Shown here: piece after piece, positions 1 through 64,000 of the stretch | Layout: the number at the start of each line of letters is the position of its first letter | Position numbering within the stretch: the first letter of the stretch is position 1 | DNA from: Thecamonas trahens ATCC 50062 | Lineage: Eukaryota; Protista; Apusomonadida | Reading direction: 5' to 3' | NCBI RefSeq assembly: GCF_000142905.1 | Contig: NW_013657672.1 | Coordinates: 62,001-126,000, forward strand | DNA length: 64,000 bases | The notes under the pieces: generated by a model | Seen by the model: only the letters and a program-made list of their open reading frames with translations | Told to the model about the DNA's origin: nothing | The model's database searches: none | Position numbers and translations under genes: made by a program

Positions 1-227
1 ATGCTAATGCATACCCCCCCACACAACCATTAACTCTTGTTCATGCTAATGCATACCCCCCCACACAACCATTAACTCTTGTTCATGCTAATGCATACCC
101 CCTACACAACCATTAACTCTTGTTCATGCTAATGCATACCCCCACACACAACCATTAACTCTTGTTCATGCTAATGCATACCCCCCACACAACCATTAAC
201 TCTTGTTCATGCTAATGCATACCCCCA
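1..227. repeat. ~42-bp tandem minisatellite (ATGCTAATGCATACCCCCCCACACAACCATTAACTCTTGTTC), ~5.4 copies, probably continuing beyond the window start
   Basis: Units start at 1, 43, 85, 126, 168 and 209 and differ mainly in the C-run. Confidence 0.95.
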
Positions 228-272
228 CGCACCCCACGCACACACACAAACACACACACACACCTCTCAGAC

Positions 273-1811
273 ATGCACCTCCTCACCCCCACCCTTTCCC
301 TCGCCCTCGCCCTCACCCTCATCCTCATCCTCCTCCCCCCCCACACACACACCCGAGTCGTCCCGTCGTCCGCACTGCTGCAGCCGGCGGCCGAGTCCGC
401 GCCAGATGGAGCCTACGGCGGGGTCATGCCGGGTTATGCCCGCCACGCAGGCGGCCTGAGTCTCATACCAGGCGACGATGGCTACGCCCGTGTCATCGAT
501 GAGGCGTACTGGGCTCTCCTTAGACTCGGTCGCCAAGGTATGTGCCTGGACCCGCTCAAGCATGTCCTGGTCAACGCGTCGGACGTTGCCATCCACATGC
601 TGAGACACTCGACAGACGGACGTAGTCAGCGCATCATCCAGGTCGTCGATGCAGCATATCGCCCCAGACACTGGGCGGTCTTCTTTGGCTACGCTTTCGA
701 CCTCTCCCTCTCCATCAGTCATCCGCACCAGGACGAGCTCTTCCGCCACTCCCTTCGCCTCACCACTGACGTCTATCGATCGCCGCTCTCCCTCACCCAT
801 CACACCTTTGCCCCGCTCCATCCTACCCCATCATCATCATCCTCCTCCTCCTCTCGCAAGCCGTCGTTCAAGCTCGTCTCGTACAACATCTGGAACACAA
901 ATCGCTGGAACGACCGCGCGCATGCTCTGGCTGCTCTTCTCGCCCGCTCTCAGCCCGATGTCATTGCCCTGCAAGAGGTCCGCCTCGACACCTCGCTCCG
1001 CGACGCGCCCGAGTTTGCCTTTGATCCCGACTCGATTCTCGCTCGCCACGACCTCCGCGGCCTCGATGCGGTCAACCAGGTTGTCCAGCTCGCTCTCCTC
1101 CTCCCAGACTACCCACACTTTACCTTTCAGCCCGCCATGTCGTACCCGCAGCTGCCGCTCGGTCGGGTCGAGGAGGGTCTGCTCTTCTTCTCCAAAACTC
1201 CGCTGACAGACACCGCGTATGCTCTGCTCTCCCGCGATGTCGCCCAAGACCACATGGACGTCCACCAGCGCATCGTCCTCTCTACATCGACCCGCACCGC
1301 CTCGGGCGTGGACGTCCAGCTCTTGCAGACCCACATGTCGCTTACTCCGACCGCCCGCCTCCGAAACATGCTCGAGATCGCCTCGTTTGCCCGCGCCACA
1401 CAGGGTCGCCGCTCGAAGCTCCAGCTACTCATGGGCGACTTCAACACAGACGTTGCCAACGAGCGCACCGGCTGGGGCCAGTCCATCGAGTTTATCGTCG
1501 GCCGCCGCCGCATCGCCTCCCGCCATACCCCGGCCCGCTTCCGCGACGCCTGGTACGACGCCGCCGCTGCGCAAGCACCCCGTCGCCGCCACGGCTACGG
1601 CCCGACCTTTCCGGCTCACAACGCCACCCTCCGCATTGACCTTGTCTTCTATCGCAACGTTCGCCCCTCGCCGGCTGCTCTCTGTCCCGTCGACGTCGAC
1701 ATCCTCGGTGCTGACCATTACGCTGTCGCCCCGCATGACGACCCCGACCCGGTGCTCGTCTCCGACCACCTTGGCCTCGCCGCCAGCTTTGCTCCCTGTC
1801 CTCCAATTTGA
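273..1811 (+). CDS. Endonuclease/exonuclease/phosphatase (EEP, DNase I-like) family protein; start uncertain
   Basis: EEP motifs intact and in order: SYNIW, LQEV, THMS, GDFN, RID, SDH. The hydrophobic N-terminus may be a signal peptide, or the gene may have an upstream exon. Confidence 0.85.
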   Translation: MHLLTPTLSLALALTLILILLPPHTHTRVVPSSALLQPAAESAPDGAYGGVMPGYARHAGGLSLIPGDDGYARVIDEAYWALLRLGRQGMCLDPLKHVLVNASDVAIHMLRHSTDGRSQRIIQVVDAAYRPRHWAVFFGYAFDLSLSISHPHQDELFRHSLRLTTDVYRSPLSLTHHTFAPLHPTPSSSSSSSSRKPSFKLVSYNIWNTNRWNDRAHALAALLARSQPDVIALQEVRLDTSLRDAPEFAFDPDSILARHDLRGLDAVNQVVQLALLLPDYPHFTFQPAMSYPQLPLGRVEEGLLFFSKTPLTDTAYALLSRDVAQDHMDVHQRIVLSTSTRTASGVDVQLLQTHMSLTPTARLRNMLEIASFARATQGRRSKLQLLMGDFNTDVANERTGWGQSIEFIVGRRRIASRHTPARFRDAWYDAAAAQAPRRRHGYGPTFPAHNATLRIDLVFYRNVRPSPAALCPVDVDILGADHYAVAPHDDPDPVLVSDHLGLAASFAPCPPI

Positions 1812-1815
1812 ATCC

Positions 1816-2275
1816 TTAACGGTACTGTCGTTCAAGTGTACAACTCGATGATGCTCGACTTCCAGGTCACCGGCCGACGCTGTGCCCGACCTAGGAGCAT
1901 GGGCGAGGCGCGCGAGGTGCCGTACGGCGCCGATCCGGAGGAGCGGCGGGCACGGACGGTGCGGAGCTTGTCGTTGACGACCCCGACGACCGGGAAGTTG
2001 AGCATGACAGAGTTGAACACAGCGGCGGGACGGGAGGGCGCGAGGACGTCTTGCGGCGGACGAGCTTGCCGATCGGCGTGGCCGCGCAAGTGGTGGTACG
2101 CCATCTTGTACTGGATTCTGGACGCCGCGCTCATCAACGCGTACGCGCTCTACGCTGACGCGAGCCCGCGCTCCACCATGACTCGCTTGGCTTTTCTCCC
2201 CGACATCATTTGCTCATGTACTGTGTTGCCCACTTTGAGGCACGCTACAACGCGCCCGGGCGGCTGTACCGTTAA
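1816..2275 (+). mobile_element. Non-autonomous piggyBac-like element with a transposase fragment, flanking TTAA and inverted termini
   Basis: Translation WPRKWWYAILYWILDAALINAYALY...TRLAFL matches the piggyBac DDE C-terminal motif. TTAA occurs at 1816-1819 and 2272-2275. CCTTAACGGTACTGTCG and CGGCTGTACCGTTAAGG are inverted, 15/17 identical. Confidence 0.75.
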
Positions 2276-2277
2276 GG

Positions 2278-5200
2278 TCACGCTCTCTGCTCTGCCACTG
2301 CCGTCCCGAGCCCCAGAATCCCACGCACGCACGCCGCAACATAAGCGTCACTCACCACAGGGAGCGCCGCTCCGCGCGGCAACACCGAGCCGCCCGACTG
2401 GGGATCCATCCGCCGCACCACATCCGCGAGTGGGTACAGCGGGTGCTGCTGCTTGCTCACCAACGCTTCTGCCCGCTCCTTCCACGCCTCGAGCGGGAGC
2501 TCGTCGACATCGATTCCTTCAGCCCGCATCACCGCCACCACCTTGCCGAGCGTCGGTCCGGCGCCAAAGAGGTTGGCCACCTCCTGCCTATCGTCTTCCG
2601 CCACCGCGCGTGCTACCCACTCGACTGGCGCCCAACGAAGCGGCATGGTTGCCTTTTCTGGCGCCCCGCCAATCTCGGCTATGAGCTTGATGAGCAGGGA
2701 GGTAAAGTCGGCCGCGTTCGACGCCCCGTCTGCCGCGCCTGAGATCGCTGTCGGCCGGAAGACCCGCACCTGGAGCCTCGCACACGCCGCTCCTGCCCGC
2801 CGTACAACCTCCTCCGCAACAGCCTTGCTCTGGCCGTATCCCGACTTGCGCGCAAGCAAGTGTGGCGCCCACGCGTTCCAGTCCTCGTCGTTCGTCTCGC
2901 TCGCCGTCGCCGTCGCTGTCACCGCCCCCACCGTCGACACAAACCGGAACGCCGCTCCGCCGAGCAGCGCGAGCTCGAGCATCCGCCGCGTCCCGCTCAC
3001 GTTGGCTGCCTCCAGTCCGGCATACGGCAGCGAGAGATTGACCCGCGCGCCCGAGTGCACCACCAATCCCACCCCGCCCACAATCTCCGCGTACACATCG
3101 GCCGAAAGCCCGAGCTTCTCGGCCTCGAGATCTGCCGCCCGCACAACCACCCGTGGCTCGGGCTCCGCTCCTATGGCAGCAGCGTACACCGCGCGGAATC
3201 GTGCGGTTGCTCCGGCATCGTCCTCGCCGCGCACGAGACACACCACCCGGTCCGCAGACGGATGTGCCGCCGCCAGTGCAGCCACAAGGTACGGGCCGAG
3301 GAAGCCAGTGCTGCCCGAGACAACCACCCAGTTCCCGCACCTAGACTCGGGCCCCGCCTTAAGCACCGGCGCCAGCGCCGCCATCTGCGCATTGACAGCT
3401 CGCTCCCACGCCACAGCATCCTTGCTGCTCGTCCCACTTACCCCGGCCTCCAGCTGCGCCGCCACATGCACCAGTGGGTACTCGTACAGCGTGGCCATGC
3501 TCAGCGCGCCCTCGCCGGCAGCCCCCGCCACCGTGTTGACAATCACCGCTGCCGCCAGTGAGTCGCCGCCAAGATCTGCAAGCGTCACTTCGTTGCCCAC
3601 CTCGCCGCTCTCCGGCAACGCGCCCGGTAGCGCCCGATCGACAGCCTCTCGCAGCATGCCCGCGAGCACAGTCACCTGGTCATTACTCCCAGCGGAGGAG
3701 CTCGCACTGCCAGATCTGTACAGCTCGTCGCGGATCGCCCGGTATCGCTTGCCCAGCACTGCCCGGCGCTTCTTGCCCGTCGGCGTCAGCCCGCCGCACT
3801 GGACCGTCCACGCCACCGGCTCGACAAAGACCGCTTGCGGAATCTCTAGAGGACGCAGCTTGGCCTGCCGCGCCCAGAACCGGACTTCAGTGAGCATCTC
3901 GCTGGCGTCGAGCTTGCGACCCGCTTCCGTCGGCACAACTACCACAACCGGACTCCGTTGCCGCGGCTCGGCCATCACCAGCGTGCTCTCGATGGCCGGC
4001 GAAGCCTCCAGCGCCGACTCGATGGCCGCAGGCGCAATCCACTCGCCAGAAACAAGCTTGATGCACGAGGCCACCCGGTCTACAATCCTCACCGAGATCC
4101 GCCCGCTCTCGCTGTCGACAAAGGTCTCACCGATGTCACCGGTTTTGTAGAACAGTCGCCCGTCGCCGTGCAGGTCGACGAACCGCTCGGCCGTCGCTTC
4201 GGCGTTGCCCCAGTAGCCAGGAATGAGCCGCGGCGAGTGGACGTAGATCTCTCCCACAGACACACTACCGGCAGCAACGTCTCCCAACAACTCCTCTGCC
4301 AGCGGCTCCAGATGGACCTCGATGCCAGGATAGACAACCCCGTCCCGGGCAATGCCGCCAGTCTCACGCGAGCCGTACAGATTGACCAGATCGATGCCGA
4401 GGACTTGCTTGGCAAACTCGGCGACCTGCTCAGAGAGTGGCGCCCCGCCCGACGTCGCCACCATCAGCCGGTTGCCCAGCGAGGCCTTGACGGCTGCTCC
4501 AGCCGCGGCGGCGGCCTCGGCCCGTCCCAGCACCCCGTCAGCCATGAGCTCAACCGTTTTGGCACGGTACTCGTTGTAGAGCGAAGCCCAAAACGACGGT
4601 GCCGCTCCGAGGTTGGTCGGCCGCGCGATCTCGAGGTCCCGACGCATGTTTGCCATCGACGACGCAAAGATCCGCACCTGCCCAAGCCGCATCGTCGAGA
4701 GAAGCGAGAGCACAAACGTGGGATCGAACGACTGAAAGTCGAACCGCACCAGCGGCACGACCACCGTGTTCCCGGCCGACGGCCGCATCAACGACTCGGT
4801 AAACATCGAGCCCTTGGGCGTGCCTGTCGAGCCCGAGGTGAACAGGACCGCCGTCACCTCGTCATCGCCGCGGACAACCGGCTCAAACTCAGACCCGGCC
4901 TCCCACTCTGCTTTGGCTGCTTTTGCCAGTTCGCCCATCTCCCACACAAGGCATGACATGGTGGCTTGGGTCTTGCTCGCGACTTGTCCGTCGACCACAA
5001 CCGCCGCCGGCTGGATCAGTGCCGCGAGCTCGGACAGCGTCTCGCCTGCCAGCGCGGCGTGAACAGGCACTAGCACTGCGCCACTGAGCACGACGCCAAG
5101 GGTCAGCGGGACGTAAGCAGGCGACACATCACACGCCAGCAAAATCCGCGGCGGCTCCTTTCCGTCGAACTTCTCCTGCTCGAGCATGGCCCGAAAGTAC

Positions 5201-6306
5201 GCTGCGTACGCCCAGCTCGCTGCCGCAACCTCAGCGTAGCTTTGGATCGTCACACCCGAGCCGTCGGGCGTCACCTGTCCGATGAACGGGCGGTCGGCAA
5301 AGCGGCGAAAGGCATCGGCAATGAGCGGCCCGCATGACGCCCCGGTCGCTGTATTGAGCTCGCATGTCGTCCGCGGCGCGAGCTCGGAGTAGTGCTCGTG
5401 CGCCTCGGCCATGTCCGACACATGGCACGCTCCGCAGCAGTACCACGGGCTCGACGCCTCGCACGCCTCGCAACTCCAGCGCGTCTCGCCAGGAAAGACC
5501 GGCTTTGAGCAGATGGAGCAGAGGCAAATGTGGGTGGCGATCGAGGTCGACGGCTGCAACACCGCAGTCGCCTCCCCATAAGACCCGCCCTTGACGTTGC
5601 GCCAGCTTCCGGTAAATCGACTCAACCCGTCAGGCCCGGCCTCGATGGCGCCGGTGTACTCGACGTCGTACCCATGCGTCGCCTCGTGCGACGCGTCGTA
5701 GTGCTTGACAACCGTCACCGCCCCGCTAGCGGCGTCGACTCTTCCGGCAAGCGTAAAGGTGAGGACCGGCGAGCCCGGCACATCGCCCGAGTCCTCAAAG
5801 AAGCCCGCGCCAAACACTCTGCCAGCTCTCTTGTCCACCGCCATGCTCCACATGACCGGATTGGTAGGGATGAAGAACGGCGCAAGCTCCGGATGAGGTA
5901 CAGCTTCGCCGATCCAAAGCCCCGCCAGGAACTCTGTCTCTGCTCCTTCGCCTCGTGTGCAGCACGCCGCAAATGGTCCGCCGTCATCTCCATCCACCGG
6001 TCGCCACACGCCCTTGAGCCACACCAGACCGTCACCATCGACCGAGTACGTCGCTCCGTACCGACGCGTCGGCGAGGACACATCCACAAACCGGCGAGCC
6101 ACCGATCCCATCAGCACCTCGACTTCACCTGCTCCATCGCTCGAGCCTGCACCAGAGTCATCTGGCCCAAGCGCAGCGCCAAAGGCCGATGGAAAGCGCG
6201 GCCGCGGGGCGAGGGTCAGCACCCACGTCAGCTCGTGATCAACCTCGCCTGACTTTGCCATCGCTGTCCCTGTCCACACTCCCGACACATGCGGCGGTGA
6301 CGTCAT
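2278..6306 (-). CDS. NRPS-like/carboxylic acid reductase (A-T-R) with an N-terminal duplicated beta-rich domain and a ZZ-type zinc finger, 1342 aa
   Basis: A-domain motifs FTSGSTGTPKG, YGSRE, YKTGD and TGKKRR. Carrier motif LGGDSL. Reductase motifs SGSTGFLG and GYGQSK. ZZ pattern CSIC..RWSCEAC..CCGAC..HEH. Confidence 0.9.
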   Translation of the reverse strand: MTSPPHVSGVWTGTAMAKSGEVDHELTWVLTLAPRPRFPSAFGAALGPDDSGAGSSDGAGEVEVLMGSVARRFVDVSSPTRRYGATYSVDGDGLVWLKGVWRPVDGDDGGPFAACCTRGEGAETEFLAGLWIGEAVPHPELAPFFIPTNPVMWSMAVDKRAGRVFGAGFFEDSGDVPGSPVLTFTLAGRVDAASGAVTVVKHYDASHEATHGYDVEYTGAIEAGPDGLSRFTGSWRNVKGGSYGEATAVLQPSTSIATHICLCSICSKPVFPGETRWSCEACEASSPWYCCGACHVSDMAEAHEHYSELAPRTTCELNTATGASCGPLIADAFRRFADRPFIGQVTPDGSGVTIQSYAEVAAASWAYAAYFRAMLEQEKFDGKEPPRILLACDVSPAYVPLTLGVVLSGAVLVPVHAALAGETLSELAALIQPAAVVVDGQVASKTQATMSCLVWEMGELAKAAKAEWEAGSEFEPVVRGDDEVTAVLFTSGSTGTPKGSMFTESLMRPSAGNTVVVPLVRFDFQSFDPTFVLSLLSTMRLGQVRIFASSMANMRRDLEIARPTNLGAAPSFWASLYNEYRAKTVELMADGVLGRAEAAAAAGAAVKASLGNRLMVATSGGAPLSEQVAEFAKQVLGIDLVNLYGSRETGGIARDGVVYPGIEVHLEPLAEELLGDVAAGSVSVGEIYVHSPRLIPGYWGNAEATAERFVDLHGDGRLFYKTGDIGETFVDSESGRISVRIVDRVASCIKLVSGEWIAPAAIESALEASPAIESTLVMAEPRQRSPVVVVVPTEAGRKLDASEMLTEVRFWARQAKLRPLEIPQAVFVEPVAWTVQCGGLTPTGKKRRAVLGKRYRAIRDELYRSGSASSSAGSNDQVTVLAGMLREAVDRALPGALPESGEVGNEVTLADLGGDSLAAAVIVNTVAGAAGEGALSMATLYEYPLVHVAAQLEAGVSGTSSKDAVAWERAVNAQMAALAPVLKAGPESRCGNWVVVSGSTGFLGPYLVAALAAAHPSADRVVCLVRGEDDAGATARFRAVYAAAIGAEPEPRVVVRAADLEAEKLGLSADVYAEIVGGVGLVVHSGARVNLSLPYAGLEAANVSGTRRMLELALLGGAAFRFVSTVGAVTATATASETNDEDWNAWAPHLLARKSGYGQSKAVAEEVVRRAGAACARLQVRVFRPTAISGAADGASNAADFTSLLIKLIAEIGGAPEKATMPLRWAPVEWVARAVAEDDRQEVANLFGAGPTLGKVVAVMRAEGIDVDELPLEAWKERAEALVSKQQHPLYPLADVVRRMDPQSGGSVLPRGAALPVVSDAYVAACVRGILGLGTAVAEQRA

Positions 6307-6663
6307 GGCCGGGCGCTACTTTGCCAGGCTTGAAGACGACTTGTCCTTTCGTGCTTCCGTCTCGATTCCTCGTCAGGTAGTCTGTCAAGGAATCGGCCTT
6401 TTGCTTGGTCGACTTAGCTCGAGCTCGAGGTCCGTAGGTATGTCCCCTGTGTGTTGGTCAGAGAGCAATGGAGAGCAATGTTCTCCTCGTCTGCAGTCGC
6501 AGGCTCCTTCCAATCAGCGGTCGCCCTTCGGCTTCCACTCGCACCTATCGCACAACTTGCCCGATCATGTGTCGCAACCGGCGAACTGCTTGTCGTCTTC
6601 AATGGATCGAACAGGAGCAAGGCTGCGCTGAGTAGCCAGCTCTGTGAGCGTGGTGCTCGGGCA

Positions 6664-8969
6664 CTACGCGAGGTAGTTGTACTGCTTCCGCGACTTGGGG
6701 TCGCGCTCGAGGTAGCCGCGCTCGATGAGGGTCTCAATCTGCTTCTTGATGACAGGAGGGTTGGGGGTGAAGCGAGCCTTGAGCTGCTTGATGACGGCGG
6801 CGACGAGGTTTGCATGGTCGAGGGTCTTGCGAGCCTTCATGATGCGGACAATGGCGGCGTCGATCTTGAACTTACGGTCGTCGTCGACCTTGCGGATGGT
6901 GACTTCGCGCTCGCGCGACGACTCCTTGGTGACGACTTGCGGAATCTTGAACTTGAAGAGCTTGCACTTGAAGGTCTCGTTAAAGGTGAACACGTCGTCG
7001 GGCTTGATCTTCTTGGACTTGGGCTCCTTGGTGAGGATCTTGTACTTTGCACAGGCGAGCGAGAGCAGGTCGCGCTTGAGGGCCACAATGTCGAGCTCGG
7101 TGGCGTCGCGAATCTCGGTAAAGGTCATCGAGTCGGCCTGGTTGAAGAGGCAGAGGATGGCCATCTGTGTAGTCGAGACCGAGATTTCCTTGGTCTTGCC
7201 ACCAAACGTGGCCTTGAGGTCGGCGGTGCCCTGCGTTGACTGCCAGTTGAGGACGCGGCCCGAGTGCGAGTTGAGGTAGAACTGCTTGAACACTTCCTGG
7301 CACTTTGCGATCTCCGGCGGGAGGATGCACGAGCCGGCCACCTGCGGCCAGAACCCGGTGGTGAGGACCTGGACCGAGAGGGTGATGCCGAGATTCTTGG
7401 CCAGCTCCGACTCGCCAAACTTGTCCATGATGTCTGCAGAGAGCTGCACGTCCTTGAACATGCCCTCGAGCTTGTGCGTGAACGACATGCCACACTCGGA
7501 CTTGAGCTTGGTGATGACCTCGCGCTCGGCGTCGTTAGACGCCGACCGGCCCGAGAGCAGCCGCTTGGCGAGGTGGTTCTTGTAGTACCGCTCGAACATG
7601 TCCTTCTCCTCGATGCGCCGGAAAAGAATGAGGCACTTGTCGATGATGGCGGACTTTTCGTCCTCGGTCACGCCCTTGGCCCCCTTCTTGAGCTTGTCGT
7701 CGATGTAGAGCGAGAGATACTCGGGCGACCGGTTGCCCTCAAGGTTCATAAAGTGGTCGAAAGCCTTGTTCATCTCCACCGCAAACCCGTTGTCCTCCGC
7801 AAACACGTTGACAATGAGCGACCAGTACCGGTCGTGGACCGCAATGAGCGTCTCGACGTACGACTTGAACTCTTGCTTCTTCGAGCTCCGCTTCTTCTTC
7901 TCGTCCTTGCTCGCTGCGGCCGTAGACGACGACGCCGCCGCCCCGTCGTCGTCGTCGTCGTTGACGTTGTTGAGCGCCTCGATCCGCGCAAGCCCGTCGT
8001 CGCGCACGTGGTTGCGGAAAATGTCGCGGAGCGGGCCAAGCCCGTTCTCGATCCGCGCAAGCAAGTTGTACAGCCGCCGCAGGTCGTCCTGCTTGTCCTG
8101 CGTAAGCATCGACGGGAACTCGGCCTGGATCTTGTCGATGTGCTGCGCCACCATCACCGTCTCGCACGTCTTGGTCAGCCGCTCCAGTGTCGAGTGGTGC
8201 AGGTACCGCGCCACACGATCCACCTCCTCTGCCAGACGCACCTCCACCTTTTCATAAAGTCGGCACATGAGTTGTCCGTAAGGAACTTGGACGACTCCAT
8301 CACGTAGTACACCTGCGTCGCCTGGATAAACGCGTCCTCAAACGCCGCCTTGTACATCTCGAGCACAACTTGCGCCGGATCAGAAATGTTAAACGACATC
8401 GCCACAAACGACTCCACCACAGTCTTAACCAGCGCAGTGTCGATCTGCTCGCCGTTCCGCTCGCGCTCAATCTCTGCAAGCAGCGCATCCTGCAACCGCG
8501 ACATGATGTGCGCAAACAGCTCGTCGCGCCACGTCGCGATGCACAGCTCCTTGATCGTAAACACGTTGGTCTCCACCCGACCCTCAACCTCCTCGCGCTG
8601 CCGCTTGACCCAGTATCGGTTGATGTAGTTGAAAATCGAGTTGGTCACCTGCACCACGTACTGGTAGTCGCGCCAGAGCTGCGAGTACTGCGAGAGGAGC
8701 GTCACTCCCATCGTTCCCGTCAGCGAGCTGCGCAGCACCTCCATCCGCGCCTTGAGCACGTTGCCCAGCTCGTGGTACATCTGTCCGCCGATAAACGACG
8801 CCCCCGACCCAGTCGAGTCTGTGCTGGTTCCCGTGCAGTAGTCCGACACCATCCGCACATACTTCATGTAATCCTCGGTCGAGATCGGAACCTCTACATC
8901 GTCCAGCAGCTGCTCCACAACCCCACGGAGGTCGGGCCACACATCGCCCAAATGGACCGTCTTGGGCAT
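6664..8969 (-). CDS. Cullin (CUL1-like N-half, CUL3-like C-half) with a 1-nt frameshift at 8249-8252; start approximate
   Basis: Two ORFs join as ...DFMK-KVEVRLAEEVDRVARYLH if one A is added to the A4 run. Cullin homology domain and neddylation motif AAIVRIMKARK are present. Confidence 0.92.
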
Positions 8970-9565
8970 TCCTTCCACTGCCCGCACCCACACCCGCCAC
9001 ACAGCCCCCCCCCCGCCCATACACATGCATACCAACACCATGAGTCTCCAAACTTTGTCCATGTCTTCCTCAGCTATCTCCCTCGCTCAGCAGCTGCATG
9101 CTTCCTAAACCCGCCCAAGCACCCGCCCTCATCAAGCCGGTAGCGGCTACAGCGGGTCGGGCCAGCCAAGCGAAGAAGGTCGTCATTGATCAACCTGGTG
9201 TTGGAAGAAAAAATGGTCGGCTTGCAGCGACCACTCCCCACACAAAGACCCACACGCAGACGAGCGCAAGACACCCACAAGAAGCCAGAAGAGAGACTCA
9301 GAGGCATGCTACAACAAACAGAACATCATGTTCATGCCATTTGTATGTCGTGGACGGTCAGAAAGTGCTCCTGCTGTGGTCACGTACGTTGAAGAGGTGT
9401 ATTCGTATCTGTCGCATTGGTCTTTGCACTGTCACTCGGCCTCTGTCACTCGTCGCCAGCTTCCACAACCATGCCCTCTCGCTGTTGCGCCAATCAAGCA
9501 AGCATTGCATCTTTATGCTACTGGCGACGGAAACGAGATCAGCCTCGAGCCCGGAGAGCAAGAGA

Positions 9566-10636
9566 TCAGGATGTGCTTCCATTACGTCCAGTCTTGCCCT
9601 TGACGCGTCCGCCTCGGCCTCGGCCTCCCCGACCAGCCCGGCCAGGCGGTGCGGCAACTCGCGACGCAAAGGCCGGCATCGGGAGGCTCGACTTGCCCAT
9701 GTTGGCCGGTCGACCGCCGCGATCGCGCGGGTTCATGGCAAGGACCAGGGTCTTGACCTTGGCCTGCGGCGCAGCGGCGCGCGGGCGGACCGGAATGCGA
9801 AAGCCGGCGAGCTCGGCAATCGAGAGCGAGGCCGCGGCAAGCTCCGGCAGCCGAACCAGCGGCACTTGTGGATCAAAGAGCGGGTGGACAGCCGCGGCAA
9901 AGGCAGCACCACCGAGTGAGGCCAGCGCAGCGCTGGCTTCCGAACTCGGGGTGCCGTCGGCAAAGACCTTGGACCGCGCCAGCGCGTCAAGCGTCACGCC
10001 GAGACGCTCCAGCAGCAGCTTGCGCCGCATCGCCATCTGCGCCGCAAACGAGTCGTTGATTTGCGCCAGCAGATCCAGCTGCCGAGGCTGCATTCCAGTG
10101 CAATCGATCGCTGTCTGTGCCTCCCATCCGGCCTTGGCCGCCATTCGCATCTCCACCGCACCGACGGCGGCGTGGAGTGCAGCGGCAAGGTCACCAGGCC
10201 CGTCATCTGCGTTTGGCACTAGAACGCCCGCCACGCCGCGCACATGGCGGGTGATCTCGGCGTTGGCTGACGGCGCTGTATGTGTGGGAAACCACGGCGC
10301 AGCTGATGGCGCGTCGGCAGCGCGCCAGATCTCGGCCAGGGGCGCGACGGCTGAGGCGCCCCCGCTGGCACGTTCACCGCCTCTGGCGGCGCTACCCATC
10401 AGCGCCGCCGTCTGGGCCTCAACAACAGCCGACTCGAGCGCTAGCAAGCGATCTGCGGGCAACGCCAGGTCGGCAGCACTGGGCAACTCGCCCGACTTGC
10501 CCACGATCGCCTCCAAGACCGCCATGATGCGCCCCGGCTCGTCGGCCTCGACCGCCGCAGCCAGGTCGTGTGCGGACATAGGCTGGCTGAGAAGGCCCAG
10601 AGCCTGCTCCAGGCGTACAAGGCGAAACGAGGGCAT
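9566..10636 (-). CDS. FAM98: FAM98-family protein with an RGG tail
   Basis: INDSFAAQMAMRRKLLLERLGVT and PRDRGGRP...PMPAF followed by RGG repeats resemble FAM98A/B. Confidence 0.7.
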   Translation of the reverse strand: MPSFRLVRLEQALGLLSQPMSAHDLAAAVEADEPGRIMAVLEAIVGKSGELPSAADLALPADRLLALESAVVEAQTAALMGSAARGGERASGGASAVAPLAEIWRAADAPSAAPWFPTHTAPSANAEITRHVRGVAGVLVPNADDGPGDLAAALHAAVGAVEMRMAAKAGWEAQTAIDCTGMQPRQLDLLAQINDSFAAQMAMRRKLLLERLGVTLDALARSKVFADGTPSSEASAALASLGGAAFAAAVHPLFDPQVPLVRLPELAAASLSIAELAGFRIPVRPRAAAPQAKVKTLVLAMNPRDRGGRPANMGKSSLPMPAFASRVAAPPGRAGRGGRGRGGRVKGKTGRNGSTS

Positions 10637-10881
10637 GGCCCACTTGTGGCAGTAGAGAGTGGCTTCGACGGGGAAGGTGGGTTGGGGGTGAGGTGGGTGT
10701 TGAAGGGGAGGGAAGGAGAGGGGGGGGGGGAGGGGGGGGGGGGGGGGCGGGGAGGGCGGAAGGATCGATGCGACAACATCACCCCGCCGTCCTCAAGCAC
10801 ACGTTCCAGAGCAAGCTCATGTCGTGTCTATGGGGTGGTGTGTCGAGTGGAATTGTTGCTCTTTTGGTTTACCTCTCCCCT

Positions 10882-11897
10882 TCAGGCAGTGAGGACGCAG
10901 GCGCCGCCAGCCTCGAGGATCTTGGCCTCGGCCTTGCGCGAGAAGAACTTGGCCTTGACGATGAGCGGGATGGAGATCTGACCGCGGCCGAGGACCTTGA
11001 AGAAGCCCTTGTTACCGACGTCAAGGACGGGGACCTTGGAGGCATCGGCCTTGACGGCCTCCTTGATCGAGGCCGGGACGAGCGCGGCGAGCTTGTCAAG
11101 GTTGACAGTCGGGCAGTAGTGGGCGTTCTTGTTGTAGTGGAACTGGCGCATACCGACCTTACCGAAGTAACCGGGGTGGAACTTGTCAAAGTTGGTGCGG
11201 TGATGGTGCTGGCCACCGGCGTTACCGCGGCCAGACGGGTGCTTGCGGTGCTTGCCCACACGACCGTGACCGGCCGACACGTGGCCGCGCTTCTTACGGT
11301 TCTTCTTCAGAGTGGTCGTCTACTCACAGCAAGTCACGGGAGAAAAAGCAGAACAAGGCCACCATGTCCACAACGTGAGTCTCATCGCCATCACCTCCTC
11401 CCTTGTCCACCCCTCACAAGCCTGCTTGAGAGAGCCAGGCGCGCTCACATGCTCCCCGCCACCACCGCCGACCAGAACCTTGGATCCCATCCGGCAGCTT
11501 CTGATCGGACACGGGACGGCAGGCCACGGCCACGCTCTACACACCCATGCAGGGGAGCAGCAACTCGCTCTCCTTGCAGTAGTGTGTGAAGCATGGCTCA
11601 GCAGCATGGCTATGGCGTTGCCGAAGCACACCCCGCCCGCTGGGCCACTGCTGGTGGAGGCGTAGCGAGTGTGTCGGACCAAAAATAAGCGCCCGGCCCC
11701 AAGCATCACCGCTGCCGCCCAGAGTGCGCACAGGAGGCTACAGGGCAGCCACCGGCACAACGCCCCCGGGCAAGCGCATAGAGGGTGTGTAGATGTGGTC
11801 TATGCGCGTTTCGCCGTCGGGTTGTCGTCCTCGCAACGTCTGGCGGGCTGGCCAAGGTCGCACCTTGGTCGAGCCGTCAAACAAATATTCGTACCAT
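10882..11897 (-). CDS. RPL27A: 60S ribosomal protein L27a (uL15); exons 11895-11897 (ATG only) and 10882-11319
   Basis: [32 protein letters not shown]...[11 protein letters not shown]. Acceptor TAG lies at 11320-11322; the best donor is ATG|GTACGA at 11894. An alternative ATG|GTGGCC at 11363-11365 is weaker. Confidence 0.95.
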
Positions 11898-12097
11898 TGT
11901 GTGGAGTGGTGTGTTGCTGTGCTAAATCCCCAACACTTTTGCCACACGCTCCCAGCCTCACTCGGCCGACCCGCCGCCACTCGTTCGGCCGAGTTGGCCG
12001 CGGCTGGCCGGCCGGCCGGCGGGTGGCGGGCGCAGTGTCTGAATTCGAGTGTTCGAACACAGTTCGGTCAGCATACAATGGACATGTTACATCGAGA

Positions 12098-13795
12098 CTA
12101 CGAGTCAGTGCCGAGGACAGACATGAGGGCCGAGACCTGCGACTGCAGAACGGCGAGCTTGGACATGGCGTTCTCGCGCGAGGCGGCGTCGGTCTTGAGG
12201 TCGGTGACCTGCAGCGGGAGATCCATGTTCCCGAGCTGCTCCAGAGCCTTGGCGCGGGCCTCAGCCTGCTCGGCGGCCTTGGCGGCCTTGGCCTTGGCGG
12301 CGGCCTTGGCGGCGGCCTTGGCCTTGATCTTGGCCTTGAGCTTGGCCTTGGCGCGGGCCTTGGCCTTGGCACGTGCAAGCTTGGCCTTGGCTTTTGCGCG
12401 CTTCTTGGCCGAGTCTGTGAGCTTGTGGCCGCCGGACGAGGCCATCGACATGGAGAGCGAGGAAGAGCAGGTCGAGAGGTCGAGCAGCGAGATCGATGAC
12501 GAGTCGACCGACGACGTGTCTGCCCCGGTCGCGGTCTGGGTCGTTGTGTCGAGCTCGTCAAGGTCGTCGTAGGCGCCAGTGCCCGCAGCAGCAGCCGGCG
12601 CTGGCTTGGACGCCGTCTTCTTGGTCGTTCGCCGGCCTCCTGTCCGCGACTTGGTCCGGACCGAGCCGCCAAACACCGACGGCGTTCGCAAGTTGAGCGA
12701 GTCAAACGTGGGAGCCTTGGCTGTCGACGCCGACACGGTAGCACCGCGCATTCGCATCCGGCGCGCGGTCGACGGCGGCGCCCGCTTCTTGCGCGAGTAT
12801 GTGGCCGGCGTCTTGAGCCCGCCGGGCCCACCGGACTTGCCGAACACCTCCAGCAGGCGCGAGGCAAGCGGCGAGTCGTGCCCGGCGTCGTCGGCGCCGC
12901 CGGTCCCGCCCCCTGCTCCGCTGACCTCCTGCAGCGGCAGCCGCCGCCGCTTGCCGCTCCGCGACGACCGGACGGTCGTCACCGGCCGCGACAAGCTCTC
13001 CACAAGCTCGCTTATGCCCTCGTCGGCGACTGCTCGAACCGAGCCGCCGTACTCGCTCTCGAACGACTCCATCGACATGCTGCGGACCTTGGCCGGAATC
13101 TTCATCAGCTCCACTGTAAGCGCAGAACGGATCGCCATGACAAGCGCGTCGGTCGATGCCCGCATCGCCTCGACCCGCGCCTGCACCTCCACGTCAAACT
13201 CAGCGAGCAGTGCGTCCTTCTTTGACAGCCCACCATCGTCGCCGGGCGTCTTCGGCGCCGCCGTGCCCTCAGCTGCTTTTGCAGCAGCGCCTCCTGCCTC
13301 GGGCGATGCTTGCGACTTTCCGGACCTTGTCGAGCTCCGCGTCGCTCGCTTTGCCTGCGATGCCCGCTTTGTCCGCTTCCGCACCGGCTCTGCCTCTTCC
13401 GACTCGCCGGCACTAGCGCCAGCGCTCTCTCCCTCGGCTGCATCCGACTTGCGTCCTCGACTCCGTGCCGACCGCTTCGACGTCGACCGGCTCGACCGGC
13501 TCGATCGCCCACGCTTGCGCGACTCTTCAACAGCCTCGGTCTTAGCCTCTGCCTTGGCGCTGCCCTTCTTCACCTTGGCGCTGCCCTTCTTCGCCTTGGC
13601 GCTGCCCTTCTTCGCCTTGGCGCTTCCCTTCTTCGCCTTGGCGCTTCCCTTCTTCGCCTTGGCACTATCCTTCTTCCCCGATCCGCGCCGTGTAGTACGG
13701 CTGGCGCGCTTGGCCGGTGAGGCTGGCGGGGTTGGCGACGCCGCTCGGACGGCGGCCCGAGTCCGCGCCCGCGTCGACCGGCGGGTGGCGACCAT
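12098..13795 (-). CDS. CDCA8: Borealin/Nbl1-like chromosomal passenger protein with basic low-complexity extensions
   Basis: KKDALLAEFDVEVQARVEAMR...ELMKIPAKVRSMSMESF resembles the Nbl1/Borealin N-terminal helix domain. Confidence 0.7.
   Translation of the reverse strand: MVATRRSTRARTRAAVRAASPTPPASPAKRASRTTRRGSGKKDSAKAKKGSAKAKKGSAKAKKGSAKAKKGSAKVKKGSAKAEAKTEAVEESRKRGRSSRSSRSTSKRSARSRGRKSDAAEGESAGASAGESEEAEPVRKRTKRASQAKRATRSSTRSGKSQASPEAGGAAAKAAEGTAAPKTPGDDGGLSKKDALLAEFDVEVQARVEAMRASTDALVMAIRSALTVELMKIPAKVRSMSMESFESEYGGSVRAVADEGISELVESLSRPVTTVRSSRSGKRRRLPLQEVSGAGGGTGGADDAGHDSPLASRLLEVFGKSGGPGGLKTPATYSRKKRAPPSTARRMRMRGATVSASTAKAPTFDSLNLRTPSVFGGSVRTKSRTGGRRTTKKTASKPAPAAAAGTGAYDDLDELDTTTQTATGADTSSVDSSSISLLDLSTCSSSLSMSMASSGGHKLTDSAKKRAKAKAKLARAKAKARAKAKLKAKIKAKAAAKAAAKAKAAKAAEQAEARAKALEQLGNMDLPLQVTDLKTDAASRENAMSKLAVLQSQVSALMSVLGTDS
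13551..13670 (-). repeat. Coding 21-bp tandem repeat encoding (S)AKAKKG, 5-6 copies
   Basis: GCCTTGGCGCTGCCCTTCTTC-like units on the + strand. Confidence 0.9.
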
Positions 13796-13996
13796 GGCAA
13801 AGACGCTGGCCTCCTCCTACGTGAAGCAGAGCTGGATCGTGCGCAGCGAGAGTCAGCAATTCAGTAGCTACCAACCACCGGTTGCAAGCCCCCGAGCTGT
13901 GTCTAGTCAAGTACCAGCACGCTGCTTGCCCTTCTTCTCCGCACCCGCCTCGCCTCGCTGCGCCGCTCCAGGCGCCAACTTGCCAGCCGGTTCGGT

Positions 13997-14042
13997 TTCA
14001 AGTGACCGCAAATTTTCAAGACTTTTACGACCTTTTCCCGCC
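13997..14042. promoter_or_regulatory. Bidirectional promoter (borealin / CLASP_N gene) with two CHR-like CTTGAA motifs (- strand) and an E2F consensus TTTCCCGC
   Basis: TTCAAG at 13997-14002 and 14015-14020; TTTCCCGC at 14034-14041. Confidence 0.45.
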
Positions 14043-14235
14043 GCGCGGTCGAAAACGGCTGCTGATCAGCGACAACGCCGTTGGGCGGTGCGAAGGTTCC
14101 GGACGACGACCGATGCAGACGAGGCATAGACAAGACGAACCATCTCACTCGTTCCTCTCATAGAGATCGTCTGTTGTCCCCGTACACCATCTCCAAGGTC
14201 GCTCCATTCCCATCCCCATTCACACCCTTCCAACC

Positions 14236-16155
14236 ATGTCCAAGTGGCTCTCCAAGTCGGAGCTGGACAAGCTCGGCGCGGCGGCCGAGACCGCCGGTCA
14301 GGGCGAGGCCGAGGAAACGTTTGCGGTGAGCTTTGACGTTGCCTCGGCAAGCGCCAACTCGCTTGCCCGTGATCTTACCGACGCAGGATCGGTCCTCTCT
14401 GCGCTGACCAACGATTGGACCAAGCGCGTCCTTGCCCTCCAGTTTGTGGCTGCCGTCGCCCGTGCACCGGGCATCTTTGACGCACAACACCTCCACGCGC
14501 TCGAGGCCATCACCTCCGTCCGCAAGGCCGTGGCCGATCAATGCAAGGATCTCCGGTCCAAGGTGCCCAAGGAGGCCACGGCTGCCATTCTCGCCATGGT
14601 CCGCGGCATGATGGCTGCAGACTCGTTGACCATCTCCACCGCTATTGCCACCACCGACTTCTTTGTTCCCCATCTTGTCGCCATGCACACCGCCTCCAAG
14701 ACTGCCCTCCGCCTCCCGGGCACCGAGACGCTTGCTGAGCTTGTTGCCACCGGCACCGTTGGCTCATCGCTCGCCCACATTGCAGAGAACGTGAGCCACA
14801 AGTCGACCAACGTCCGCCTCGCCTGCACCACCTCGATCGCCGGCATGGCCGCGGCAGCCAAGGCATCCACCGGCATTGCCGCCGACTCGCTCGCCTCGAG
14901 CCAAGCTGTTGTTGAGACTGCCATCAAGACTGCACTCGGCGATGCCGCACCCGACGTCCGCACCGCCGCAAAGGCCGCCGCCCTCGCATACATCGACGCC
15001 TTGCCGGCCGCCAAAGAATCGTTCATGGCGAGCCTCGACCCGACGTCGCGCAAGCGGCTCGAAAAGGCGCTTGGCGGCGGGAGCTCGCAACCGCCGTCGC
15101 GTCGCGGACATCGCGGGCCGCCACGCCAGCGCCCGCGCCCCGGTGCCGCCGCGCTCAAGCGCAAGCGCCCGCTGCGCCGCCCAGTCAAGTCCGCCGCTAA
15201 GGAGATCGAGATTGAGATCTTTGTTGCGCCGCCGCCGCCCAAGACTGCACCCGCGCCATCGGAGGCCTCAGTCGACTCGGTCGAGTCAGCAGTCGACGCG
15301 CCGGCACCCAAGAAGCGCAAGTCGCTCGGCGCCCCGCGCCGCCAGCTTGCGCCTGCCACCGGCTCGCCGACGCCGCAGCCTGCCACTGAGCCGCAGCCGA
15401 TGGAACTCTCATCGCCGCAGGTGGCAGCCAAGGCGCGGCGCGCCCGCCGCTCCCTTGGTGCCCCGCGCCGAGTCTCTGGCGCCGCCGACATGGTCCTCGC
15501 CTCGCCGCCGCAAGCCTCGCCGGCCGCAGCCGGCGCTCCGAAGGAGACGTCGGCACGCCCACAGCGCGAGGCGTTCAAGCCGAGCCAAGGTCCATCGCGG
15601 CGTATGTCGCTGCTCACTGGTGGCGCCCGGCGCGCTCCGGTCCGCCGCAAGCCCAGCGGCGGCGAGGCTCCGCGCCGATCGCGGGCCTCGCTCTCGGGCG
15701 GCGGCATGTCGGCCGCCCGGCGGATCCGCCGCCGCCCGGCGCCGGCCACACCGGCTGCCGCTGCTGCCGCTGTCACTGCCCTCGCCGCCGTCTCCGAGGC
15801 TGCCAAGGAGAACGCAAGCCCGGAGCGGGTCCTTTCCTCGACCAATGTGCTCGTGGAGAGGTCATCTTCGGCGGTGAAGAAGCCGCTGGCGCCTGTGGAG
15901 CCGGCGCAAGCGCCCGCCCCGCAACCGGCTGCGCCCAAGACACCCAAGACGCCCAAGGCCAAGCGGCGGCCGTTTACCGTTCTCAACTCGCCGTCGCTCG
16001 ACTCGCGGGCTTTCAATCTGCTTCGGACGCTGGCGTCGGCAACGCGCGACACCTGCGCGTCGGTCCTCGACAGCATTGCGGCAGCGGCGACGCCGGTCAA
16101 GTACGCGCCGGTCACGCCCGGGCCGGCAGCACACGCCCGGCCGCACGACTCATGA
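14236..16155 (+). CDS. CLASP_N (single TOG-like HEAT domain) protein with a long basic Ser/Pro/Arg-rich tail
   Basis: DWTKRVLALQ, DLRSKVPKEA and GDAAPDVRTAAK match the CLASP TOG2/Stu1-type domain. Confidence 0.8.
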   Translation: MSKWLSKSELDKLGAAAETAGQGEAEETFAVSFDVASASANSLARDLTDAGSVLSALTNDWTKRVLALQFVAAVARAPGIFDAQHLHALEAITSVRKAVADQCKDLRSKVPKEATAAILAMVRGMMAADSLTISTAIATTDFFVPHLVAMHTASKTALRLPGTETLAELVATGTVGSSLAHIAENVSHKSTNVRLACTTSIAGMAAAAKASTGIAADSLASSQAVVETAIKTALGDAAPDVRTAAKAAALAYIDALPAAKESFMASLDPTSRKRLEKALGGGSSQPPSRRGHRGPPRQRPRPGAAALKRKRPLRRPVKSAAKEIEIEIFVAPPPPKTAPAPSEASVDSVESAVDAPAPKKRKSLGAPRRQLAPATGSPTPQPATEPQPMELSSPQVAAKARRARRSLGAPRRVSGAADMVLASPPQASPAAAGAPKETSARPQREAFKPSQGPSRRMSLLTGGARRAPVRRKPSGGEAPRRSRASLSGGGMSAARRIRRRPAPATPAAAAAAVTALAAVSEAAKENASPERVLSSTNVLVERSSSAVKKPLAPVEPAQAPAPQPAAPKTPKTPKAKRRPFTVLNSPSLDSRAFNLLRTLASATRDTCASVLDSIAAAATPVKYAPVTPGPAAHARPHDS

Positions 16156-16234
16156 GACCAGCCGGCCTCCCCTCCATCCTAAATGTATCTTGCGCTCGAC
16201 GAGGAGCCAAAGAAAGAAATCCACGCTTGAACAA

Positions 16235-17197
16235 CTAGACATCGCCGCAGTCCGAGTCCTCGGCAGCGTCAAGGACACAGTCGAGAGACGCCTTGGCGAG
16301 CTCGTACAGCTCCCACCCGACGGCCATGCCGATGGCGACCCGGGCGGTGCCCCAGCCAACGCGGAAGCGGTCGAGCATGAAGCGGAGCGGGGTCGGCGAC
16401 GCCGCCATCTCACGGGCGAGGGATGTGAGGACGGCGGCAATGGTGGGCGAGCGGCGGTCAAAGCGGGCGGCGTACTTCATGTTGCGTACAAAGTTGAGCG
16501 GCGCCGAGGCCAATGTCGCCGTCGCCGCCGCCACCATGGAACTCACAAACGAGGTCGCCGAGCCAGCGCCGAGTGGGCGGAGAAGATCGTCGACGGGCGC
16601 GGAAAGAACGAGTCGGAGCGAGGCAAAGATGCCGCCGAACATGATGTCGCGGAGGACGGTGGTGCCAAGGCCGCGGAAGAGCGGGCGGAGCGAGCCGCCG
16701 CGGGCACGGACCATCGCCCGCGCAGTGCGGAAAAAGTTGTCCGGATTCTCCTTGCCCCAGTTGTGGTATTTGACGACAGAGATCGAGTTGAGAATGGCGC
16801 CGTTGCCCGCGCCAGCCAGATTGGCGGCGGCAAATATCTCCAGCGGCATCGCCTGCGACGTCACCGTCCGCCGCACCTCGCGCGACTGGGTGGCCAGGTC
16901 CAGCTCTAGCCGCCGTGCCACCAGCTGTGCCAAGATCCAGTCGTTGAGAATGAACCACGACGAGCCCGAGAGCGTCCGCTGGACCACCGCAGAGGTAAAG
17001 CCCTGGAACGGCTGCAGCCAGTTGCCGCGATGGATAAACGGCGTCCGGTCCTTGACCGACAGGTACAGCGCACGGTCCCACGGATTGAACAGCCCTGCAA
17101 CCGTCACGCCCGAGGCCAGGCCGGCCAGCAGCGGCACGGTCCACACCCTGTTCGCCGCCAGCCACCGCGCCGTGGGCTCCATCGACGCCGGAACCAT
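16235..17197 (-). CDS. Mitochondrial carrier (SLC25) family protein; start uncertain (ORF extends to 17566)
   Basis: Three-repeat layout: LLAGLASGV..NPWDRALY, LFRGLGTTVLRDI, ATLASAPLNFVRN, GWGTARVA. Confidence 0.8.
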   Translation of the reverse strand: MVPASMEPTARWLAANRVWTVPLLAGLASGVTVAGLFNPWDRALYLSVKDRTPFIHRGNWLQPFQGFTSAVVQRTLSGSSWFILNDWILAQLVARRLELDLATQSREVRRTVTSQAMPLEIFAAANLAGAGNGAILNSISVVKYHNWGKENPDNFFRTARAMVRARGGSLRPLFRGLGTTVLRDIMFGGIFASLRLVLSAPVDDLLRPLGAGSATSFVSSMVAAATATLASAPLNFVRNMKYAARFDRRSPTIAAVLTSLAREMAASPTPLRFMLDRFRVGWGTARVAIGMAVGWELYELAKASLDCVLDAAEDSDCGDV

Positions 17198-17593
17198 CAC
17201 AATCTCAGGCTCGGCCACTTGCCCAATCCACACCCTCCTCCTCCTTCCATCGGTGTGCCCCTCATCACCGGCCCATGACCGGGCTCCATTACGTGGGCTG
17301 CACGCCGGCAAAGCCCAATATCGTCCCGCGCAGCTGCTCTCATTCTCCATCTCGTTGCTGTCGCGATGAGTGCTGTCGCGCCGACGCAGGCGGCTACGCC
17401 GACTCAGGCCAACATGGCAACCTAACAATTGCAGGTCGTCTTGGCCTCCGCCACAACCACAACCATAGCCGCAACCAAAATCAAAGCCACCATCACAGCT
17501 ACCATCATCACGACGTGGTGCGAGTTGATGACCGCGCGGCAGCAGAGAGTACGCGGTACGAAACATAGCTCACAGGCTCTCTCGCTCCCAACC

Positions 17594-17730
17594 CTCTGTC
17601 TCCAGCTCTGTTCCTGTCTCCAGCTCTGTCCCTGTCCCCAGCTCTGTCCGTCTTCCCTGTCCCCTGCCTCCGACTCGGCTCGGTCTCCCGACTCGGCTCG
17701 GTCTCCCGACTCGGCTCGGTCTCCCGACTC
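17594..17730. repeat. Short 18-bp tandem repeats (CTCGGCTCGGTCTCCCGA x3; CAGCTCTGTYCCTGTCYC x3)
   Basis: Direct inspection; intergenic low-complexity region. Confidence 0.8.
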
Positions 17731-18076
17731 AGCTCCTTGCCTGCCTTGGAGTGGGAAGGGTGACGGAAGAGATACAGCAGCTGATTGCCTTGCTCTTGCT
17801 CTTGCTCTTCTTGCCTCGTCCTTGTACCTGTGGCTGTGCTCGTGCTCTTGGCTGCTGTCCTGTCCAGCCTCTCCTCCACTTTCTCCTCCAGTGCTCGCTT
17901 GGCCCACGTGGCGGTTCGCGTCACGCGAACCGGAGTTGAGTCCGTTGACGAGTCACAGAGGCCGGGCCAGCAGAGCCACAGGCCACATGACACAGGCCTC
18001 TCACTCTACCATCACCCTGGTCTTAACAACACCCATCAGTTTATCTCTCATCACCAGCATGATGGCACCCGCACCC

Positions 18077-18136
18077 GCATCAGCATCAGCATCAGCATCA
18101 GCATCAGCATCAGCATCAGCATCAGCATCAGCATCA
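18077..18136. repeat. (GCATCA)10 microsatellite just downstream of the HSF stop codon
   Basis: Direct inspection. Confidence 0.95.
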
Positions 18137-18143
18137 GCCAACG

Positions 18144-19671
18144 TCAGCGCGGCGTCTCGAGCATGCCCGAGTACGCCTTACTGCCCGGGGCAGGGTCGTT
18201 AAACTTGAAGACTTCGGCCTGGACGCCGCCGAGCGGCGTGTCAGCCACCCCGTCGAGCGGGTTGGATGCCGACGAAGTGGCTGCCTCGGCGAGCGTTTGC
18301 ATCGACGGCGAGAACGCCATGTTTGGATCCTTGGGCGTGAGGCCGGTCGACGGGAGCTTGCCGGCAAAAGGCATGGGCGGCGCGACGGCGATAGCGGGAA
18401 CGTTGACCGAGAGGTTCTTGCGCCGCTTGGCTGCTGGCAGCTTCGAGCCACCCTCCAGCGGGCGAGTCGAGCCGACCGGATGCCCCAGGGCTGGCTGGGA
18501 AGGTGCCGAAGACACAATGCCCTGCTGAGTTCCGTCAAACGGCATGTGCCGTTGTATAATGCTTGTCAGGAACGTGACTTGGTTGTGAAGCATGTGCAGC
18601 GTTTGCGACATCGACCGCTGGTTACTGTGGATTCGGATGTGTGACTGCTCGATCCGATGCACCCGCTCCGGCAGCGGCTGGGTTGGGTCGATGAGGACCT
18701 GGTCGGTTCCCGGCGAGCCCGAGAACGGAGAGTAGTTGGCCGACGCCCCACCTGGCGACGAGCCTGGCGACGGCGAGGCCAAGGAGCTTGCCACTCCGCT
18801 GTTGCCTCCCTTGCCACCCTTGCCGCCCTTCCCACGCCCGGTCCTGGCCACCGACCGCGCCGCCACCGCCGTCTTGGCCACCGACGCCGGCGCTGAACCC
18901 GTTCTGGACGCCGATGTCGATGCTGACCGCGACCGCGTCGAGTTCCGCGACGTCTTTTGCAGCACCGGATTGGTGCTGATGCCTTTGGCAGCCAGCTCGG
19001 CCTGGGTCTTCTTCACCGACTTGCGCTCGATGCGAGCGAGCGACTCCTCGTCGTTCTCCCGAAAGAACTCATGGGCAAACTCCCAATGATTAGGATCGCC
19101 CAGTTTGCGGAAGCCATACATGTTGAGCTGTCTGATAAACGAGGAAAAGTTGTTGTGCTTAAAGTACTTTCCCAGCACTTCCTCCTGCAACGCATCCGTA
19201 TCCTCCACCAAGAACGCCATGCCGTCCTTGCACCAATGGATGATCTGTCTCAACTACCTGTGTAAGTCCGTCTTCTGCACCCACTACACCTCCACACGTG
19301 TACATACCCTCTCCACACATCCATTGCACTCCAGTTCCCCCTTGCCCATCTCTGTCACCCATCCCTTTCCACAATGCGTGGGGCGAGGGGGGGGGGGGGG
19401 TTGAGGCAGGCGGACAGGACGAGTCAAAAATCGATCATTGGCACACCCGACAACCATATAGGCATGGCCAAGGGGGGGGAGGGCAGGGAGGGCAAGGTGT
19501 CTGGCCAGGTACAGTCACTGAGAGTGGCCATACTGAAGGGGGGGGGTTGGGGGAAGGGCAGATATATGGCTCACTTGTAGTGGGCTTGTCTTGACTGCGT
19601 ACATGGTCCCACTCCTTCTCCTGCACCATAGCAAAGGTCTTGGTCAGGAAGCCCGCAATGCGTCCCGACAT
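18144..19671 (-). CDS. HSF: Heat-shock-factor-type transcription factor; exons 19603-19671 and 18144-19244 (~389 aa)
   Basis: AGFLTKTFAMV..WDH|IIHW..G.AF...YFKHNNFSSFIRQLNMYGFRK. The GTACGC...CAG intron is phase 0. A short coiled coil follows. Confidence 0.92.
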
Positions 19672-19785
19672 GCTCTGCTTCCTCACAGAGGGAGGAGTGG
19701 GAAGTGTGGAAGTGGCCGAGGGAGAAATGAGTCGGCATCACGCTTCCAGAGAGTAACCATAAATACATGCGAATGAACGGGGTTT

Positions 19786-20600
19786 TTCAATCCGTTACCG
19801 TATGGAATGGACAAATTTGTCCATCGGGCGCAAGCCGCGCTCCGGCGACGCTCCACAGACATCGCAACGTCCATCAATTGCGGTGTAAGAGTAGTAGTAC
19901 AATGTGTTAATGGCTGCTGTGGCCACTAGTGGGCCACAACAGAAAACAGTCGGCGATGCAGAGATGGACGCTGCGCGCGGCGCAAAGGGGCCGCCTTTGC
20001 GGCCGCGATCGCTTACCATGAAGCCTCCGGGCAGGCGAGGCAGTCGCGTCGCAGAGCGGCTCGCTGGGGAATAGTGGTGATGACGAGCAGCTGCTGCAGA
20101 GGGTCGCTCCTGCTTGCGCGACAGTGCAGAGCTGACGGCATCGGCGCTGGCGGCGAGGGCGTCGATGATGTCGTAGATAAAAGCCACGCGAGTCGTGGCG
20201 GGGCGTGGGCTCGTGTCAGCGGAGAGCACGTAAGCAGCGTCCAGAATCCAGTACACGATGGCGTGCCACCACTTGCGCGGCCACGCCGACCGGCAAGCTC
20301 GTCCGTCACAAGAATATCCACAACATCCTCGCGCTCTCCCGTCCGGCCGATGTGTTCAACTCTGGCATGTTCTCCTTCCCGGTCGTCGGGGGTGCTCTGG
20401 ATCGCTGGAGCTCGTGGAGGCTGGTCTGGTTCATCCGGCGAGGCCGATGCCACTCGCTCTGGCTGGTGCTTGGTCCGGGGACGACGGATCAGCGTCAAGT
20501 GGAGATGACTGGCCAGTACGTGTTGCTTCAGCTGGCTACGGTCCGGCCTTTCTGCGTCCGAGCTTGCGCGACTCGACCTGGTGGGCGCTCCCATGGACGA
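19786..20600 (-). mobile_element. Second, degraded piggyBac-like remnant related to the element at 1816-2275
   Basis: 20165-20302 is a reverse-complement homologue of 2061-2210 (WPRKWWHAIVYWILDAA...TRVAFIYDII). A CDVC Cys-rich remnant lies near 19850-19870. The 19786-19803 end resembles the terminus of copy 1. Boundaries are approximate. Confidence 0.65.
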
Positions 20601-20728
20601 GTCACTGACGACTCAGTGTGCTCACCGGTGACACTCACTCGCAATCAAGACCAAGGCCAAGCCACAACCACAACCACACAACTCGTCTCCTCCTCCCTCT
20701 CCTTCCTTCCACCACAAGAGGGGCGGGA

Positions 20729-23700
20729 ATGGAGCTTTCCAGGCTCGACACGCTGCTTGCTGAGCGGTCGCGCAAGCTGGCCGAGGCAGAGTCAGAGCTG
20801 AAGAGAAAGACGGCGCCCGAGGCTGCGCCGCCGCTACCGACGCTAGAGAGCATCCAGCCGCACTCTGCTCAGTCGCAGATCGAGCGCATCGAGGCGCGGG
20901 CAAAGGAGATGGACTCGATCGTCAACTCAGTGACTGCAGTGGTTGCCTCGTATGAGGCACTTGATCGCGACTTGCTTCCATCCACCACAGGCGACTTTGC
21001 GCAGGTTGGCGAGGCGGTGGCGTTTGCCACGCCGACCGATCTCGAGGGTCTTGTGGCCCACTCCAAGGCCCGCGTCAAGTCGCTCTTCATGGCCTACCAC
21101 AAACTATCAGCCGAGCAAACCAACACACTGGCCTCGCTCTCCACCTGGTTCTCCATCCGCGGCAAGGACGACGTCGACGATTTGGCCGAGGCCGAGGCCC
21201 TGGTCGCCACCACGGGCGCCGAGTTGGACTCGCGCCCGACGAGCGGCGTCGATGTGCTCGACGAGTCGGCTTCGTCTCTGCTTGACGCCCGCGGCGCCAA
21301 GGACAAGCTCTCTGCCCTGCACTCGGACATTCTCGAGGTCTGTGTCGACATCCTCAAGGCCCGCCAGGCCGAGACCGCTGACATGGTCCCGCGCTCGGCG
21401 CTTGACGACACGCTCAACGCTCTTCGCATGGCCACCCGCTCTGCCAACAAGCTCAAGGCCGACTACGAGAGCGCGCAGGCCGAGCTAGCCGCCGCCCGTA
21501 CCGACGCTGTCGTCTCGCGCGAGGCCGCCGAAGCCGCCAAGGCCTCGCTCGCACTGATGTCGCGCGATACCGACGTCGACCAGCTCCACTCGCGCCTCAA
21601 GGCTGCCCACCGCAAGATCGAGTCGCTCTCTGCCGAGAACGACCGCCTCTCATCGCAGCTCGAGGCGCTCGACGTCCTCCCGCAGGGCCCGGGCCTCCGC
21701 CGCGCCAACTCGTCCAAGTCCTCGCGCGCCTCGCTCCGGCCAGGCTCGGGCCGCGGCCGCCGGGGCAAGACCCGCGGGCTTGTCCGCTCGGGCTCGCGCT
21801 CGCTCCGCCGCTCACCCTCGTCCGATGATTCCGCCGATACCACCGCCGCTAGCAAAGACGTGGCCGCCATCAAGCAGCAGCTCAACTCGGTCGCCCGCGA
21901 CGCACGCCACACTAAGCTCCAGCTCGAGGCCAAAGTTCGCACCCTCCGCGCAGACCTCTCCGCCAAGGAGAAGATGTCGTCGCGCGCCCGCTCTCAGCTC
22001 CAGACCGAGCTCGAGACCATGCGCGAGAAGATGATTGCCAAGCTCAAGTCCAAGCACGACAAAGAGGTCCAGAAGCTCACCATCGACGCCGACCGCAAGG
22101 TCCGCGCCGCCCTCAAAGAGTCACAGCTCGCTCTCGAGAAACAGGCCGCCTCGCTCCGCAAGGCTTTTACCACAAAGGACAACGCCAAACTGCTCGCCGC
22201 TCTCAAGTCCGACTTTGACACCCGGTTTAACGCCATGCGGCGCGGGCTCGAGAAGCAGCTCCGCGAGGAGCGCCTCGAACACCGCCAGATCGTCCGCACC
22301 CTCAAGTTTGACTTCCGCAAGCGCCTCGAGACCGTCGAGTTTGTCCATGAGGCTCAGTCCCGCGCCCTCAAGATCGACTACCGTGAAGAGTACGCCCGCC
22401 GCTTTGAGGCCCTCCATGCCAACATGGAGCGTCGTATCCACCACGAGACCGCCGCCGCGCTCGCCGCCATGGAAGACCAGGCCGCCTCTCACGCTCAGGA
22501 GCTCGACATTCTTCGCTTCCGGCTCGCCACCCTTGCTGCAGAAAAGGAAGAGAAGGACAAGGCCGCTGCAAGCTCGTCCGCAGACCTCGCCGAGGCGATC
22601 CAAGTCCTCCAGCGCTCGCCGTCGACTGTCGACGACGCCTCGTTCCGCGGCATCATCACCGATCTCCGCTCCCAGCTCAAGGCTGAGATCGACAAGCGCA
22701 CCGTGCTCACCGCCAAGCACGCCCGCGAGCTTCGCGACCTTCGTCTCAAGTACGAGTCGGACGTCGCGTCCATGTCGCTCACCCGTGACGTCGAGCGCCG
22801 CGGTATCGACTATGGCCTTTCGTCCGAAGAAGCTCAGGTCTACTACGTCGACATGATCACCGCACGCCTCCGTGAGCTCGACGCCCTCGGCTGGTCGCTC
22901 GAGAAGGAGGTCCTCACCCGCGAGCTTGAGCGGGCGCGCAACCGCGTCGCCGCCGGCGAAATCGACCGCGATGCAACTGACCTTGCCCACCACGCCTCGG
23001 AGACCAAGCTGAACGAGCTCCGCAATGCGCAAGCCTCTGAACTCGACGCCCTCACCGCCCAGCTCGATGCCCTCACCGAGGACGACGAGGCAACACAGGT
23101 CGAAAACAAGCTCGCCATCTATGCCGAGCTTGAGCAGGTCAAGGCCCGCCATGCTCAGGAAATCGAAGCTCTGCAGGCACAGCTTGCCGCAAACTCAAAC
23201 GCCGCGGACCCGTCGCCGGCAAACTCGGAGTCGGGCGACGATGCATCGGCCGAGCAGAGCGGCAACGCTGGTCCTGGTCAAGGACAGCCGGCCGTGCCGA
23301 CCATCTTGCTCGACGACTCGACCGTGCTCGAGCCGAACGCGCTGGCGTCGATCCTCGGGCCTGGGCGCGAGCTCATCAACTACGACGATGTCCGTGCCAA
23401 CGATGCTGACGACGCCGGCGTCACATCCGATGCACCCGCTACAAATCGCTCGAGTGAGGCTAGCGAGAGCCACGGTCTCCGCGCGCCTTCGGACCTGGAT
23501 CTCCCCCTCGTTTCGCCAGCCATGACTCGCATTGTCTCGCAATCGGAGCTCAAGCCTTCCGGCGCTGGAATGGAGTCGCCCGCAGCAACTGCCCGGCGCG
23601 AGGCCATGCTCAAGGCCGAGGCCGAGCGGCGCGCCACTGTGATCAAGGACCAGGTTGAGGCGATGAAGCGCGAGCTCCAGCGGCACGCCTCGGTTCAGGA

Positions 23701-26700
23701 AGCGCAGGTTCACAACAAGATTGTGCTCCTCCGCGAGGACTATCGCGCGCGCTGCACCGCGCTCGGCAACGCCATCAAGGATGCCGACAAGTTCGATCCC
23801 AGTCGCGCCGAGGAGCTGCGCCGGCAGATGAAGGCCCTGACCTTGGCCCACAAGCGGAACATCAACATGCTCCGCGCCTCGGTCAACGAGCTCGACGCCA
23901 TCCACGCAGCCCGACTCGCCGAGTATCACGACTCGCTCATGGCCAAGGAGAAGATCTACCAGACAAACCTTCGACTGCAGGAGCAGCTGCTCTCGTCGAC
24001 CATGGAGGAGAAGGAGCACCTGCTCTCGGTCCTCGACGAGTTCCGCAATGCCAACGCGCTCGAAGTCCACCGAACTGCACTCGGCGCTGCACTCGAGGCG
24101 TCGCACGCCGCCGACATGTCGGCGGCCGCGCTCCTCGCCGACGACGGCCTCATGTCGACGGCCTCGGTTCAGGCTGTGCTCTCCGACCTGGACACCTCGG
24201 CCGCGACTTGTCTCGATCTCCGCGGCAAGGCGCTTCCGCTGTGGGCGCGCCTCCGCGCCCTGGTCGACTCTGTGGTCACCGCGTCGAGCGTCTCGCTCTC
24301 GGACACTGCCGCCGAGCTCGAGCGTGCCGAAGACGAGCGATCCGACGCAATGCGCAAGGCTGTCGAGCTCGACACCGAGTTGGCCACCGTTCGCCGCCGG
24401 GTGCACGCCCTCGAGGACGACATGGTCCACCAGCGCCAGCTGTGGAACAAGCAGCTCGAGTTGTGGCAGGCCTCGGTTCAGGAGAAGCAGAACTCTATGT
24501 CGCACACGTACCAGGCTCTAGAGCAGGCCAAGGACCTGGAGATATCGGCGCTCAAGACCGAGCTTGCCTACTATGTGGCTGAGCGCGCCGAGCTGGAGGC
24601 GGTCGCTCTTGAGGCTGGAGTCCGCTCCACCTCGCGCTCTCGCTCGGAGTCGCAGTCCCCAGCTGCTGCTCTCCCCGACGACCACGCTGTCGCAGACTCG
24701 ACGACACGCTCGCCGACCGAGACAGGCCCGTCGCAGAGCGAACCCCCCATTGCGTTTTCGGACACTGCGCCGACGACGTCAGGTGAGAGCAAAGTTTCGC
24801 AGCCGCAGAATCTTGCTCCTCCGGCCCACTCGCTCGCCCACCATCGGACGCCCGAAGAGCGCGAGCGCGACTCACAGGCTCTCGCCGACATTGCGGCCCA
24901 AGTCGAAGCCGCCAAGGCGCAAGTCGACGCGGCGTCGTCCGAGCTGGAGGCGGCGACGGCGCTGCCGTCGTCGTTCACGCCGCAGCCAGTCAATGACGAG
25001 AGCAGCGAACCGGAGCCGAGCCGGTCGGTGCTACAAGCGCCCCTCCCGCTCCAGGCGCGTGTGCCACAAGTCGACGCGGGCGTACAGACCGATCCGATGG
25101 ATCCGGCGCAGCTGGCGTCGGCCATGTCGCACGAGCTGGCAGCCGAGCTCGCAGAAATCGACGACGGGCTGGACGAGGTCAGGTCACAGAGCTCGTCGGC
25201 GGCGGGTGCCGCAACCCGCATCGGGCTTCTGGAAGACCAAGTGCGGTCGTTCTCACTGCGGCTGCGGTCAGTTATCGTGGAGAGCGACAAGGCGCGGAGC
25301 GTGCATGCGCGTGAGCTGCGCAATCTTCACAGTGAGCTGGAGAAGGAACGCAGCAAGTATCTAGTGCGGCTCCGCGAGGTGGAGGGCAAGCATGGAGACG
25401 AAGTGCGGCGGCTACGCAAGCGCGGTGACGAGCTGCGCAAGGCAGCCGACGAGGAGCTGAACCTTGTGCGGGTCGAGGCAAGCCACAAGCTCGAGGCCGC
25501 GCGCGATGTGTACGAGCGACGCATCAAGCAGCTGCTGGGAGTGATTGCCGCCAAGAGCAACGCAAATGAGCACACGCTCGACTCGGTCAAGCAGACGACG
25601 GCTACTGAGATCAGCGAGCTCCGGGCCGCGGTTGAGTCTGCACAAATGTCGACGGAGCAGCGACTGGTGTTTGAGCAGCGGCGGTTTGAGCAAGAGCTCC
25701 AGGCCCTGGGCTCGCAGTTCCGCGCCGAAGCGCTCAAGGTGCATGCAGCAGTGTGCCATGTGGCGTCAGATGTGGCAGACGGCCTGATGCGGATCGACGG
25801 TGCGAGCGGCCTCGCGCTGCACGAGACGGTGGCGGCAGCGAACGAGACGGCGCTGGCCAAGACCGAGGTTGACGACACGCCCGTGCTTCTCAGCGCCGAT
25901 GTTGCGGTCCTCACGGCGCTCTGCGACGCGGTGCTGCGGGTGGTGTCCGAAAAGGCGCACAGCGCGCGAGTCGACATTGCGGCGCACAAGGCCAAGACTC
26001 CGTGGCAGAGCCAGCCAGCTCCGAGCGCGGCCGCGAGCTCGACCCACGAGGAAGAGCTCGAGGCGCGGGTGGCTGAGCTGGAGCTGGCGCTCAAGGCGCA
26101 GGCCGTGCAGCTGGCGCGGGCCAAGGCGCGCGCAAATGATGCGTCGGTCGAGGCGTCGGACGCCGAGCTGAGCAAGTATGAGGCGTCGACGCCGCGCGAG
26201 TCGCCGCACGAGCTTATCGGGCACCTGCGGATGGAAGTGCGGGCGACACGGACGGCGCTGGCGCGCAAGGCGGTGGCGGTCCGTGAGCGCGAGTCGGTCA
26301 TTGACATGCAGGCGGACCATATTGACGCGCTGCAGACGACAATTGAGCGGCTGCGGTCGCGGCTGGCGTTCTTCCAGCGGCACCCAAACGAGTTTCTGCA
26401 GATTACGGCTGCGCCTGGTGGCGCGTCGCGCCCAAGCACTTCGGGCTCGGGCGGAAGCTCGAGAGGCTCCTTCGTCCGCCCACGGCCGCCGGCCTTTCCG
26501 CCACCGGGCGGCATCGCACGGCCAAACCCGCTGCGGCGGGTGGCATCGGCCGTCGTGATGTCGCGGAGGGTGGCGAGCGCAAGTCGCGAGATGGACGCCT
26601 CGGAAGCAGAGGCTGCTGGCCCAGTTGCGGTCGCGCTGCAGCTGCAGCGCGGCAGGATAGGCAGCGCGGCGCGAGCACCGCTGCCACCGGTGGGACAGAC

Positions 26701-27565
26701 AGACGCAGTGGGGCGGCGGAGACTGTCGTCGCCGTTCCTCGCCGACGAACCAGCGGCGCTGCGGCGGCTCATGGCCGACGTGTCCAAGTCGAGTCTCGCC
26801 GAAGTGCCGTCCCCGGGCGGAGTGCCGGGCGGGTCGGGTGGTCCGGTCTCACCTGGGCGACGCGAGCGAGCGCCTGTGGACGTGGACGAGCTCAAGGCGG
26901 CGCTGCACTCGACGCAGGAGCAGCTGGCAGATGCGCTGGCAGCGCTTCACAGTCAACCAGCGCCGGGAGGCGGTATCGGGGGCGATCAGGCCAGTGAAAC
27001 GGTGGCGTACTCCAAGGCGCTCATCGCAACGTCGAAGCGGCTTCGCGAAGAAAAGATTGCGGCGTCGCTGGAGGAGATGTCTGCCAAGTCTGCGGCGTCA
27101 GTGCTGGAGCAAAAGGTCCGGCAGCGGGCGGCGCAGCTGAGCGAGGCCAAGCTGAGTGCCGCCAACGACGCGGCGACGCTCGCACTCATCCGGATGCACA
27201 AGCGGGCGGTCGAGCAGGCGCGGCAGTTTGAAGTCAAGAAGGCGCAGATTCTCGCTGACCAACGACGCAATCTGGAAAAGGTGCTGGTAACGTTCGGCGA
27301 GTGGATCGCCACGTCGCCGTCTCGAACGGTCCCGGACACCGGGCTCTTCCTCGAGGGCCACAGCCTCGAGCCGAGGCGGATGCGGGCCGGAACACTGGCT
27401 GCTGCCGCCCCGGCCGCCACCGCCCCGGCCGCCCTTGCCGCAGCCGCAGCCGCAGCCGACCAATCTACCCAGCCGCATGCACCTCAAACCTGGCTCCCAT
27501 GGTTTACCACCGATGCCGATGCTGATGCCGATGCCGACGCCATTGCCGTCGCCGCCATGTCATGA
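20729..27565 (+). CDS. Very large (~2280 aa) coiled-coil protein of unknown function
   Basis: Uninterrupted 6.8-kb ORF with GC3-biased codons and heptad-rich Ala/Glu/Leu/Arg segments. First ATG is at 20729. Confidence 0.85.
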   Translation: MELSRLDTLLAERSRKLAEAESELKRKTAPEAAPPLPTLESIQPHSAQSQIERIEARAKEMDSIVNSVTAVVASYEALDRDLLPSTTGDFAQVGEAVAFATPTDLEGLVAHSKARVKSLFMAYHKLSAEQTNTLASLSTWFSIRGKDDVDDLAEAEALVATTGAELDSRPTSGVDVLDESASSLLDARGAKDKLSALHSDILEVCVDILKARQAETADMVPRSALDDTLNALRMATRSANKLKADYESAQAELAAARTDAVVSREAAEAAKASLALMSRDTDVDQLHSRLKAAHRKIESLSAENDRLSSQLEALDVLPQGPGLRRANSSKSSRASLRPGSGRGRRGKTRGLVRSGSRSLRRSPSSDDSADTTAASKDVAAIKQQLNSVARDARHTKLQLEAKVRTLRADLSAKEKMSSRARSQLQTELETMREKMIAKLKSKHDKEVQKLTIDADRKVRAALKESQLALEKQAASLRKAFTTKDNAKLLAALKSDFDTRFNAMRRGLEKQLREERLEHRQIVRTLKFDFRKRLETVEFVHEAQSRALKIDYREEYARRFEALHANMERRIHHETAAALAAMEDQAASHAQELDILRFRLATLAAEKEEKDKAAASSSADLAEAIQVLQRSPSTVDDASFRGIITDLRSQLKAEIDKRTVLTAKHARELRDLRLKYESDVASMSLTRDVERRGIDYGLSSEEAQVYYVDMITARLRELDALGWSLEKEVLTRELERARNRVAAGEIDRDATDLAHHASETKLNELRNAQASELDALTAQLDALTEDDEATQVENKLAIYAELEQVKARHAQEIEALQAQLAANSNAADPSPANSESGDDASAEQSGNAGPGQGQPAVPTILLDDSTVLEPNALASILGPGRELINYDDVRANDADDAGVTSDAPATNRSSEASESHGLRAPSDLDLPLVSPAMTRIVSQSELKPSGAGMESPAATARREAMLKAEAERRATVIKDQVEAMKRELQRHASVQEAQVHNKIVLLREDYRARCTALGNAIKDADKFDPSRAEELRRQMKALTLAHKRNINMLRASVNELDAIHAARLAEYHDSLMAKEKIYQTNLRLQEQLLSSTMEEKEHLLSVLDEFRNANALEVHRTALGAALEASHAADMSAAALLADDGLMSTASVQAVLSDLDTSAATCLDLRGKALPLWARLRALVDSVVTASSVSLSDTAAELERAEDERSDAMRKAVELDTELATVRRRVHALEDDMVHQRQLWNKQLELWQASVQEKQNSMSHTYQALEQAKDLEISALKTELAYYVAERAELEAVALEAGVRSTSRSRSESQSPAAALPDDHAVADSTTRSPTETGPSQSEPPIAFSDTAPTTSGESKVSQPQNLAPPAHSLAHHRTPEERERDSQALADIAAQVEAAKAQVDAASSELEAATALPSSFTPQPVNDESSEPEPSRSVLQAPLPLQARVPQVDAGVQTDPMDPAQLASAMSHELAAELAEIDDGLDEVRSQSSSAAGAATRIGLLEDQVRSFSLRLRSVIVESDKARSVHARELRNLHSELEKERSKYLVRLREVEGKHGDEVRRLRKRGDELRKAADEELNLVRVEASHKLEAARDVYERRIKQLLGVIAAKSNANEHTLDSVKQTTATEISELRAAVESAQMSTEQRLVFEQRRFEQELQALGSQFRAEALKVHAAVCHVASDVADGLMRIDGASGLALHETVAAANETALAKTEVDDTPVLLSADVAVLTALCDAVLRVVSEKAHSARVDIAAHKAKTPWQSQPAPSAAASSTHEEELEARVAELELALKAQAVQLARAKARANDASVEASDAELSKYEASTPRESPHELIGHLRMEVRATRTALARKAVAVRERESVIDMQADHIDALQTTIERLRSRLAFFQRHPNEFLQITAAPGGASRPSTSGSGGSSRGSFVRPRPPAFPPPGGIARPNPLRRVASAVVMSRRVASASREMDASEAEAAGPVAVALQLQRGRIGSAARAPLPPVGQTDAVGRRRLSSPFLADEPAALRRLMADVSKSSLAEVPSPGGVPGGSGGPVSPGRRERAPVDVDELKAALHSTQEQLADALAALHSQPAPGGGIGGDQASETVAYSKALIATSKRLREEKIAASLEEMSAKSAASVLEQKVRQRAAQLSEAKLSAANDAATLALIRMHKRAVEQARQFEVKKAQILADQRRNLEKVLVTFGEWIATSPSRTVPDTGLFLEGHSLEPRRMRAGTLAAAAPAATAPAALAAAAAAADQSTQPHAPQTWLPWFTTDADADADADAIAVAAMS

Positions 27566-27778
27566 CCATCAAGTGCTGAAAGAGTTGCAGATTAAAAGGA
27601 AACAGCAGATTGGGGAGAATAAGGTGAGGGGCGGGAGATTGAGTGAGGGGCGGGGAGGGGGGGGGGGGGTGGAGGGGCGACTCGGCCGGATGGTGGTGAG
27701 ACGGCCAAGTGACGAGTGACGAGTGGCGAGCCGGGACGACTGGCAGGACGACACCCAACTTGGCTTGTGGGCAGAGCC

Positions 27779-28107
27779 ATGTCAACGCAAGAGCTGTTCG
27801 GGGCCATCTCGTCAGACGACGAAGGTGGAGAGGTTGGAGAGACGACCACGAGTGCCACCACTGGTACCAATGCCACTGTCGATGACGATGAAGTCTCTGG
27901 TGGTGACAACCACAACGACGACGAGGACGACGACTTGGCCGACCACGACGACGACGACTTGGCCGACTACGAAGACGACGAAGACGAGGAGGAAGCCAGT
28001 CGGGTAAGTTTCCCCCTCCACGAGAAGGTGTAGTGAGAGAGAGTGTGTGTGTGTGTGTGTGTGCGAGAGAGAGAGAGAGAGAGTAAGGGAGGGTATCCCT
28101 TGCCCAT

Positions 28108-28139
<32 letters not shown>

Positions 28140-31100
28140 CCCCCCTTCGTCTCTGGGGTCATGGACTCTCCAAAAATTGGATCCTGGTCGGGGTGGGAGG
28201 CAGGGTGGGAGTGGGGTGAGGGGTGGGGTTGGGAAGGTGTAGGGGAGAATGAGGGTGGTATGGGGGTTGAGGAAGGTATGTGGTGGACTCATGTGGTGCT
28301 TGGTATGGATACGGCTACTTGGTCGCCCTGGCGGGGTGCTGGCGGGGTACTGGCGGGTGTGGCGGCGGTGGGCGGACGGGGCGGGGCGGCTGGACGGGCT
28401 GGTGGGTGGCGGTGGGCGAGGATAGAGTCGGAAGCGACGGAAGGGGCCGGGCGGACAGCGGCGGATGGATGCGATGTCCAACTTTATTGATGACATTGCC
28501 GTGGATGACGACGGCGATGACGAGGAGGACGACGAGGAGGACGACGGGTCTGACGCTGGAGACGTGCTCGACGACGAGACGCTGATTGAGGACGATGGCG
28601 CGCAGGCGCGGCGGCTTGATCTGGAGCGCGAGACGGCCGAGGCTGCTGCTATCCGGGAGAAGACGCAGCGTTTTGAGGAGATGGGCGCCGAGTACGAGAA
28701 CGCTGGGCGGCCGGGGATTGTGATGGAGGACGTGAGCGAGCTGGACCGGCAGTCGCTGCTCCCGACGCATGCAGACCCGAAGCTGTGGATGGTCAAGTGC
28801 AAGACCGGGATGGAGCGAAAGCTTGTGCTTGCGCTGATGTACAAGTTTGCGGACAAGCAGAGCCGCGGAAAGCGGATGGGGATCACGTCTGTGATTTGCC
28901 GCGACAACCTGCGCGGGTACTTTTTCGTGGAGGCGCGGCGAGAGGACACGGTCAAGGCTGCGATTTCCGGGCTCCGCGGGGTGCGGCAGTCGTCTGTGAC
29001 GATTCTTCCGCTGAAGGAGATGGTAGACACGCTCGAGGTGACGGCGCAGGACGTGACGCTGCGGAAGGATGCATGGGTGCGGATGAAGCGCGGACAGTAC
29101 CGCGGCGACCTTGCACGCATTGTGCGGCTGGACGACTCGGGCTCGCGGGCGGTGGTCAAGCTCATTCCGCGGCTGGATCTGGACAAGCACTCGCGGGCGT
29201 CGCTGCCGCGGACCGACGACTCGTCGAAGAAGCGCAAGCGGCCGGCGCGGCCAGCGGCCAAGTTCTTCTCGCCGGAGGAGGTGCAGGACAAGGTCGGCCA
29301 CTTGGCGATCAAGACGGTGGTGACGGTGAGTGGCGAGAAGGGGTACATGTTTGGCGGCAACGAGTTTGTGGACGGGTACCTGGTCAAGTCTGTGCCAATC
29401 AACTCGCTCAACTCGACGAACGTGGTGCCGACGCTGGAAGAGTTCCAGAAGTTCCAGAACATGGGGACGGGCAAGTCGACGGACGCGATTGCAGACGCGC
29501 TGGCGGCGACGCTTCCGGGCGGCGGGCAGATGATGGGCATGGAGGGCTTTGCCAGTGCGCAGCGGGTTGACTTTCAAAAGGGCGACATGGTGCAGGTGGT
29601 GGCCGGCGAGCTGACGTCGCTCAAGGGCTCTGTGCTTGCGGTGGACGGCGAGTCTGTCACCTTTGTGCCGAACCACATCGACTTTTCCGAGCCGCTCACC
29701 ATCGCGCGGGCCAACTGCGCCAAGTACTTTAATGTGGGCGACCACGTGCGGGTGACGCGCGGGCTTCGCGAGGGCGAGACGGGCCACATTGTGGCGGTCG
29801 ACTCGCAATACGCGCATGTGTTTTCTGACCTCAACCACTCGGAGTTCAAGGTCTTTGTCCGCGACGTGCGGCTGGCATCTGCGATGGTGACCACCATCGA
29901 TACGCTCGGCGAGTATGAGGTCTACGACCTTGTTGAGCTCGACGCAACCTCTGTGGGCGTCGTCATCCAAATCGAGGGCTCGAGCCTGCGTGTGCTCAAC
30001 CAAAACGGAGTGGTCTCGACGGTCCGCCCGACCGAGGTCGGCAAGAAGTGGACGCGGCGGTCGATCACGCTCGACTCGGCAGGCAACAACGTCGGCGTCC
30101 GCGACGTCATTCGGGTTCTCGACGGCCCACACAAGGGCAAGCAGGGGACGGTCAAGCACATTTTCCGTGCGCACATCTTTGCGCACTCGGCGTCGGTCAT
30201 GGAGCACGGCGGAATGTTTGCGGTCCGTGGGCGGAACTGCGTGCTGCTCGGCGGGGCGATGGGCGCTGCCGCCGGTGCGGCGCCGCAGGAGACCGGGCGC
30301 TCNNNNNNNNNNNNNNNNNNNNNNNNNNNNNNNNNNNNNNNNNNNNNNNNNNNNNNNNNNNNNNNNNNNNNNNNNNNNNNNNNNNNNNNNNNNNNNNNNN
30401 NNNNNNNNNNNNNNNNNNNNNNNNNNNNNNNNNNNNNNNNNNNNNNNNNNNNNNNNNNNNNNNNNNNNNNNNNNNNNNNNNNNNNNNNNNNNNNNNNNNN
30501 NNNNNNNNNNNNNNNNNNNNNNNNNNNNNNNNNNNNNNNNNNNNNNNNNNNNNNNNNNNNNNNNNNNNNNNNNNNNNNNNNNNNNNNNNNNNNNNNNNNN
30601 NNNNNNNNNNNNNNNNNNNNNNNNNNNNNNNNNNNNNNNNNNNNNNNNNNNNNNNNNNNNNNNNNNNNNNNNNNNNNNNNNNNNNNNNNNNNNNNNNNNN
30701 NNNNNNNNNNNNNNNNNNNNNNNNNNNNNNNNNNNNNNNNNNCCGCCTCGTCGTGGGGCACGTACTCGTCGGGCCGCTCCGGGCTCCGCCGCAGCCTCGT
30801 ACACCACCCCAGCGCCTGCCGGCACGGCTTCGTACACCACCCCGGCCCCGGCCTCGTACACCACCCCGGCGCCGCCGTCGGCTCCCGGCGGCTACGCCGC
30901 AGCCTCGTACACCACTCCGGCGCCCGCCGGCACGGCCTCTTACACCACTCCGGCACCCGCCTCGTACACCACGCCCGAAAAAAACCGCCACGGCTTCGTA
31001 CACCACCCCGGCGCCAGCATCGTACACCACCCCGGCCCCGGCCTCGTACACCACCCCGGCGCCCGGCCCGGCGCCGATGGACGTGGCGTACACATCGGCG

Positions 31101-31421
31101 GCGCCCGCGCCCGCGGCAACGCCGCTGCCGGCCTTTGCCCGGCCCGGCGTGGTTGTCACCGTCAACAACGAGCAAGGCGTCATCTCGCACACCCTGCCCG
31201 ACGGCACCGCCGACGTCCGGTTCAGCTCGGGGCGTGTGGCGACGGTGGCCGGCAGCGACATGGCGGCGGTCCACCCGGCGAGCAACGGCGACCGGGTCAT
31301 GATGGTCGACTCGGGCATGACCGGCACCATCACGTCGATGGACGACGTTGGCGTGCTGGTCTCGTTTGGCGACGACGTGCGGATGGTGGACAACCTAAGC
31401 ATGCTTGTCCGTGTCGAATAA
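27779..31421 (+). CDS. SPT5: Transcription elongation factor SPT5; exons 27779-28003 and 28459-31421, with an N-gap at 30303-30742 and a frameshift at A7 30978-30984
   Basis: Acidic N-terminus, NGN domain (LLPTHADPKLWMVKCKTGME..RGYFFVEA), KOW repeats (KYFNVGDHVRVTRG; GPHKGKQGTVKHIFR), CTR repeats and C-terminal KOWs. Intron is GTAAGT...CAG. Confidence 0.95.
28109..28138. repeat. ~30-nt poly-C tract within the SPT5 intron, flanked by (GT)n/(GA)n and G-rich sequence
   Basis: Direct inspection. Confidence 0.9.
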
Positions 31422-31583
31422 AGACAGCCGATACTGCGGATGATTGACTGAGCTGAACTAAGCTGAGCTGTGTATGATGATGGGGGGACGGGAAGGGGGG
31501 GGGGAGGGGGGGGGGGGGGGAGCAGAGAGGAGTTGGATAGCACACTGCGTATGGTGTTTATCAACCAGCCAGCATGACCTTCT

Positions 31584-32253
31584 TTACGAGTTCGAGTTGG
31601 GCGAGCGGCGGTCGTCCGACTTGTTGATGAACCGCTTGGTGTAGAGCTCGCGCTTCTTGGCACGGCCAGTCTTCGGCTTGGTCTGCAGTTAGAAGAAGGC
31701 GGTCGAGCAGAGAGTGGGAGAGGGTGAGTATATGTGGGGTGGGGGGGGGGGGGGGTTAGAGAAGGGGGTGAAAGGGGGGGGGTGACTGTGGTAGGGGTGG
31801 GTGACCTTTGGGAAGGGTGGTGGTCATGGGAGGGAGGGAGAGGGGGGGAGGGAGAGGGGGGGGGGGAGATCATACAAAGTGGGACGTACCTTCTCAGTGG
31901 GCTCCACCTTGGGAGTCTGGTTCTTGACCTTGCCGGCACGCGCGAGACCACCGTGGACCTTACCTATATATTGATGGTTATGGTGTGAGAGTGAGTGTGG
32001 GGCGGAATGGATGGGTATGGGGGTGGGGAAGGTCAGGGTGGGGCGGAGGGCGAAGGGGAGGCCATCACAAATATTCATGAAACAGCCAGTCATGGCCTCC
32101 TTCTCACCACCCATACACAACACACAACCATGTAAAGACAGCAACAGAGTGTCAGAGGATGGAGAACAGGTCTAGTTGTATCTCTGTAGCTACCTGTCGT
32201 CCACAGCACATGCTCGTATCTCCCTTTCTCGCCCATGTCGTCTACGTACCCAT
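31584..32253 (-). CDS. RPS30: 40S ribosomal protein S30 (eS30, no ubiquitin-like fusion); exons 32250-32253, 31890-31963 and 31584-31682
   Basis: Spliced product [44 protein letters not shown]...PNSNS*. Both donors are GTACGT; a CTAAC branch point precedes the last acceptor. Confidence 0.95.
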
Positions 32254-32440
32254 GTTGTTGTGTGAGAGTCGTGTGATGAAACAATGCTTCAATTGTGGCT
32301 TTGTTCATTCCTTCCCTCCATTTGCCTCCTTTTCTCAGAAATGGCATGGAGTCCTTCCGTTGTCTTCCGTCCGCCCGTCGCTTCCTCTCCCCTCCCTCCC
32401 TTTTTTGACCGACACGCCCGTAGTCACAGCCCATCACCAT

Positions 32441-32593
32441 CACAACCATCGCCATCATAACCATCGCCTGCATAACCATCGCTATCACAACCATCGCTAT
32501 CACAACCATCGCCTCCCTCCAGTCACTGCCATCGCCATCACCATCGCCATCGCCATCGCCATCGCCATCGCCATCGCCATCGCCATCGCCCAT
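32441..32593. repeat. 15-bp CAYAACCATCGCYAT repeats followed by a (GCCATC)n microsatellite
   Basis: Direct inspection. Confidence 0.9.
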
Positions 32594-32725
32594 CAGACAC
32601 CACGCTCAAACTCTTCCATGCACACTCGGTCAACAATCGGTTCTTGGCCGGGTTGAACGGGTGCCGGTAAAATGGTCGGCTTGGGTAGGGCAAAGAACAA
32701 GGTGGGCGAGTGGGTGAGGGTGGCG

Positions 32726-34345
32726 CTACGGATCGCGATACTTCTTGCGCATCTCCTCCTGTCGAGCCTTGCGGGCGGCGGCAGCGGCGGCGGCGGCAGC
32801 GGCGGCGGCGGCGGCATCGCGCTCGGTCTTGAGCTGGAGGTGCGGAAAGACGTCAAGGACCAGTGAAAGGAGCGACGCAAAGGCAATGTGGATGCGGCGG
32901 TCCCAGTAGCGCGCAGCCTGTGAGGCGAGCGGGACGCCGAGGGTGGCGTCGGCCGACGGCCGGGCGGTGCACTGCTCGATGAGGATGGCGACGTTGTGCT
33001 TGGCAACAAGTGACGAGATGCGAGCGCCGCGGACAAAGTCGCCAGCAGACACCTCGCGCTGGTCCTGCTTGTTGATGAGGATCAGCAGCGGCTTGCCGGT
33101 GTTGAGCGGCGACGAGAGAATACCGTCGAGGGTCCGGTGGACCTCGTCCATGCTTGCCCCGTCGAGCGTGAGCGACGAGAGCACGTAGACAATGGCGTGC
33201 GAGTCAACGTAGTGCGCCGGCCACGACTTGATGGCCATGCGCGAACCGCCAACCTCGCACAGTGCGAGCGGAAGCGGCTTGTCGGCAGCCATCAGTGATG
33301 GCCACCGCGACTTGTGGAGGACAAAGCGCGAAAAGGGAAACGGCACGAGCCGCGCAGACACGCCACGCGTCGGCATCGGCTCGTCGGCATCGTCCACAAG
33401 CACATGTCGGAGCGAGGTCTTGCCGGCTTGCGCCTCGCCAATGACCAGCAGCTGCAGGCCCGGGAACGCCACCGCGCTCCGCACAAACGCCCGCTTGGTG
33501 AACCCGTCAACCGCCCACGCCTTGCACAGCGCCCGCCACAGCGAAGCATGCGATGCATCGAAGAATCGCGCCCACTCCCGCGACAGATTGCCGAGCAGAA
33601 CCACGCTCCGGCCCGAGTCCAGCGCGCGCGTGAGCGTAACGAACAGCTCCAGCGGAAGACCCCACGGGCACGGCACCTCGACGTGGCTGGCATGACTGCA
33701 ACTGGCCTCGACGGCCTCGACACCACGGTCCTCGCCCGCCTGTCTTTCACCGCCAGACGCGCGAGCCTTACTCGCACCCGCACCCTCCGCCTCGACGCCC
33801 GACGGCTTGTGCTTGCGCTTGCGGCGCCGTCGCCGTGCCCGCCGCACCACCTTGATCTTGCCGGTCTCCGGATCGAGCACAGGCCACCAGCCGAGCAGGG
33901 ACGCCGAATTGCTATGGACGTGATCATGAGCCAGATCAACTTGCTGCGTCCCGTGCGAGTCATGGGCAGCGATGGCGGCAGCACCTGCCGATGTTGCCGG
34001 AGCGCCAGCAGCAGTAGGGCGTGGCGGCGACTTGAGCCATTCGGCCGGGCGAGGATGAGCCCCAATCGGAGATGGGTCATCGTCAACAAGATAGCTTGAG
34101 AGTCTTGCCGAACGTGTCACCTTGTTTCGTGGCTTGGCCCTCCGTCCAGGCGGTGCCTCGCCCTCCACCTCCACCTCTCCGTCTCCCGAGAGTCTTGGCG
34201 CTCTCCGCTTGCGCACTGCGGTGGCTACGGTCAAGCTATTTGAGAGCTCAACGACTGACGGTGCTGAACCTGTTCCTGTGTACGCATCCCCATGGCTCGT
34301 GCTTTCTGGGCCCACGCGCCGCTCTCGCGATGAGATGCACCCCAT
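32726..34345 (-). CDS. F-box-like / ARL13-like Arf-family GTPase fusion with an N-terminal MGC acylation motif (~539 aa)
   Basis: MGCISS start; LPLELF..LD....L..LSREW....LWRALC (F-box-like); GEAQAGKTS (G1), EVGG (G3), NKQD (G4), CTA (G5); C-terminal coiled coil. Confidence 0.75.
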   Translation of the reverse strand: MGCISSRERRVGPESTSHGDAYTGTGSAPSVVELSNSLTVATAVRKRRAPRLSGDGEVEVEGEAPPGRRAKPRNKVTRSARLSSYLVDDDPSPIGAHPRPAEWLKSPPRPTAAGAPATSAGAAAIAAHDSHGTQQVDLAHDHVHSNSASLLGWWPVLDPETGKIKVVRRARRRRRKRKHKPSGVEAEGAGASKARASGGERQAGEDRGVEAVEASCSHASHVEVPCPWGLPLELFVTLTRALDSGRSVVLLGNLSREWARFFDASHASLWRALCKAWAVDGFTKRAFVRSAVAFPGLQLLVIGEAQAGKTSLRHVLVDDADEPMPTRGVSARLVPFPFSRFVLHKSRWPSLMAADKPLPLALCEVGGSRMAIKSWPAHYVDSHAIVYVLSSLTLDGASMDEVHRTLDGILSSPLNTGKPLLILINKQDQREVSAGDFVRGARISSLVAKHNVAILIEQCTARPSADATLGVPLASQAARYWDRRIHIAFASLLSLVLDVFPHLQLKTERDAAAAAAAAAAAAAARKARQEEMRKKYRDP

Positions 34346-35292
34346 ACAGAGTCGCCTGTGCCCGTCGTCGGTCGCTTGTCGGTGGACGGCGGAACCGTTG
34401 GGAGTACGGCTGTGGGGCGGGGGGAGTTGGGGGGGATGAATTTCTGGTATAAAAATTTTGGTGGGGTGCATGGGGTGCGGAACGATGGACGGCGTGCATG
34501 GATACGTGCGTTGGAAAGGTGGAGAGGTGGAGGACAAAGAGAGGAGAGCTGAGCGTAGAGGTAGGCTTTCGCGCTGGTCTGTGGTGGAGATGTGGACTGT
34601 TTGAACGGAATTGACAGGTGATGGGTATGTCACGGCACAGCATGCCTCTCCACCCGACCATCCCGAAGATGGTGTTCCATGGAACATGATCTTGGTGATC
34701 TCTGAATTCGCTTATTTGCTACGATGGCCGACACACTGAAGCTGATCCGAGGTGATGGCAGTGATCAGGGAAGGAGTGAAAGGATAGGGGTAGGGGTAGG
34801 GGAAGGGAGGGGGAGGGGGAGGGGGGAGGGGGGGGGGGGGGGTGGATGGTGGGCTCAACAAGCTNNNNNNNNNNNNNNNNNNNNNNNNNNNNNNNNNNNN
34901 NNNNNNNNNNNNNNNNNNNNNNNNNNNNNNNNNNNNNNNNNNNNNNNNNNNNNNNNNNNNNNNNNNNNNNNNNNNNNNNNNNNNNNNNNNNNNNNNNNNN
35001 NNNNNNNNNNNNNNNNNNNNNNNNNNNNNNNNNNNNNNNNNNNNNNNNNNNNNNNNNNNNNNNNNNNNNNNNNNNNNNNNNNNNNNNNNNNNNNNNNNNN
35101 NNNNNNNNNNNNNNNNNNNNNNNNNNNNNNNNNNNNNNNCCGAAGCCTGCCTTCTAAAGTTGAGCGAAAGCAGGCCGACGGCGACGACAGGCTGGCGACG
35201 ACAGGCGACAGGACGGAGGGGTGGGGCAGGGGTGGGGAAGGGGTGGGGAGGGGAGTCAGGAACACCTGACTGCACAAGGCATAGATAGAGGC

Positions 35293-36440
35293 ATGAGCAG
35301 CGTGCTTGAGAGGACATCAGGGGACAAGCTCGAGGTGTACACCCTCCAAGCCAAGAAGGCAACTCCTCGTATGGTCCGCGACCTGGTGACCAAGGCTCTT
35401 GACGACGCCGAGGTCTTTGTCTTTGGGGAGCTCCTCGCCCTTCCCTCTGTACAGGCGGTACGTATGGGCCATTCCACTTGCTTCACCCCCACCTTGCTTG
35501 GCTATCCCCCCTCTCTCCGACCACCTCGCTATGTCTGGGCTCGGCTCGGCTCGGCTCGGCTCGGCCCGGCTCGGCTCGGCCCGGCTCGGCTCGGCCCGGC
35601 TCGGCCCGGGCTTCTATCGCATCGCACTCACACTCTACATGATCGGCGTGTGCTGCATATGTACTGACTGGTGGTGGTGGTTGCCTCTGGGTGGATGATG
35701 GGATGGACGGGACCGACGACGGGGACGATGGGGGACAATGGGGGACGATGGGGGACGATGGGGGACAATGGGGGACGATGGGGACGGGACGATCGATGCC
35801 ACATACGCACCTACAGCTGGAAGAGACAGAGCACAAGCCATACCTCGACTTGCTGCATATCTTTGCCTACGGCAACCTCACACAGTATCGCACCTCGGCC
35901 GACGAGCTGTCGCTGCCTCAGCTGTCGGAGGCCCAGCTGCGCAAGCTCCGCCAGCTGACCCTGGTCTCGCTCGCTGCAGCATCGCCGACCATCACCTACG
36001 ACGACATCAAAGCCGCGCTCGAGATGACCGAGACCCGTGCCATGGAGGACCTCATCATTGAGTGCATCTACGCCTCGCTCCTTGTTGGCAAGTTTGACCA
36101 GGCCAACTCGGTCCTCGTCATCGAGGCCTGCATGGGCCGCGACATGCGCCCAGCCGAGCTGCCGGAGACCATCGGCCACCTCGAGGCTTGGATCGCCCGC
36201 GCCAACGTTGTTCTTGGCGACCTCTCGGTCGCTGCCACCACCGCCGCAGACCAGACCGCCGCCGCCGAGGTCCTCGCTGCCGAGGTCTCCCAGGAGCACG
36301 ACGAGCGCAAGCACCACATGGAGCTCTCCATCGAGCACGAGGTCCAAGCCCTGGCCGGCAAAGAGGGCTCCGAGCAGGGCCGACGCCAGCGCCGTCGCCT
36401 TGCCCCCTCGGCCATGCCGCATCCATCTCACCGTCGCTAG
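35293..36440 (+). CDS. COPS7: COP9 signalosome subunit 7 (PCI domain); exons 35293-35457 and 35817-36440
   Basis: ALDDAEVFVFGELLALPSVQA|LEE...LLHIFAYG..KLRQLTLVSLA..MEDLIIECIY..GKFDQ..GRD. The GTACGT...CAG intron is in phase. Confidence 0.92.
35538..35790. repeat. Intronic (GGCTC/GGCCC)n and (GGGGACRATG)n simple repeats
   Basis: Direct inspection. Confidence 0.85.
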
Positions 36441-36648
36441 CCTAAATGCACTCCACGGCAACGTTGGCCGAGCTGCGGTAAGGCACTGCCGTGATCGGGC
36501 TGCCGAACTGGTCGATGGCCTTTACTCTCCGCGAGCCTGCCCCGCACTGACCCAACCGTGCTCCGTGATGCTCAGCTCAAAACGGCGACAGCTCCTGACG
36601 CTCACTCACCCCACTCAACAGACACCCCCCCCACCCCACAAACTCTCC

Positions 36649-39024
36649 ATGAGCGGCACTATGCGGTCTGTGTGCGTACTGACGTCCGGCGGTGACTCGC
36701 AGGGAATGAACGCGGCACTGCGCGGAGTGGCCCGGGCGAGCCTGTCGGCAGGCGTCAAGGTCTTTGCGGTGTGGGACGGATACAAGGGACTGGTGGAGGG
36801 AGTCATGAGCGAGTTGTCGTGGTTGGACTGCTCCAACATGGTGGCTGCTGGTGGAACAAAGTACGGGACGGCACGATGTGCTCAATTTCGGACGGAAGAA
36901 GGCCGCCGCGCCGCTGTCGTCAATCTGGTCAAGGCCAATGCCGGCGCTCTGGTTGTCATCGGCGGCGATGGCTCGCTCACGGGCGCTTCCATCCTCGCTT
37001 CCGAGTGGGACGATCATGTGCAAAAGGCGGTGGCAAACGGCGAGCTGCCTCAGGACTTCGCTGCCGCTGCAGAGCTGCATGTCGTCGGCCTCGTTGGCTC
37101 GATCGACAACGACATGTTCGGCACTCACTTTACCATCGGCTGCGTCTCGGCCCTCCATCGCATCGTGGAGGCCGTCGACGCCATCCGCGCCACCGCGGCC
37201 TCGCACTCGCGGACCTTTGTCGTCGAAGTCATGGGCCGCAACTGCGGCTGGCTGGCGCTCATGGCCGGTCTCGCCACCCAGGCCGACTTTGTCTTTATCC
37301 CCGAGTCGCCGCCCTCGCCCTGCACCTCTACCTCGGTTCCCACGGTCTCGACCACCACCGGCGAGCTGCTCGAGTCGTGGGCCGCAACGCTAGTGGCCAA
37401 GCTGGCTCGTGTCGAAGGCAAGCGCTGGTCGGTCGTCATTGTCTCCGAGGGCGCTCACGACTGCAAGATGGAGCCCATCACTGCCGCCCGCATCAAGGAG
37501 GTCATCGAGGCCGAGCTCGGCCACGACACCCGCATCACCAAGCTAGGCCACGTTCAGCGCGGCGGTAAGCCGGCGGCCTTTGACCGATACATGTCGACCA
37601 ACCTCGGCATTGCCGCCTTTGACGCCCTGGCAGGCTACGCCGCCGCCGGCCCGCCCGCGCCCGAGCCCGTCTACTTTGGCTGCTCAGACGCCTCGGTCTA
37701 CCCGGTCGCCCTCCATCCAGCCGTCGCCGCCACCCGCAACGTCCACGACCTCGTTGCCGCCGGCAAGTACGACGACGCCATGGTTGCTCGCGGCGCCGAG
37801 TACCCACAGCTCTTCCGCATGCTCCGTACCCTCCTCCGCTCCGACCCGCACGACCGCTCCGCCCACGCCCTGCCTGACTACCGGGTCGCCATCATGCACG
37901 TCGGCGCACCGGCGCCCGGCATGAACGCCGCCGTTGCCACCCTGACTCGCATCTTCCTCGACGCCGGTGTCTCCGACGTCGTCGGCATCCACAATGGCTT
38001 CGAGGGCCTTGCCAAGGGCAAGACCTGCCCGCTCACTTGGGCCCACGTCCGAGAGTGGGTTCCCGAGGGCGGCGCCAAGCTCGGCACCACCCGCACTCTG
38101 CCCGCCGACCTTGCGCCCGCCGGCACCCCGCCGGACAAGGCTCTCGAGTGGCTTATCCCGCACCTCTCGGCCTTTAACGCCCTTGTCATCATCGGCGGTT
38201 TCGAGGCTGCGTCGATCCTCGTCGACCTCGCTGATGCCGCGCCGCGCCTCTGGCCGCACCTCTCCGGCATGCTCATTCCGGCCACCATCTCCAACAACGT
38301 GCCATGCACCCAGTACTCAATCGGCACAGACACTGCGCTGAACGCCATCGTCGAGGCCTGTGACCGCGTCAAGCAGTCGGCCTACTCTTCAGCCCACAGG
38401 GTTTTTGTCGTCGAAGTTATGGGCGCCCGCTGCGGCTTCCTCGCCACCATGGCCGGCCTCGCCGCAGGTGCTGAAAAGGTCTACACCCACGAGCGTGGTA
38501 TCTCCGCCGCCGCCATCCTCGCCGACGTCAAGGACTTTTGCGCCCGCTTCACTGCCTCAACCGAGTCCAACACCCCACGCTCTGCTCTCGTCATCACCGC
38601 CAACGCTGCATCGGAAACGTACACCACCCCGATGATGTGCGCGCTGTACGAGGCCGAGAGTGACGGCATTTTCTCCGTCCGCGCCTCCGTCCTCGGCTAC
38701 CTGCAGCAAGGCGGCTCGCCGACTCCGCTCGACCGCATCCGCGGCATCGAGCTGGCTGCGGCCTCGGCCGCCCGCATCCTCGAGCTCCGCGACTCCACCG
38801 ACACTGCCTTTCTGGTCTGCGGTACCTCCGAGTCTGCCGTCATCTTTTCCGACATGTCCTCCCTCGACGGCTCCATGGATCGCGCAAACCGGCGTCCGCG
38901 TTGCCAGTGGTGGGACGATCTCGCCACCCGCAACATCTCCATCACCTCAGCCGAGACCGAGCCGCACCCCGACTTTGCCCCCGGCTTTGCCCCCGTCACC
39001 AGCGCTGGGCCGTCCGCCCCTTGA
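36649..39024 (+). CDS. PFK: ATP-dependent 6-phosphofructokinase, eukaryotic tandem-duplicated type
   Basis: Catalytic half: VLTSGGDSQGMNAALR, IGGDGSLTGA, GSIDND, VEVMGRNCG, GHVQRGG. Regulatory half: GAPAPGMN, PATISNN, GYLQQGG. Confidence 0.97.
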   Translation: MSGTMRSVCVLTSGGDSQGMNAALRGVARASLSAGVKVFAVWDGYKGLVEGVMSELSWLDCSNMVAAGGTKYGTARCAQFRTEEGRRAAVVNLVKANAGALVVIGGDGSLTGASILASEWDDHVQKAVANGELPQDFAAAAELHVVGLVGSIDNDMFGTHFTIGCVSALHRIVEAVDAIRATAASHSRTFVVEVMGRNCGWLALMAGLATQADFVFIPESPPSPCTSTSVPTVSTTTGELLESWAATLVAKLARVEGKRWSVVIVSEGAHDCKMEPITAARIKEVIEAELGHDTRITKLGHVQRGGKPAAFDRYMSTNLGIAAFDALAGYAAAGPPAPEPVYFGCSDASVYPVALHPAVAATRNVHDLVAAGKYDDAMVARGAEYPQLFRMLRTLLRSDPHDRSAHALPDYRVAIMHVGAPAPGMNAAVATLTRIFLDAGVSDVVGIHNGFEGLAKGKTCPLTWAHVREWVPEGGAKLGTTRTLPADLAPAGTPPDKALEWLIPHLSAFNALVIIGGFEAASILVDLADAAPRLWPHLSGMLIPATISNNVPCTQYSIGTDTALNAIVEACDRVKQSAYSSAHRVFVVEVMGARCGFLATMAGLAAGAEKVYTHERGISAAAILADVKDFCARFTASTESNTPRSALVITANAASETYTTPMMCALYEAESDGIFSVRASVLGYLQQGGSPTPLDRIRGIELAAASAARILELRDSTDTAFLVCGTSESAVIFSDMSSLDGSMDRANRRPRCQWWDDLATRNISITSAETEPHPDFAPGFAPVTSAGPSAP

Positions 39025-39204
39025 TGGCGCGAGTAGAGCACAGTAACATCCACACCACGGATTCCCATCTGTTCGATCCCTGCGTCAACTTCCTGACCCG
39101 GAACCTTCCGATCACATCGCGCTGCAGTCAGCAGGGGCGGGGGGGCGGGGGGGGGGGGGGGCAGCTGTGGTGCAACTATCAAGTTATTCCCACAAAGGGC
39201 TTGT

Positions 39205-39241
39205 CCACAAAAATTTCAAACTTTTGCGCGCCGCGGGCAAA
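39205..39241. promoter_or_regulatory. CLASP upstream motif block: CHR-like TTTGAA (- strand) next to GC-rich, near-E2F sequences
   Basis: TTCAAA at 39215-39220 followed by CTTTTGCGCGCCGCGGGCAAA. AAATTTCAAACTTTT resembles AAATTTTCAAGACTTTT at 14010-14026. Confidence 0.4.
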
Positions 39242-39438
39242 CGCCAACCATTCCGCCCGCTCAACGCGCCCAGAGCCACCACACGCACCTTGCCGACAAG
39301 CCGACGACGACATACACCACCTGTCCCCCCCTCCCCTCCCCCCCCCCGCCATCCCTCCCCCACTTATCCCTCTCCACCCACACCCTACTCCGCTTGTACC
39401 ACCTTCCTTCCACCTGGTCATTCTCCTCGTATCGAGCC

Positions 39439-42400
39439 ATGAGTGCTGACGCTGTCCTCCGGGGCTTGGCTGGTGACACCAAGGCCAGACTGGCGGCACT
39501 TGGCCAAGCGCAAAGTTTGTCGCCTAGCGATTGGGAGGAGAGCGCAGAGAGCATGGCGTACTATCTGGAAACGACGATCGGCGATGCCAATCCCAAGGTG
39601 GCGAGTCTGTCTGCTAATGTGGTCCTTCTCTTTCTCGCTGCCCTCCCTCCTCTTGCCGCCGAGGCTTATGCCTCTGGCCTGCTACCTCCGCTTACTGCTC
39701 GTCTGGGTGATGGCAAGGAGTCGGTTCGCCAGGCTGCACTGGATGCTCTGCTCGGCATGGTGGCGTACAAGAGCCCTCGGCTGGTCTTCACGGCCGTCAT
39801 CGATGCCATCAAGGCGAACACCCGCTCGTGGCATGTTCGTGAAGAGGGCATGCGGCTGCTAGTTCTTGTCGTTGCCGCCCATGGCCCCGCCGCTGTCGAC
39901 TTTGCCGCCGCCTTTCCTGTCGTCCTCGAAAACTGCGCCCACTCGCACCCGGCCGTCCGCGAGATGGCTGCCCTTGCGCTGGAGACCTTGTACCGGTACT
40001 GGGGCAACTCGCTCCTGACCCAGTTGGCGGACACGGGCCTTATCGGCAGCTCGATTAAGTCCTCGCTCACCGAGCGCCTGGCATCCGTTGAGCTTCACCC
40101 GGACGCATCGCTCCACCAGTCGGCGGCACCAAACACGCCCATGCGCGATGCACGGTCGCAGCGCAAGTCGTCGGGCGGCTTCACGCCCTCGCTCTCGCGC
40201 TCGCTGCGGACCAAGCGGAAGCGCCGGTCGTCGGCCTCGCGCAAGCCGGGGTGTTCCGAGTCCTCGTCGCGTCCAGGCTCGTCGAGCTCGGCGACCTCAC
40301 CGCGTGCGGCCTCAGATCGCGCGCTCTCGGCTTCGACGTCGCCGGCCTCAGTCTCATCCGAGACCTCAGAGTCTGCCGCGCCGGTCCGTGTCGGCTCGGA
40401 CCGCGAGCTTGCCTCGATATTTGACGCCATCCGCACCCCGCTGCTTGATGCCAAGACTGCGGCGTGGACCGATCGCGTTGCAGCGCTCGTCAAGCTTCAG
40501 GGCCTGGTCGTTGGCGGCGCGGCACAGTATCCGAGCTTCCACTCGGGCCTGGCCTCGCTCCGGGCGCCGCTCACCGAGCAGCTCTCTGACCTTAGGTCTA
40601 AGGTGACCAAGGCGGCGTGCACCACACTTGTTTGCCTTGCCGAGTCGCTCGGCTCAGGCTTTGAGTCGCACGCCGACCACTTTGTGCCTGCCCTCTTCAA
40701 GCTCCTTCCCTCCTCCAAGGCGGCCATCTCCGAGCCTGCCGACCATGCCATTCGGGCCATTATCCGCGCTTCGACGCTCTCGGCCGCCATCGGCCGCATC
40801 CTCGCTGCGGTCACCGGCAAGTCCACTGTGCTCCGTAAGTACTGTGCTGCGTACATGGTCCTTCTTCTTCAGACATACTCGACCGACGAGCTTCGCTCTC
40901 GCGGCGACGCTCTCTGTTCCGCCATCCGCGCAGCCATTGCCGACGCTCTACCCGAGGTCCGTGCTGCCGGTCGCCAGGCCTACTGGGCATTTGAAGCTCA
41001 TTTTCCGTCGCCAGCTGGCCGTCTTCTTGCCTCTCTTGACAGCGCCACTCAAGGACGCATCGCTGATGCCAAGGGCGACACCACGGCGCTGCGTCCCTCA
41101 GCATCGTCGCGGCCAGCATCGACTCCCGGCCGCGCCCGGCCGCGCCCGGGCGTTACCTCGTCCGGCCGCACGGGTGCCGCTTCGTCGTCATCTCGTGCTG
41201 TTGCTGACAGCGACGGACCGCCGCCGCGTCCGACCTCAAAGTCGCGCCGCCGCCGTCGATCCATGGGAGTCTTTGCGCATCCGCCGCCGTCCTCGACTGC
41301 AGCATCCGATCGAGGCGAGGCAGAGTTGGTCACCGCTCCAGGTCCTGCTACGGCAGCTCCTGTGCCTCAACCCTCTGCCTCGCGGCCTCACCGGGCGTCG
41401 AGCTCGTTCCCGGCCGCCGACACTCCGGTGCTCTCGTATGAGGAGCTTGCGGCGCGTCTCAAGTCCAACAGCCGATCGTCCAAGGCGGCGTCGTCATTGC
41501 GGAGCAAGCGGTCGATGAGCTCGTCGACACGGGCTGCGCAGGCTGCGCTTGACGCAGCTGCGTCCATCGAGGACCAGCTGGCTCAGGTCCGCTCGCGCTC
41601 GTCGCGCCGTTCGGCCACGGCCAGTGGCCCGCTCCTCTCACACGCAGCAGCATCTGCTGCTGCACTCCCGCCACGCCACCAGCCGCCGACCGAACCTTCG
41701 CAAGCCGAAGTCGGCACCAGCGCGGGTCCGCCGCGCTCGAGCCAGCGGCGGCAAAAGTCGAAACGTCGCGACTCGTACGATCCGGCCGCTTACGCGGCGA
41801 CGCCGCAAAAAAAGGAGCCGGCCGAGACAAAGGCGGCAGCTGTGGAACGTGCTCCATCTCAGCCGCAGCCACAGCCTCAGGCGCAGCCGCAGTCGCGGTC
41901 GCGGTCGCGGTCGCGGTCGCGGTCTTCGCTCAAGTCGGTCAAGTCACGCCGGGCATCGCTTGCCCGCGGCCTCGGCCCCAGCGGCAAGGAAAATGCTGCT
42001 CATCACGCCAACAGTCAGGCCCAGGCTCAGGCTGCGGCGTTGCAGACTGCGGGTAAGAAGGAGAGCGGCGGATCGGAGAAGTCGCGACTGGGCGACATTC
42101 TCGGCCGGGCACAGGAGAACGAGTGGGCGGTCCGTGTCGATGCTTTCCGTGAGCTGCGGGCTTTCTTCTCGGACCACGCTTCATGGCTTCAGCGCTCGTC
42201 AGGCGGAGTCGGTTCGCGGTATGAGCGGATCATGCGAGTGTTTGTGGCCAAGCTCGACGATCCGCACCACCGAGTGGTCATGGCGGCCATGGCAGCGCTC
42301 GGCGCGCTGCTGGAGGCGCACGCCAAGCCGCTGGAGGGCTGGCTCGATCAGGTGATCCCGCTCCTGCTTAAGGCCAAGGCCTCGCCCAAGACCTCGCTGG

Positions 42401-43635
42401 TGGCAGGCGCGGCGTCGCTCATCGGCCTCATGCCGGGCGCGTTTGAGCTCAGCGTACTCGCCGAGGTCATGACTCGTGCGCTCGGCTCGCCGCTGCCTGT
42501 GGTACGGACCGAAGCCATCACCTGGTTTACGCTTCGGCTCCGCAACGCGCGCACCGAGACGCTCAAGGTCTTGGCCGAGCACAGCCTGTGCGCGTCACTC
42601 ATTGAGAAGCTCATGCCGTGCTGCACCGAGAAGACGCTCACCCTGCGCAAGAGTGCGCGGTCGCTGATGACTGCGGTGAGCGACGGGCTCGACTCGGCCT
42701 TTTCCACCGCGCTCGCCAGCCTCCCGCTAGTGCTGCAGTACCAGGTGAGCACCGTGCTTGATGCAGGTGTTGCACCGGCAGTCTCGCCGGCCCACGTTGA
42801 CATCTCGTCGGACCTGGACGACCTCGATCTCGACACGAGCTTGTCGGCCGAGCCCGAGACTGTGCCGCTGCCGCGGCAGCGGGCGCCCAGCAGAGGTGGG
42901 CTCGGCAGGCCTATCGTCGCGGCCATGGCCAACAAGCGGGCGGCACCCAGCCTCTCGGGTGTGCTCAAGGCTTTGATGCGTGATGTGCGCGAGGGAAACC
43001 ATGCGAACGAGCTTGCGCAGCTGAGCAAGATGGTCGCCAACGGCAGTGTAACCGACTCGTGCTTTGGACAGGTCTTCCTGGTCCTCTCGGACGTGTTGGG
43101 CAAGACGCAGTGCGCAGAGACCCGGCTTGGGGCTGTGGCCGCGCTCCACGCGCTCATCACCCACTGCACCCATGCGTTTGAGAACTACCTCAACGTGGGT
43201 GTGCAGGCGCTGCTGGAGGCGTATGTGACGGGGCCTGACAGCGGGGCGCACAACGTGGCGGCCGGCGTGGTGAGCGCGCTGAACGATCTGCTTGCGGCGC
43301 TGCCAGTGGCGCGGTCGTTTGACGTCCTCACGCCGCTCGTCCTCACCTCGACCAAGAGCTCTGTCCTCTGCCTGGCCATTCGACTGCTGTCGACGGCGGT
43401 GGCGCGGGCGGCACCCAAGGTGCTGTTCACCCAGCTGCGGGCCTTTCTGCCCGGCCTTCTCGACGCGTTCCAGAATCCGTCGACAGACGTGCGCAAGGCT
43501 GTGGTCTTTACACTTGTGGAAGCGTACATGGTGCTTGGTGAGTCACTGATGCCGTGCCTCTCGGAGCTCTCGTCGTCGCAGCTCAAGCTCGTCACCATCT
43601 ACATCAACCGTCGGAAGGAGCAGAGTGTCCGCTGA
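39439..43635 (+). CDS. CLASP: CLIP-associating protein (CLASP/MAST/Orbit), full length
   Basis: TOG1 (DANPKV, RLGDGKESVR), TOG2 (WTDRV..DLRSKVTK), TOG3 (LDDPHHRV) and the C-terminal motif STDVRKAVVFTLV..QLKLVTIYI. Confidence 0.93.
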   Translation: MSADAVLRGLAGDTKARLAALGQAQSLSPSDWEESAESMAYYLETTIGDANPKVASLSANVVLLFLAALPPLAAEAYASGLLPPLTARLGDGKESVRQAALDALLGMVAYKSPRLVFTAVIDAIKANTRSWHVREEGMRLLVLVVAAHGPAAVDFAAAFPVVLENCAHSHPAVREMAALALETLYRYWGNSLLTQLADTGLIGSSIKSSLTERLASVELHPDASLHQSAAPNTPMRDARSQRKSSGGFTPSLSRSLRTKRKRRSSASRKPGCSESSSRPGSSSSATSPRAASDRALSASTSPASVSSETSESAAPVRVGSDRELASIFDAIRTPLLDAKTAAWTDRVAALVKLQGLVVGGAAQYPSFHSGLASLRAPLTEQLSDLRSKVTKAACTTLVCLAESLGSGFESHADHFVPALFKLLPSSKAAISEPADHAIRAIIRASTLSAAIGRILAAVTGKSTVLRKYCAAYMVLLLQTYSTDELRSRGDALCSAIRAAIADALPEVRAAGRQAYWAFEAHFPSPAGRLLASLDSATQGRIADAKGDTTALRPSASSRPASTPGRARPRPGVTSSGRTGAASSSSRAVADSDGPPPRPTSKSRRRRRSMGVFAHPPPSSTAASDRGEAELVTAPGPATAAPVPQPSASRPHRASSSFPAADTPVLSYEELAARLKSNSRSSKAASSLRSKRSMSSSTRAAQAALDAAASIEDQLAQVRSRSSRRSATASGPLLSHAAASAAALPPRHQPPTEPSQAEVGTSAGPPRSSQRRQKSKRRDSYDPAAYAATPQKKEPAETKAAAVERAPSQPQPQPQAQPQSRSRSRSRSRSSLKSVKSRRASLARGLGPSGKENAAHHANSQAQAQAAALQTAGKKESGGSEKSRLGDILGRAQENEWAVRVDAFRELRAFFSDHASWLQRSSGGVGSRYERIMRVFVAKLDDPHHRVVMAAMAALGALLEAHAKPLEGWLDQVIPLLLKAKASPKTSLVAGAASLIGLMPGAFELSVLAEVMTRALGSPLPVVRTEAITWFTLRLRNARTETLKVLAEHSLCASLIEKLMPCCTEKTLTLRKSARSLMTAVSDGLDSAFSTALASLPLVLQYQVSTVLDAGVAPAVSPAHVDISSDLDDLDLDTSLSAEPETVPLPRQRAPSRGGLGRPIVAAMANKRAAPSLSGVLKALMRDVREGNHANELAQLSKMVANGSVTDSCFGQVFLVLSDVLGKTQCAETRLGAVAALHALITHCTHAFENYLNVGVQALLEAYVTGPDSGAHNVAAGVVSALNDLLAALPVARSFDVLTPLVLTSTKSSVLCLAIRLLSTAVARAAPKVLFTQLRAFLPGLLDAFQNPSTDVRKAVVFTLVEAYMVLGESLMPCLSELSSSQLKLVTIYINRRKEQSVR

Positions 43636-43687
43636 CATGCAGGAGGCGGCGACAAATGAACAAGTCATGTATCCTGGTCGTGAGCGC

Positions 43688-45340
43688 TCATCCGTCTTGG
43701 AGACGGAGGACCGAGACGTCAAAGTTGTCGGGCGCGTGCTCGGCCACAAGCGTTGCAAGCGCCATCTTGTTGGCGCGGACGGAGCGGCCGGCAAGCTCGT
43801 AGAGCGAGCAGAGGTTGGCAATGAGGGTGGGGTTCATGTTGCGGGCCGGCGCGGCCTTAATGATGTTCTCGATAGACTTGAGCGCCTTGTCGAGATGCCC
43901 GGCGTAGAGCCAGCAAAGAGCGCGGTTGTTGGCGGCTGCGGCCTTGGCGCACTCGGACCAGGGCGTGGCACCGCTGTCGTGGCTCTTTTCGACCTCGACG
44001 TATAGGTCGAGTGCGCGCTGATAGCAAAGCGCGCCAGCGGCGTACTGGCCCTGGGCAACAGCCACGTACCCGCGGTTGATGTGGGTGATAGGGACCGAGT
44101 CGGCCGGAGTGCCGGCGGCATCCAGCAGCTCTTCGGCCTTGGCAAAGACGCAGCCTGCGGCGGCGACGTGGCCGACGGTGAGGTACAGCCTGCCGAGGCC
44201 GGCAAGCACGCCGGGGTCTTCGCTGCGGAGCGGGTAGAGCTGGTCCTTGTACAGAGCAATGGCGAGGAGGTGCTCGTCGCGGGCGACGTAGATCGAGATG
44301 AGCGAGACAATAACAAGCACCTCGCGCTCCTCCCATAGTTCGAGGCTGGCCTCGCACGGCGCGACGTTGTCGAGGAGGAGGTGCAGCATGTCGCCGGGCG
44401 GGGCGAGCAGGACAAGGTCAAGCGGGAGTTCTCTGTGCCCGCTCGCGGCAGCCGACTCGGCGCTGGACCCTGCGGATGCCTCGAGGCGTTCGCGCTTGGA
44501 CCGGACGTACTCGAGCAGCGAGCAGTGGGCTGCGGCGGCGACCGAGGTCTCTGCGAGATGGAACGCGAGCTGGACGGCGATGAGGCGGACGACAAACGGG
44601 AGAAACGAGCCGGTCTCACCGTCTGTGTACTCGTCAGGGTATGACGAGTAGCGGAAGAGCGAGTCTGGGGCGGCCAGCAGCGGTGCGACTTCCGAGTCTG
44701 CGATGGTGAACATGCGGAGCTTGACCAAGGCGATGGCGCGCGCAGTCCGCAGCTCGACCATCTCATGGGGCTTGAGCTTGGCATTCTCGTCCATGAGTAG
44801 CAGTTGGGTGAGGACAACGACGTCGCCCCAAGCACCGGCTTCTGCCAGAATCTTGACAGAGGCGCGCTCAGGGGCGACCGAGGCCATCGAAGTCCGCTTT
44901 GTCCGCGCTGCCGATACGTGCTGGATGCCGAGCTGCCTGCTCAGCTCAGACATAAGCGGGAGGGCGGTGATTGGCGGCGCGAGCGGGAGATCCGCCAGCG
45001 ACGTCGGCGGCAGGTCACGACGTCCTGGCGCGCCCGCGCCCGCAGCATACCGTCCATGCGACTCTGACGCTTCCGTCGATCGCTCCGAGAGGATAAACTC
45101 GGACGAGTCTGCGGTCGATGCCCTCGGCGGGAACGAGAGCCGAGCCGCCTCCTTGGAGCGTGTGCGAACACGGACTCTCCGCCCGTCAGACCCGCCTCCA
45201 CCTCCGTCTTGGTCCCCGCCCGTCCCCGACCTCCCTCTCGCCTTGCTCTTGCCCTTCTCCTTGTTCTTGGGCGACCGCAGCCGTGCCGCCAGCCGCTGCC
45301 GCATGCTCTCCTTGCCACCGCCACCACCGTCTGAGCTCAT
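43688..45340 (-). CDS. TRAPPC12: TRAPP complex subunit 12 (TTC15/TRAMM)-like TPR protein
   Basis: ALVKLRMF..A..E..YSSYPDEY..GSFLPF..RL, TPR repeats, NN.A.C.LY.G and NLCSLYEL..K match TRAPPC12. The ORF extension to 45712 is satellite. Confidence 0.85.
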   Translation of the reverse strand: MSSDGGGGGKESMRQRLAARLRSPKNKEKGKSKARGRSGTGGDQDGGGGGSDGRRVRVRTRSKEAARLSFPPRASTADSSEFILSERSTEASESHGRYAAGAGAPGRRDLPPTSLADLPLAPPITALPLMSELSRQLGIQHVSAARTKRTSMASVAPERASVKILAEAGAWGDVVVLTQLLLMDENAKLKPHEMVELRTARAIALVKLRMFTIADSEVAPLLAAPDSLFRYSSYPDEYTDGETGSFLPFVVRLIAVQLAFHLAETSVAAAAHCSLLEYVRSKRERLEASAGSSAESAAASGHRELPLDLVLLAPPGDMLHLLLDNVAPCEASLELWEEREVLVIVSLISIYVARDEHLLAIALYKDQLYPLRSEDPGVLAGLGRLYLTVGHVAAAGCVFAKAEELLDAAGTPADSVPITHINRGYVAVAQGQYAAGALCYQRALDLYVEVEKSHDSGATPWSECAKAAAANNRALCWLYAGHLDKALKSIENIIKAAPARNMNPTLIANLCSLYELAGRSVRANKMALATLVAEHAPDNFDVSVLRLQDG

Positions 45341-45462
45341 GCTGTGAGTGGGGTGACGCGAGGTGAGGGTGTATGAGTGTGGTGTGTGTGTGGGGGGGGA
45401 GGGGTGTTGGTGAATCGTCGAAGGGGCTGTCACCTGCTGGAGCGGAGCCCATTCGACCACGA

Positions 45463-45900
45463 GTGGCATGTGATGATGGGTGGCATGTGATGATGGGTGG
45501 CATGTGATGATGGGTGGCATGTGATGATGGGTGGCATGTGATGGGTGGCATGTGATGATGGGTGGCATGTGATGATGGGTGGCATGTGATGATGGGTGGC
45601 ATGTGATGGGTGGCATGTGATGGGTGGCATGTGATGATGGGTGGCAGGTGGTGATGGGTGGCATGTGATGGGTGGCAGGTGGTGATGGGTGGCATGTGAT
45701 GATGGGTGGCATGTGATGATGGGTGGCAGGTGATGATGGGTGGCAGGTGGTGATGGGTGGTGGTGGGTGATGATGGGTGATGATGGGTGATGATGGGTGA
45801 TGATGGGTGGTGGTGGGTGATGATGGGTGATGATGGGTGATGATGGGTGGTGACGGGTGATGGATGACAGGTGATGGTTACTGGCAGGTGATGATGGGTG
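45463..45900. repeat. 17/14-bp minisatellite (GTGGCATGTGATGATGG)n decaying into (GTGATGATGG)n
   Basis: Direct inspection. Confidence 0.95.
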
Positions 45901-45926
45901 GTCGCTTGGCCCAATGGTTGCTATCG

Positions 45927-45993
45927 TTCAAACCAATGATTATCGTTTGTGGGATGTGGTACCATTCTGGCGCGCGATCGTTTCCCGCCAAAA
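45927..45993. promoter_or_regulatory. CEP120 upstream: CHR-like TTTGAA (- strand) and an overlapping double E2F site TTTCCCGCCAAA
   Basis: TTCAAA at 45927-45932; TTTCCCGCCAAAA at 45981-45993, ~75 bp before the ATG. Confidence 0.55.
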
Positions 45994-46066
45994 CCCCCGC
46001 CACCACCAAGCCACACACCCCTCCCTTCCCCCCCCCCCCCTTGTGAAAGTAGCAGGGTCTCTGTAC

Positions 46067-49000
46067 ATGCTGTTTCCTGCACATTCTCGCTTGCGGGTAG
46101 TGGTGGGTGTGGGGAATGGTCGTGGCTTCCCCTCCAGACCAGGCGCCAGCATGTGCTGCATGGCCTCCTTCGAGGGCACCACCCTCTCCACCTCGCCCGT
46201 CCCACACCGCCCGTCACCCACATGGGACGAGCAGCTGACATGGTCCATCTCAGTACGCCCCCCCTCCCAACTGCAACTGTCTAGGACATAGCCGATGGCC
46301 AAAGGGACACTGCGCACGAGGACGTGACCACCCAAACCGGCGAGACGCCGTGATGTCCATAAGTCTAATCGAGACTACACAAATGAGCATGCCTACATAA
46401 GACAGATAACTGGCCTTAAATGTATGATCTGCGAAACAACGTAACCGATGATTTTTTCGCTAAGAATATTATAAAACTCCANNNNNNNNNNNNNNNNNNN
46501 NNNNNNNNNNNNNNNNNNNNNNNNNNNNNNNNNNNNNNNNNNNNNNNNNNNNNNNNNNNNNNNNNNNNNNNNNNNNNNNNNTCCCTCTCTCCCACATCCC
46601 ACTCACCCGTCCATATCTCGCTGCTCTCGCCGCCTCCCTCGCCAACGTGACGACCCTTTTCCGCCCCGACTACGACCTTTTTCTCCCCGCCCTCCCTCCC
46701 TACACCTCCGCTCGCCCACGCCCACGCCCGTGCTCATCCTTCAGTCGGAGCGCCTTGCCGAACTCCGCAAGTCACGGGCACCATTCAAGCTCAAGGTTGT
46801 GGTTCGTCGCGATGGCGAGCCGGAAGAGATGGTCGGCTTTGTGCTGCTGGATCTGCGGCGGGCGGCGATGAAGCGGGCGCTGCCGGCGTACGCCCAGCTG
46901 CAATCGTCGGCGTACGGCCACGACAAGCCGGAGATTCTCTGTGCCATCAATGTCGAGCTCGAGTCAACGCCCGGGAGTGGTGAGGCTGCTGACGAAGCGG
47001 GCACTGGCGGAGATGTTGATGTCGGCGGCGGCGAGCCAGGCCAGGACATGGAGGTCGCTGGACTGAGGGTCCGTCTTCGGGATCATGACGGGGTGTATGT
47101 CATCGACAAGGGCGGGGCACCGTATCTGTTCTCGCTTACGGTCGGTGGCACGCACTCGCTCGACGCGTTTGAGTCGCTCGCTCGCGAGCGGTGCGCCGCG
47201 CCGCACGGGCCGTTCTACTTCTACTACTCGTTCCTCGGCAACGACGTCATGACCGAGGTCTTTGACTCGCTTGTCGCACCGGTCTTTGCTATCGAGCGGG
47301 CGTCGATCCGGCTTGAGCTCGCGCCGTCGCTCTCATTGCAGGTCCTCTCTGCGCTCTCGCCGCTCCAGCTGTATCTCTGCTGCGGCGAGACGGCGCTGGC
47401 AGTGGCGCACATCCCGCTCGAGCGGCTCGGCGGCGTCGCCTCCGAGCTCACCATTGAGGACGCGTTTCCGCTGGCGGCACTGCCTGGGCAAGGCGAGGCG
47501 CCATCCGCGGTCGGCTCTGTCTATGTTGTGGCCTCATTCTCGCCGGGCCTGCGCCCGCCCCCGCCGCCAGCCTCGCTCCTCGAGTGGCAGGCCATGGCAG
47601 CTGTCGCGCAAGCTGAAGCCGCGCTGCGGTGCTGGCGGCTCTCGATCGACGTGCGTTCGATCAAGGACCTCGACTATCCAGCCGCCTCGCTCTTTATTCG
47701 CTACTCATACCCAGAGCTCGGCTCCGCCGCCCCGTTCGCCACTCACCCTGTCGTCGAGCACGTGGCCGGTACCACCGTCTCGGAGCTGCTCCTGCCCAAC
47801 TCGTTCTGTGCGTACGAGTTTGTGGCGTCAGAAGCCTTCCTTCGGTCAACCCTCGAGACGGCGCCGCTGCACATCGAGGTCTGGCACCGGGACAAGTACG
47901 TTAAGGATATTCTGCTGGGCATTGCCGCCGTCCACCTCGACTCGGTCCTCGACGCTGACGCCACGGTGGGGCCAGTCTCGCTGGCCGGTACCGGCGGCGA
48001 AGCCACCGAGCTCCGGACCTTTGACGCCTACGTCGTAGTCGCCTCGCTGGGAGACGACGACGCGCCGGGCGCCGCGGCGCTGCCCACTCGGGTCGCCGAG
48101 CTCCGGGTTGTTCTCTCACTGGAGAACATGGGCGGCGCGCCGCCGGGCCTGCCGTCGCTTGACGCGCGCGCAGGCGCCCCGGTTCGCGGTCTGGTGCCCG
48201 ATGCCGCGGCTGTCGTCACCACCCACGATCGTCCAGTCGACGGCCCCCATGCTGCGCCGCCGTCGACTGTCAACCCGCAGGCGCGCCCACAGAAGGACAA
48301 GGACGAGGCAGACGATGAGGCAGGCGACACAGCTGGCAACGAGGGTCTGGGCAATGAGCCCGCCTCGCCGGCACGCCATGATTGGCCGGCACGAGCCGCC
48401 GCTACTGGCCCCGCGAATCCGCGCGACGCGCCCGAGTACCTCGCTGCATGGGAGCTCGAAGTGTGGAAGCAGGAACAGGAGGCTGCGTTCCAGGCCAAGC
48501 TGGAGGCGCGCGAGGCTGCGCACCTCGCGCTGCTCCAGGCCAAGTTCAAGGAGAAGGAGAAGCTGCGGATCCAGGTCCACGAGCGGAAGCGAGCCGAGTA
48601 CGCCAGACTCGAGGCCCAAATGCGCAAGGCGCTCCGCGAGGTGCAGGAGCGCGAGCGGCGGCTGGTGGCTGGCGAGCAGGCGCTCGAGCGCCGGTCAGCA
48701 ACGCTGCAGGACGAGTATGAGCGCCGAGTCGACGAGCTCAACGACAAGTCGCGCCGGTTCCGCGACTCGCTCAACGCAAAACACCGCGAGGTGCTAGGCC
48801 AGCTCCAGCGGGCTCGCGCCGAAGCCGACGCCGCCAAGGCCGACGCCCGCAAGGCTGCCAAGAAGCTTGACGCTGCCACAGACGCCATCCGCAAGTTGCA
48901 GGCTGACGTTGCCCGCTCGCCGACTCTGCAGATGGAGGCCCAGCTGGAGGCGTTGGTGACCAAGGTCGAGACGCTGGAGAGCGAGAAGGCACACGTGGCC

Positions 49001-49588
49001 TCGGCCAAGAAGCACTACCGGACCCAGTGGGTCAAGGCACTTAAGGAGATCGCCCGCCTCCAGGATCGCGAGAAGGAGAACGCGCTCGCCGGTGCGTCTG
49101 CCGCGGCCTCGGCCTCGTCGTCGCATGCCCTTGCTGACGCCCGCGAGGACGTAGCACGCATGCTTGAGGAGCACCAGCGGAAGATGCAAGACGAGCTGCA
49201 GACGATCAAGCTCGCGTCGGCCGCCCGCGAGCACGCTCTCGCAATGCAGCTTGAGAAGCAGGAGCTGGTCGCGCTCAAGGCCGAGCTGTCTGCTGCGGCG
49301 TCGGCGCAGTCGGCCGGCTCGCGCCCACACGACCACAGCCTCGCTGCCGAAGGCTCCGAGGTCTTTGGCCTGCTCAACAGCCCATCGCCGGCGCCGTCGT
49401 CGCCTGACAGTCCGCCGCCGCCGGCGCCAGCCTCGCGCGACGAGCTCCTTACCAGCCTCGAGCGACTGATCGACGAGCGCGAGGCGCTGCTCGCGTCGGG
49501 TGTGTATGCCGAGAGCGACGCCGTGGTGGCGCAAGTCGACAAGGCGCTCGACGAGGTTCGCGCCCAGCTCGCGGTCACGCCGCTGTAG
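46067..49588 (+). CDS. CEP120: Centrosomal protein CEP120-like (three C2 domains plus coiled coil); exons 46067-46252 and 46745-49588
   Basis: Exon 1 reads VVVGVGNGRGFPSRP...LSTSPV..W..LTWSI. Further motifs: FYFYYSFLGNDV, SIDVRSI, EVWHRDK and EYLAAWELEVWK. The GTACGC...CAG intron is phase 0 and contains an N-gap. Confidence 0.88.
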
Positions 49589-49604
49589 GTTATGTAAAGC
49601 GCGC

Positions 49605-51137
49605 TCACAACTCGGTATGGCCGCCAGTCGGCGTCAGCTCGGCCGACCCCAGCCGCCGCGACATCGCGTCGCGCTCGGCCATCAGCGCACGAACTCGGTC
49701 CACAAGCAGCGCGTTGTCGGTCCGCAGCGAGATGACCAAGTCGACCTCGGCCGCTAGCTTCTCTTGTAGCGCTGTGTTGCGGGCCTGCATCTTACGGACA
49801 AGGCTTGCCCACTCAGCCGCGTCGCGGGCCGGCAGCGGCGGCGCAGAGCTTGCCCCACCGTTGGCAGCAGCAGTGCCCGACGACGACGAGATCGATGACA
49901 GTGGCGACGGCCGATCCAGCCGCATCGTGAGCTCCTGGCTCAGCGTCGGCCGCCCGCCCAGCAGCGCAGCCGAGACTGCGGCCTGCGGTGGCGGGGACGG
50001 CGGCGGTGGCGACAGCGACGGCGGCGCCGCCGGCTGTGCGGAAGCTGCTATCTCGTTGCTGCCCGCTGCCTGCGTCGACTGTGAGTCCTCGACAGCATCC
50101 TCGACAATCCACTGCGATAGCCGCGAGATCGATGCCGACCGCGAGAGCATCGAGCCGGACTTGTTGATGTGCGCCAGGAGCGATGCGGTCGAATCGTCAG
50201 TGTTGATCATGGGAAGACCCTTGTCCTCGCTCTCGCCGGCTTGGCGCTCCATGACGAGGCTTGTCGGATGCTGCGGAGCCGGCGGACGGACAAACTCGTC
50301 TTCGGTGTCGAGCCGCTCGCGCTCGCGAGCTCGCGCCTCCTGCGCAATGATCGAGCTCTCCAGCGCCTCCTTCATCATGCGTTCGTCGACAGTCAAGTCG
50401 TCGACGGGCTTGTTGGCCCAGGAAAAGCCGGATGAGCCCGAGCGCGGGCTTGCGCGCGGTGTGTCCCACTCGGAGTCGCGGGCCGAGCGCCGGTAAGGCC
50501 CGACAGTCAGCTCCGGCCGCCCGGGCCGCCCGACCGGCGAAGCGATGGCCGGAGGCGACGGTGGGACCGGCGAAGACGGCCGCGATGGCCGCGAGAGCAG
50601 TGACGCCTTGGCTGCCTCGCGGGCCGCCACCGTCGGATCGTCAGCGAGAACAAACGGCGAGGTCGACGCTGCAGGCCGGGCCGACGCTGGCCCATCCCTG
50701 CTCCCGCCACGACCAAGGCCTCTGATTCGCTTGGCCGGCGGCGCAAACTCCCCATCCGCGCCCGAACCGGTCGTCGAGGCCCTCGACCTTGACCTCGACG
50801 AGCGATTGCCTCGATTGCGCCTCCGCGACCGCGGGCTCTCGTTCCCCGACTGGCTCTTGCCCGACCGCTTCCCGCCGCCGCCGCCATCCCCACCGCCACC
50901 GCCACCGCCACCGCCACCGCCACCGCCACCTCTGTTCGCTCCAGCCTTGCCCTTCCCCGCCCGTCCTCCACCATTTCTCAACTCGCGGCGTCTCCCACCG
51001 CCACTCCCGTCCCTCCCGCCGTCTCTCCGAGTATCAACCACGCCACCGCCACCGCCACTACCACCACCGCCACCACCGGCATGACCACCATTGTCTGACC
51101 CGCCTCCATTCCGACCACGCTTTCGCTTTCGGGCCAT
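49605..51137 (-). CDS. Hypothetical protein with a Gly/Arg-rich disordered N-terminus and a C-terminal coiled coil
   Basis: 510-aa ORF starting MARKRKRGR (NLS-like), converging on CEP120; no domain recognised. Confidence 0.65.
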   Translation of the reverse strand: MARKRKRGRNGGGSDNGGHAGGGGGGSGGGGGVVDTRRDGGRDGSGGGRRRELRNGGGRAGKGKAGANRGGGGGGGGGGGGGGDGGGGGKRSGKSQSGNESPRSRRRNRGNRSSRSRSRASTTGSGADGEFAPPAKRIRGLGRGGSRDGPASARPAASTSPFVLADDPTVAAREAAKASLLSRPSRPSSPVPPSPPAIASPVGRPGRPELTVGPYRRSARDSEWDTPRASPRSGSSGFSWANKPVDDLTVDERMMKEALESSIIAQEARARERERLDTEDEFVRPPAPQHPTSLVMERQAGESEDKGLPMINTDDSTASLLAHINKSGSMLSRSASISRLSQWIVEDAVEDSQSTQAAGSNEIAASAQPAAPPSLSPPPPSPPPQAAVSAALLGGRPTLSQELTMRLDRPSPLSSISSSSGTAAANGGASSAPPLPARDAAEWASLVRKMQARNTALQEKLAAEVDLVISLRTDNALLVDRVRALMAERDAMSRRLGSAELTPTGGHTEL

Positions 51138-52310
51138 GACTAATCACCACAAAGCCACTATGTGCCGATGCTTAGCTGGTCGAGAGCAGTATCTCTGTCT
51201 ATGTCGCGCGAGTCGCTTTGCAAGAGGCGGTTGCTGGGGAAGGGTGGGTGGGGGGGAGGGGGGAGGAGGATTATGATGGAGGTGACGGTGTTGGCTGTGT
51301 CGCATCTCGCACAAACCACACANNNNNNNNNNNNNNNNNNNNNNNNNNNNNNNNNNNNNNNNNNNNNNNNNNNNNNNNNNNNNNNNNNNNNNNNNNNNNN
51401 NNNNNNNNNNNNNNNNNNNNNNNNNNNNNNNNNNNNNNNNNNNNNNNNNNNNNNNNNNNNNNNNNNNNNNNNNNNNNNNNNNNNNNNNNNNNNNNNNNNN
51501 NNNNNNNNNNNNNNNNNNNNNNNNNNNNNNNNNNNNNNNNNNNNNNNNNNNNNNNNNNNNNNNNNNNNNNNNNNNNNNNNNNNNNNNNNNNNNNNNNNNN
51601 NNNNNNNNNNNNNNNNNNNNNNNNNNNNNNNNNACCCCCCCCCCCCCCCCCCCCCCCCCGTCCATCACCCTCTTCCTTGCGTGGTTCATTTTTAGGGAAC
51701 AAAGCGTATTGTCCCGGTACGAGACACAAAATGTATACAAGCCCACAAACAAATTTTCCTCCCATTTCCCACAACCCATCACCTCTCTTCCTTTTCACAA
51801 TGGGTACGAACGAATTCACTGTGAGCCATGTCCCGCTACGCCTGCCCCCCCCCTCCTTGCGACCATAGACAACCAGTCCCTACGGCCACTCCCTCCCCCC
51901 CCCCCCCCCCCCCCTCCCACCCACAATCATAACATCTTCAACCCATACCACAAATACCCCCTTGTACCCTCCCCCACATACCTGTCCTCGTCATCACTCC
52001 CCACACCTCCACTAGCCCGCAGGCACCGAAGGAAATAGTGTCCAAAACAAAGCCGGCGACAGGAAAGCTGCTCAGTGGCGGAACGGCTGGTAACAACCCC
52101 AAAGACGGCCTGGGCCAAATGGCGCACACCATCATGCCAAACAAACGTTGCCCTCGTCAGCCTCATGCCCTCCCCGGGTTTTTTTTTCATTGGCGGCAGA
52201 CCCAATCTGGGCCTATTGCTCTGGCACGTACCGAGGTCTGCAGAGATCATGGCGATACTCACACACACAAGGCCGGGGTGCGGTGGATGATAGCGGTGCC
52301 CGAGAGCGAG

Positions 52311-54071
52311 ATGATGGACACTCTTCCGCTTCATCTTTTCCAGAACTCGCCTAACAACAAGGTTTGTTTTGATTGTCCGTCGGAAAAGGTGGTGAGCATT
52401 GTGATGGACTACGGCGTGTTTGTCTGCAAGCGGTGCGGTGCCCTGCACGCCAAGATGGGCCGCAAGACCAAGTCGGTCATGGCCCTGTTTACTCCCGACG
52501 AGATCCACTTCCTGGAGGGGCGAGGCAACACCGTCGGCCTGGCATTCATTCTTGCTCGGTGGCCCGAGGGCCAGGATCCGATCCCGCACTCGGACACCAA
52601 GGAGGTGGCCACGTTCATGCATGCAAAGTACACCCAGAAGCAGTACTGGAACGATGCTGCGCTGGCGCCGGCCGAGGAGGCGCAGCGTGCCGAGTACGCC
52701 GCGTTCAAGGCCGCCAAGCTGGAGGAGGACGTCCGGCGGGCCGACCAGCTTGCGCAGCAGGCGCGCCGCCGCAAGATCTCTGCCGAGGGCACCTCGTCCG
52801 GCGGTGCGTATGGCGTGGTGAAGAAGAACGCGGTGTCTCGGACCCGCGACTTTGGGCGGGTCTCGCGCGCCCGTGCCACCTCGATGTCGCAGGTCGCCGA
52901 GACCGTCATTGGCGCAGCCGAGGCCGGCAAAGTTGACCAGGTCCGCCAACTCATCGATCGCGGTGCCGACATCAACCAGCCGACCAAGTCAGGAACAACC
53001 GCCCTCCATCGCGCCGCCGCCAAGGGTCACATTGCCGTCGTCGAGCTCCTGCTCGACCGCGGTGCCTTTATGGAGGCTGCTGACCGCTGGGGCGACCGTC
53101 CGCTGCACAAGGCCGCGCACAACCTCCACCGCGACGTCATCGAATTGCTCCTCACCAAGGGCGCACTCTATCTCGTCACAAACGCCGACGGCCTCCGTCC
53201 GGACCAGATGGCCACAGATCCCGAAGTCAAGGCCCTGTTCCAGGCCGCCGCCGACAAGGCCGGCGTCCCGCTGGCCTCGGAGTCTGTCCCGCCGCTTGCG
53301 ATGGCCCAATCGCGGCTCGGCCCGGCGGCTCGTCGCGGCCGCGCCCGGGCCGCAACCATTTCGGGAACCCAGCTCCCGCCGCGCTCGTCGTCGCTCCGCT
53401 CGTCGTCGCTGCATGCCGCGGATGCAAATGCCGCCAACCCATACTCGGGCTTTGAGGCCGTTGTACTCTTCGATTTTGCGCCGCAGTATGAGGCTGAGCT
53501 CGGCGTTTCGGCCGGCGACGTCATTGTCGTCGAGGACGAGCACCCGTCGACCGGCAAGGGTTGGTGGCTCGCCCGCAAGGGCCACGTTACTGGACTCGTT
53601 CCGGCCGCCTACTGCGAGATCAAGAACAAGAAGGGCCCGCACTTTGTGCGCTCACTTATTACGCCGGACACTCAGGTCGCCGGCCGCCCACCGGCACCGA
53701 TGCCCACCGATGCCTCTGCACCCGATCTCCCACAGAGGCCGGCCAACTCGGTCCCGCTGGTCTCGCTCACCTCGCCGGCAGGCCAGACCACCGCCGCGCC
53801 GACAACAACCGCCCCACCCCGTGCGATCGGCCGACTCCGCTCAAACTCGGGCGGCAAGCGCGATCGTCCCCAGTCGATGTCGATGGCCGACTTTAACTGG
53901 GATGCCCTTGACGCCGCTACCGGCCCAGCGCCGGCCGCCGCCCTTAACGCCGCCTTTGGCGCTCCGGCCGCCAACGATCCGTTTGCTGCCGCCTTTGGCG
54001 CTCCGGCCCAGCCGGACGCCCAGCACCCGCAGCCGGCCGTCACGCCCTCACTCCCGCCGTCGCTCATTTGA
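52311..54071 (+). CDS. ArfGAP zinc finger - ankyrin repeats - SH3 protein; 5' exon structure uncertain
   Basis: NKVCFDC-x16-CKRC; ankyrin repeats GTTALHRAA and GDRPLHKAA; SH3 VLFDF..ELGVSAGD..GWW..GLVPAAY; C-terminal DPF/AAF motifs. A likely splice acceptor TTTTCCAG ends at 52343. Confidence 0.85.
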   Translation: MMDTLPLHLFQNSPNNKVCFDCPSEKVVSIVMDYGVFVCKRCGALHAKMGRKTKSVMALFTPDEIHFLEGRGNTVGLAFILARWPEGQDPIPHSDTKEVATFMHAKYTQKQYWNDAALAPAEEAQRAEYAAFKAAKLEEDVRRADQLAQQARRRKISAEGTSSGGAYGVVKKNAVSRTRDFGRVSRARATSMSQVAETVIGAAEAGKVDQVRQLIDRGADINQPTKSGTTALHRAAAKGHIAVVELLLDRGAFMEAADRWGDRPLHKAAHNLHRDVIELLLTKGALYLVTNADGLRPDQMATDPEVKALFQAAADKAGVPLASESVPPLAMAQSRLGPAARRGRARAATISGTQLPPRSSSLRSSSLHAADANAANPYSGFEAVVLFDFAPQYEAELGVSAGDVIVVEDEHPSTGKGWWLARKGHVTGLVPAAYCEIKNKKGPHFVRSLITPDTQVAGRPPAPMPTDASAPDLPQRPANSVPLVSLTSPAGQTTAAPTTTAPPRAIGRLRSNSGGKRDRPQSMSMADFNWDALDAATGPAPAAALNAAFGAPAANDPFAAAFGAPAQPDAQHPQPAVTPSLPPSLI

Positions 54072-54116
54072 TGCTGGGATCCATAAAGTGCTACCTGCTG
54101 TGACACACATCCTGAC

Positions 54117-57100
54117 TCACACCGCCGCCACGCCCGAGGTGATGGCAGCAAGGCCTGACGAAGCCGGCGCCCCGTCCTCGCCAACGGGAGCGTCCACGCC
54201 ATCACTCGGCCCAGCATCTTGGCCGGCGTCGGTATACTCGGGCGCGTCGGCGTGCATGAGGAGAAACTCGACCCAAAGGTCAGAGAGGCCCTTGCCGCTT
54301 GCACTGGTGCCAGCAGAGCCTGCAGAGCCGCTGCTGGTCGGGCCAAACCACGACGAGATCCAGCCGGTGAGGCCGGCGCCTGCGCCGACTCCGATAGCCG
54401 CCTGCTGTTCTTCGTCCAGGTCGAGCATCGACGAGAGGACGCTCAGCACGCCCGCCTTTTCTGCATCGGCCTTGGTGAAGTATGTCACGAGGAGGTTGGC
54501 CACCAGAGCCTTGTCGATACGGGCGTCGCTGGCGGTGAGCGCCTGCTGTGCAGCCATCATTTTCTGCATCGACGCCTTGATTGCCACCAGCTCGTCCTGC
54601 ACTGTGTGCAGTTCGGTGGTAGTGTGGCTGAGTCGGGCCTGAGTCCGGGCCCCGACCTCGCGGGCCTCGGCAAGCTCGCGCTGCAACACCGGGACCTGGT
54701 CCAGCTCGGCCTCGAGCGCAGCAACCTTGGCTTGGGCCGCAGTGAGCGCCTCGGTCGCCTCGTCGACCCGCGCAGCCACAAGCTCGTCCTGCGACTCTTG
54801 GAGCTGGTCGACAACCGAGACGAGGTTGCGGTTCTCGGTCGCCAGTCGCTCCACCTGAGCATTGAGCGTGCTCGCCTGCTCGCGGCTCGCCTCCAGCGCT
54901 GCCCGGGTTTCCTTGAGTTCAGCTGCCGTCGCCTCGTGGGTCTCGGACGACGCCCGCCCCTGTAGGTCGAGCTGGGCCCGGAGCGCCGCGAGCTCCTTGT
55001 CCGACGCGAGCACCTTGGCAGCGTGCCGCTCCTCCGACTCGATGAGGTGCGCCTTGAGTCGTTCGAGATCCTTACGCGCTTTGGCGTACGGCTCGGTGAC
55101 TTCAGTCAGAGCTCTCTGGTGCGCCATCGCCATTTCGGTCCGCTCCATCTCGGCAGCGGCGAGTGCCTGCTTCTGCTTTTGAAGTTGGATCGAGAGCGCC
55201 TGCACATGGGCGCGCTCAGCCTCGAGCGCGTCTTTGGCACCGGCCTGGACGCGTGAATTTTCCAGCTCCGAACCCAGGCGCACGAGCTGTTGGCTGGCCT
55301 CCCGCAGTTCGTTCTCCAGCTCGGCCGCCCGCCCGGCCGCATGCTGTGCCTCCTCCAGCGCTCGCGCCTGCTCTGCCGTTGTGCCGCGGGCAGCAGCAAG
55401 CGCTGATTCGAGCTCTGAGATCCGCGCCGCACCTGCAGACCCCTCTTGCTGCACTGCCGCAAGCGTCGATTCGAGCTCAGAGACGCGTGCTGCAGCGGCC
55501 GCAGCTGCAGCCTGGGCGTGAGCAGCATCGTCGTCATTGCTCCGTGCTGCGGCAACGGCAGCCTCCAACTCGCGAATGCGCGAGGCAGCGGTCTCAGCTG
55601 CAGCCTGTGCCCGACTCTGTGTCTCGGCCAGCGCTCTGTCGGACGCCATAGCGGCCTCCCGCGACTCACGGGCCTGTGCTATCTTGGCATCGATGGTCGT
55701 GCGTGCAGCATCCAGCTCGAGAGCAAGCTTGGCGCGCGCATCCTCGGCGGCAGCTGCGGCCTGTTGCGCGACTTCGAGCCGTGAGCGAAGGGCAGCAAGC
55801 TCTGCATCGCGCTCTGACACGGCGGCGCGCTCGGAGGCGAGGCTATTGGCAGCAGCGACGCGTTCGTTGGCCAGCTCACGTTCTGCAGCGGCCACACGGT
55901 CGCGAGCGGCTGCGAGCGCCTCGTCGCGCTGGGCGAGGAGGCTTTGGGTCTGCTGCGAGGCATCGGCCCGGGCAGACGCCTCGGCTTGGGCCAGCTGATT
56001 GCGGAGCTCTTCGGCGTCGCGAGTAGCAGACGCCAGTTGAGCCTGGGCCTGTTGGACCTCGGCAGCAGCTGCATCGCGAGCCGCGGCAAGTTCCGCCGTG
56101 AGCTTGGCGTTGGTAGCGTTGAGCTCGACAATGACCGTGCGCATGCCCTCGACAGTACTCTCTGTCTGGTCGTGGACCTGTCGCGAGGAGTCAAGCTTTG
56201 CGACCAGCTTTGCGTTTTCGGCAGCCAGCGCATCGCGCTCGGCCACCACATGAGCCACGCACTGCTCGACCGAGGACAGCAGAGCTTCGCTGGGAGATTC
56301 GGTGTCGTGATCGCCAGCGGCGCCGCGTCCGATGACCGACGTCTCGTGGGTGAGCTGTGCCACCAGCTGCTCTTGCTGGACGCGAAAAACGTCGAGCTGG
56401 GCGGTGGCGCGCTCGAGTGCGGTCCGCAGCTCCTCGTTGCGAGTCATGAGGTCTTGGCTCGGCTGGGCCGGGACAGCCGGTTCCTTGACCGCCTGTGCCA
56501 TACGCTTGTACATGTCGCGTTCCTCGCGGATCTCGATCAGCGCATCCTCCAGCTCCTCGATGCGCGCCTCGAGGCTGGCGACCGAGTCATTGGCGGCCGG
56601 GGCGGCGCCTCCAGCCACCGCCACTTGGAAGGCGGCAACGCTCGGCTGCGAACCTGCGGTCCGAGCCTCGTTTAGCTGCGCAGTGAGGCTCTGGATGTGA
56701 CTGTCCTTTGACGACACGATGTCTGCCAGCTCGTGGCGCGAGTGCTCCAGCTCGCGCCGGAGACCAGTAGCCTCGTCTTCCAGCGACGCCACCAACTTGC
56801 GGGTCTGTGCCAGCTGATCGCGGTGCTGGGCAAGAGCACCCTCGAGCACCTTGACCTTACCTTCAGCCGAGAGCCCGACGCCTGAACCCGAGCCAGCACC
56901 GGCTCGGATCCGGTGACCATGAATCGGCGGAGCTGACGCCGACGCCGATGCCGTCGATGACGCCGACGCCGATGCCGACGTCGGACCCGACGCCGATGCC
57001 GGAGACGCTAGCGACGGCGAGAGACGTGGCGAGCCTGGACGAGAGATATCCTCCACCGTTGTCTCATACACCTCCTCCTGGACCTCTAGCAACAGATCTT

Positions 57101-57261
57101 TGGTCAACTCGCCCGCTTGTTCCGCATACGTGCTCTACATCCGTACCATGATGCCGACCAGGGAGAGAGTGAGCGCATTCAGGCGAGAAAGGAGAAGGGG
57201 GGCACCCCATACGTACTCGGGCTCGGTTTAGCCATGCAGCAGCCAGCAGCCACACCGATGA
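54117..57261 (-). CDS. TRIP11: GMAP-210/TRIP11 (Rud3)-like golgin with a GRAB domain; exons 54117-57134 and probably 57217-57261; first exon not located
   Basis: Long coiled coil; C-terminal IDKALVANLLVTYF..VLSVLSSMLDL..GWISSWFG..LSDLWVEFLL; N-terminal ELTKDLLLEVQEEV. GTACGT...TAG intron at 57135-57216. Confidence 0.8.
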
Positions 57262-57962
57262 CTGCAAGCAGGTAACAGTCCCATGATGCCACACCACGCC
57301 CTTCCCTTGTCCCCCCCCCCGNNNNNNNNNNNNNNNNNNNNNNNNNNNNNNNNNNNNNNNNNNNNNNNNNNNNNNNNNNNNNNNNNNNNNNNNNNNNNNN
57401 NNNNNNNNNNNNNNNNNNNNNNNNNNNNNNNNNNNNNNNNNNNNNNNNNNNNNNNNNNNNNNNNNNNNNNNNNNNNNNNNNNNNNNNNNNNNNNNNNNNN
57501 NNNNNNNNNNNNNNNNNNNNNNNNNNNNNNNNNNNNATCCCCCCCCCCCGTTACTGCCGGTTGTAAACACATCAATCGTCGACGATGGTGATGGGACAGG
57601 GACAAGCATGGCCGACTCGCCCCTGATTGTGGCGATGATAACGCAGTGAAAGTAGCCCCCCCCCCTCCCCCCCTCCCCCCTTCCTCGAGGTCATCTTGTT
57701 ACCTAAGGTCGTCGCCCCAGAGGCCGCAGCTGTCCTTATCAGGTGGTAGTGGTCTCATTGACCACGTCACTTGTGGTCATCCGCTGCCGAAGCTATGCTC
57801 CAGCCATTCTGCGGCATCATGTTTGCCCATGGAACACACATCATCGGTTCCGATTGACTACCTCCTGTCATGTGTGTGAACCATCCCAGTGCCATGTCTA
57901 TCCAGCTCCGCCATCAGGTTCCTGAAGGTACACCGATCAGTCCCCTTCAACAGCAACAGCTG

Positions 57963-58186
57963 CATCGGCTACATCGGCTACATCGGCTACATCGGCTACA
58001 TCGGCTACATCGGCTACATCGGCTACATCGGCTACATCGGCTACATCGGCTACATCGGCTACATCGGCTACATCGGCTACATCGGCTACATCGGCTACAT
58101 CGGCTACATCGGCTACATCGGCTACATCGGCTACATCGGCTACATCGGCTACATCGGCTACATCGGCTACATCGGCTACATCGGCA
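57963..58186. repeat. Perfect 9-bp tandem repeat (CATCGGCTA)n, ~25 copies, between divergent genes
   Basis: Direct inspection. Confidence 0.97.
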
Positions 58187-58425
58187 ACTCTCTGTATCCC
58201 ATCCACCGACTCCATGATCACACCAGTGTGTCATCTGTGGGTATGAGCCAATGAAGTGAACCCACAATCGCGAGCAAAAGGGTGGGCGACGAGGGCGACG
58301 AGGGCGACGAGGGCGACGAGGGCGAGTCGAGCGCCGAGACGGCGGCCCGCCTGCCCTCAACCTCCCTGACCACCCTGGTTGACGCACCCATCCACACTTC
58401 ACGCACGCTGAGTACGTGTGGGCAC

Positions 58426-60746
58426 ATGGGTCGCAGAAGACGGAAGAAGGCAGCGGGCAAGGGCAGCAGGGGCTACGCCACCACCTCGCTGGCTTCGGCG
58501 GACAAGACGGACAAGACAGACTCGGCGGTGCCGAAGGCTGTGCAGATCGCATCTGACGTGACGGCTGGGAATGCTGAGCCGCCAGCGGCTGATGACGGCG
58601 CGACAGAGCTCGACGAGAAGCGATGTCGGCATCTGGCGACGGTGCGGACAAAGGTGATGCGCCGTAAGCTGCCGCATGCAGCTCTGGACTCGTGCCTCTC
58701 GTGTGGCACCCAAGGTGCCGAGCTGTGGATCTGTCTGTGGTGTGCTCAGTTGGGTTGTGGCCGCGCTGCGTCGGGCTGTGCGCTGCAGCACGCCCAGTCA
58801 GCGGGAGCAAGCACGTGCTTGTTCTGTCATGCTCGTCGCTGATGGTCTGGTGCTACGGGTGTGATGCAGAGGTTGGGCTGCTTCCCGACCGCGCTCTGCA
58901 CGAGGCCCGCGCGCTTGTCCGCCGATACGCAGGGCTCGGTGACCACGTCATGGATCCGTCGGCGACTAACAGCGATGTGCAACTGCCTGCAGTCAATGCT
59001 GCCCCACCAGCGCTCAAAGGCAAGCGCAACAGCGGTCACGCCCGTTCAGCGCCTGGCAAGATCTCGTGGTGGGACGGTGGCGTCGAGTGCGGCGCCACCA
59101 AGGCCAAGCCCAAGGCCAAGCCGCGGCGGAACACCGCCGGCAAGCGCGGCCGACTCAAGGGCGTTGCGCCCGGCATGTGCGGCATCCCCAACATTGGCAA
59201 CACATGCTTCTTCAACTCGGTCCTGCAGACGCTCGCCCAAATGCCGCCGCTTGTCGCCGGGTTGGTGATCACTCCGCGGCCTGCTGGCATTGCTGGCCTG
59301 CTCAGCGACGTGCTGCGGACCATGTGGAAGCCCTCTAGTGGCAGCCCAAACCCACGCAAGCTCTTTGGCGCCATCTGTGGTCTTGCGCCGCAGTTCAGAG
59401 GTTTTGGTCAGCAGGATGCCCACGAGCTGTTACGGGTCCTGGTTGATGGCTTGCGCGACGAGTCTGACGTGCGTCCGCCACTAGTGGACACTGTCTGGCG
59501 CGGGGAAATGGTCTCGGTAGTCATCTGCGATGTCTGCGCTGTCCCTTCGCTCCGGCGCGAGCCGCTGTACGACATCTCGCTGCCGGTGGGCAAGCCGAGG
59601 GCCGCAGCCACCCGCCCCCACTCTGGCTACGTTGCCGGGGCGGGCTACGGCGCCGCGTCCAGCTCGCGCCGTGGTAAGCGCAAGAACAAGCGTAAGAACA
59701 AGCGTCGCGGACAAGGGCTGGCTGTCGACGACTGGTACAACCCGCTTGAGTCGGCCATCCCCGATCGCGCTGCAGCCACAGAGCAGGCTGCTGTGCCCGG
59801 CCACGATGCGCTCTCGGGCGAGCTCTCCGGCTTTCGCGACGGGACGGGTCCTGACATCGACCACTACGTCGGCCCAGGTGTTGCCGGCTCTGTCAGCTTT
59901 CATCGCCTCCCGCCTGAGCTGGCGGCGGCGGCAAGCGCGACGCCAATCACCCTCGAGGGCTGCCTGGCTGCTTTCGCCGCAGTCGAGACGCTCGATGCCG
60001 CCAATCGCTACGCCTGCTCCGCATGCACCAAGGCCAAGCTGGGTAGTATCGAGGCCGAGCGCGGCGAGCCGCTCCCGCAGCAGGTCTGGCGCAAACGCCG
60101 GGTCTTCCAGACCGCTCTCAAGCAGCTGGTCCTCACACGCCTTCCGCCTGTCCTCATTCTGCATCTGAAGCGGTTCGATCAGTCGCGCGGCCGCATGGCC
60201 AAGCTTGGCGCACACGTGGTCTTCCCTCCCATTCTTGACATGGCTCCGTTTGTGGCAAGCGATCTGCCCCACGTCGACGCAGTCGAGCTCGCGCACTCGT
60301 CATCCTCTGACAGCTCGGCGTCGAACGATGACGATGACGCCACCGCACATGACGACGCGCCGCTGACCTACGCCCTCGTCGGGATTGTCGTCCACAGCGG
60401 CTCACTCCACGGCGGCCACTACGTGGCTTACGTCCGCCACTCGGACGCCATCGCGACCGCGCAGCGAAGGTCCGACTCGAATGCTGCCGATCCAAGTGTC
60501 GACAGCGAGCCGAGAACCCGCAGCCAGTGGCTGGCTTGGTTGCACGCCTCGGCCTGGCTGTATGTCTCGGATTCATCGGTCTCACTCTCGAGCCTCGACG
60601 ACGTGCTGCGGCAGCAGGCGTATCTCCTAGTTTACGAGCGGATTGAGTGTGCGCCCGAGCCTGTACCCGGACCCAATGCTCAGCCGAGCGATGCATCGGA
60701 GACTTCCGACGTACCGGACGCCTCATCGCCGGCGCCTGTGACGTGA
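58426..60746 (+). CDS. Ubiquitin-specific protease USP16/USP45-like (ZnF-UBP + USP) with a 1-nt frameshift at G3 58803-58805
   Basis: ZnF-UBP CRHL..CLSC..LWICLWC...GCGR..ALQH / KHVLVL..VWCYGCD. Cys box GIPNIGNTCFFNSVLQ, QQDAHELL, LHLKRF, His box HSGSLHGGHYVAYV, SDS, AYLLVYER. Confidence 0.9.
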
Positions 60747-63700
60747 GTTGGAGCTCGAGGCGATTGTCGGAGCGAGGTCGTTGTCATCATCGTCGTCGTC
60801 ATCCTGCCCGTCCTCCCCGCCGGTCAATTCGCTCTCCACGAGACCGAGTTCACGGGAGAGGACCGAGATAATGTCGGCAAAGGTCGGACGCGCGGTTGGA
60901 ACCTCGGCCCAGCACGCCTGCAGCATGTTGGCCCAGAGCCGCGGCATGGACTCGCCGATCGGCGGGCGAAGGCCGGCGGCGAGAACGCCGGCAGCAACCT
61001 GTGGCGCGGTGAGGTCGGCAAAGACGGGCGTGCGGGTGACAAGCTCCCACATGGCGATGCCAAAGGCCCAAACATCGGCTGGAGGCCCGTGGTTGCCGCG
61101 AAGCGACTCGGGAGCCATGGCCTTGAGCGGACCCACAAACGTCGAACTGGTAGCCTCTCCCACGCTTGAAGCCTCGGCAAGAACCGTCTTGGAGAGCCCA
61201 AAGTCGGCGACCTTGATGGAGCCGCGCCCGGTCACCAACAGGTTGCGGAGCGCGAGGTCGCGATGAACGAGCCCCTCGGAATGAATGTGCATCATACCTG
61301 ATGCCACCTCAAGCGCAATCTGAAACATGCGGTTGGCCGGAATGGTGACCTGGCCGTCGAAGACAAGCTTGTCGAGTGAGCCGCCCGAGCAGTACTCGGT
61401 GACCAGGTACAGTTCGCGGATGCCAGTCGGAAGGACAACTCCTGACATGCCCAGAAAGAGCACAATGTTTGGGTGGGCTTTGAGCCCGTGCATCGTCGCC
61501 ACCTCGCGGAGAAAGGCGGCCATGTGGCGGCCGTCGACGGCAGCACGCAGGCGCTTGACCGCTACGTCGGCGCCGCGCCAGCTCCCCACATACACAACCC
61601 CAAACGCACCAGAGCCAATCTGGTCGCCGATGACAAGCTCGCCAAAGTCGAGTTGGGCCGCTCCTGCACTTGCGCCAAAGTCAACATCCTTCAGCTCGCC
61701 GTCGCTGCTGCTGCTTCTGGCGCTCGACGGACCGACGCCCGCGAGCTCGCGGCGGATTCGCGCCGCCACCCCGAGCGGGATGCTCGCGCCGCGCGCAAGT
61801 TCGGATGTCGAGAGCGCCTCCACTGCAGCGCCGTCGAGTTTCGCAGCGCGAATAGCGTCAACGTGGATGGCAAGCTCGGGCTGGCCGACGCACCACGCCA
61901 CCACTTGATCAACTGTCCACTTGGCAAGCGGCGCATCGGGCGTCGCCCCCATAGTCACTGATGTGGCGCCTGGCGGCAGTCCAAGCATGGCGGCAGCCTG
62001 CGGGCACGGCACGACAGGGTCAAAGTACGCTCCATCGTGCCTGAGGTCGGACCAGGGAATCGGGAGCTCAAAGCCTGCAGTACGGAACTGGGCCTCAGCG
62101 AAGAGCGCAAAGGCGCGCTCAAAGGCCGGGAATCGCGTACCGTCCCCGTGCGTCGTCCAGAACGTGCGCGGGTCGCCAGGCCACGCCGGTGGCGGAGTCG
62201 GCGACGCCACATCGTCGTGCCGCCACGCCGAGACAGGCACCACAAACGCCGCGAGATCATCGGCCCGCACGCCGGCCAGCGGGGTTGAGAACAGCACTAG
62301 GTCGCCATCGTTGGCAGAGAGTGTGACCCAGGCGTAGCCGCCGACTGGCATCAGTTCCGGCGTCGGCGGGATCTGGACTGCGTCCGATGAGCGCGCCAGC
62401 GCGTCAGCATGCTCGAGCAGCTGTCCAAAGTCGAGTTGGGCCTTATCACCGACCTTGTGATCGGGCGCCAGACGTGCAACGCCACACTCGGCTGCCAGCA
62501 CGTCGACGGGCGTTCCGGTCCACGCGTGTGCGTAGGCGATGACATAGGCTGTGAGCAGGGCCAAGTCGAACGGGTACTTGGTCGACTTGTCCATCCAGAA
62601 CAGTGGATTCGAGCGAAGCGCTCCGGGCGGCCAGCGCGCACCCTCAACGCCGAGGTATGGGTGGAAAAGCCGCCGCCAGAGCTTGGTCAGCCACGGGGCA
62701 TGGATCCAGGGCAGGATCCGGAACGTGATGGGACGGACGACGTAGTAGGCGGCGACCCGGTCTGCAAGTGTGTGGCGGGGATCAAACGGCGGCACGTCCA
62801 TGTGTGGTGCCACCTTGGCTGACGACTGAAGCTTGAGGAGAAAGCACTCGTTGGCCAGGCGCAGCTCGCCCGGCTCGGCCACACCATATGCATCGCAGAT
62901 CGGGTCCAGCACCTCGGGCACCCACATGAGCGGCGTCGTCAGGCCGTGGACGTAGACTATGCCGGACGAGCGCTCTCCAATTGTCAGCGGCTGTCGCACT
63001 TTGCGCACACCATCGTAAAACAAAACAGAGTCGTCGTCTGAGAAGAAAGCAGCCCGCTGGCCTGGATCGTGGAGACCGCCGAGCGTCGCCAGTGCTGCCC
63101 GCGACACCACACTCCCAGGCGTGGCAAAGTCGAAGATTGACAGCGCGTTCGAGCCCGAGCGTGAGGCGAGAAAGTCGAGATAGAGCTGAAAGTGAGCCTC
63201 GACCGTTGCCTTGGCCGCACGCGGCAGCACGTCCGAGACCACCACGTGGCCTTGGGTCCGGAATGCGGCGCGCTGCGCGTCGCTCAGCGCCCGCGCCGGC
63301 GGCAGCGTCGGAACCGCAAGCGGCACCCGTGCCGCTGCACTTGCCATCGGCGGCACCGGCGTGCCACCAAGGACGAGGCGGATCCACATCAGGGTCTCGC
63401 CCATGACGTTGGCCGAGCTTGGCGAGCCACCGGACCAGAACGACTCTGAGCGGAACGGCGACTTTGCAAGCGGCCGCGGTGCCGACGATAGCAGAGCCGC
63501 AGCGAGCGGTGGATGCTGCACATACAACGCAAGAAGGCCATCGCGCATGACATTGACCCGTCGCAGCTTCCATGCCGCCTGCTGCGCCTCGCTCAGCGGG
63601 CGCTCGCGGCGGAGCTGGCGGGCGGCAGCAGCGAGCGTCCCAGCCTCGGCAGCATCACGGAGCAGGATCTGGACCGCCGGCACCGTGTCGTACTTGGTAG

Positions 63701-63911
63701 CTTGAAAGTAGTGCAATGCCGAAGAGTACCTCGCACCGCCGAGTGTAATGGCGATTCGGCATCGCGCCACATCAGGAAACACCGCCGCCACCGCCGCCGC
63801 CGCCTTCTCTGGCACCTGTGGCCAAGCCGAGGAGAGAAAGGCCCAGCCATTGACCTTGCTGGTCGCGAAGAACAGCGTGTCGAGAACGAGTCCCTCATCC
63901 TCCTCAGCCAT
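60723..63911 (-). CDS. NADAR(YbiA)-like - PhyH-like dioxygenase-fold - SAM - tyrosine-kinase/TKL multidomain protein, 1062 aa
   Basis: NADAR pattern (FLS..HYFQATKY..W...VM..QHP.L..LL..FW..N.MG..LM.IR); LSDAQRAAFRTQGHVVV and PHMD; SAM WTVDQVVAW; kinase GSGAFG, VAVK, HRDLALRN, DFG, MAPE, DVWAFG. Confidence 0.88.
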   Translation of the reverse strand: MAEEDEGLVLDTLFFATSKVNGWAFLSSAWPQVPEKAAAAVAAVFPDVARCRIAITLGGARYSSALHYFQATKYDTVPAVQILLRDAAEAGTLAAAARQLRRERPLSEAQQAAWKLRRVNVMRDGLLALYVQHPPLAAALLSSAPRPLAKSPFRSESFWSGGSPSSANVMGETLMWIRLVLGGTPVPPMASAAARVPLAVPTLPPARALSDAQRAAFRTQGHVVVSDVLPRAAKATVEAHFQLYLDFLASRSGSNALSIFDFATPGSVVSRAALATLGGLHDPGQRAAFFSDDDSVLFYDGVRKVRQPLTIGERSSGIVYVHGLTTPLMWVPEVLDPICDAYGVAEPGELRLANECFLLKLQSSAKVAPHMDVPPFDPRHTLADRVAAYYVVRPITFRILPWIHAPWLTKLWRRLFHPYLGVEGARWPPGALRSNPLFWMDKSTKYPFDLALLTAYVIAYAHAWTGTPVDVLAAECGVARLAPDHKVGDKAQLDFGQLLEHADALARSSDAVQIPPTPELMPVGGYAWVTLSANDGDLVLFSTPLAGVRADDLAAFVVPVSAWRHDDVASPTPPPAWPGDPRTFWTTHGDGTRFPAFERAFALFAEAQFRTAGFELPIPWSDLRHDGAYFDPVVPCPQAAAMLGLPPGATSVTMGATPDAPLAKWTVDQVVAWCVGQPELAIHVDAIRAAKLDGAAVEALSTSELARGASIPLGVAARIRRELAGVGPSSARSSSSDGELKDVDFGASAGAAQLDFGELVIGDQIGSGAFGVVYVGSWRGADVAVKRLRAAVDGRHMAAFLREVATMHGLKAHPNIVLFLGMSGVVLPTGIRELYLVTEYCSGGSLDKLVFDGQVTIPANRMFQIALEVASGMMHIHSEGLVHRDLALRNLLVTGRGSIKVADFGLSKTVLAEASSVGEATSSTFVGPLKAMAPESLRGNHGPPADVWAFGIAMWELVTRTPVFADLTAPQVAAGVLAAGLRPPIGESMPRLWANMLQACWAEVPTARPTFADIISVLSRELGLVESELTGGEDGQDDDDDDDNDLAPTIASSSNSRHRRRR

Positions 63912-64000
63912 CCCACACCTACACTGTCCACACTGCTGACGCCTCCCAGGGGGGGGTAGGCCGGTAAGGCCGCGACGGGGGGGGTGTCGAAGGCATGTCT

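What the first reader, a model, noticed from the sequence alone, without database searches (positions are those of the whole stretch)
60723..63911. NADAR - dioxygenase-fold - SAM - tyrosine-kinase-like fusion: candidate undescribed nucleotide-damage/ADP-ribose sensing kinase
Seen in one ORF: a NADAR/YbiA-like domain (~63375-63880), a PhyH-like region (~62280-63290), a SAM domain (~61740-61925) and an intact kinase (~60860-61650), with no transmembrane segment evident. Known: NADARs are N-glycosidases acting on riboflavin intermediates or ADP-ribosylated guanine and occur in conflict systems; PhyH folds bind 2-oxoglutarate/Fe; SAM domains oligomerise kinases. Inference: two enzyme-derived sensor domains coupled to SAM-mediated kinase activation, i.e. 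a cytosolic receptor for ADP-ribosylated or damaged nucleotides or metabolites, possibly in innate defence. I know of no described protein with this architecture; it is the best candidate for a new system here.
Basis: partly seen in the sequence, partly recalled or inferred. Interest (0 to 1): 0.85.

Follow-up and report, generated by a model that had tools for sequence, protein, structure and literature searches.

The report
NADAR–SAM–kinase fusion protein of Thecamonas
This is a real single gene of the protist Thecamonas trahens that joins a catalytically crippled NADAR domain, a 470-residue region of unknown fold, a SAM domain and an intact tyrosine-kinase-like kinase; the combination has no known counterpart, but it looks like one more domain-shuffled protist kinase and not a demonstrated ADP-ribose sensor.

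Summary
The 1062-codon ORF at 60723-63911 (-) is real. Its first 1019 residues are identical to the NCBI protein 'TKL protein kinase' of Thecamonas trahens ATCC 50062.

- **Confirmed:**
  - NADAR domain: Pfam 42.7 bits against a cut-off of 35.1; E. coli YbiA E 1.8e-7.
  - Intact kinase: Pfam E 9e-56, all catalytic motifs present, TK-type HRDLALRN loop.
- **Confirmed indirectly:** the SAM domain fails the Pfam SAM models. It aligns (E 1e-5) with the Pfam-verified SAM of the closest paralogue, which has the same SAM-kinase cassette.
- **Not confirmed:** the 'PhyH-like' region.
  - It is an orphan in 1.84 billion representative proteins, with no Pfam or PDB hit.
  - Only its first ~40 residues resemble the PhyH N-terminal motif. 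The rest scores no better than shuffled sequence.
  - Language-model neighbours are PhyH clusters at 0.92. The distal His is absent.
- **NADAR active site:** both distal-ribose glutamates are lost (L66, K150). The phosphate-binding Lys, Arg and Trp remain, so it is a pseudoenzyme.
- **Architecture:** no other protein with NADAR plus kinase was found. Thecamonas TKL paralogues carry many different accessory modules, so domain shuffling is routine here.
- **Function:** the sensor role is untested inference.
- **Verdict:** a new variant of a known kind, of moderate interest. This scan also noted the same stretch in an overlapping window, with no follow-up.

The parts
60723..63911 (-). Whole ORF, 1062 codons plus stop. 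It equals the T. trahens 'TKL protein kinase' for residues 1-1019.
63375..63911 (-). NADAR/YbiA-like domain, residues 1-179 (Pfam match 54-179). Catalytic Glu positions are L66 and K150. K73, R102, W114, R118, E156, W159 and N168 are kept.
61947..63344 (-). Orphan middle region, residues 190-655. No detectable homologue; possibly a decayed PhyH-type domain.
63177..63290 (-). Residues 208-245. This is the only stretch with measurable similarity to the PhyH family, at its N-terminal strand-helix motif (…AFRTQGHVVVSDVL…).
62796..62804 (-). H370-M-D372, a candidate remnant of the HxD metal motif. It is placed on the family's HxD only in a zero-confidence extended alignment.
61737..61931 (-). Divergent SAM domain, residues 661-725.
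60858..61631 (-). Protein kinase domain, residues 761-1018, TK/TKL type. Motifs: GSGAFG, VAVK(786), E803, HRDLALRN, DFG, PLKAMAPE, CW…RPTF.
60726..60854 (-). C-terminal tail, residues 1020-1062: an acidic run followed by RHRRRR. The public model removes it with its 3' intron. It overlaps the end of the convergent USP ORF by 24 nt.

Best explanation
A real, single, cytosolic multidomain protein kinase of Thecamonas trahens from the expanded TK/TKL family, assembled by lineage-specific domain shuffling.

Shown:
- The C-terminal half is a SAM-kinase cassette shared with a paralogue. Its kinase is catalytically complete and has tyrosine-kinase-type catalytic and P+1 loops.
- The N-terminus is a NADAR domain that has lost both glutamates that hold and attack the distal ribose, so it is a pseudoenzyme.
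- The 470 residues in between are coding but have no detectable relative.

Inferred:
- The kinase is the output.
- SAM-mediated self-association brings kinase domains together for trans-autophosphorylation.
- The non-catalytic N-terminal 655 residues act as a regulatory, targeting or autoinhibitory module.
- The ligand, if there is one, is unknown. An ADP-ribose-like phosphate ligand is possible, because the phosphate-contacting Lys/Arg/Trp of NADAR are retained.
For: - Single uninterrupted ORF with uniform codon-position GC, annotated publicly as one gene.
- NADAR is over the Pfam cut-off and hits YbiA.
- NADAR residue map:
  - Pn E43 / YbiA E48 -> L66; E125 -> K150.
  - K50 -> K73, R79 -> R102, W89 -> W114, R93 -> R118 and W133 -> W159 are kept (residue roles from PMC11543638).
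  - The three other Thecamonas NADARs keep the first Glu.
- The closest paralogue (G000:C6, L029 2590-4977) has Pfam SAM_1 plus kinase and aligns from residue 660 onward.
- The kinase motifs are complete.
- The residue after the Gly of subdomain VIII is Pro, not Ser/Thr. The Dictyostelium kinome paper links this feature to tyrosine or dual specificity (PMC1420674).
- Paralogues carry many different accessory modules.
Against: - No transcript evidence for the full-length mRNA. The only RNA-library matches are two short metatranscriptome contigs inside the kinase part.
- No orthologue was found, so purifying selection on the N-terminal 655 residues cannot be tested.
- SAM self-association, kinase activity and any ligand binding are untested.
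- The SAM assignment is transitive, not a direct family-model hit.
Confidence: 0.6

Rival explanations
1. The protein is a cytosolic receptor in which a NADAR-derived and a dioxygenase-derived sensor domain bind ADP-ribosylated or damaged nucleotides (and 2-oxoglutarate). They switch on the kinase through SAM oligomerisation, possibly in innate defence.
For: - The NADAR has lost its catalytic glutamates but keeps its phosphate-binding residues. That is the pattern expected of a reader.
- The architecture is unique.
- Language-model neighbours of the middle region are PhyH clusters at 0.92, in 21/30 and 29/30 hits.
- NADARs act in ADP-ribose conflict systems (PMC11543638, PMC9503650).
Against: - The middle region is not demonstrably a dioxygenase fold. 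If it is one, it lacks the distal His and the 2OG-binding Arg, so 2OG/Fe binding is unlikely.
- There is no conservation outside this one genome and no defence-like gene context.
- Paralogues show that accessory domains are swapped freely in this family.
- There are no binding data.
Confidence: 0.13
2. Neutral or decaying fusion. The NADAR and the middle region are degenerating passengers captured upstream of a SAM-kinase gene and have no ligand or regulatory role. The protein behaves like any other SAM-TKL kinase.
For: - It is a singleton with no orthologue.
- Both enzyme-like parts have lost key residues.
- The NADAR scores only 7.6 bits above the Pfam cut-off, against 84-178 bits for its three paralogues.
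Against: - A 655-codon frame stays open with normal codon-position GC.
- The phosphate-binding NADAR residues are selectively retained while the catalytic ones are lost.
Confidence: 0.2
3. Gene-model artefact. Two adjacent genes (NADAR plus unknown, and SAM-kinase) are read as one ORF, or the locus is a pseudogene.
For: - No full-length transcript evidence was obtainable.
- Methionines at 641 and 654 lie just before the SAM.
Against: - There is no stop codon in 1062 codons, in a genome where the two parts would have to be in the same frame by chance.
- Coding statistics are uniform.
- The public annotation calls one gene.
- Kinase motifs are intact.
Confidence: 0.05

Closest known systems
Thecamonas trahens paralogue on G000:C6 (L029 2590-4977, 795 aa): unknown N-terminus - SAM - TK-like kinase
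   Same: - SAM immediately upstream of the kinase; 40% identity over SAM plus kinase.
- TK-type catalytic loop and P+1 loop (HRDLAARN / PLKWMAPE).
   Different: - Its N-terminal ~400 residues share nothing with the NADAR or the middle region.
- Its SAM passes Pfam; ours does not.
Tyrosine-phosphorylating TKL kinases of Amoebozoa (Dictyostelium Pyk2/Pyk3, SplA, ZakA) and the PTK-like kinases reported for Acanthamoeba and Thecamonas
   Same: - Kinase of the TK/TKL border with lineage-specific accessory domains.
- No Ser/Thr at the PKA-T201 position (PMC1420674; PMC4053784).
- The best outside hits are amoebozoan TKLs and plant CTR1.
   Different: - None of them has a NADAR domain.
- The substrate specificity of this kinase is untested.
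E. coli YbiA and Phytophthora nicotianae NADAR (PDB 2b3w, 8bau): N-glycosidases acting on riboflavin intermediates or ADP-ribosyl-guanine
   Same: Same domain family by Pfam and phmmer. Lys, Arg and Trp that contact the ADP-ribose phosphates are kept.
   Different: - Both glutamates at the distal ribose are replaced (L66, K150).
- The domain is fused to a kinase; YbiA and the P. nicotianae NADAR domain that was crystallised stand alone.
PhyH / PHYHD1-type 2OG-Fe(II) dioxygenases, especially the protist subfamily represented by Thecamonas L012/L014/L015 and P0003-P0036
   Same: - N-terminal motif 'F..xG(Y/H)VVV..VL' in register.
- In an unsupported extended alignment HxD, a 'PGxH'-like 'LPWIH' and a 'GDLVLF' strand fall in order.
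   Different: - No family-model hit, and no similarity beyond the first ~40 residues.
- Distal His, Asn and Arg are absent.
- There is a ~75-110-residue insertion.
SAM-containing kinases such as ZAK/MAP3K20, Eph receptors and Ste11 (from my own knowledge, not tested here)
   Same: A SAM domain next to a kinase, where SAM self-association is used for activation or clustering.
   Different: Different kinase subfamilies, different domain order and no enzyme-derived N-terminal module.

Membership tests
NADAR (Pfam PF08719 / YbiA-like) | Score above the curated family cut-off | tested here: met
   42.7 bits against a cut-off of 35.1 for residues 54-179. The genome scan gives 42.7 bits, 'over cut-off'.
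NADAR (Pfam PF08719 / YbiA-like) | Direct sequence similarity to a solved member | tested here: met
   E. coli YbiA 2b3w at E 1.8e-7, residues 55-179.
NADAR (Pfam PF08719 / YbiA-like) | Conserved Glu at the distal ribose (Pn E43 / YbiA E48 / EcC7 E88) | tested here: not met
   Leu66 at that column. The three Thecamonas paralogues have Glu. Role of the residue from PMC11543638.
NADAR (Pfam PF08719 / YbiA-like) | Subfamily-defining acidic residue in the last strand (E125; Asp in BC4488 type) | tested here: not met
   Lys150 at that column.
NADAR (Pfam PF08719 / YbiA-like) | Phosphate-binding Lys (K50/K55/K95) | tested here: met
   Lys73, invariant in all four Thecamonas NADARs.
PhyH (Pfam PF05721), 2OG-Fe(II) dioxygenase | Match to the family model | tested here: not met
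   No hit at E<=10. The genome scan with PF05721 at E<=10 lists nine other loci, not this one.
PhyH (Pfam PF05721), 2OG-Fe(II) dioxygenase | Sequence similarity over the domain to family members | tested here: not met
   - Only residues ~208-245 score: hhalign P 8e-4 with probability 24%; HMMER 6.6 bits with 0 of 2000 shuffles reaching it.
PhyH (Pfam PF05721), 2OG-Fe(II) dioxygenase | HxD…H iron triad and 2OG-binding Arg | tested here: not met
   H370-x-D372 may be the HxD. The distal His column is Gly546, and the Asn/Arg columns are not matched, in a zero-confidence alignment.
PhyH (Pfam PF05721), 2OG-Fe(II) dioxygenase | Double-stranded beta-helix fold | tested here: inconclusive
   - The single-sequence model has pLDDT 34.5.
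- Language-model neighbours are PhyH at 0.92, with only 145-149 shared features.
SAM domain (PF00536 / PF07647) | Match to a family model | tested here: not met
   Only SAM_Ste50p at E 0.087, 13.5 bits against a cut-off of 21. Not among the SAM_1/SAM_2 places in the genome at E<=10.
SAM domain (PF00536 / PF07647) | Homology to a verified SAM domain in the same position | tested here: met
   BLASTP E 1e-5, 34% identity, to the SAM_1-positive segment (32.5 bits) of the closest paralogue.
Eukaryotic protein kinase, TK/TKL type (PF07714) | Family-model match and complete catalytic residues | tested here: met
   E 9e-56. Gly loop, K786, E803, HRD, N890, DFG, APE and R1008 are present.
Tyrosine kinase group proper | HRDLAARN catalytic loop, P(I/V)KW(T/M)APE P+1 loop, and clustering with TK group kinases | tested here: inconclusive
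   - Loops are HRDLALRN and PLKAMAPE.
- PDB best hits mix TKs (Src-Abl ancestor, ABL, Fes) and TKLs (CTR1, BRAF, MLK).
- Database best hits are TKLs.
- No tree with reference TKs was built.

The most novel reading that the evidence does not exclude
The NADAR domain is a dedicated reader. Having lost hydrolysis but kept the phosphate pocket, it binds ADP-ribose or an ADP-ribosylated nucleobase or NAD-derived signal. This releases a SAM-clustered tyrosine-type kinase. It would be the first kinase gated by a NADAR pseudoenzyme and a eukaryotic route from nucleic-acid ADP-ribosylation to phosphorylation signalling.
Probability: 0.12. Interest if true: 0.75.

Novelty: new variant of a known kind. 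Interest (0 to 1): 0.35.

Why it matters
The physiological roles of eukaryotic NADAR domains outside toxin-antitoxin systems are an open question (stated in PMC11125620). A NADAR that has lost catalysis and is wired to a kinase would be a natural experiment pointing to a reader role. It would parallel macro-domain readers.

As it stands, this is a single unconserved gene in one protist whose kinase family swaps accessory domains freely. Its main value is as a cheap biochemical test case: express residues 1-190 and test nucleotide binding. It also records an orphan 470-residue region that current sequence and structure tools cannot place.

Tried and rejected
**Middle region**
- Exhaustive phmmer against 1.84e9 representatives found only itself and P0002. 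P0002 is an ASH/Ig-repeat protein whose E-value is inflated by eight copies of one weak match. I rejected it as spurious.
- The word-indexed search with residues 1-740 found only itself.
- The own-genome search found no paralogue.
- AlphaFold2 on the single sequence gave pLDDT 34.5 and is unusable.
- Profile tests against Thecamonas PhyH paralogues and a 32-member protist PhyH subfamily gave signal only in the N-terminal motif.

**SAM**
- The SAM_1/SAM_2 genome scans do not reach this locus.

**Reads**
- The runs that hold the stretch are of unrecorded type. They give short contigs colinear with the genome that run past the stop codon, so they are probably the genomic source.
- Two metatranscriptome contigs (231 and 194 nt, identical to the window) cover only 61001-61343.
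- Neither shows a full-length mRNA.

**Other**
- The look-up of encoding contigs has no record for the public protein.
- Nine alternative ORFs on both strands have no Pfam hit.
All searches used the unspliced ORF or its parts by reference.
Full report
**What is there**

The window is G000:C8:62001-126000 of a 28.7-Mb, 65% G+C, intron-poor eukaryotic assembly.

The ORF at 60723..63911 on the minus strand has 1062 codons and an ATG start. Its first 1019 residues are identical to a public protein named 'TKL protein kinase [Thecamonas trahens ATCC 50062]' (P0001, 1021 aa).

The public model leaves the ORF after residue 1019 through an annotated 3' intron and ends two residues later. All four regions under discussion lie in the first exon.

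Several checks support a single cytosolic coding frame:
- GC at codon positions 1/2/3 is about 0.70/0.51/0.75 in every part of the ORF, the same as in the convergent USP gene next door. The middle region is therefore coding in this frame.
- There is no transmembrane-grade hydrophobic segment.
- Nine alternative ORFs on both strands have no family match.
- The 3' ends of this ORF and of the ubiquitin-protease ORF 58692..60746 (+) overlap by 24 nt.

**NADAR domain: confirmed, but catalytically degenerate**

Pfam NADAR matches residues 54-179 at 42.7 bits against a cut-off of 35.1. phmmer finds E. coli YbiA (2b3w) at E 1.8e-7.

The genome has three other NADAR loci, scoring 84-178 bits. I aligned all four. 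I mapped residues through YbiA and through the Phytophthora nicotianae NADAR structure 8bau, whose chain numbering is offset by +2 from the paper.

Residue roles come from the paper that solved the NADAR-ADP-ribose complex (PMC11543638). E43 and E125 hold the distal ribose. K50, R79, W89, R93, W133 and, through water, D130 hold the pyrophosphate.

| Reference residue | Role | This protein |
|---|---|---|
| E43 (YbiA E48) | distal ribose | Leu66 (lost) |
| E125 | distal ribose | Lys150 (lost) |
| K50 | pyrophosphate | Lys73 (kept) |
| R79 | pyrophosphate | Arg102 (kept) |
| W89 | pyrophosphate | Trp114 (kept) |
| R93 | pyrophosphate | Arg118 (kept) |
| D130 | pyrophosphate, via water | Glu156 (conservative) |
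| W133 | pyrophosphate | Trp159 (kept) |

- The R79, W89 and R93 equivalents are placed by spacing within the paralogue alignment and are less certain than the others.
- The three paralogues keep the first Glu, and two keep E125.

The domain is best read as a pseudoenzyme: glycosidase chemistry is unlikely, while phosphate binding remains possible.

**Kinase: confirmed and intact**

- PK_Tyr_Ser-Thr matches residues 761-1018 at E 9e-56.
- The Gly loop GSGAFG, VAVK (K786), E803, HRDLALRN, DFG, PLKAMAPE and the CW…RPTF end are all present.
- The catalytic loop and P+1 loop are of the tyrosine-kinase type.
- Among the ten next-best Thecamonas paralogues after the C6 SAM-kinase, only one more (L022) has HRDLAARN. 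The rest with a recognisable HRD loop have other, Ser/Thr-type loops, mostly HRDLKSxN.
- The residue after the subdomain-VIII Gly is Pro, not Ser/Thr. The Dictyostelium kinome paper associates this with tyrosine or dual specificity (PMC1420674).
- Best solved relatives mix TKs and TKLs. Best database relatives are amoebozoan TKLs and plant CTR1, at 30-43% identity.
- PTK-like kinases have been noted in T. trahens before (PMC4053784).

I leave the group as TK/TKL border. Specificity is untested.

**SAM: accepted through a paralogue**

No SAM family model reaches residues 650-740.

The best paralogue in the genome (G000:C6, 211 bits, 40% identity) aligns from residue 660, well before the kinase. 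That paralogue (L029 2590-4977, 795 aa) has Pfam SAM_1 at 32.5 bits directly before its kinase. The two segments align at E 1e-5.

There is a paralogue with the same SAM-kinase cassette and an unrelated N-terminus.

**Middle region: orphan, PhyH not demonstrated**

Sequence and family searches found nothing for residues 190-655:
- No Pfam hit at E<=10 and no PDB sequence hit.
- No paralogue in the genome.
- In 1.84 billion representative proteins, only itself plus a spurious repeat-inflated match.
- The PhyH model finds nine other Thecamonas loci but not this one.

Two language-model searches put PhyH clusters nearest, at 0.92 in 21/30 and 29/30 hits. They share only 145-149 features, which the tool says is typical of chance or very distant relatives.

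Profile tests used a 32-member protist PhyH subfamily built from Thecamonas L012/L014/L015 and their homologues:
- They give one significant patch, the N-terminal 'AFRTQGHVVVSDVL' motif. hhalign gives P 8e-4 and probability 24%. HMMER gives 6.6 bits, reached by 0 of 2000 shuffles.
- With the first 60 residues removed, the region scores exactly like shuffled sequence.
- An extended alignment with no posterior support puts H370-x-D372 on the family HxD and 'LPWIH' on 'VPGFH'. It puts Gly546 where the distal His should be, and shows a long insertion.

Structure prediction did not settle it:
- The single-sequence model is useless, at pLDDT 34.5.

I put the chance that this is a decayed PhyH-derived domain at roughly one half. 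If it is one, it lacks the iron triad and the 2OG arginine and would not be an enzyme.

**Uniqueness and context**

- No other protein with NADAR or PhyH annotation appears among the 58 best kinase relatives of comparable length. No homologue of residues 1-740 was found. These searches are word-limited and length-limited, so absence is not proof.
- Within Thecamonas, the nearest TKL paralogues carry ankyrin repeats, laminin-G, EF-hand plus C1, LIM or LRR modules. The family is a typical protist expansion in which accessory domains are exchanged freely.
- A second NADAR fusion exists, without a kinase (L006 5071-7629, 852 aa).
- The papers on NADAR that I read mention no kinase fusion.

**Expression**

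- The runs that hold most of the stretch are of unrecorded type. They give contigs colinear with the genome that run past the stop codon, so they are probably the genomic source.
- Two metatranscriptome contigs (231 and 194 nt, no differences from the window) lie in 61001-61343, inside the kinase.
- A single full-length mRNA is therefore not shown.

**Verdict**

The interpretation as an ADP-ribose or damaged-nucleotide sensing kinase is compatible with the NADAR residue pattern but rests on no functional or comparative evidence.

The most likely reading is a lineage-specific, domain-shuffled SAM-TK/TKL kinase with a non-catalytic N-terminal module. It is a new variant of a known kind, of moderate interest.

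This scan noted the same stretch in an overlapping window as well. Nothing there had been followed up.

Noticed in passing
L006:5071-7629 (+) = G000:C28:27070-29628: A second NADAR fusion in the same genome: 852 aa, NADAR at residues 39-178 (79.5 bits, catalytic Glu kept), followed by ~670 residues with no family match except a weak DUF6909 hit.
   Followed up: partly
L029:2590-4977 (+) = G000:C6:609089-611476: The closest paralogue: ~400 unassigned N-terminal residues, then Pfam SAM_1, then a kinase with canonical tyrosine-kinase motifs HRDLAARN and PLKWMAPE. It is a candidate bona fide PTK-like SAM kinase of an apusomonad.
   Followed up: partly
window 60723-60746: The convergent ORFs of this kinase (-) and of a ubiquitin-specific protease (58692..60746, +) overlap by 24 nt at their 3' ends. 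The public model avoids part of this with a 3' intron starting after residue 1019 (~60855).
   Followed up: partly
window 61001-61343: Contigs from two environmental metatranscriptomes (subsurface, aquatic) are identical to the kinase part over 231 and 194 nt. This could mean Thecamonas RNA in those samples or carry-over; I could not tell which.
   Followed up: no
L012:1009-2232 (+), L014:760-2031 (+), L015:175-2001 (+); homologues P0003-P0036: A distinct protist PhyH subfamily with invariant 'RPxWRT…HWDQNP…CVPGFH…WDSRLPHQNFPNT' and a C-terminal TPR-like helical tail. It occurs in diatoms, dinoflagellates and many unnamed metagenome proteins, and carries no specific name in the sources.
   Followed up: partly
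L015:175-2001 (+): The open frame of this PhyH-family gene contains a long run of X, which is masked or undetermined bases in the assembly.
   Followed up: no
window 62385-62582 (residues 444-509): The part of the middle region that has no counterpart in PhyH proteins is predicted as a compact helical unit. Its pLDDT is mostly 60-80, although the alignment is gapped there. It may be an inserted subdomain of its own.
   Followed up: no
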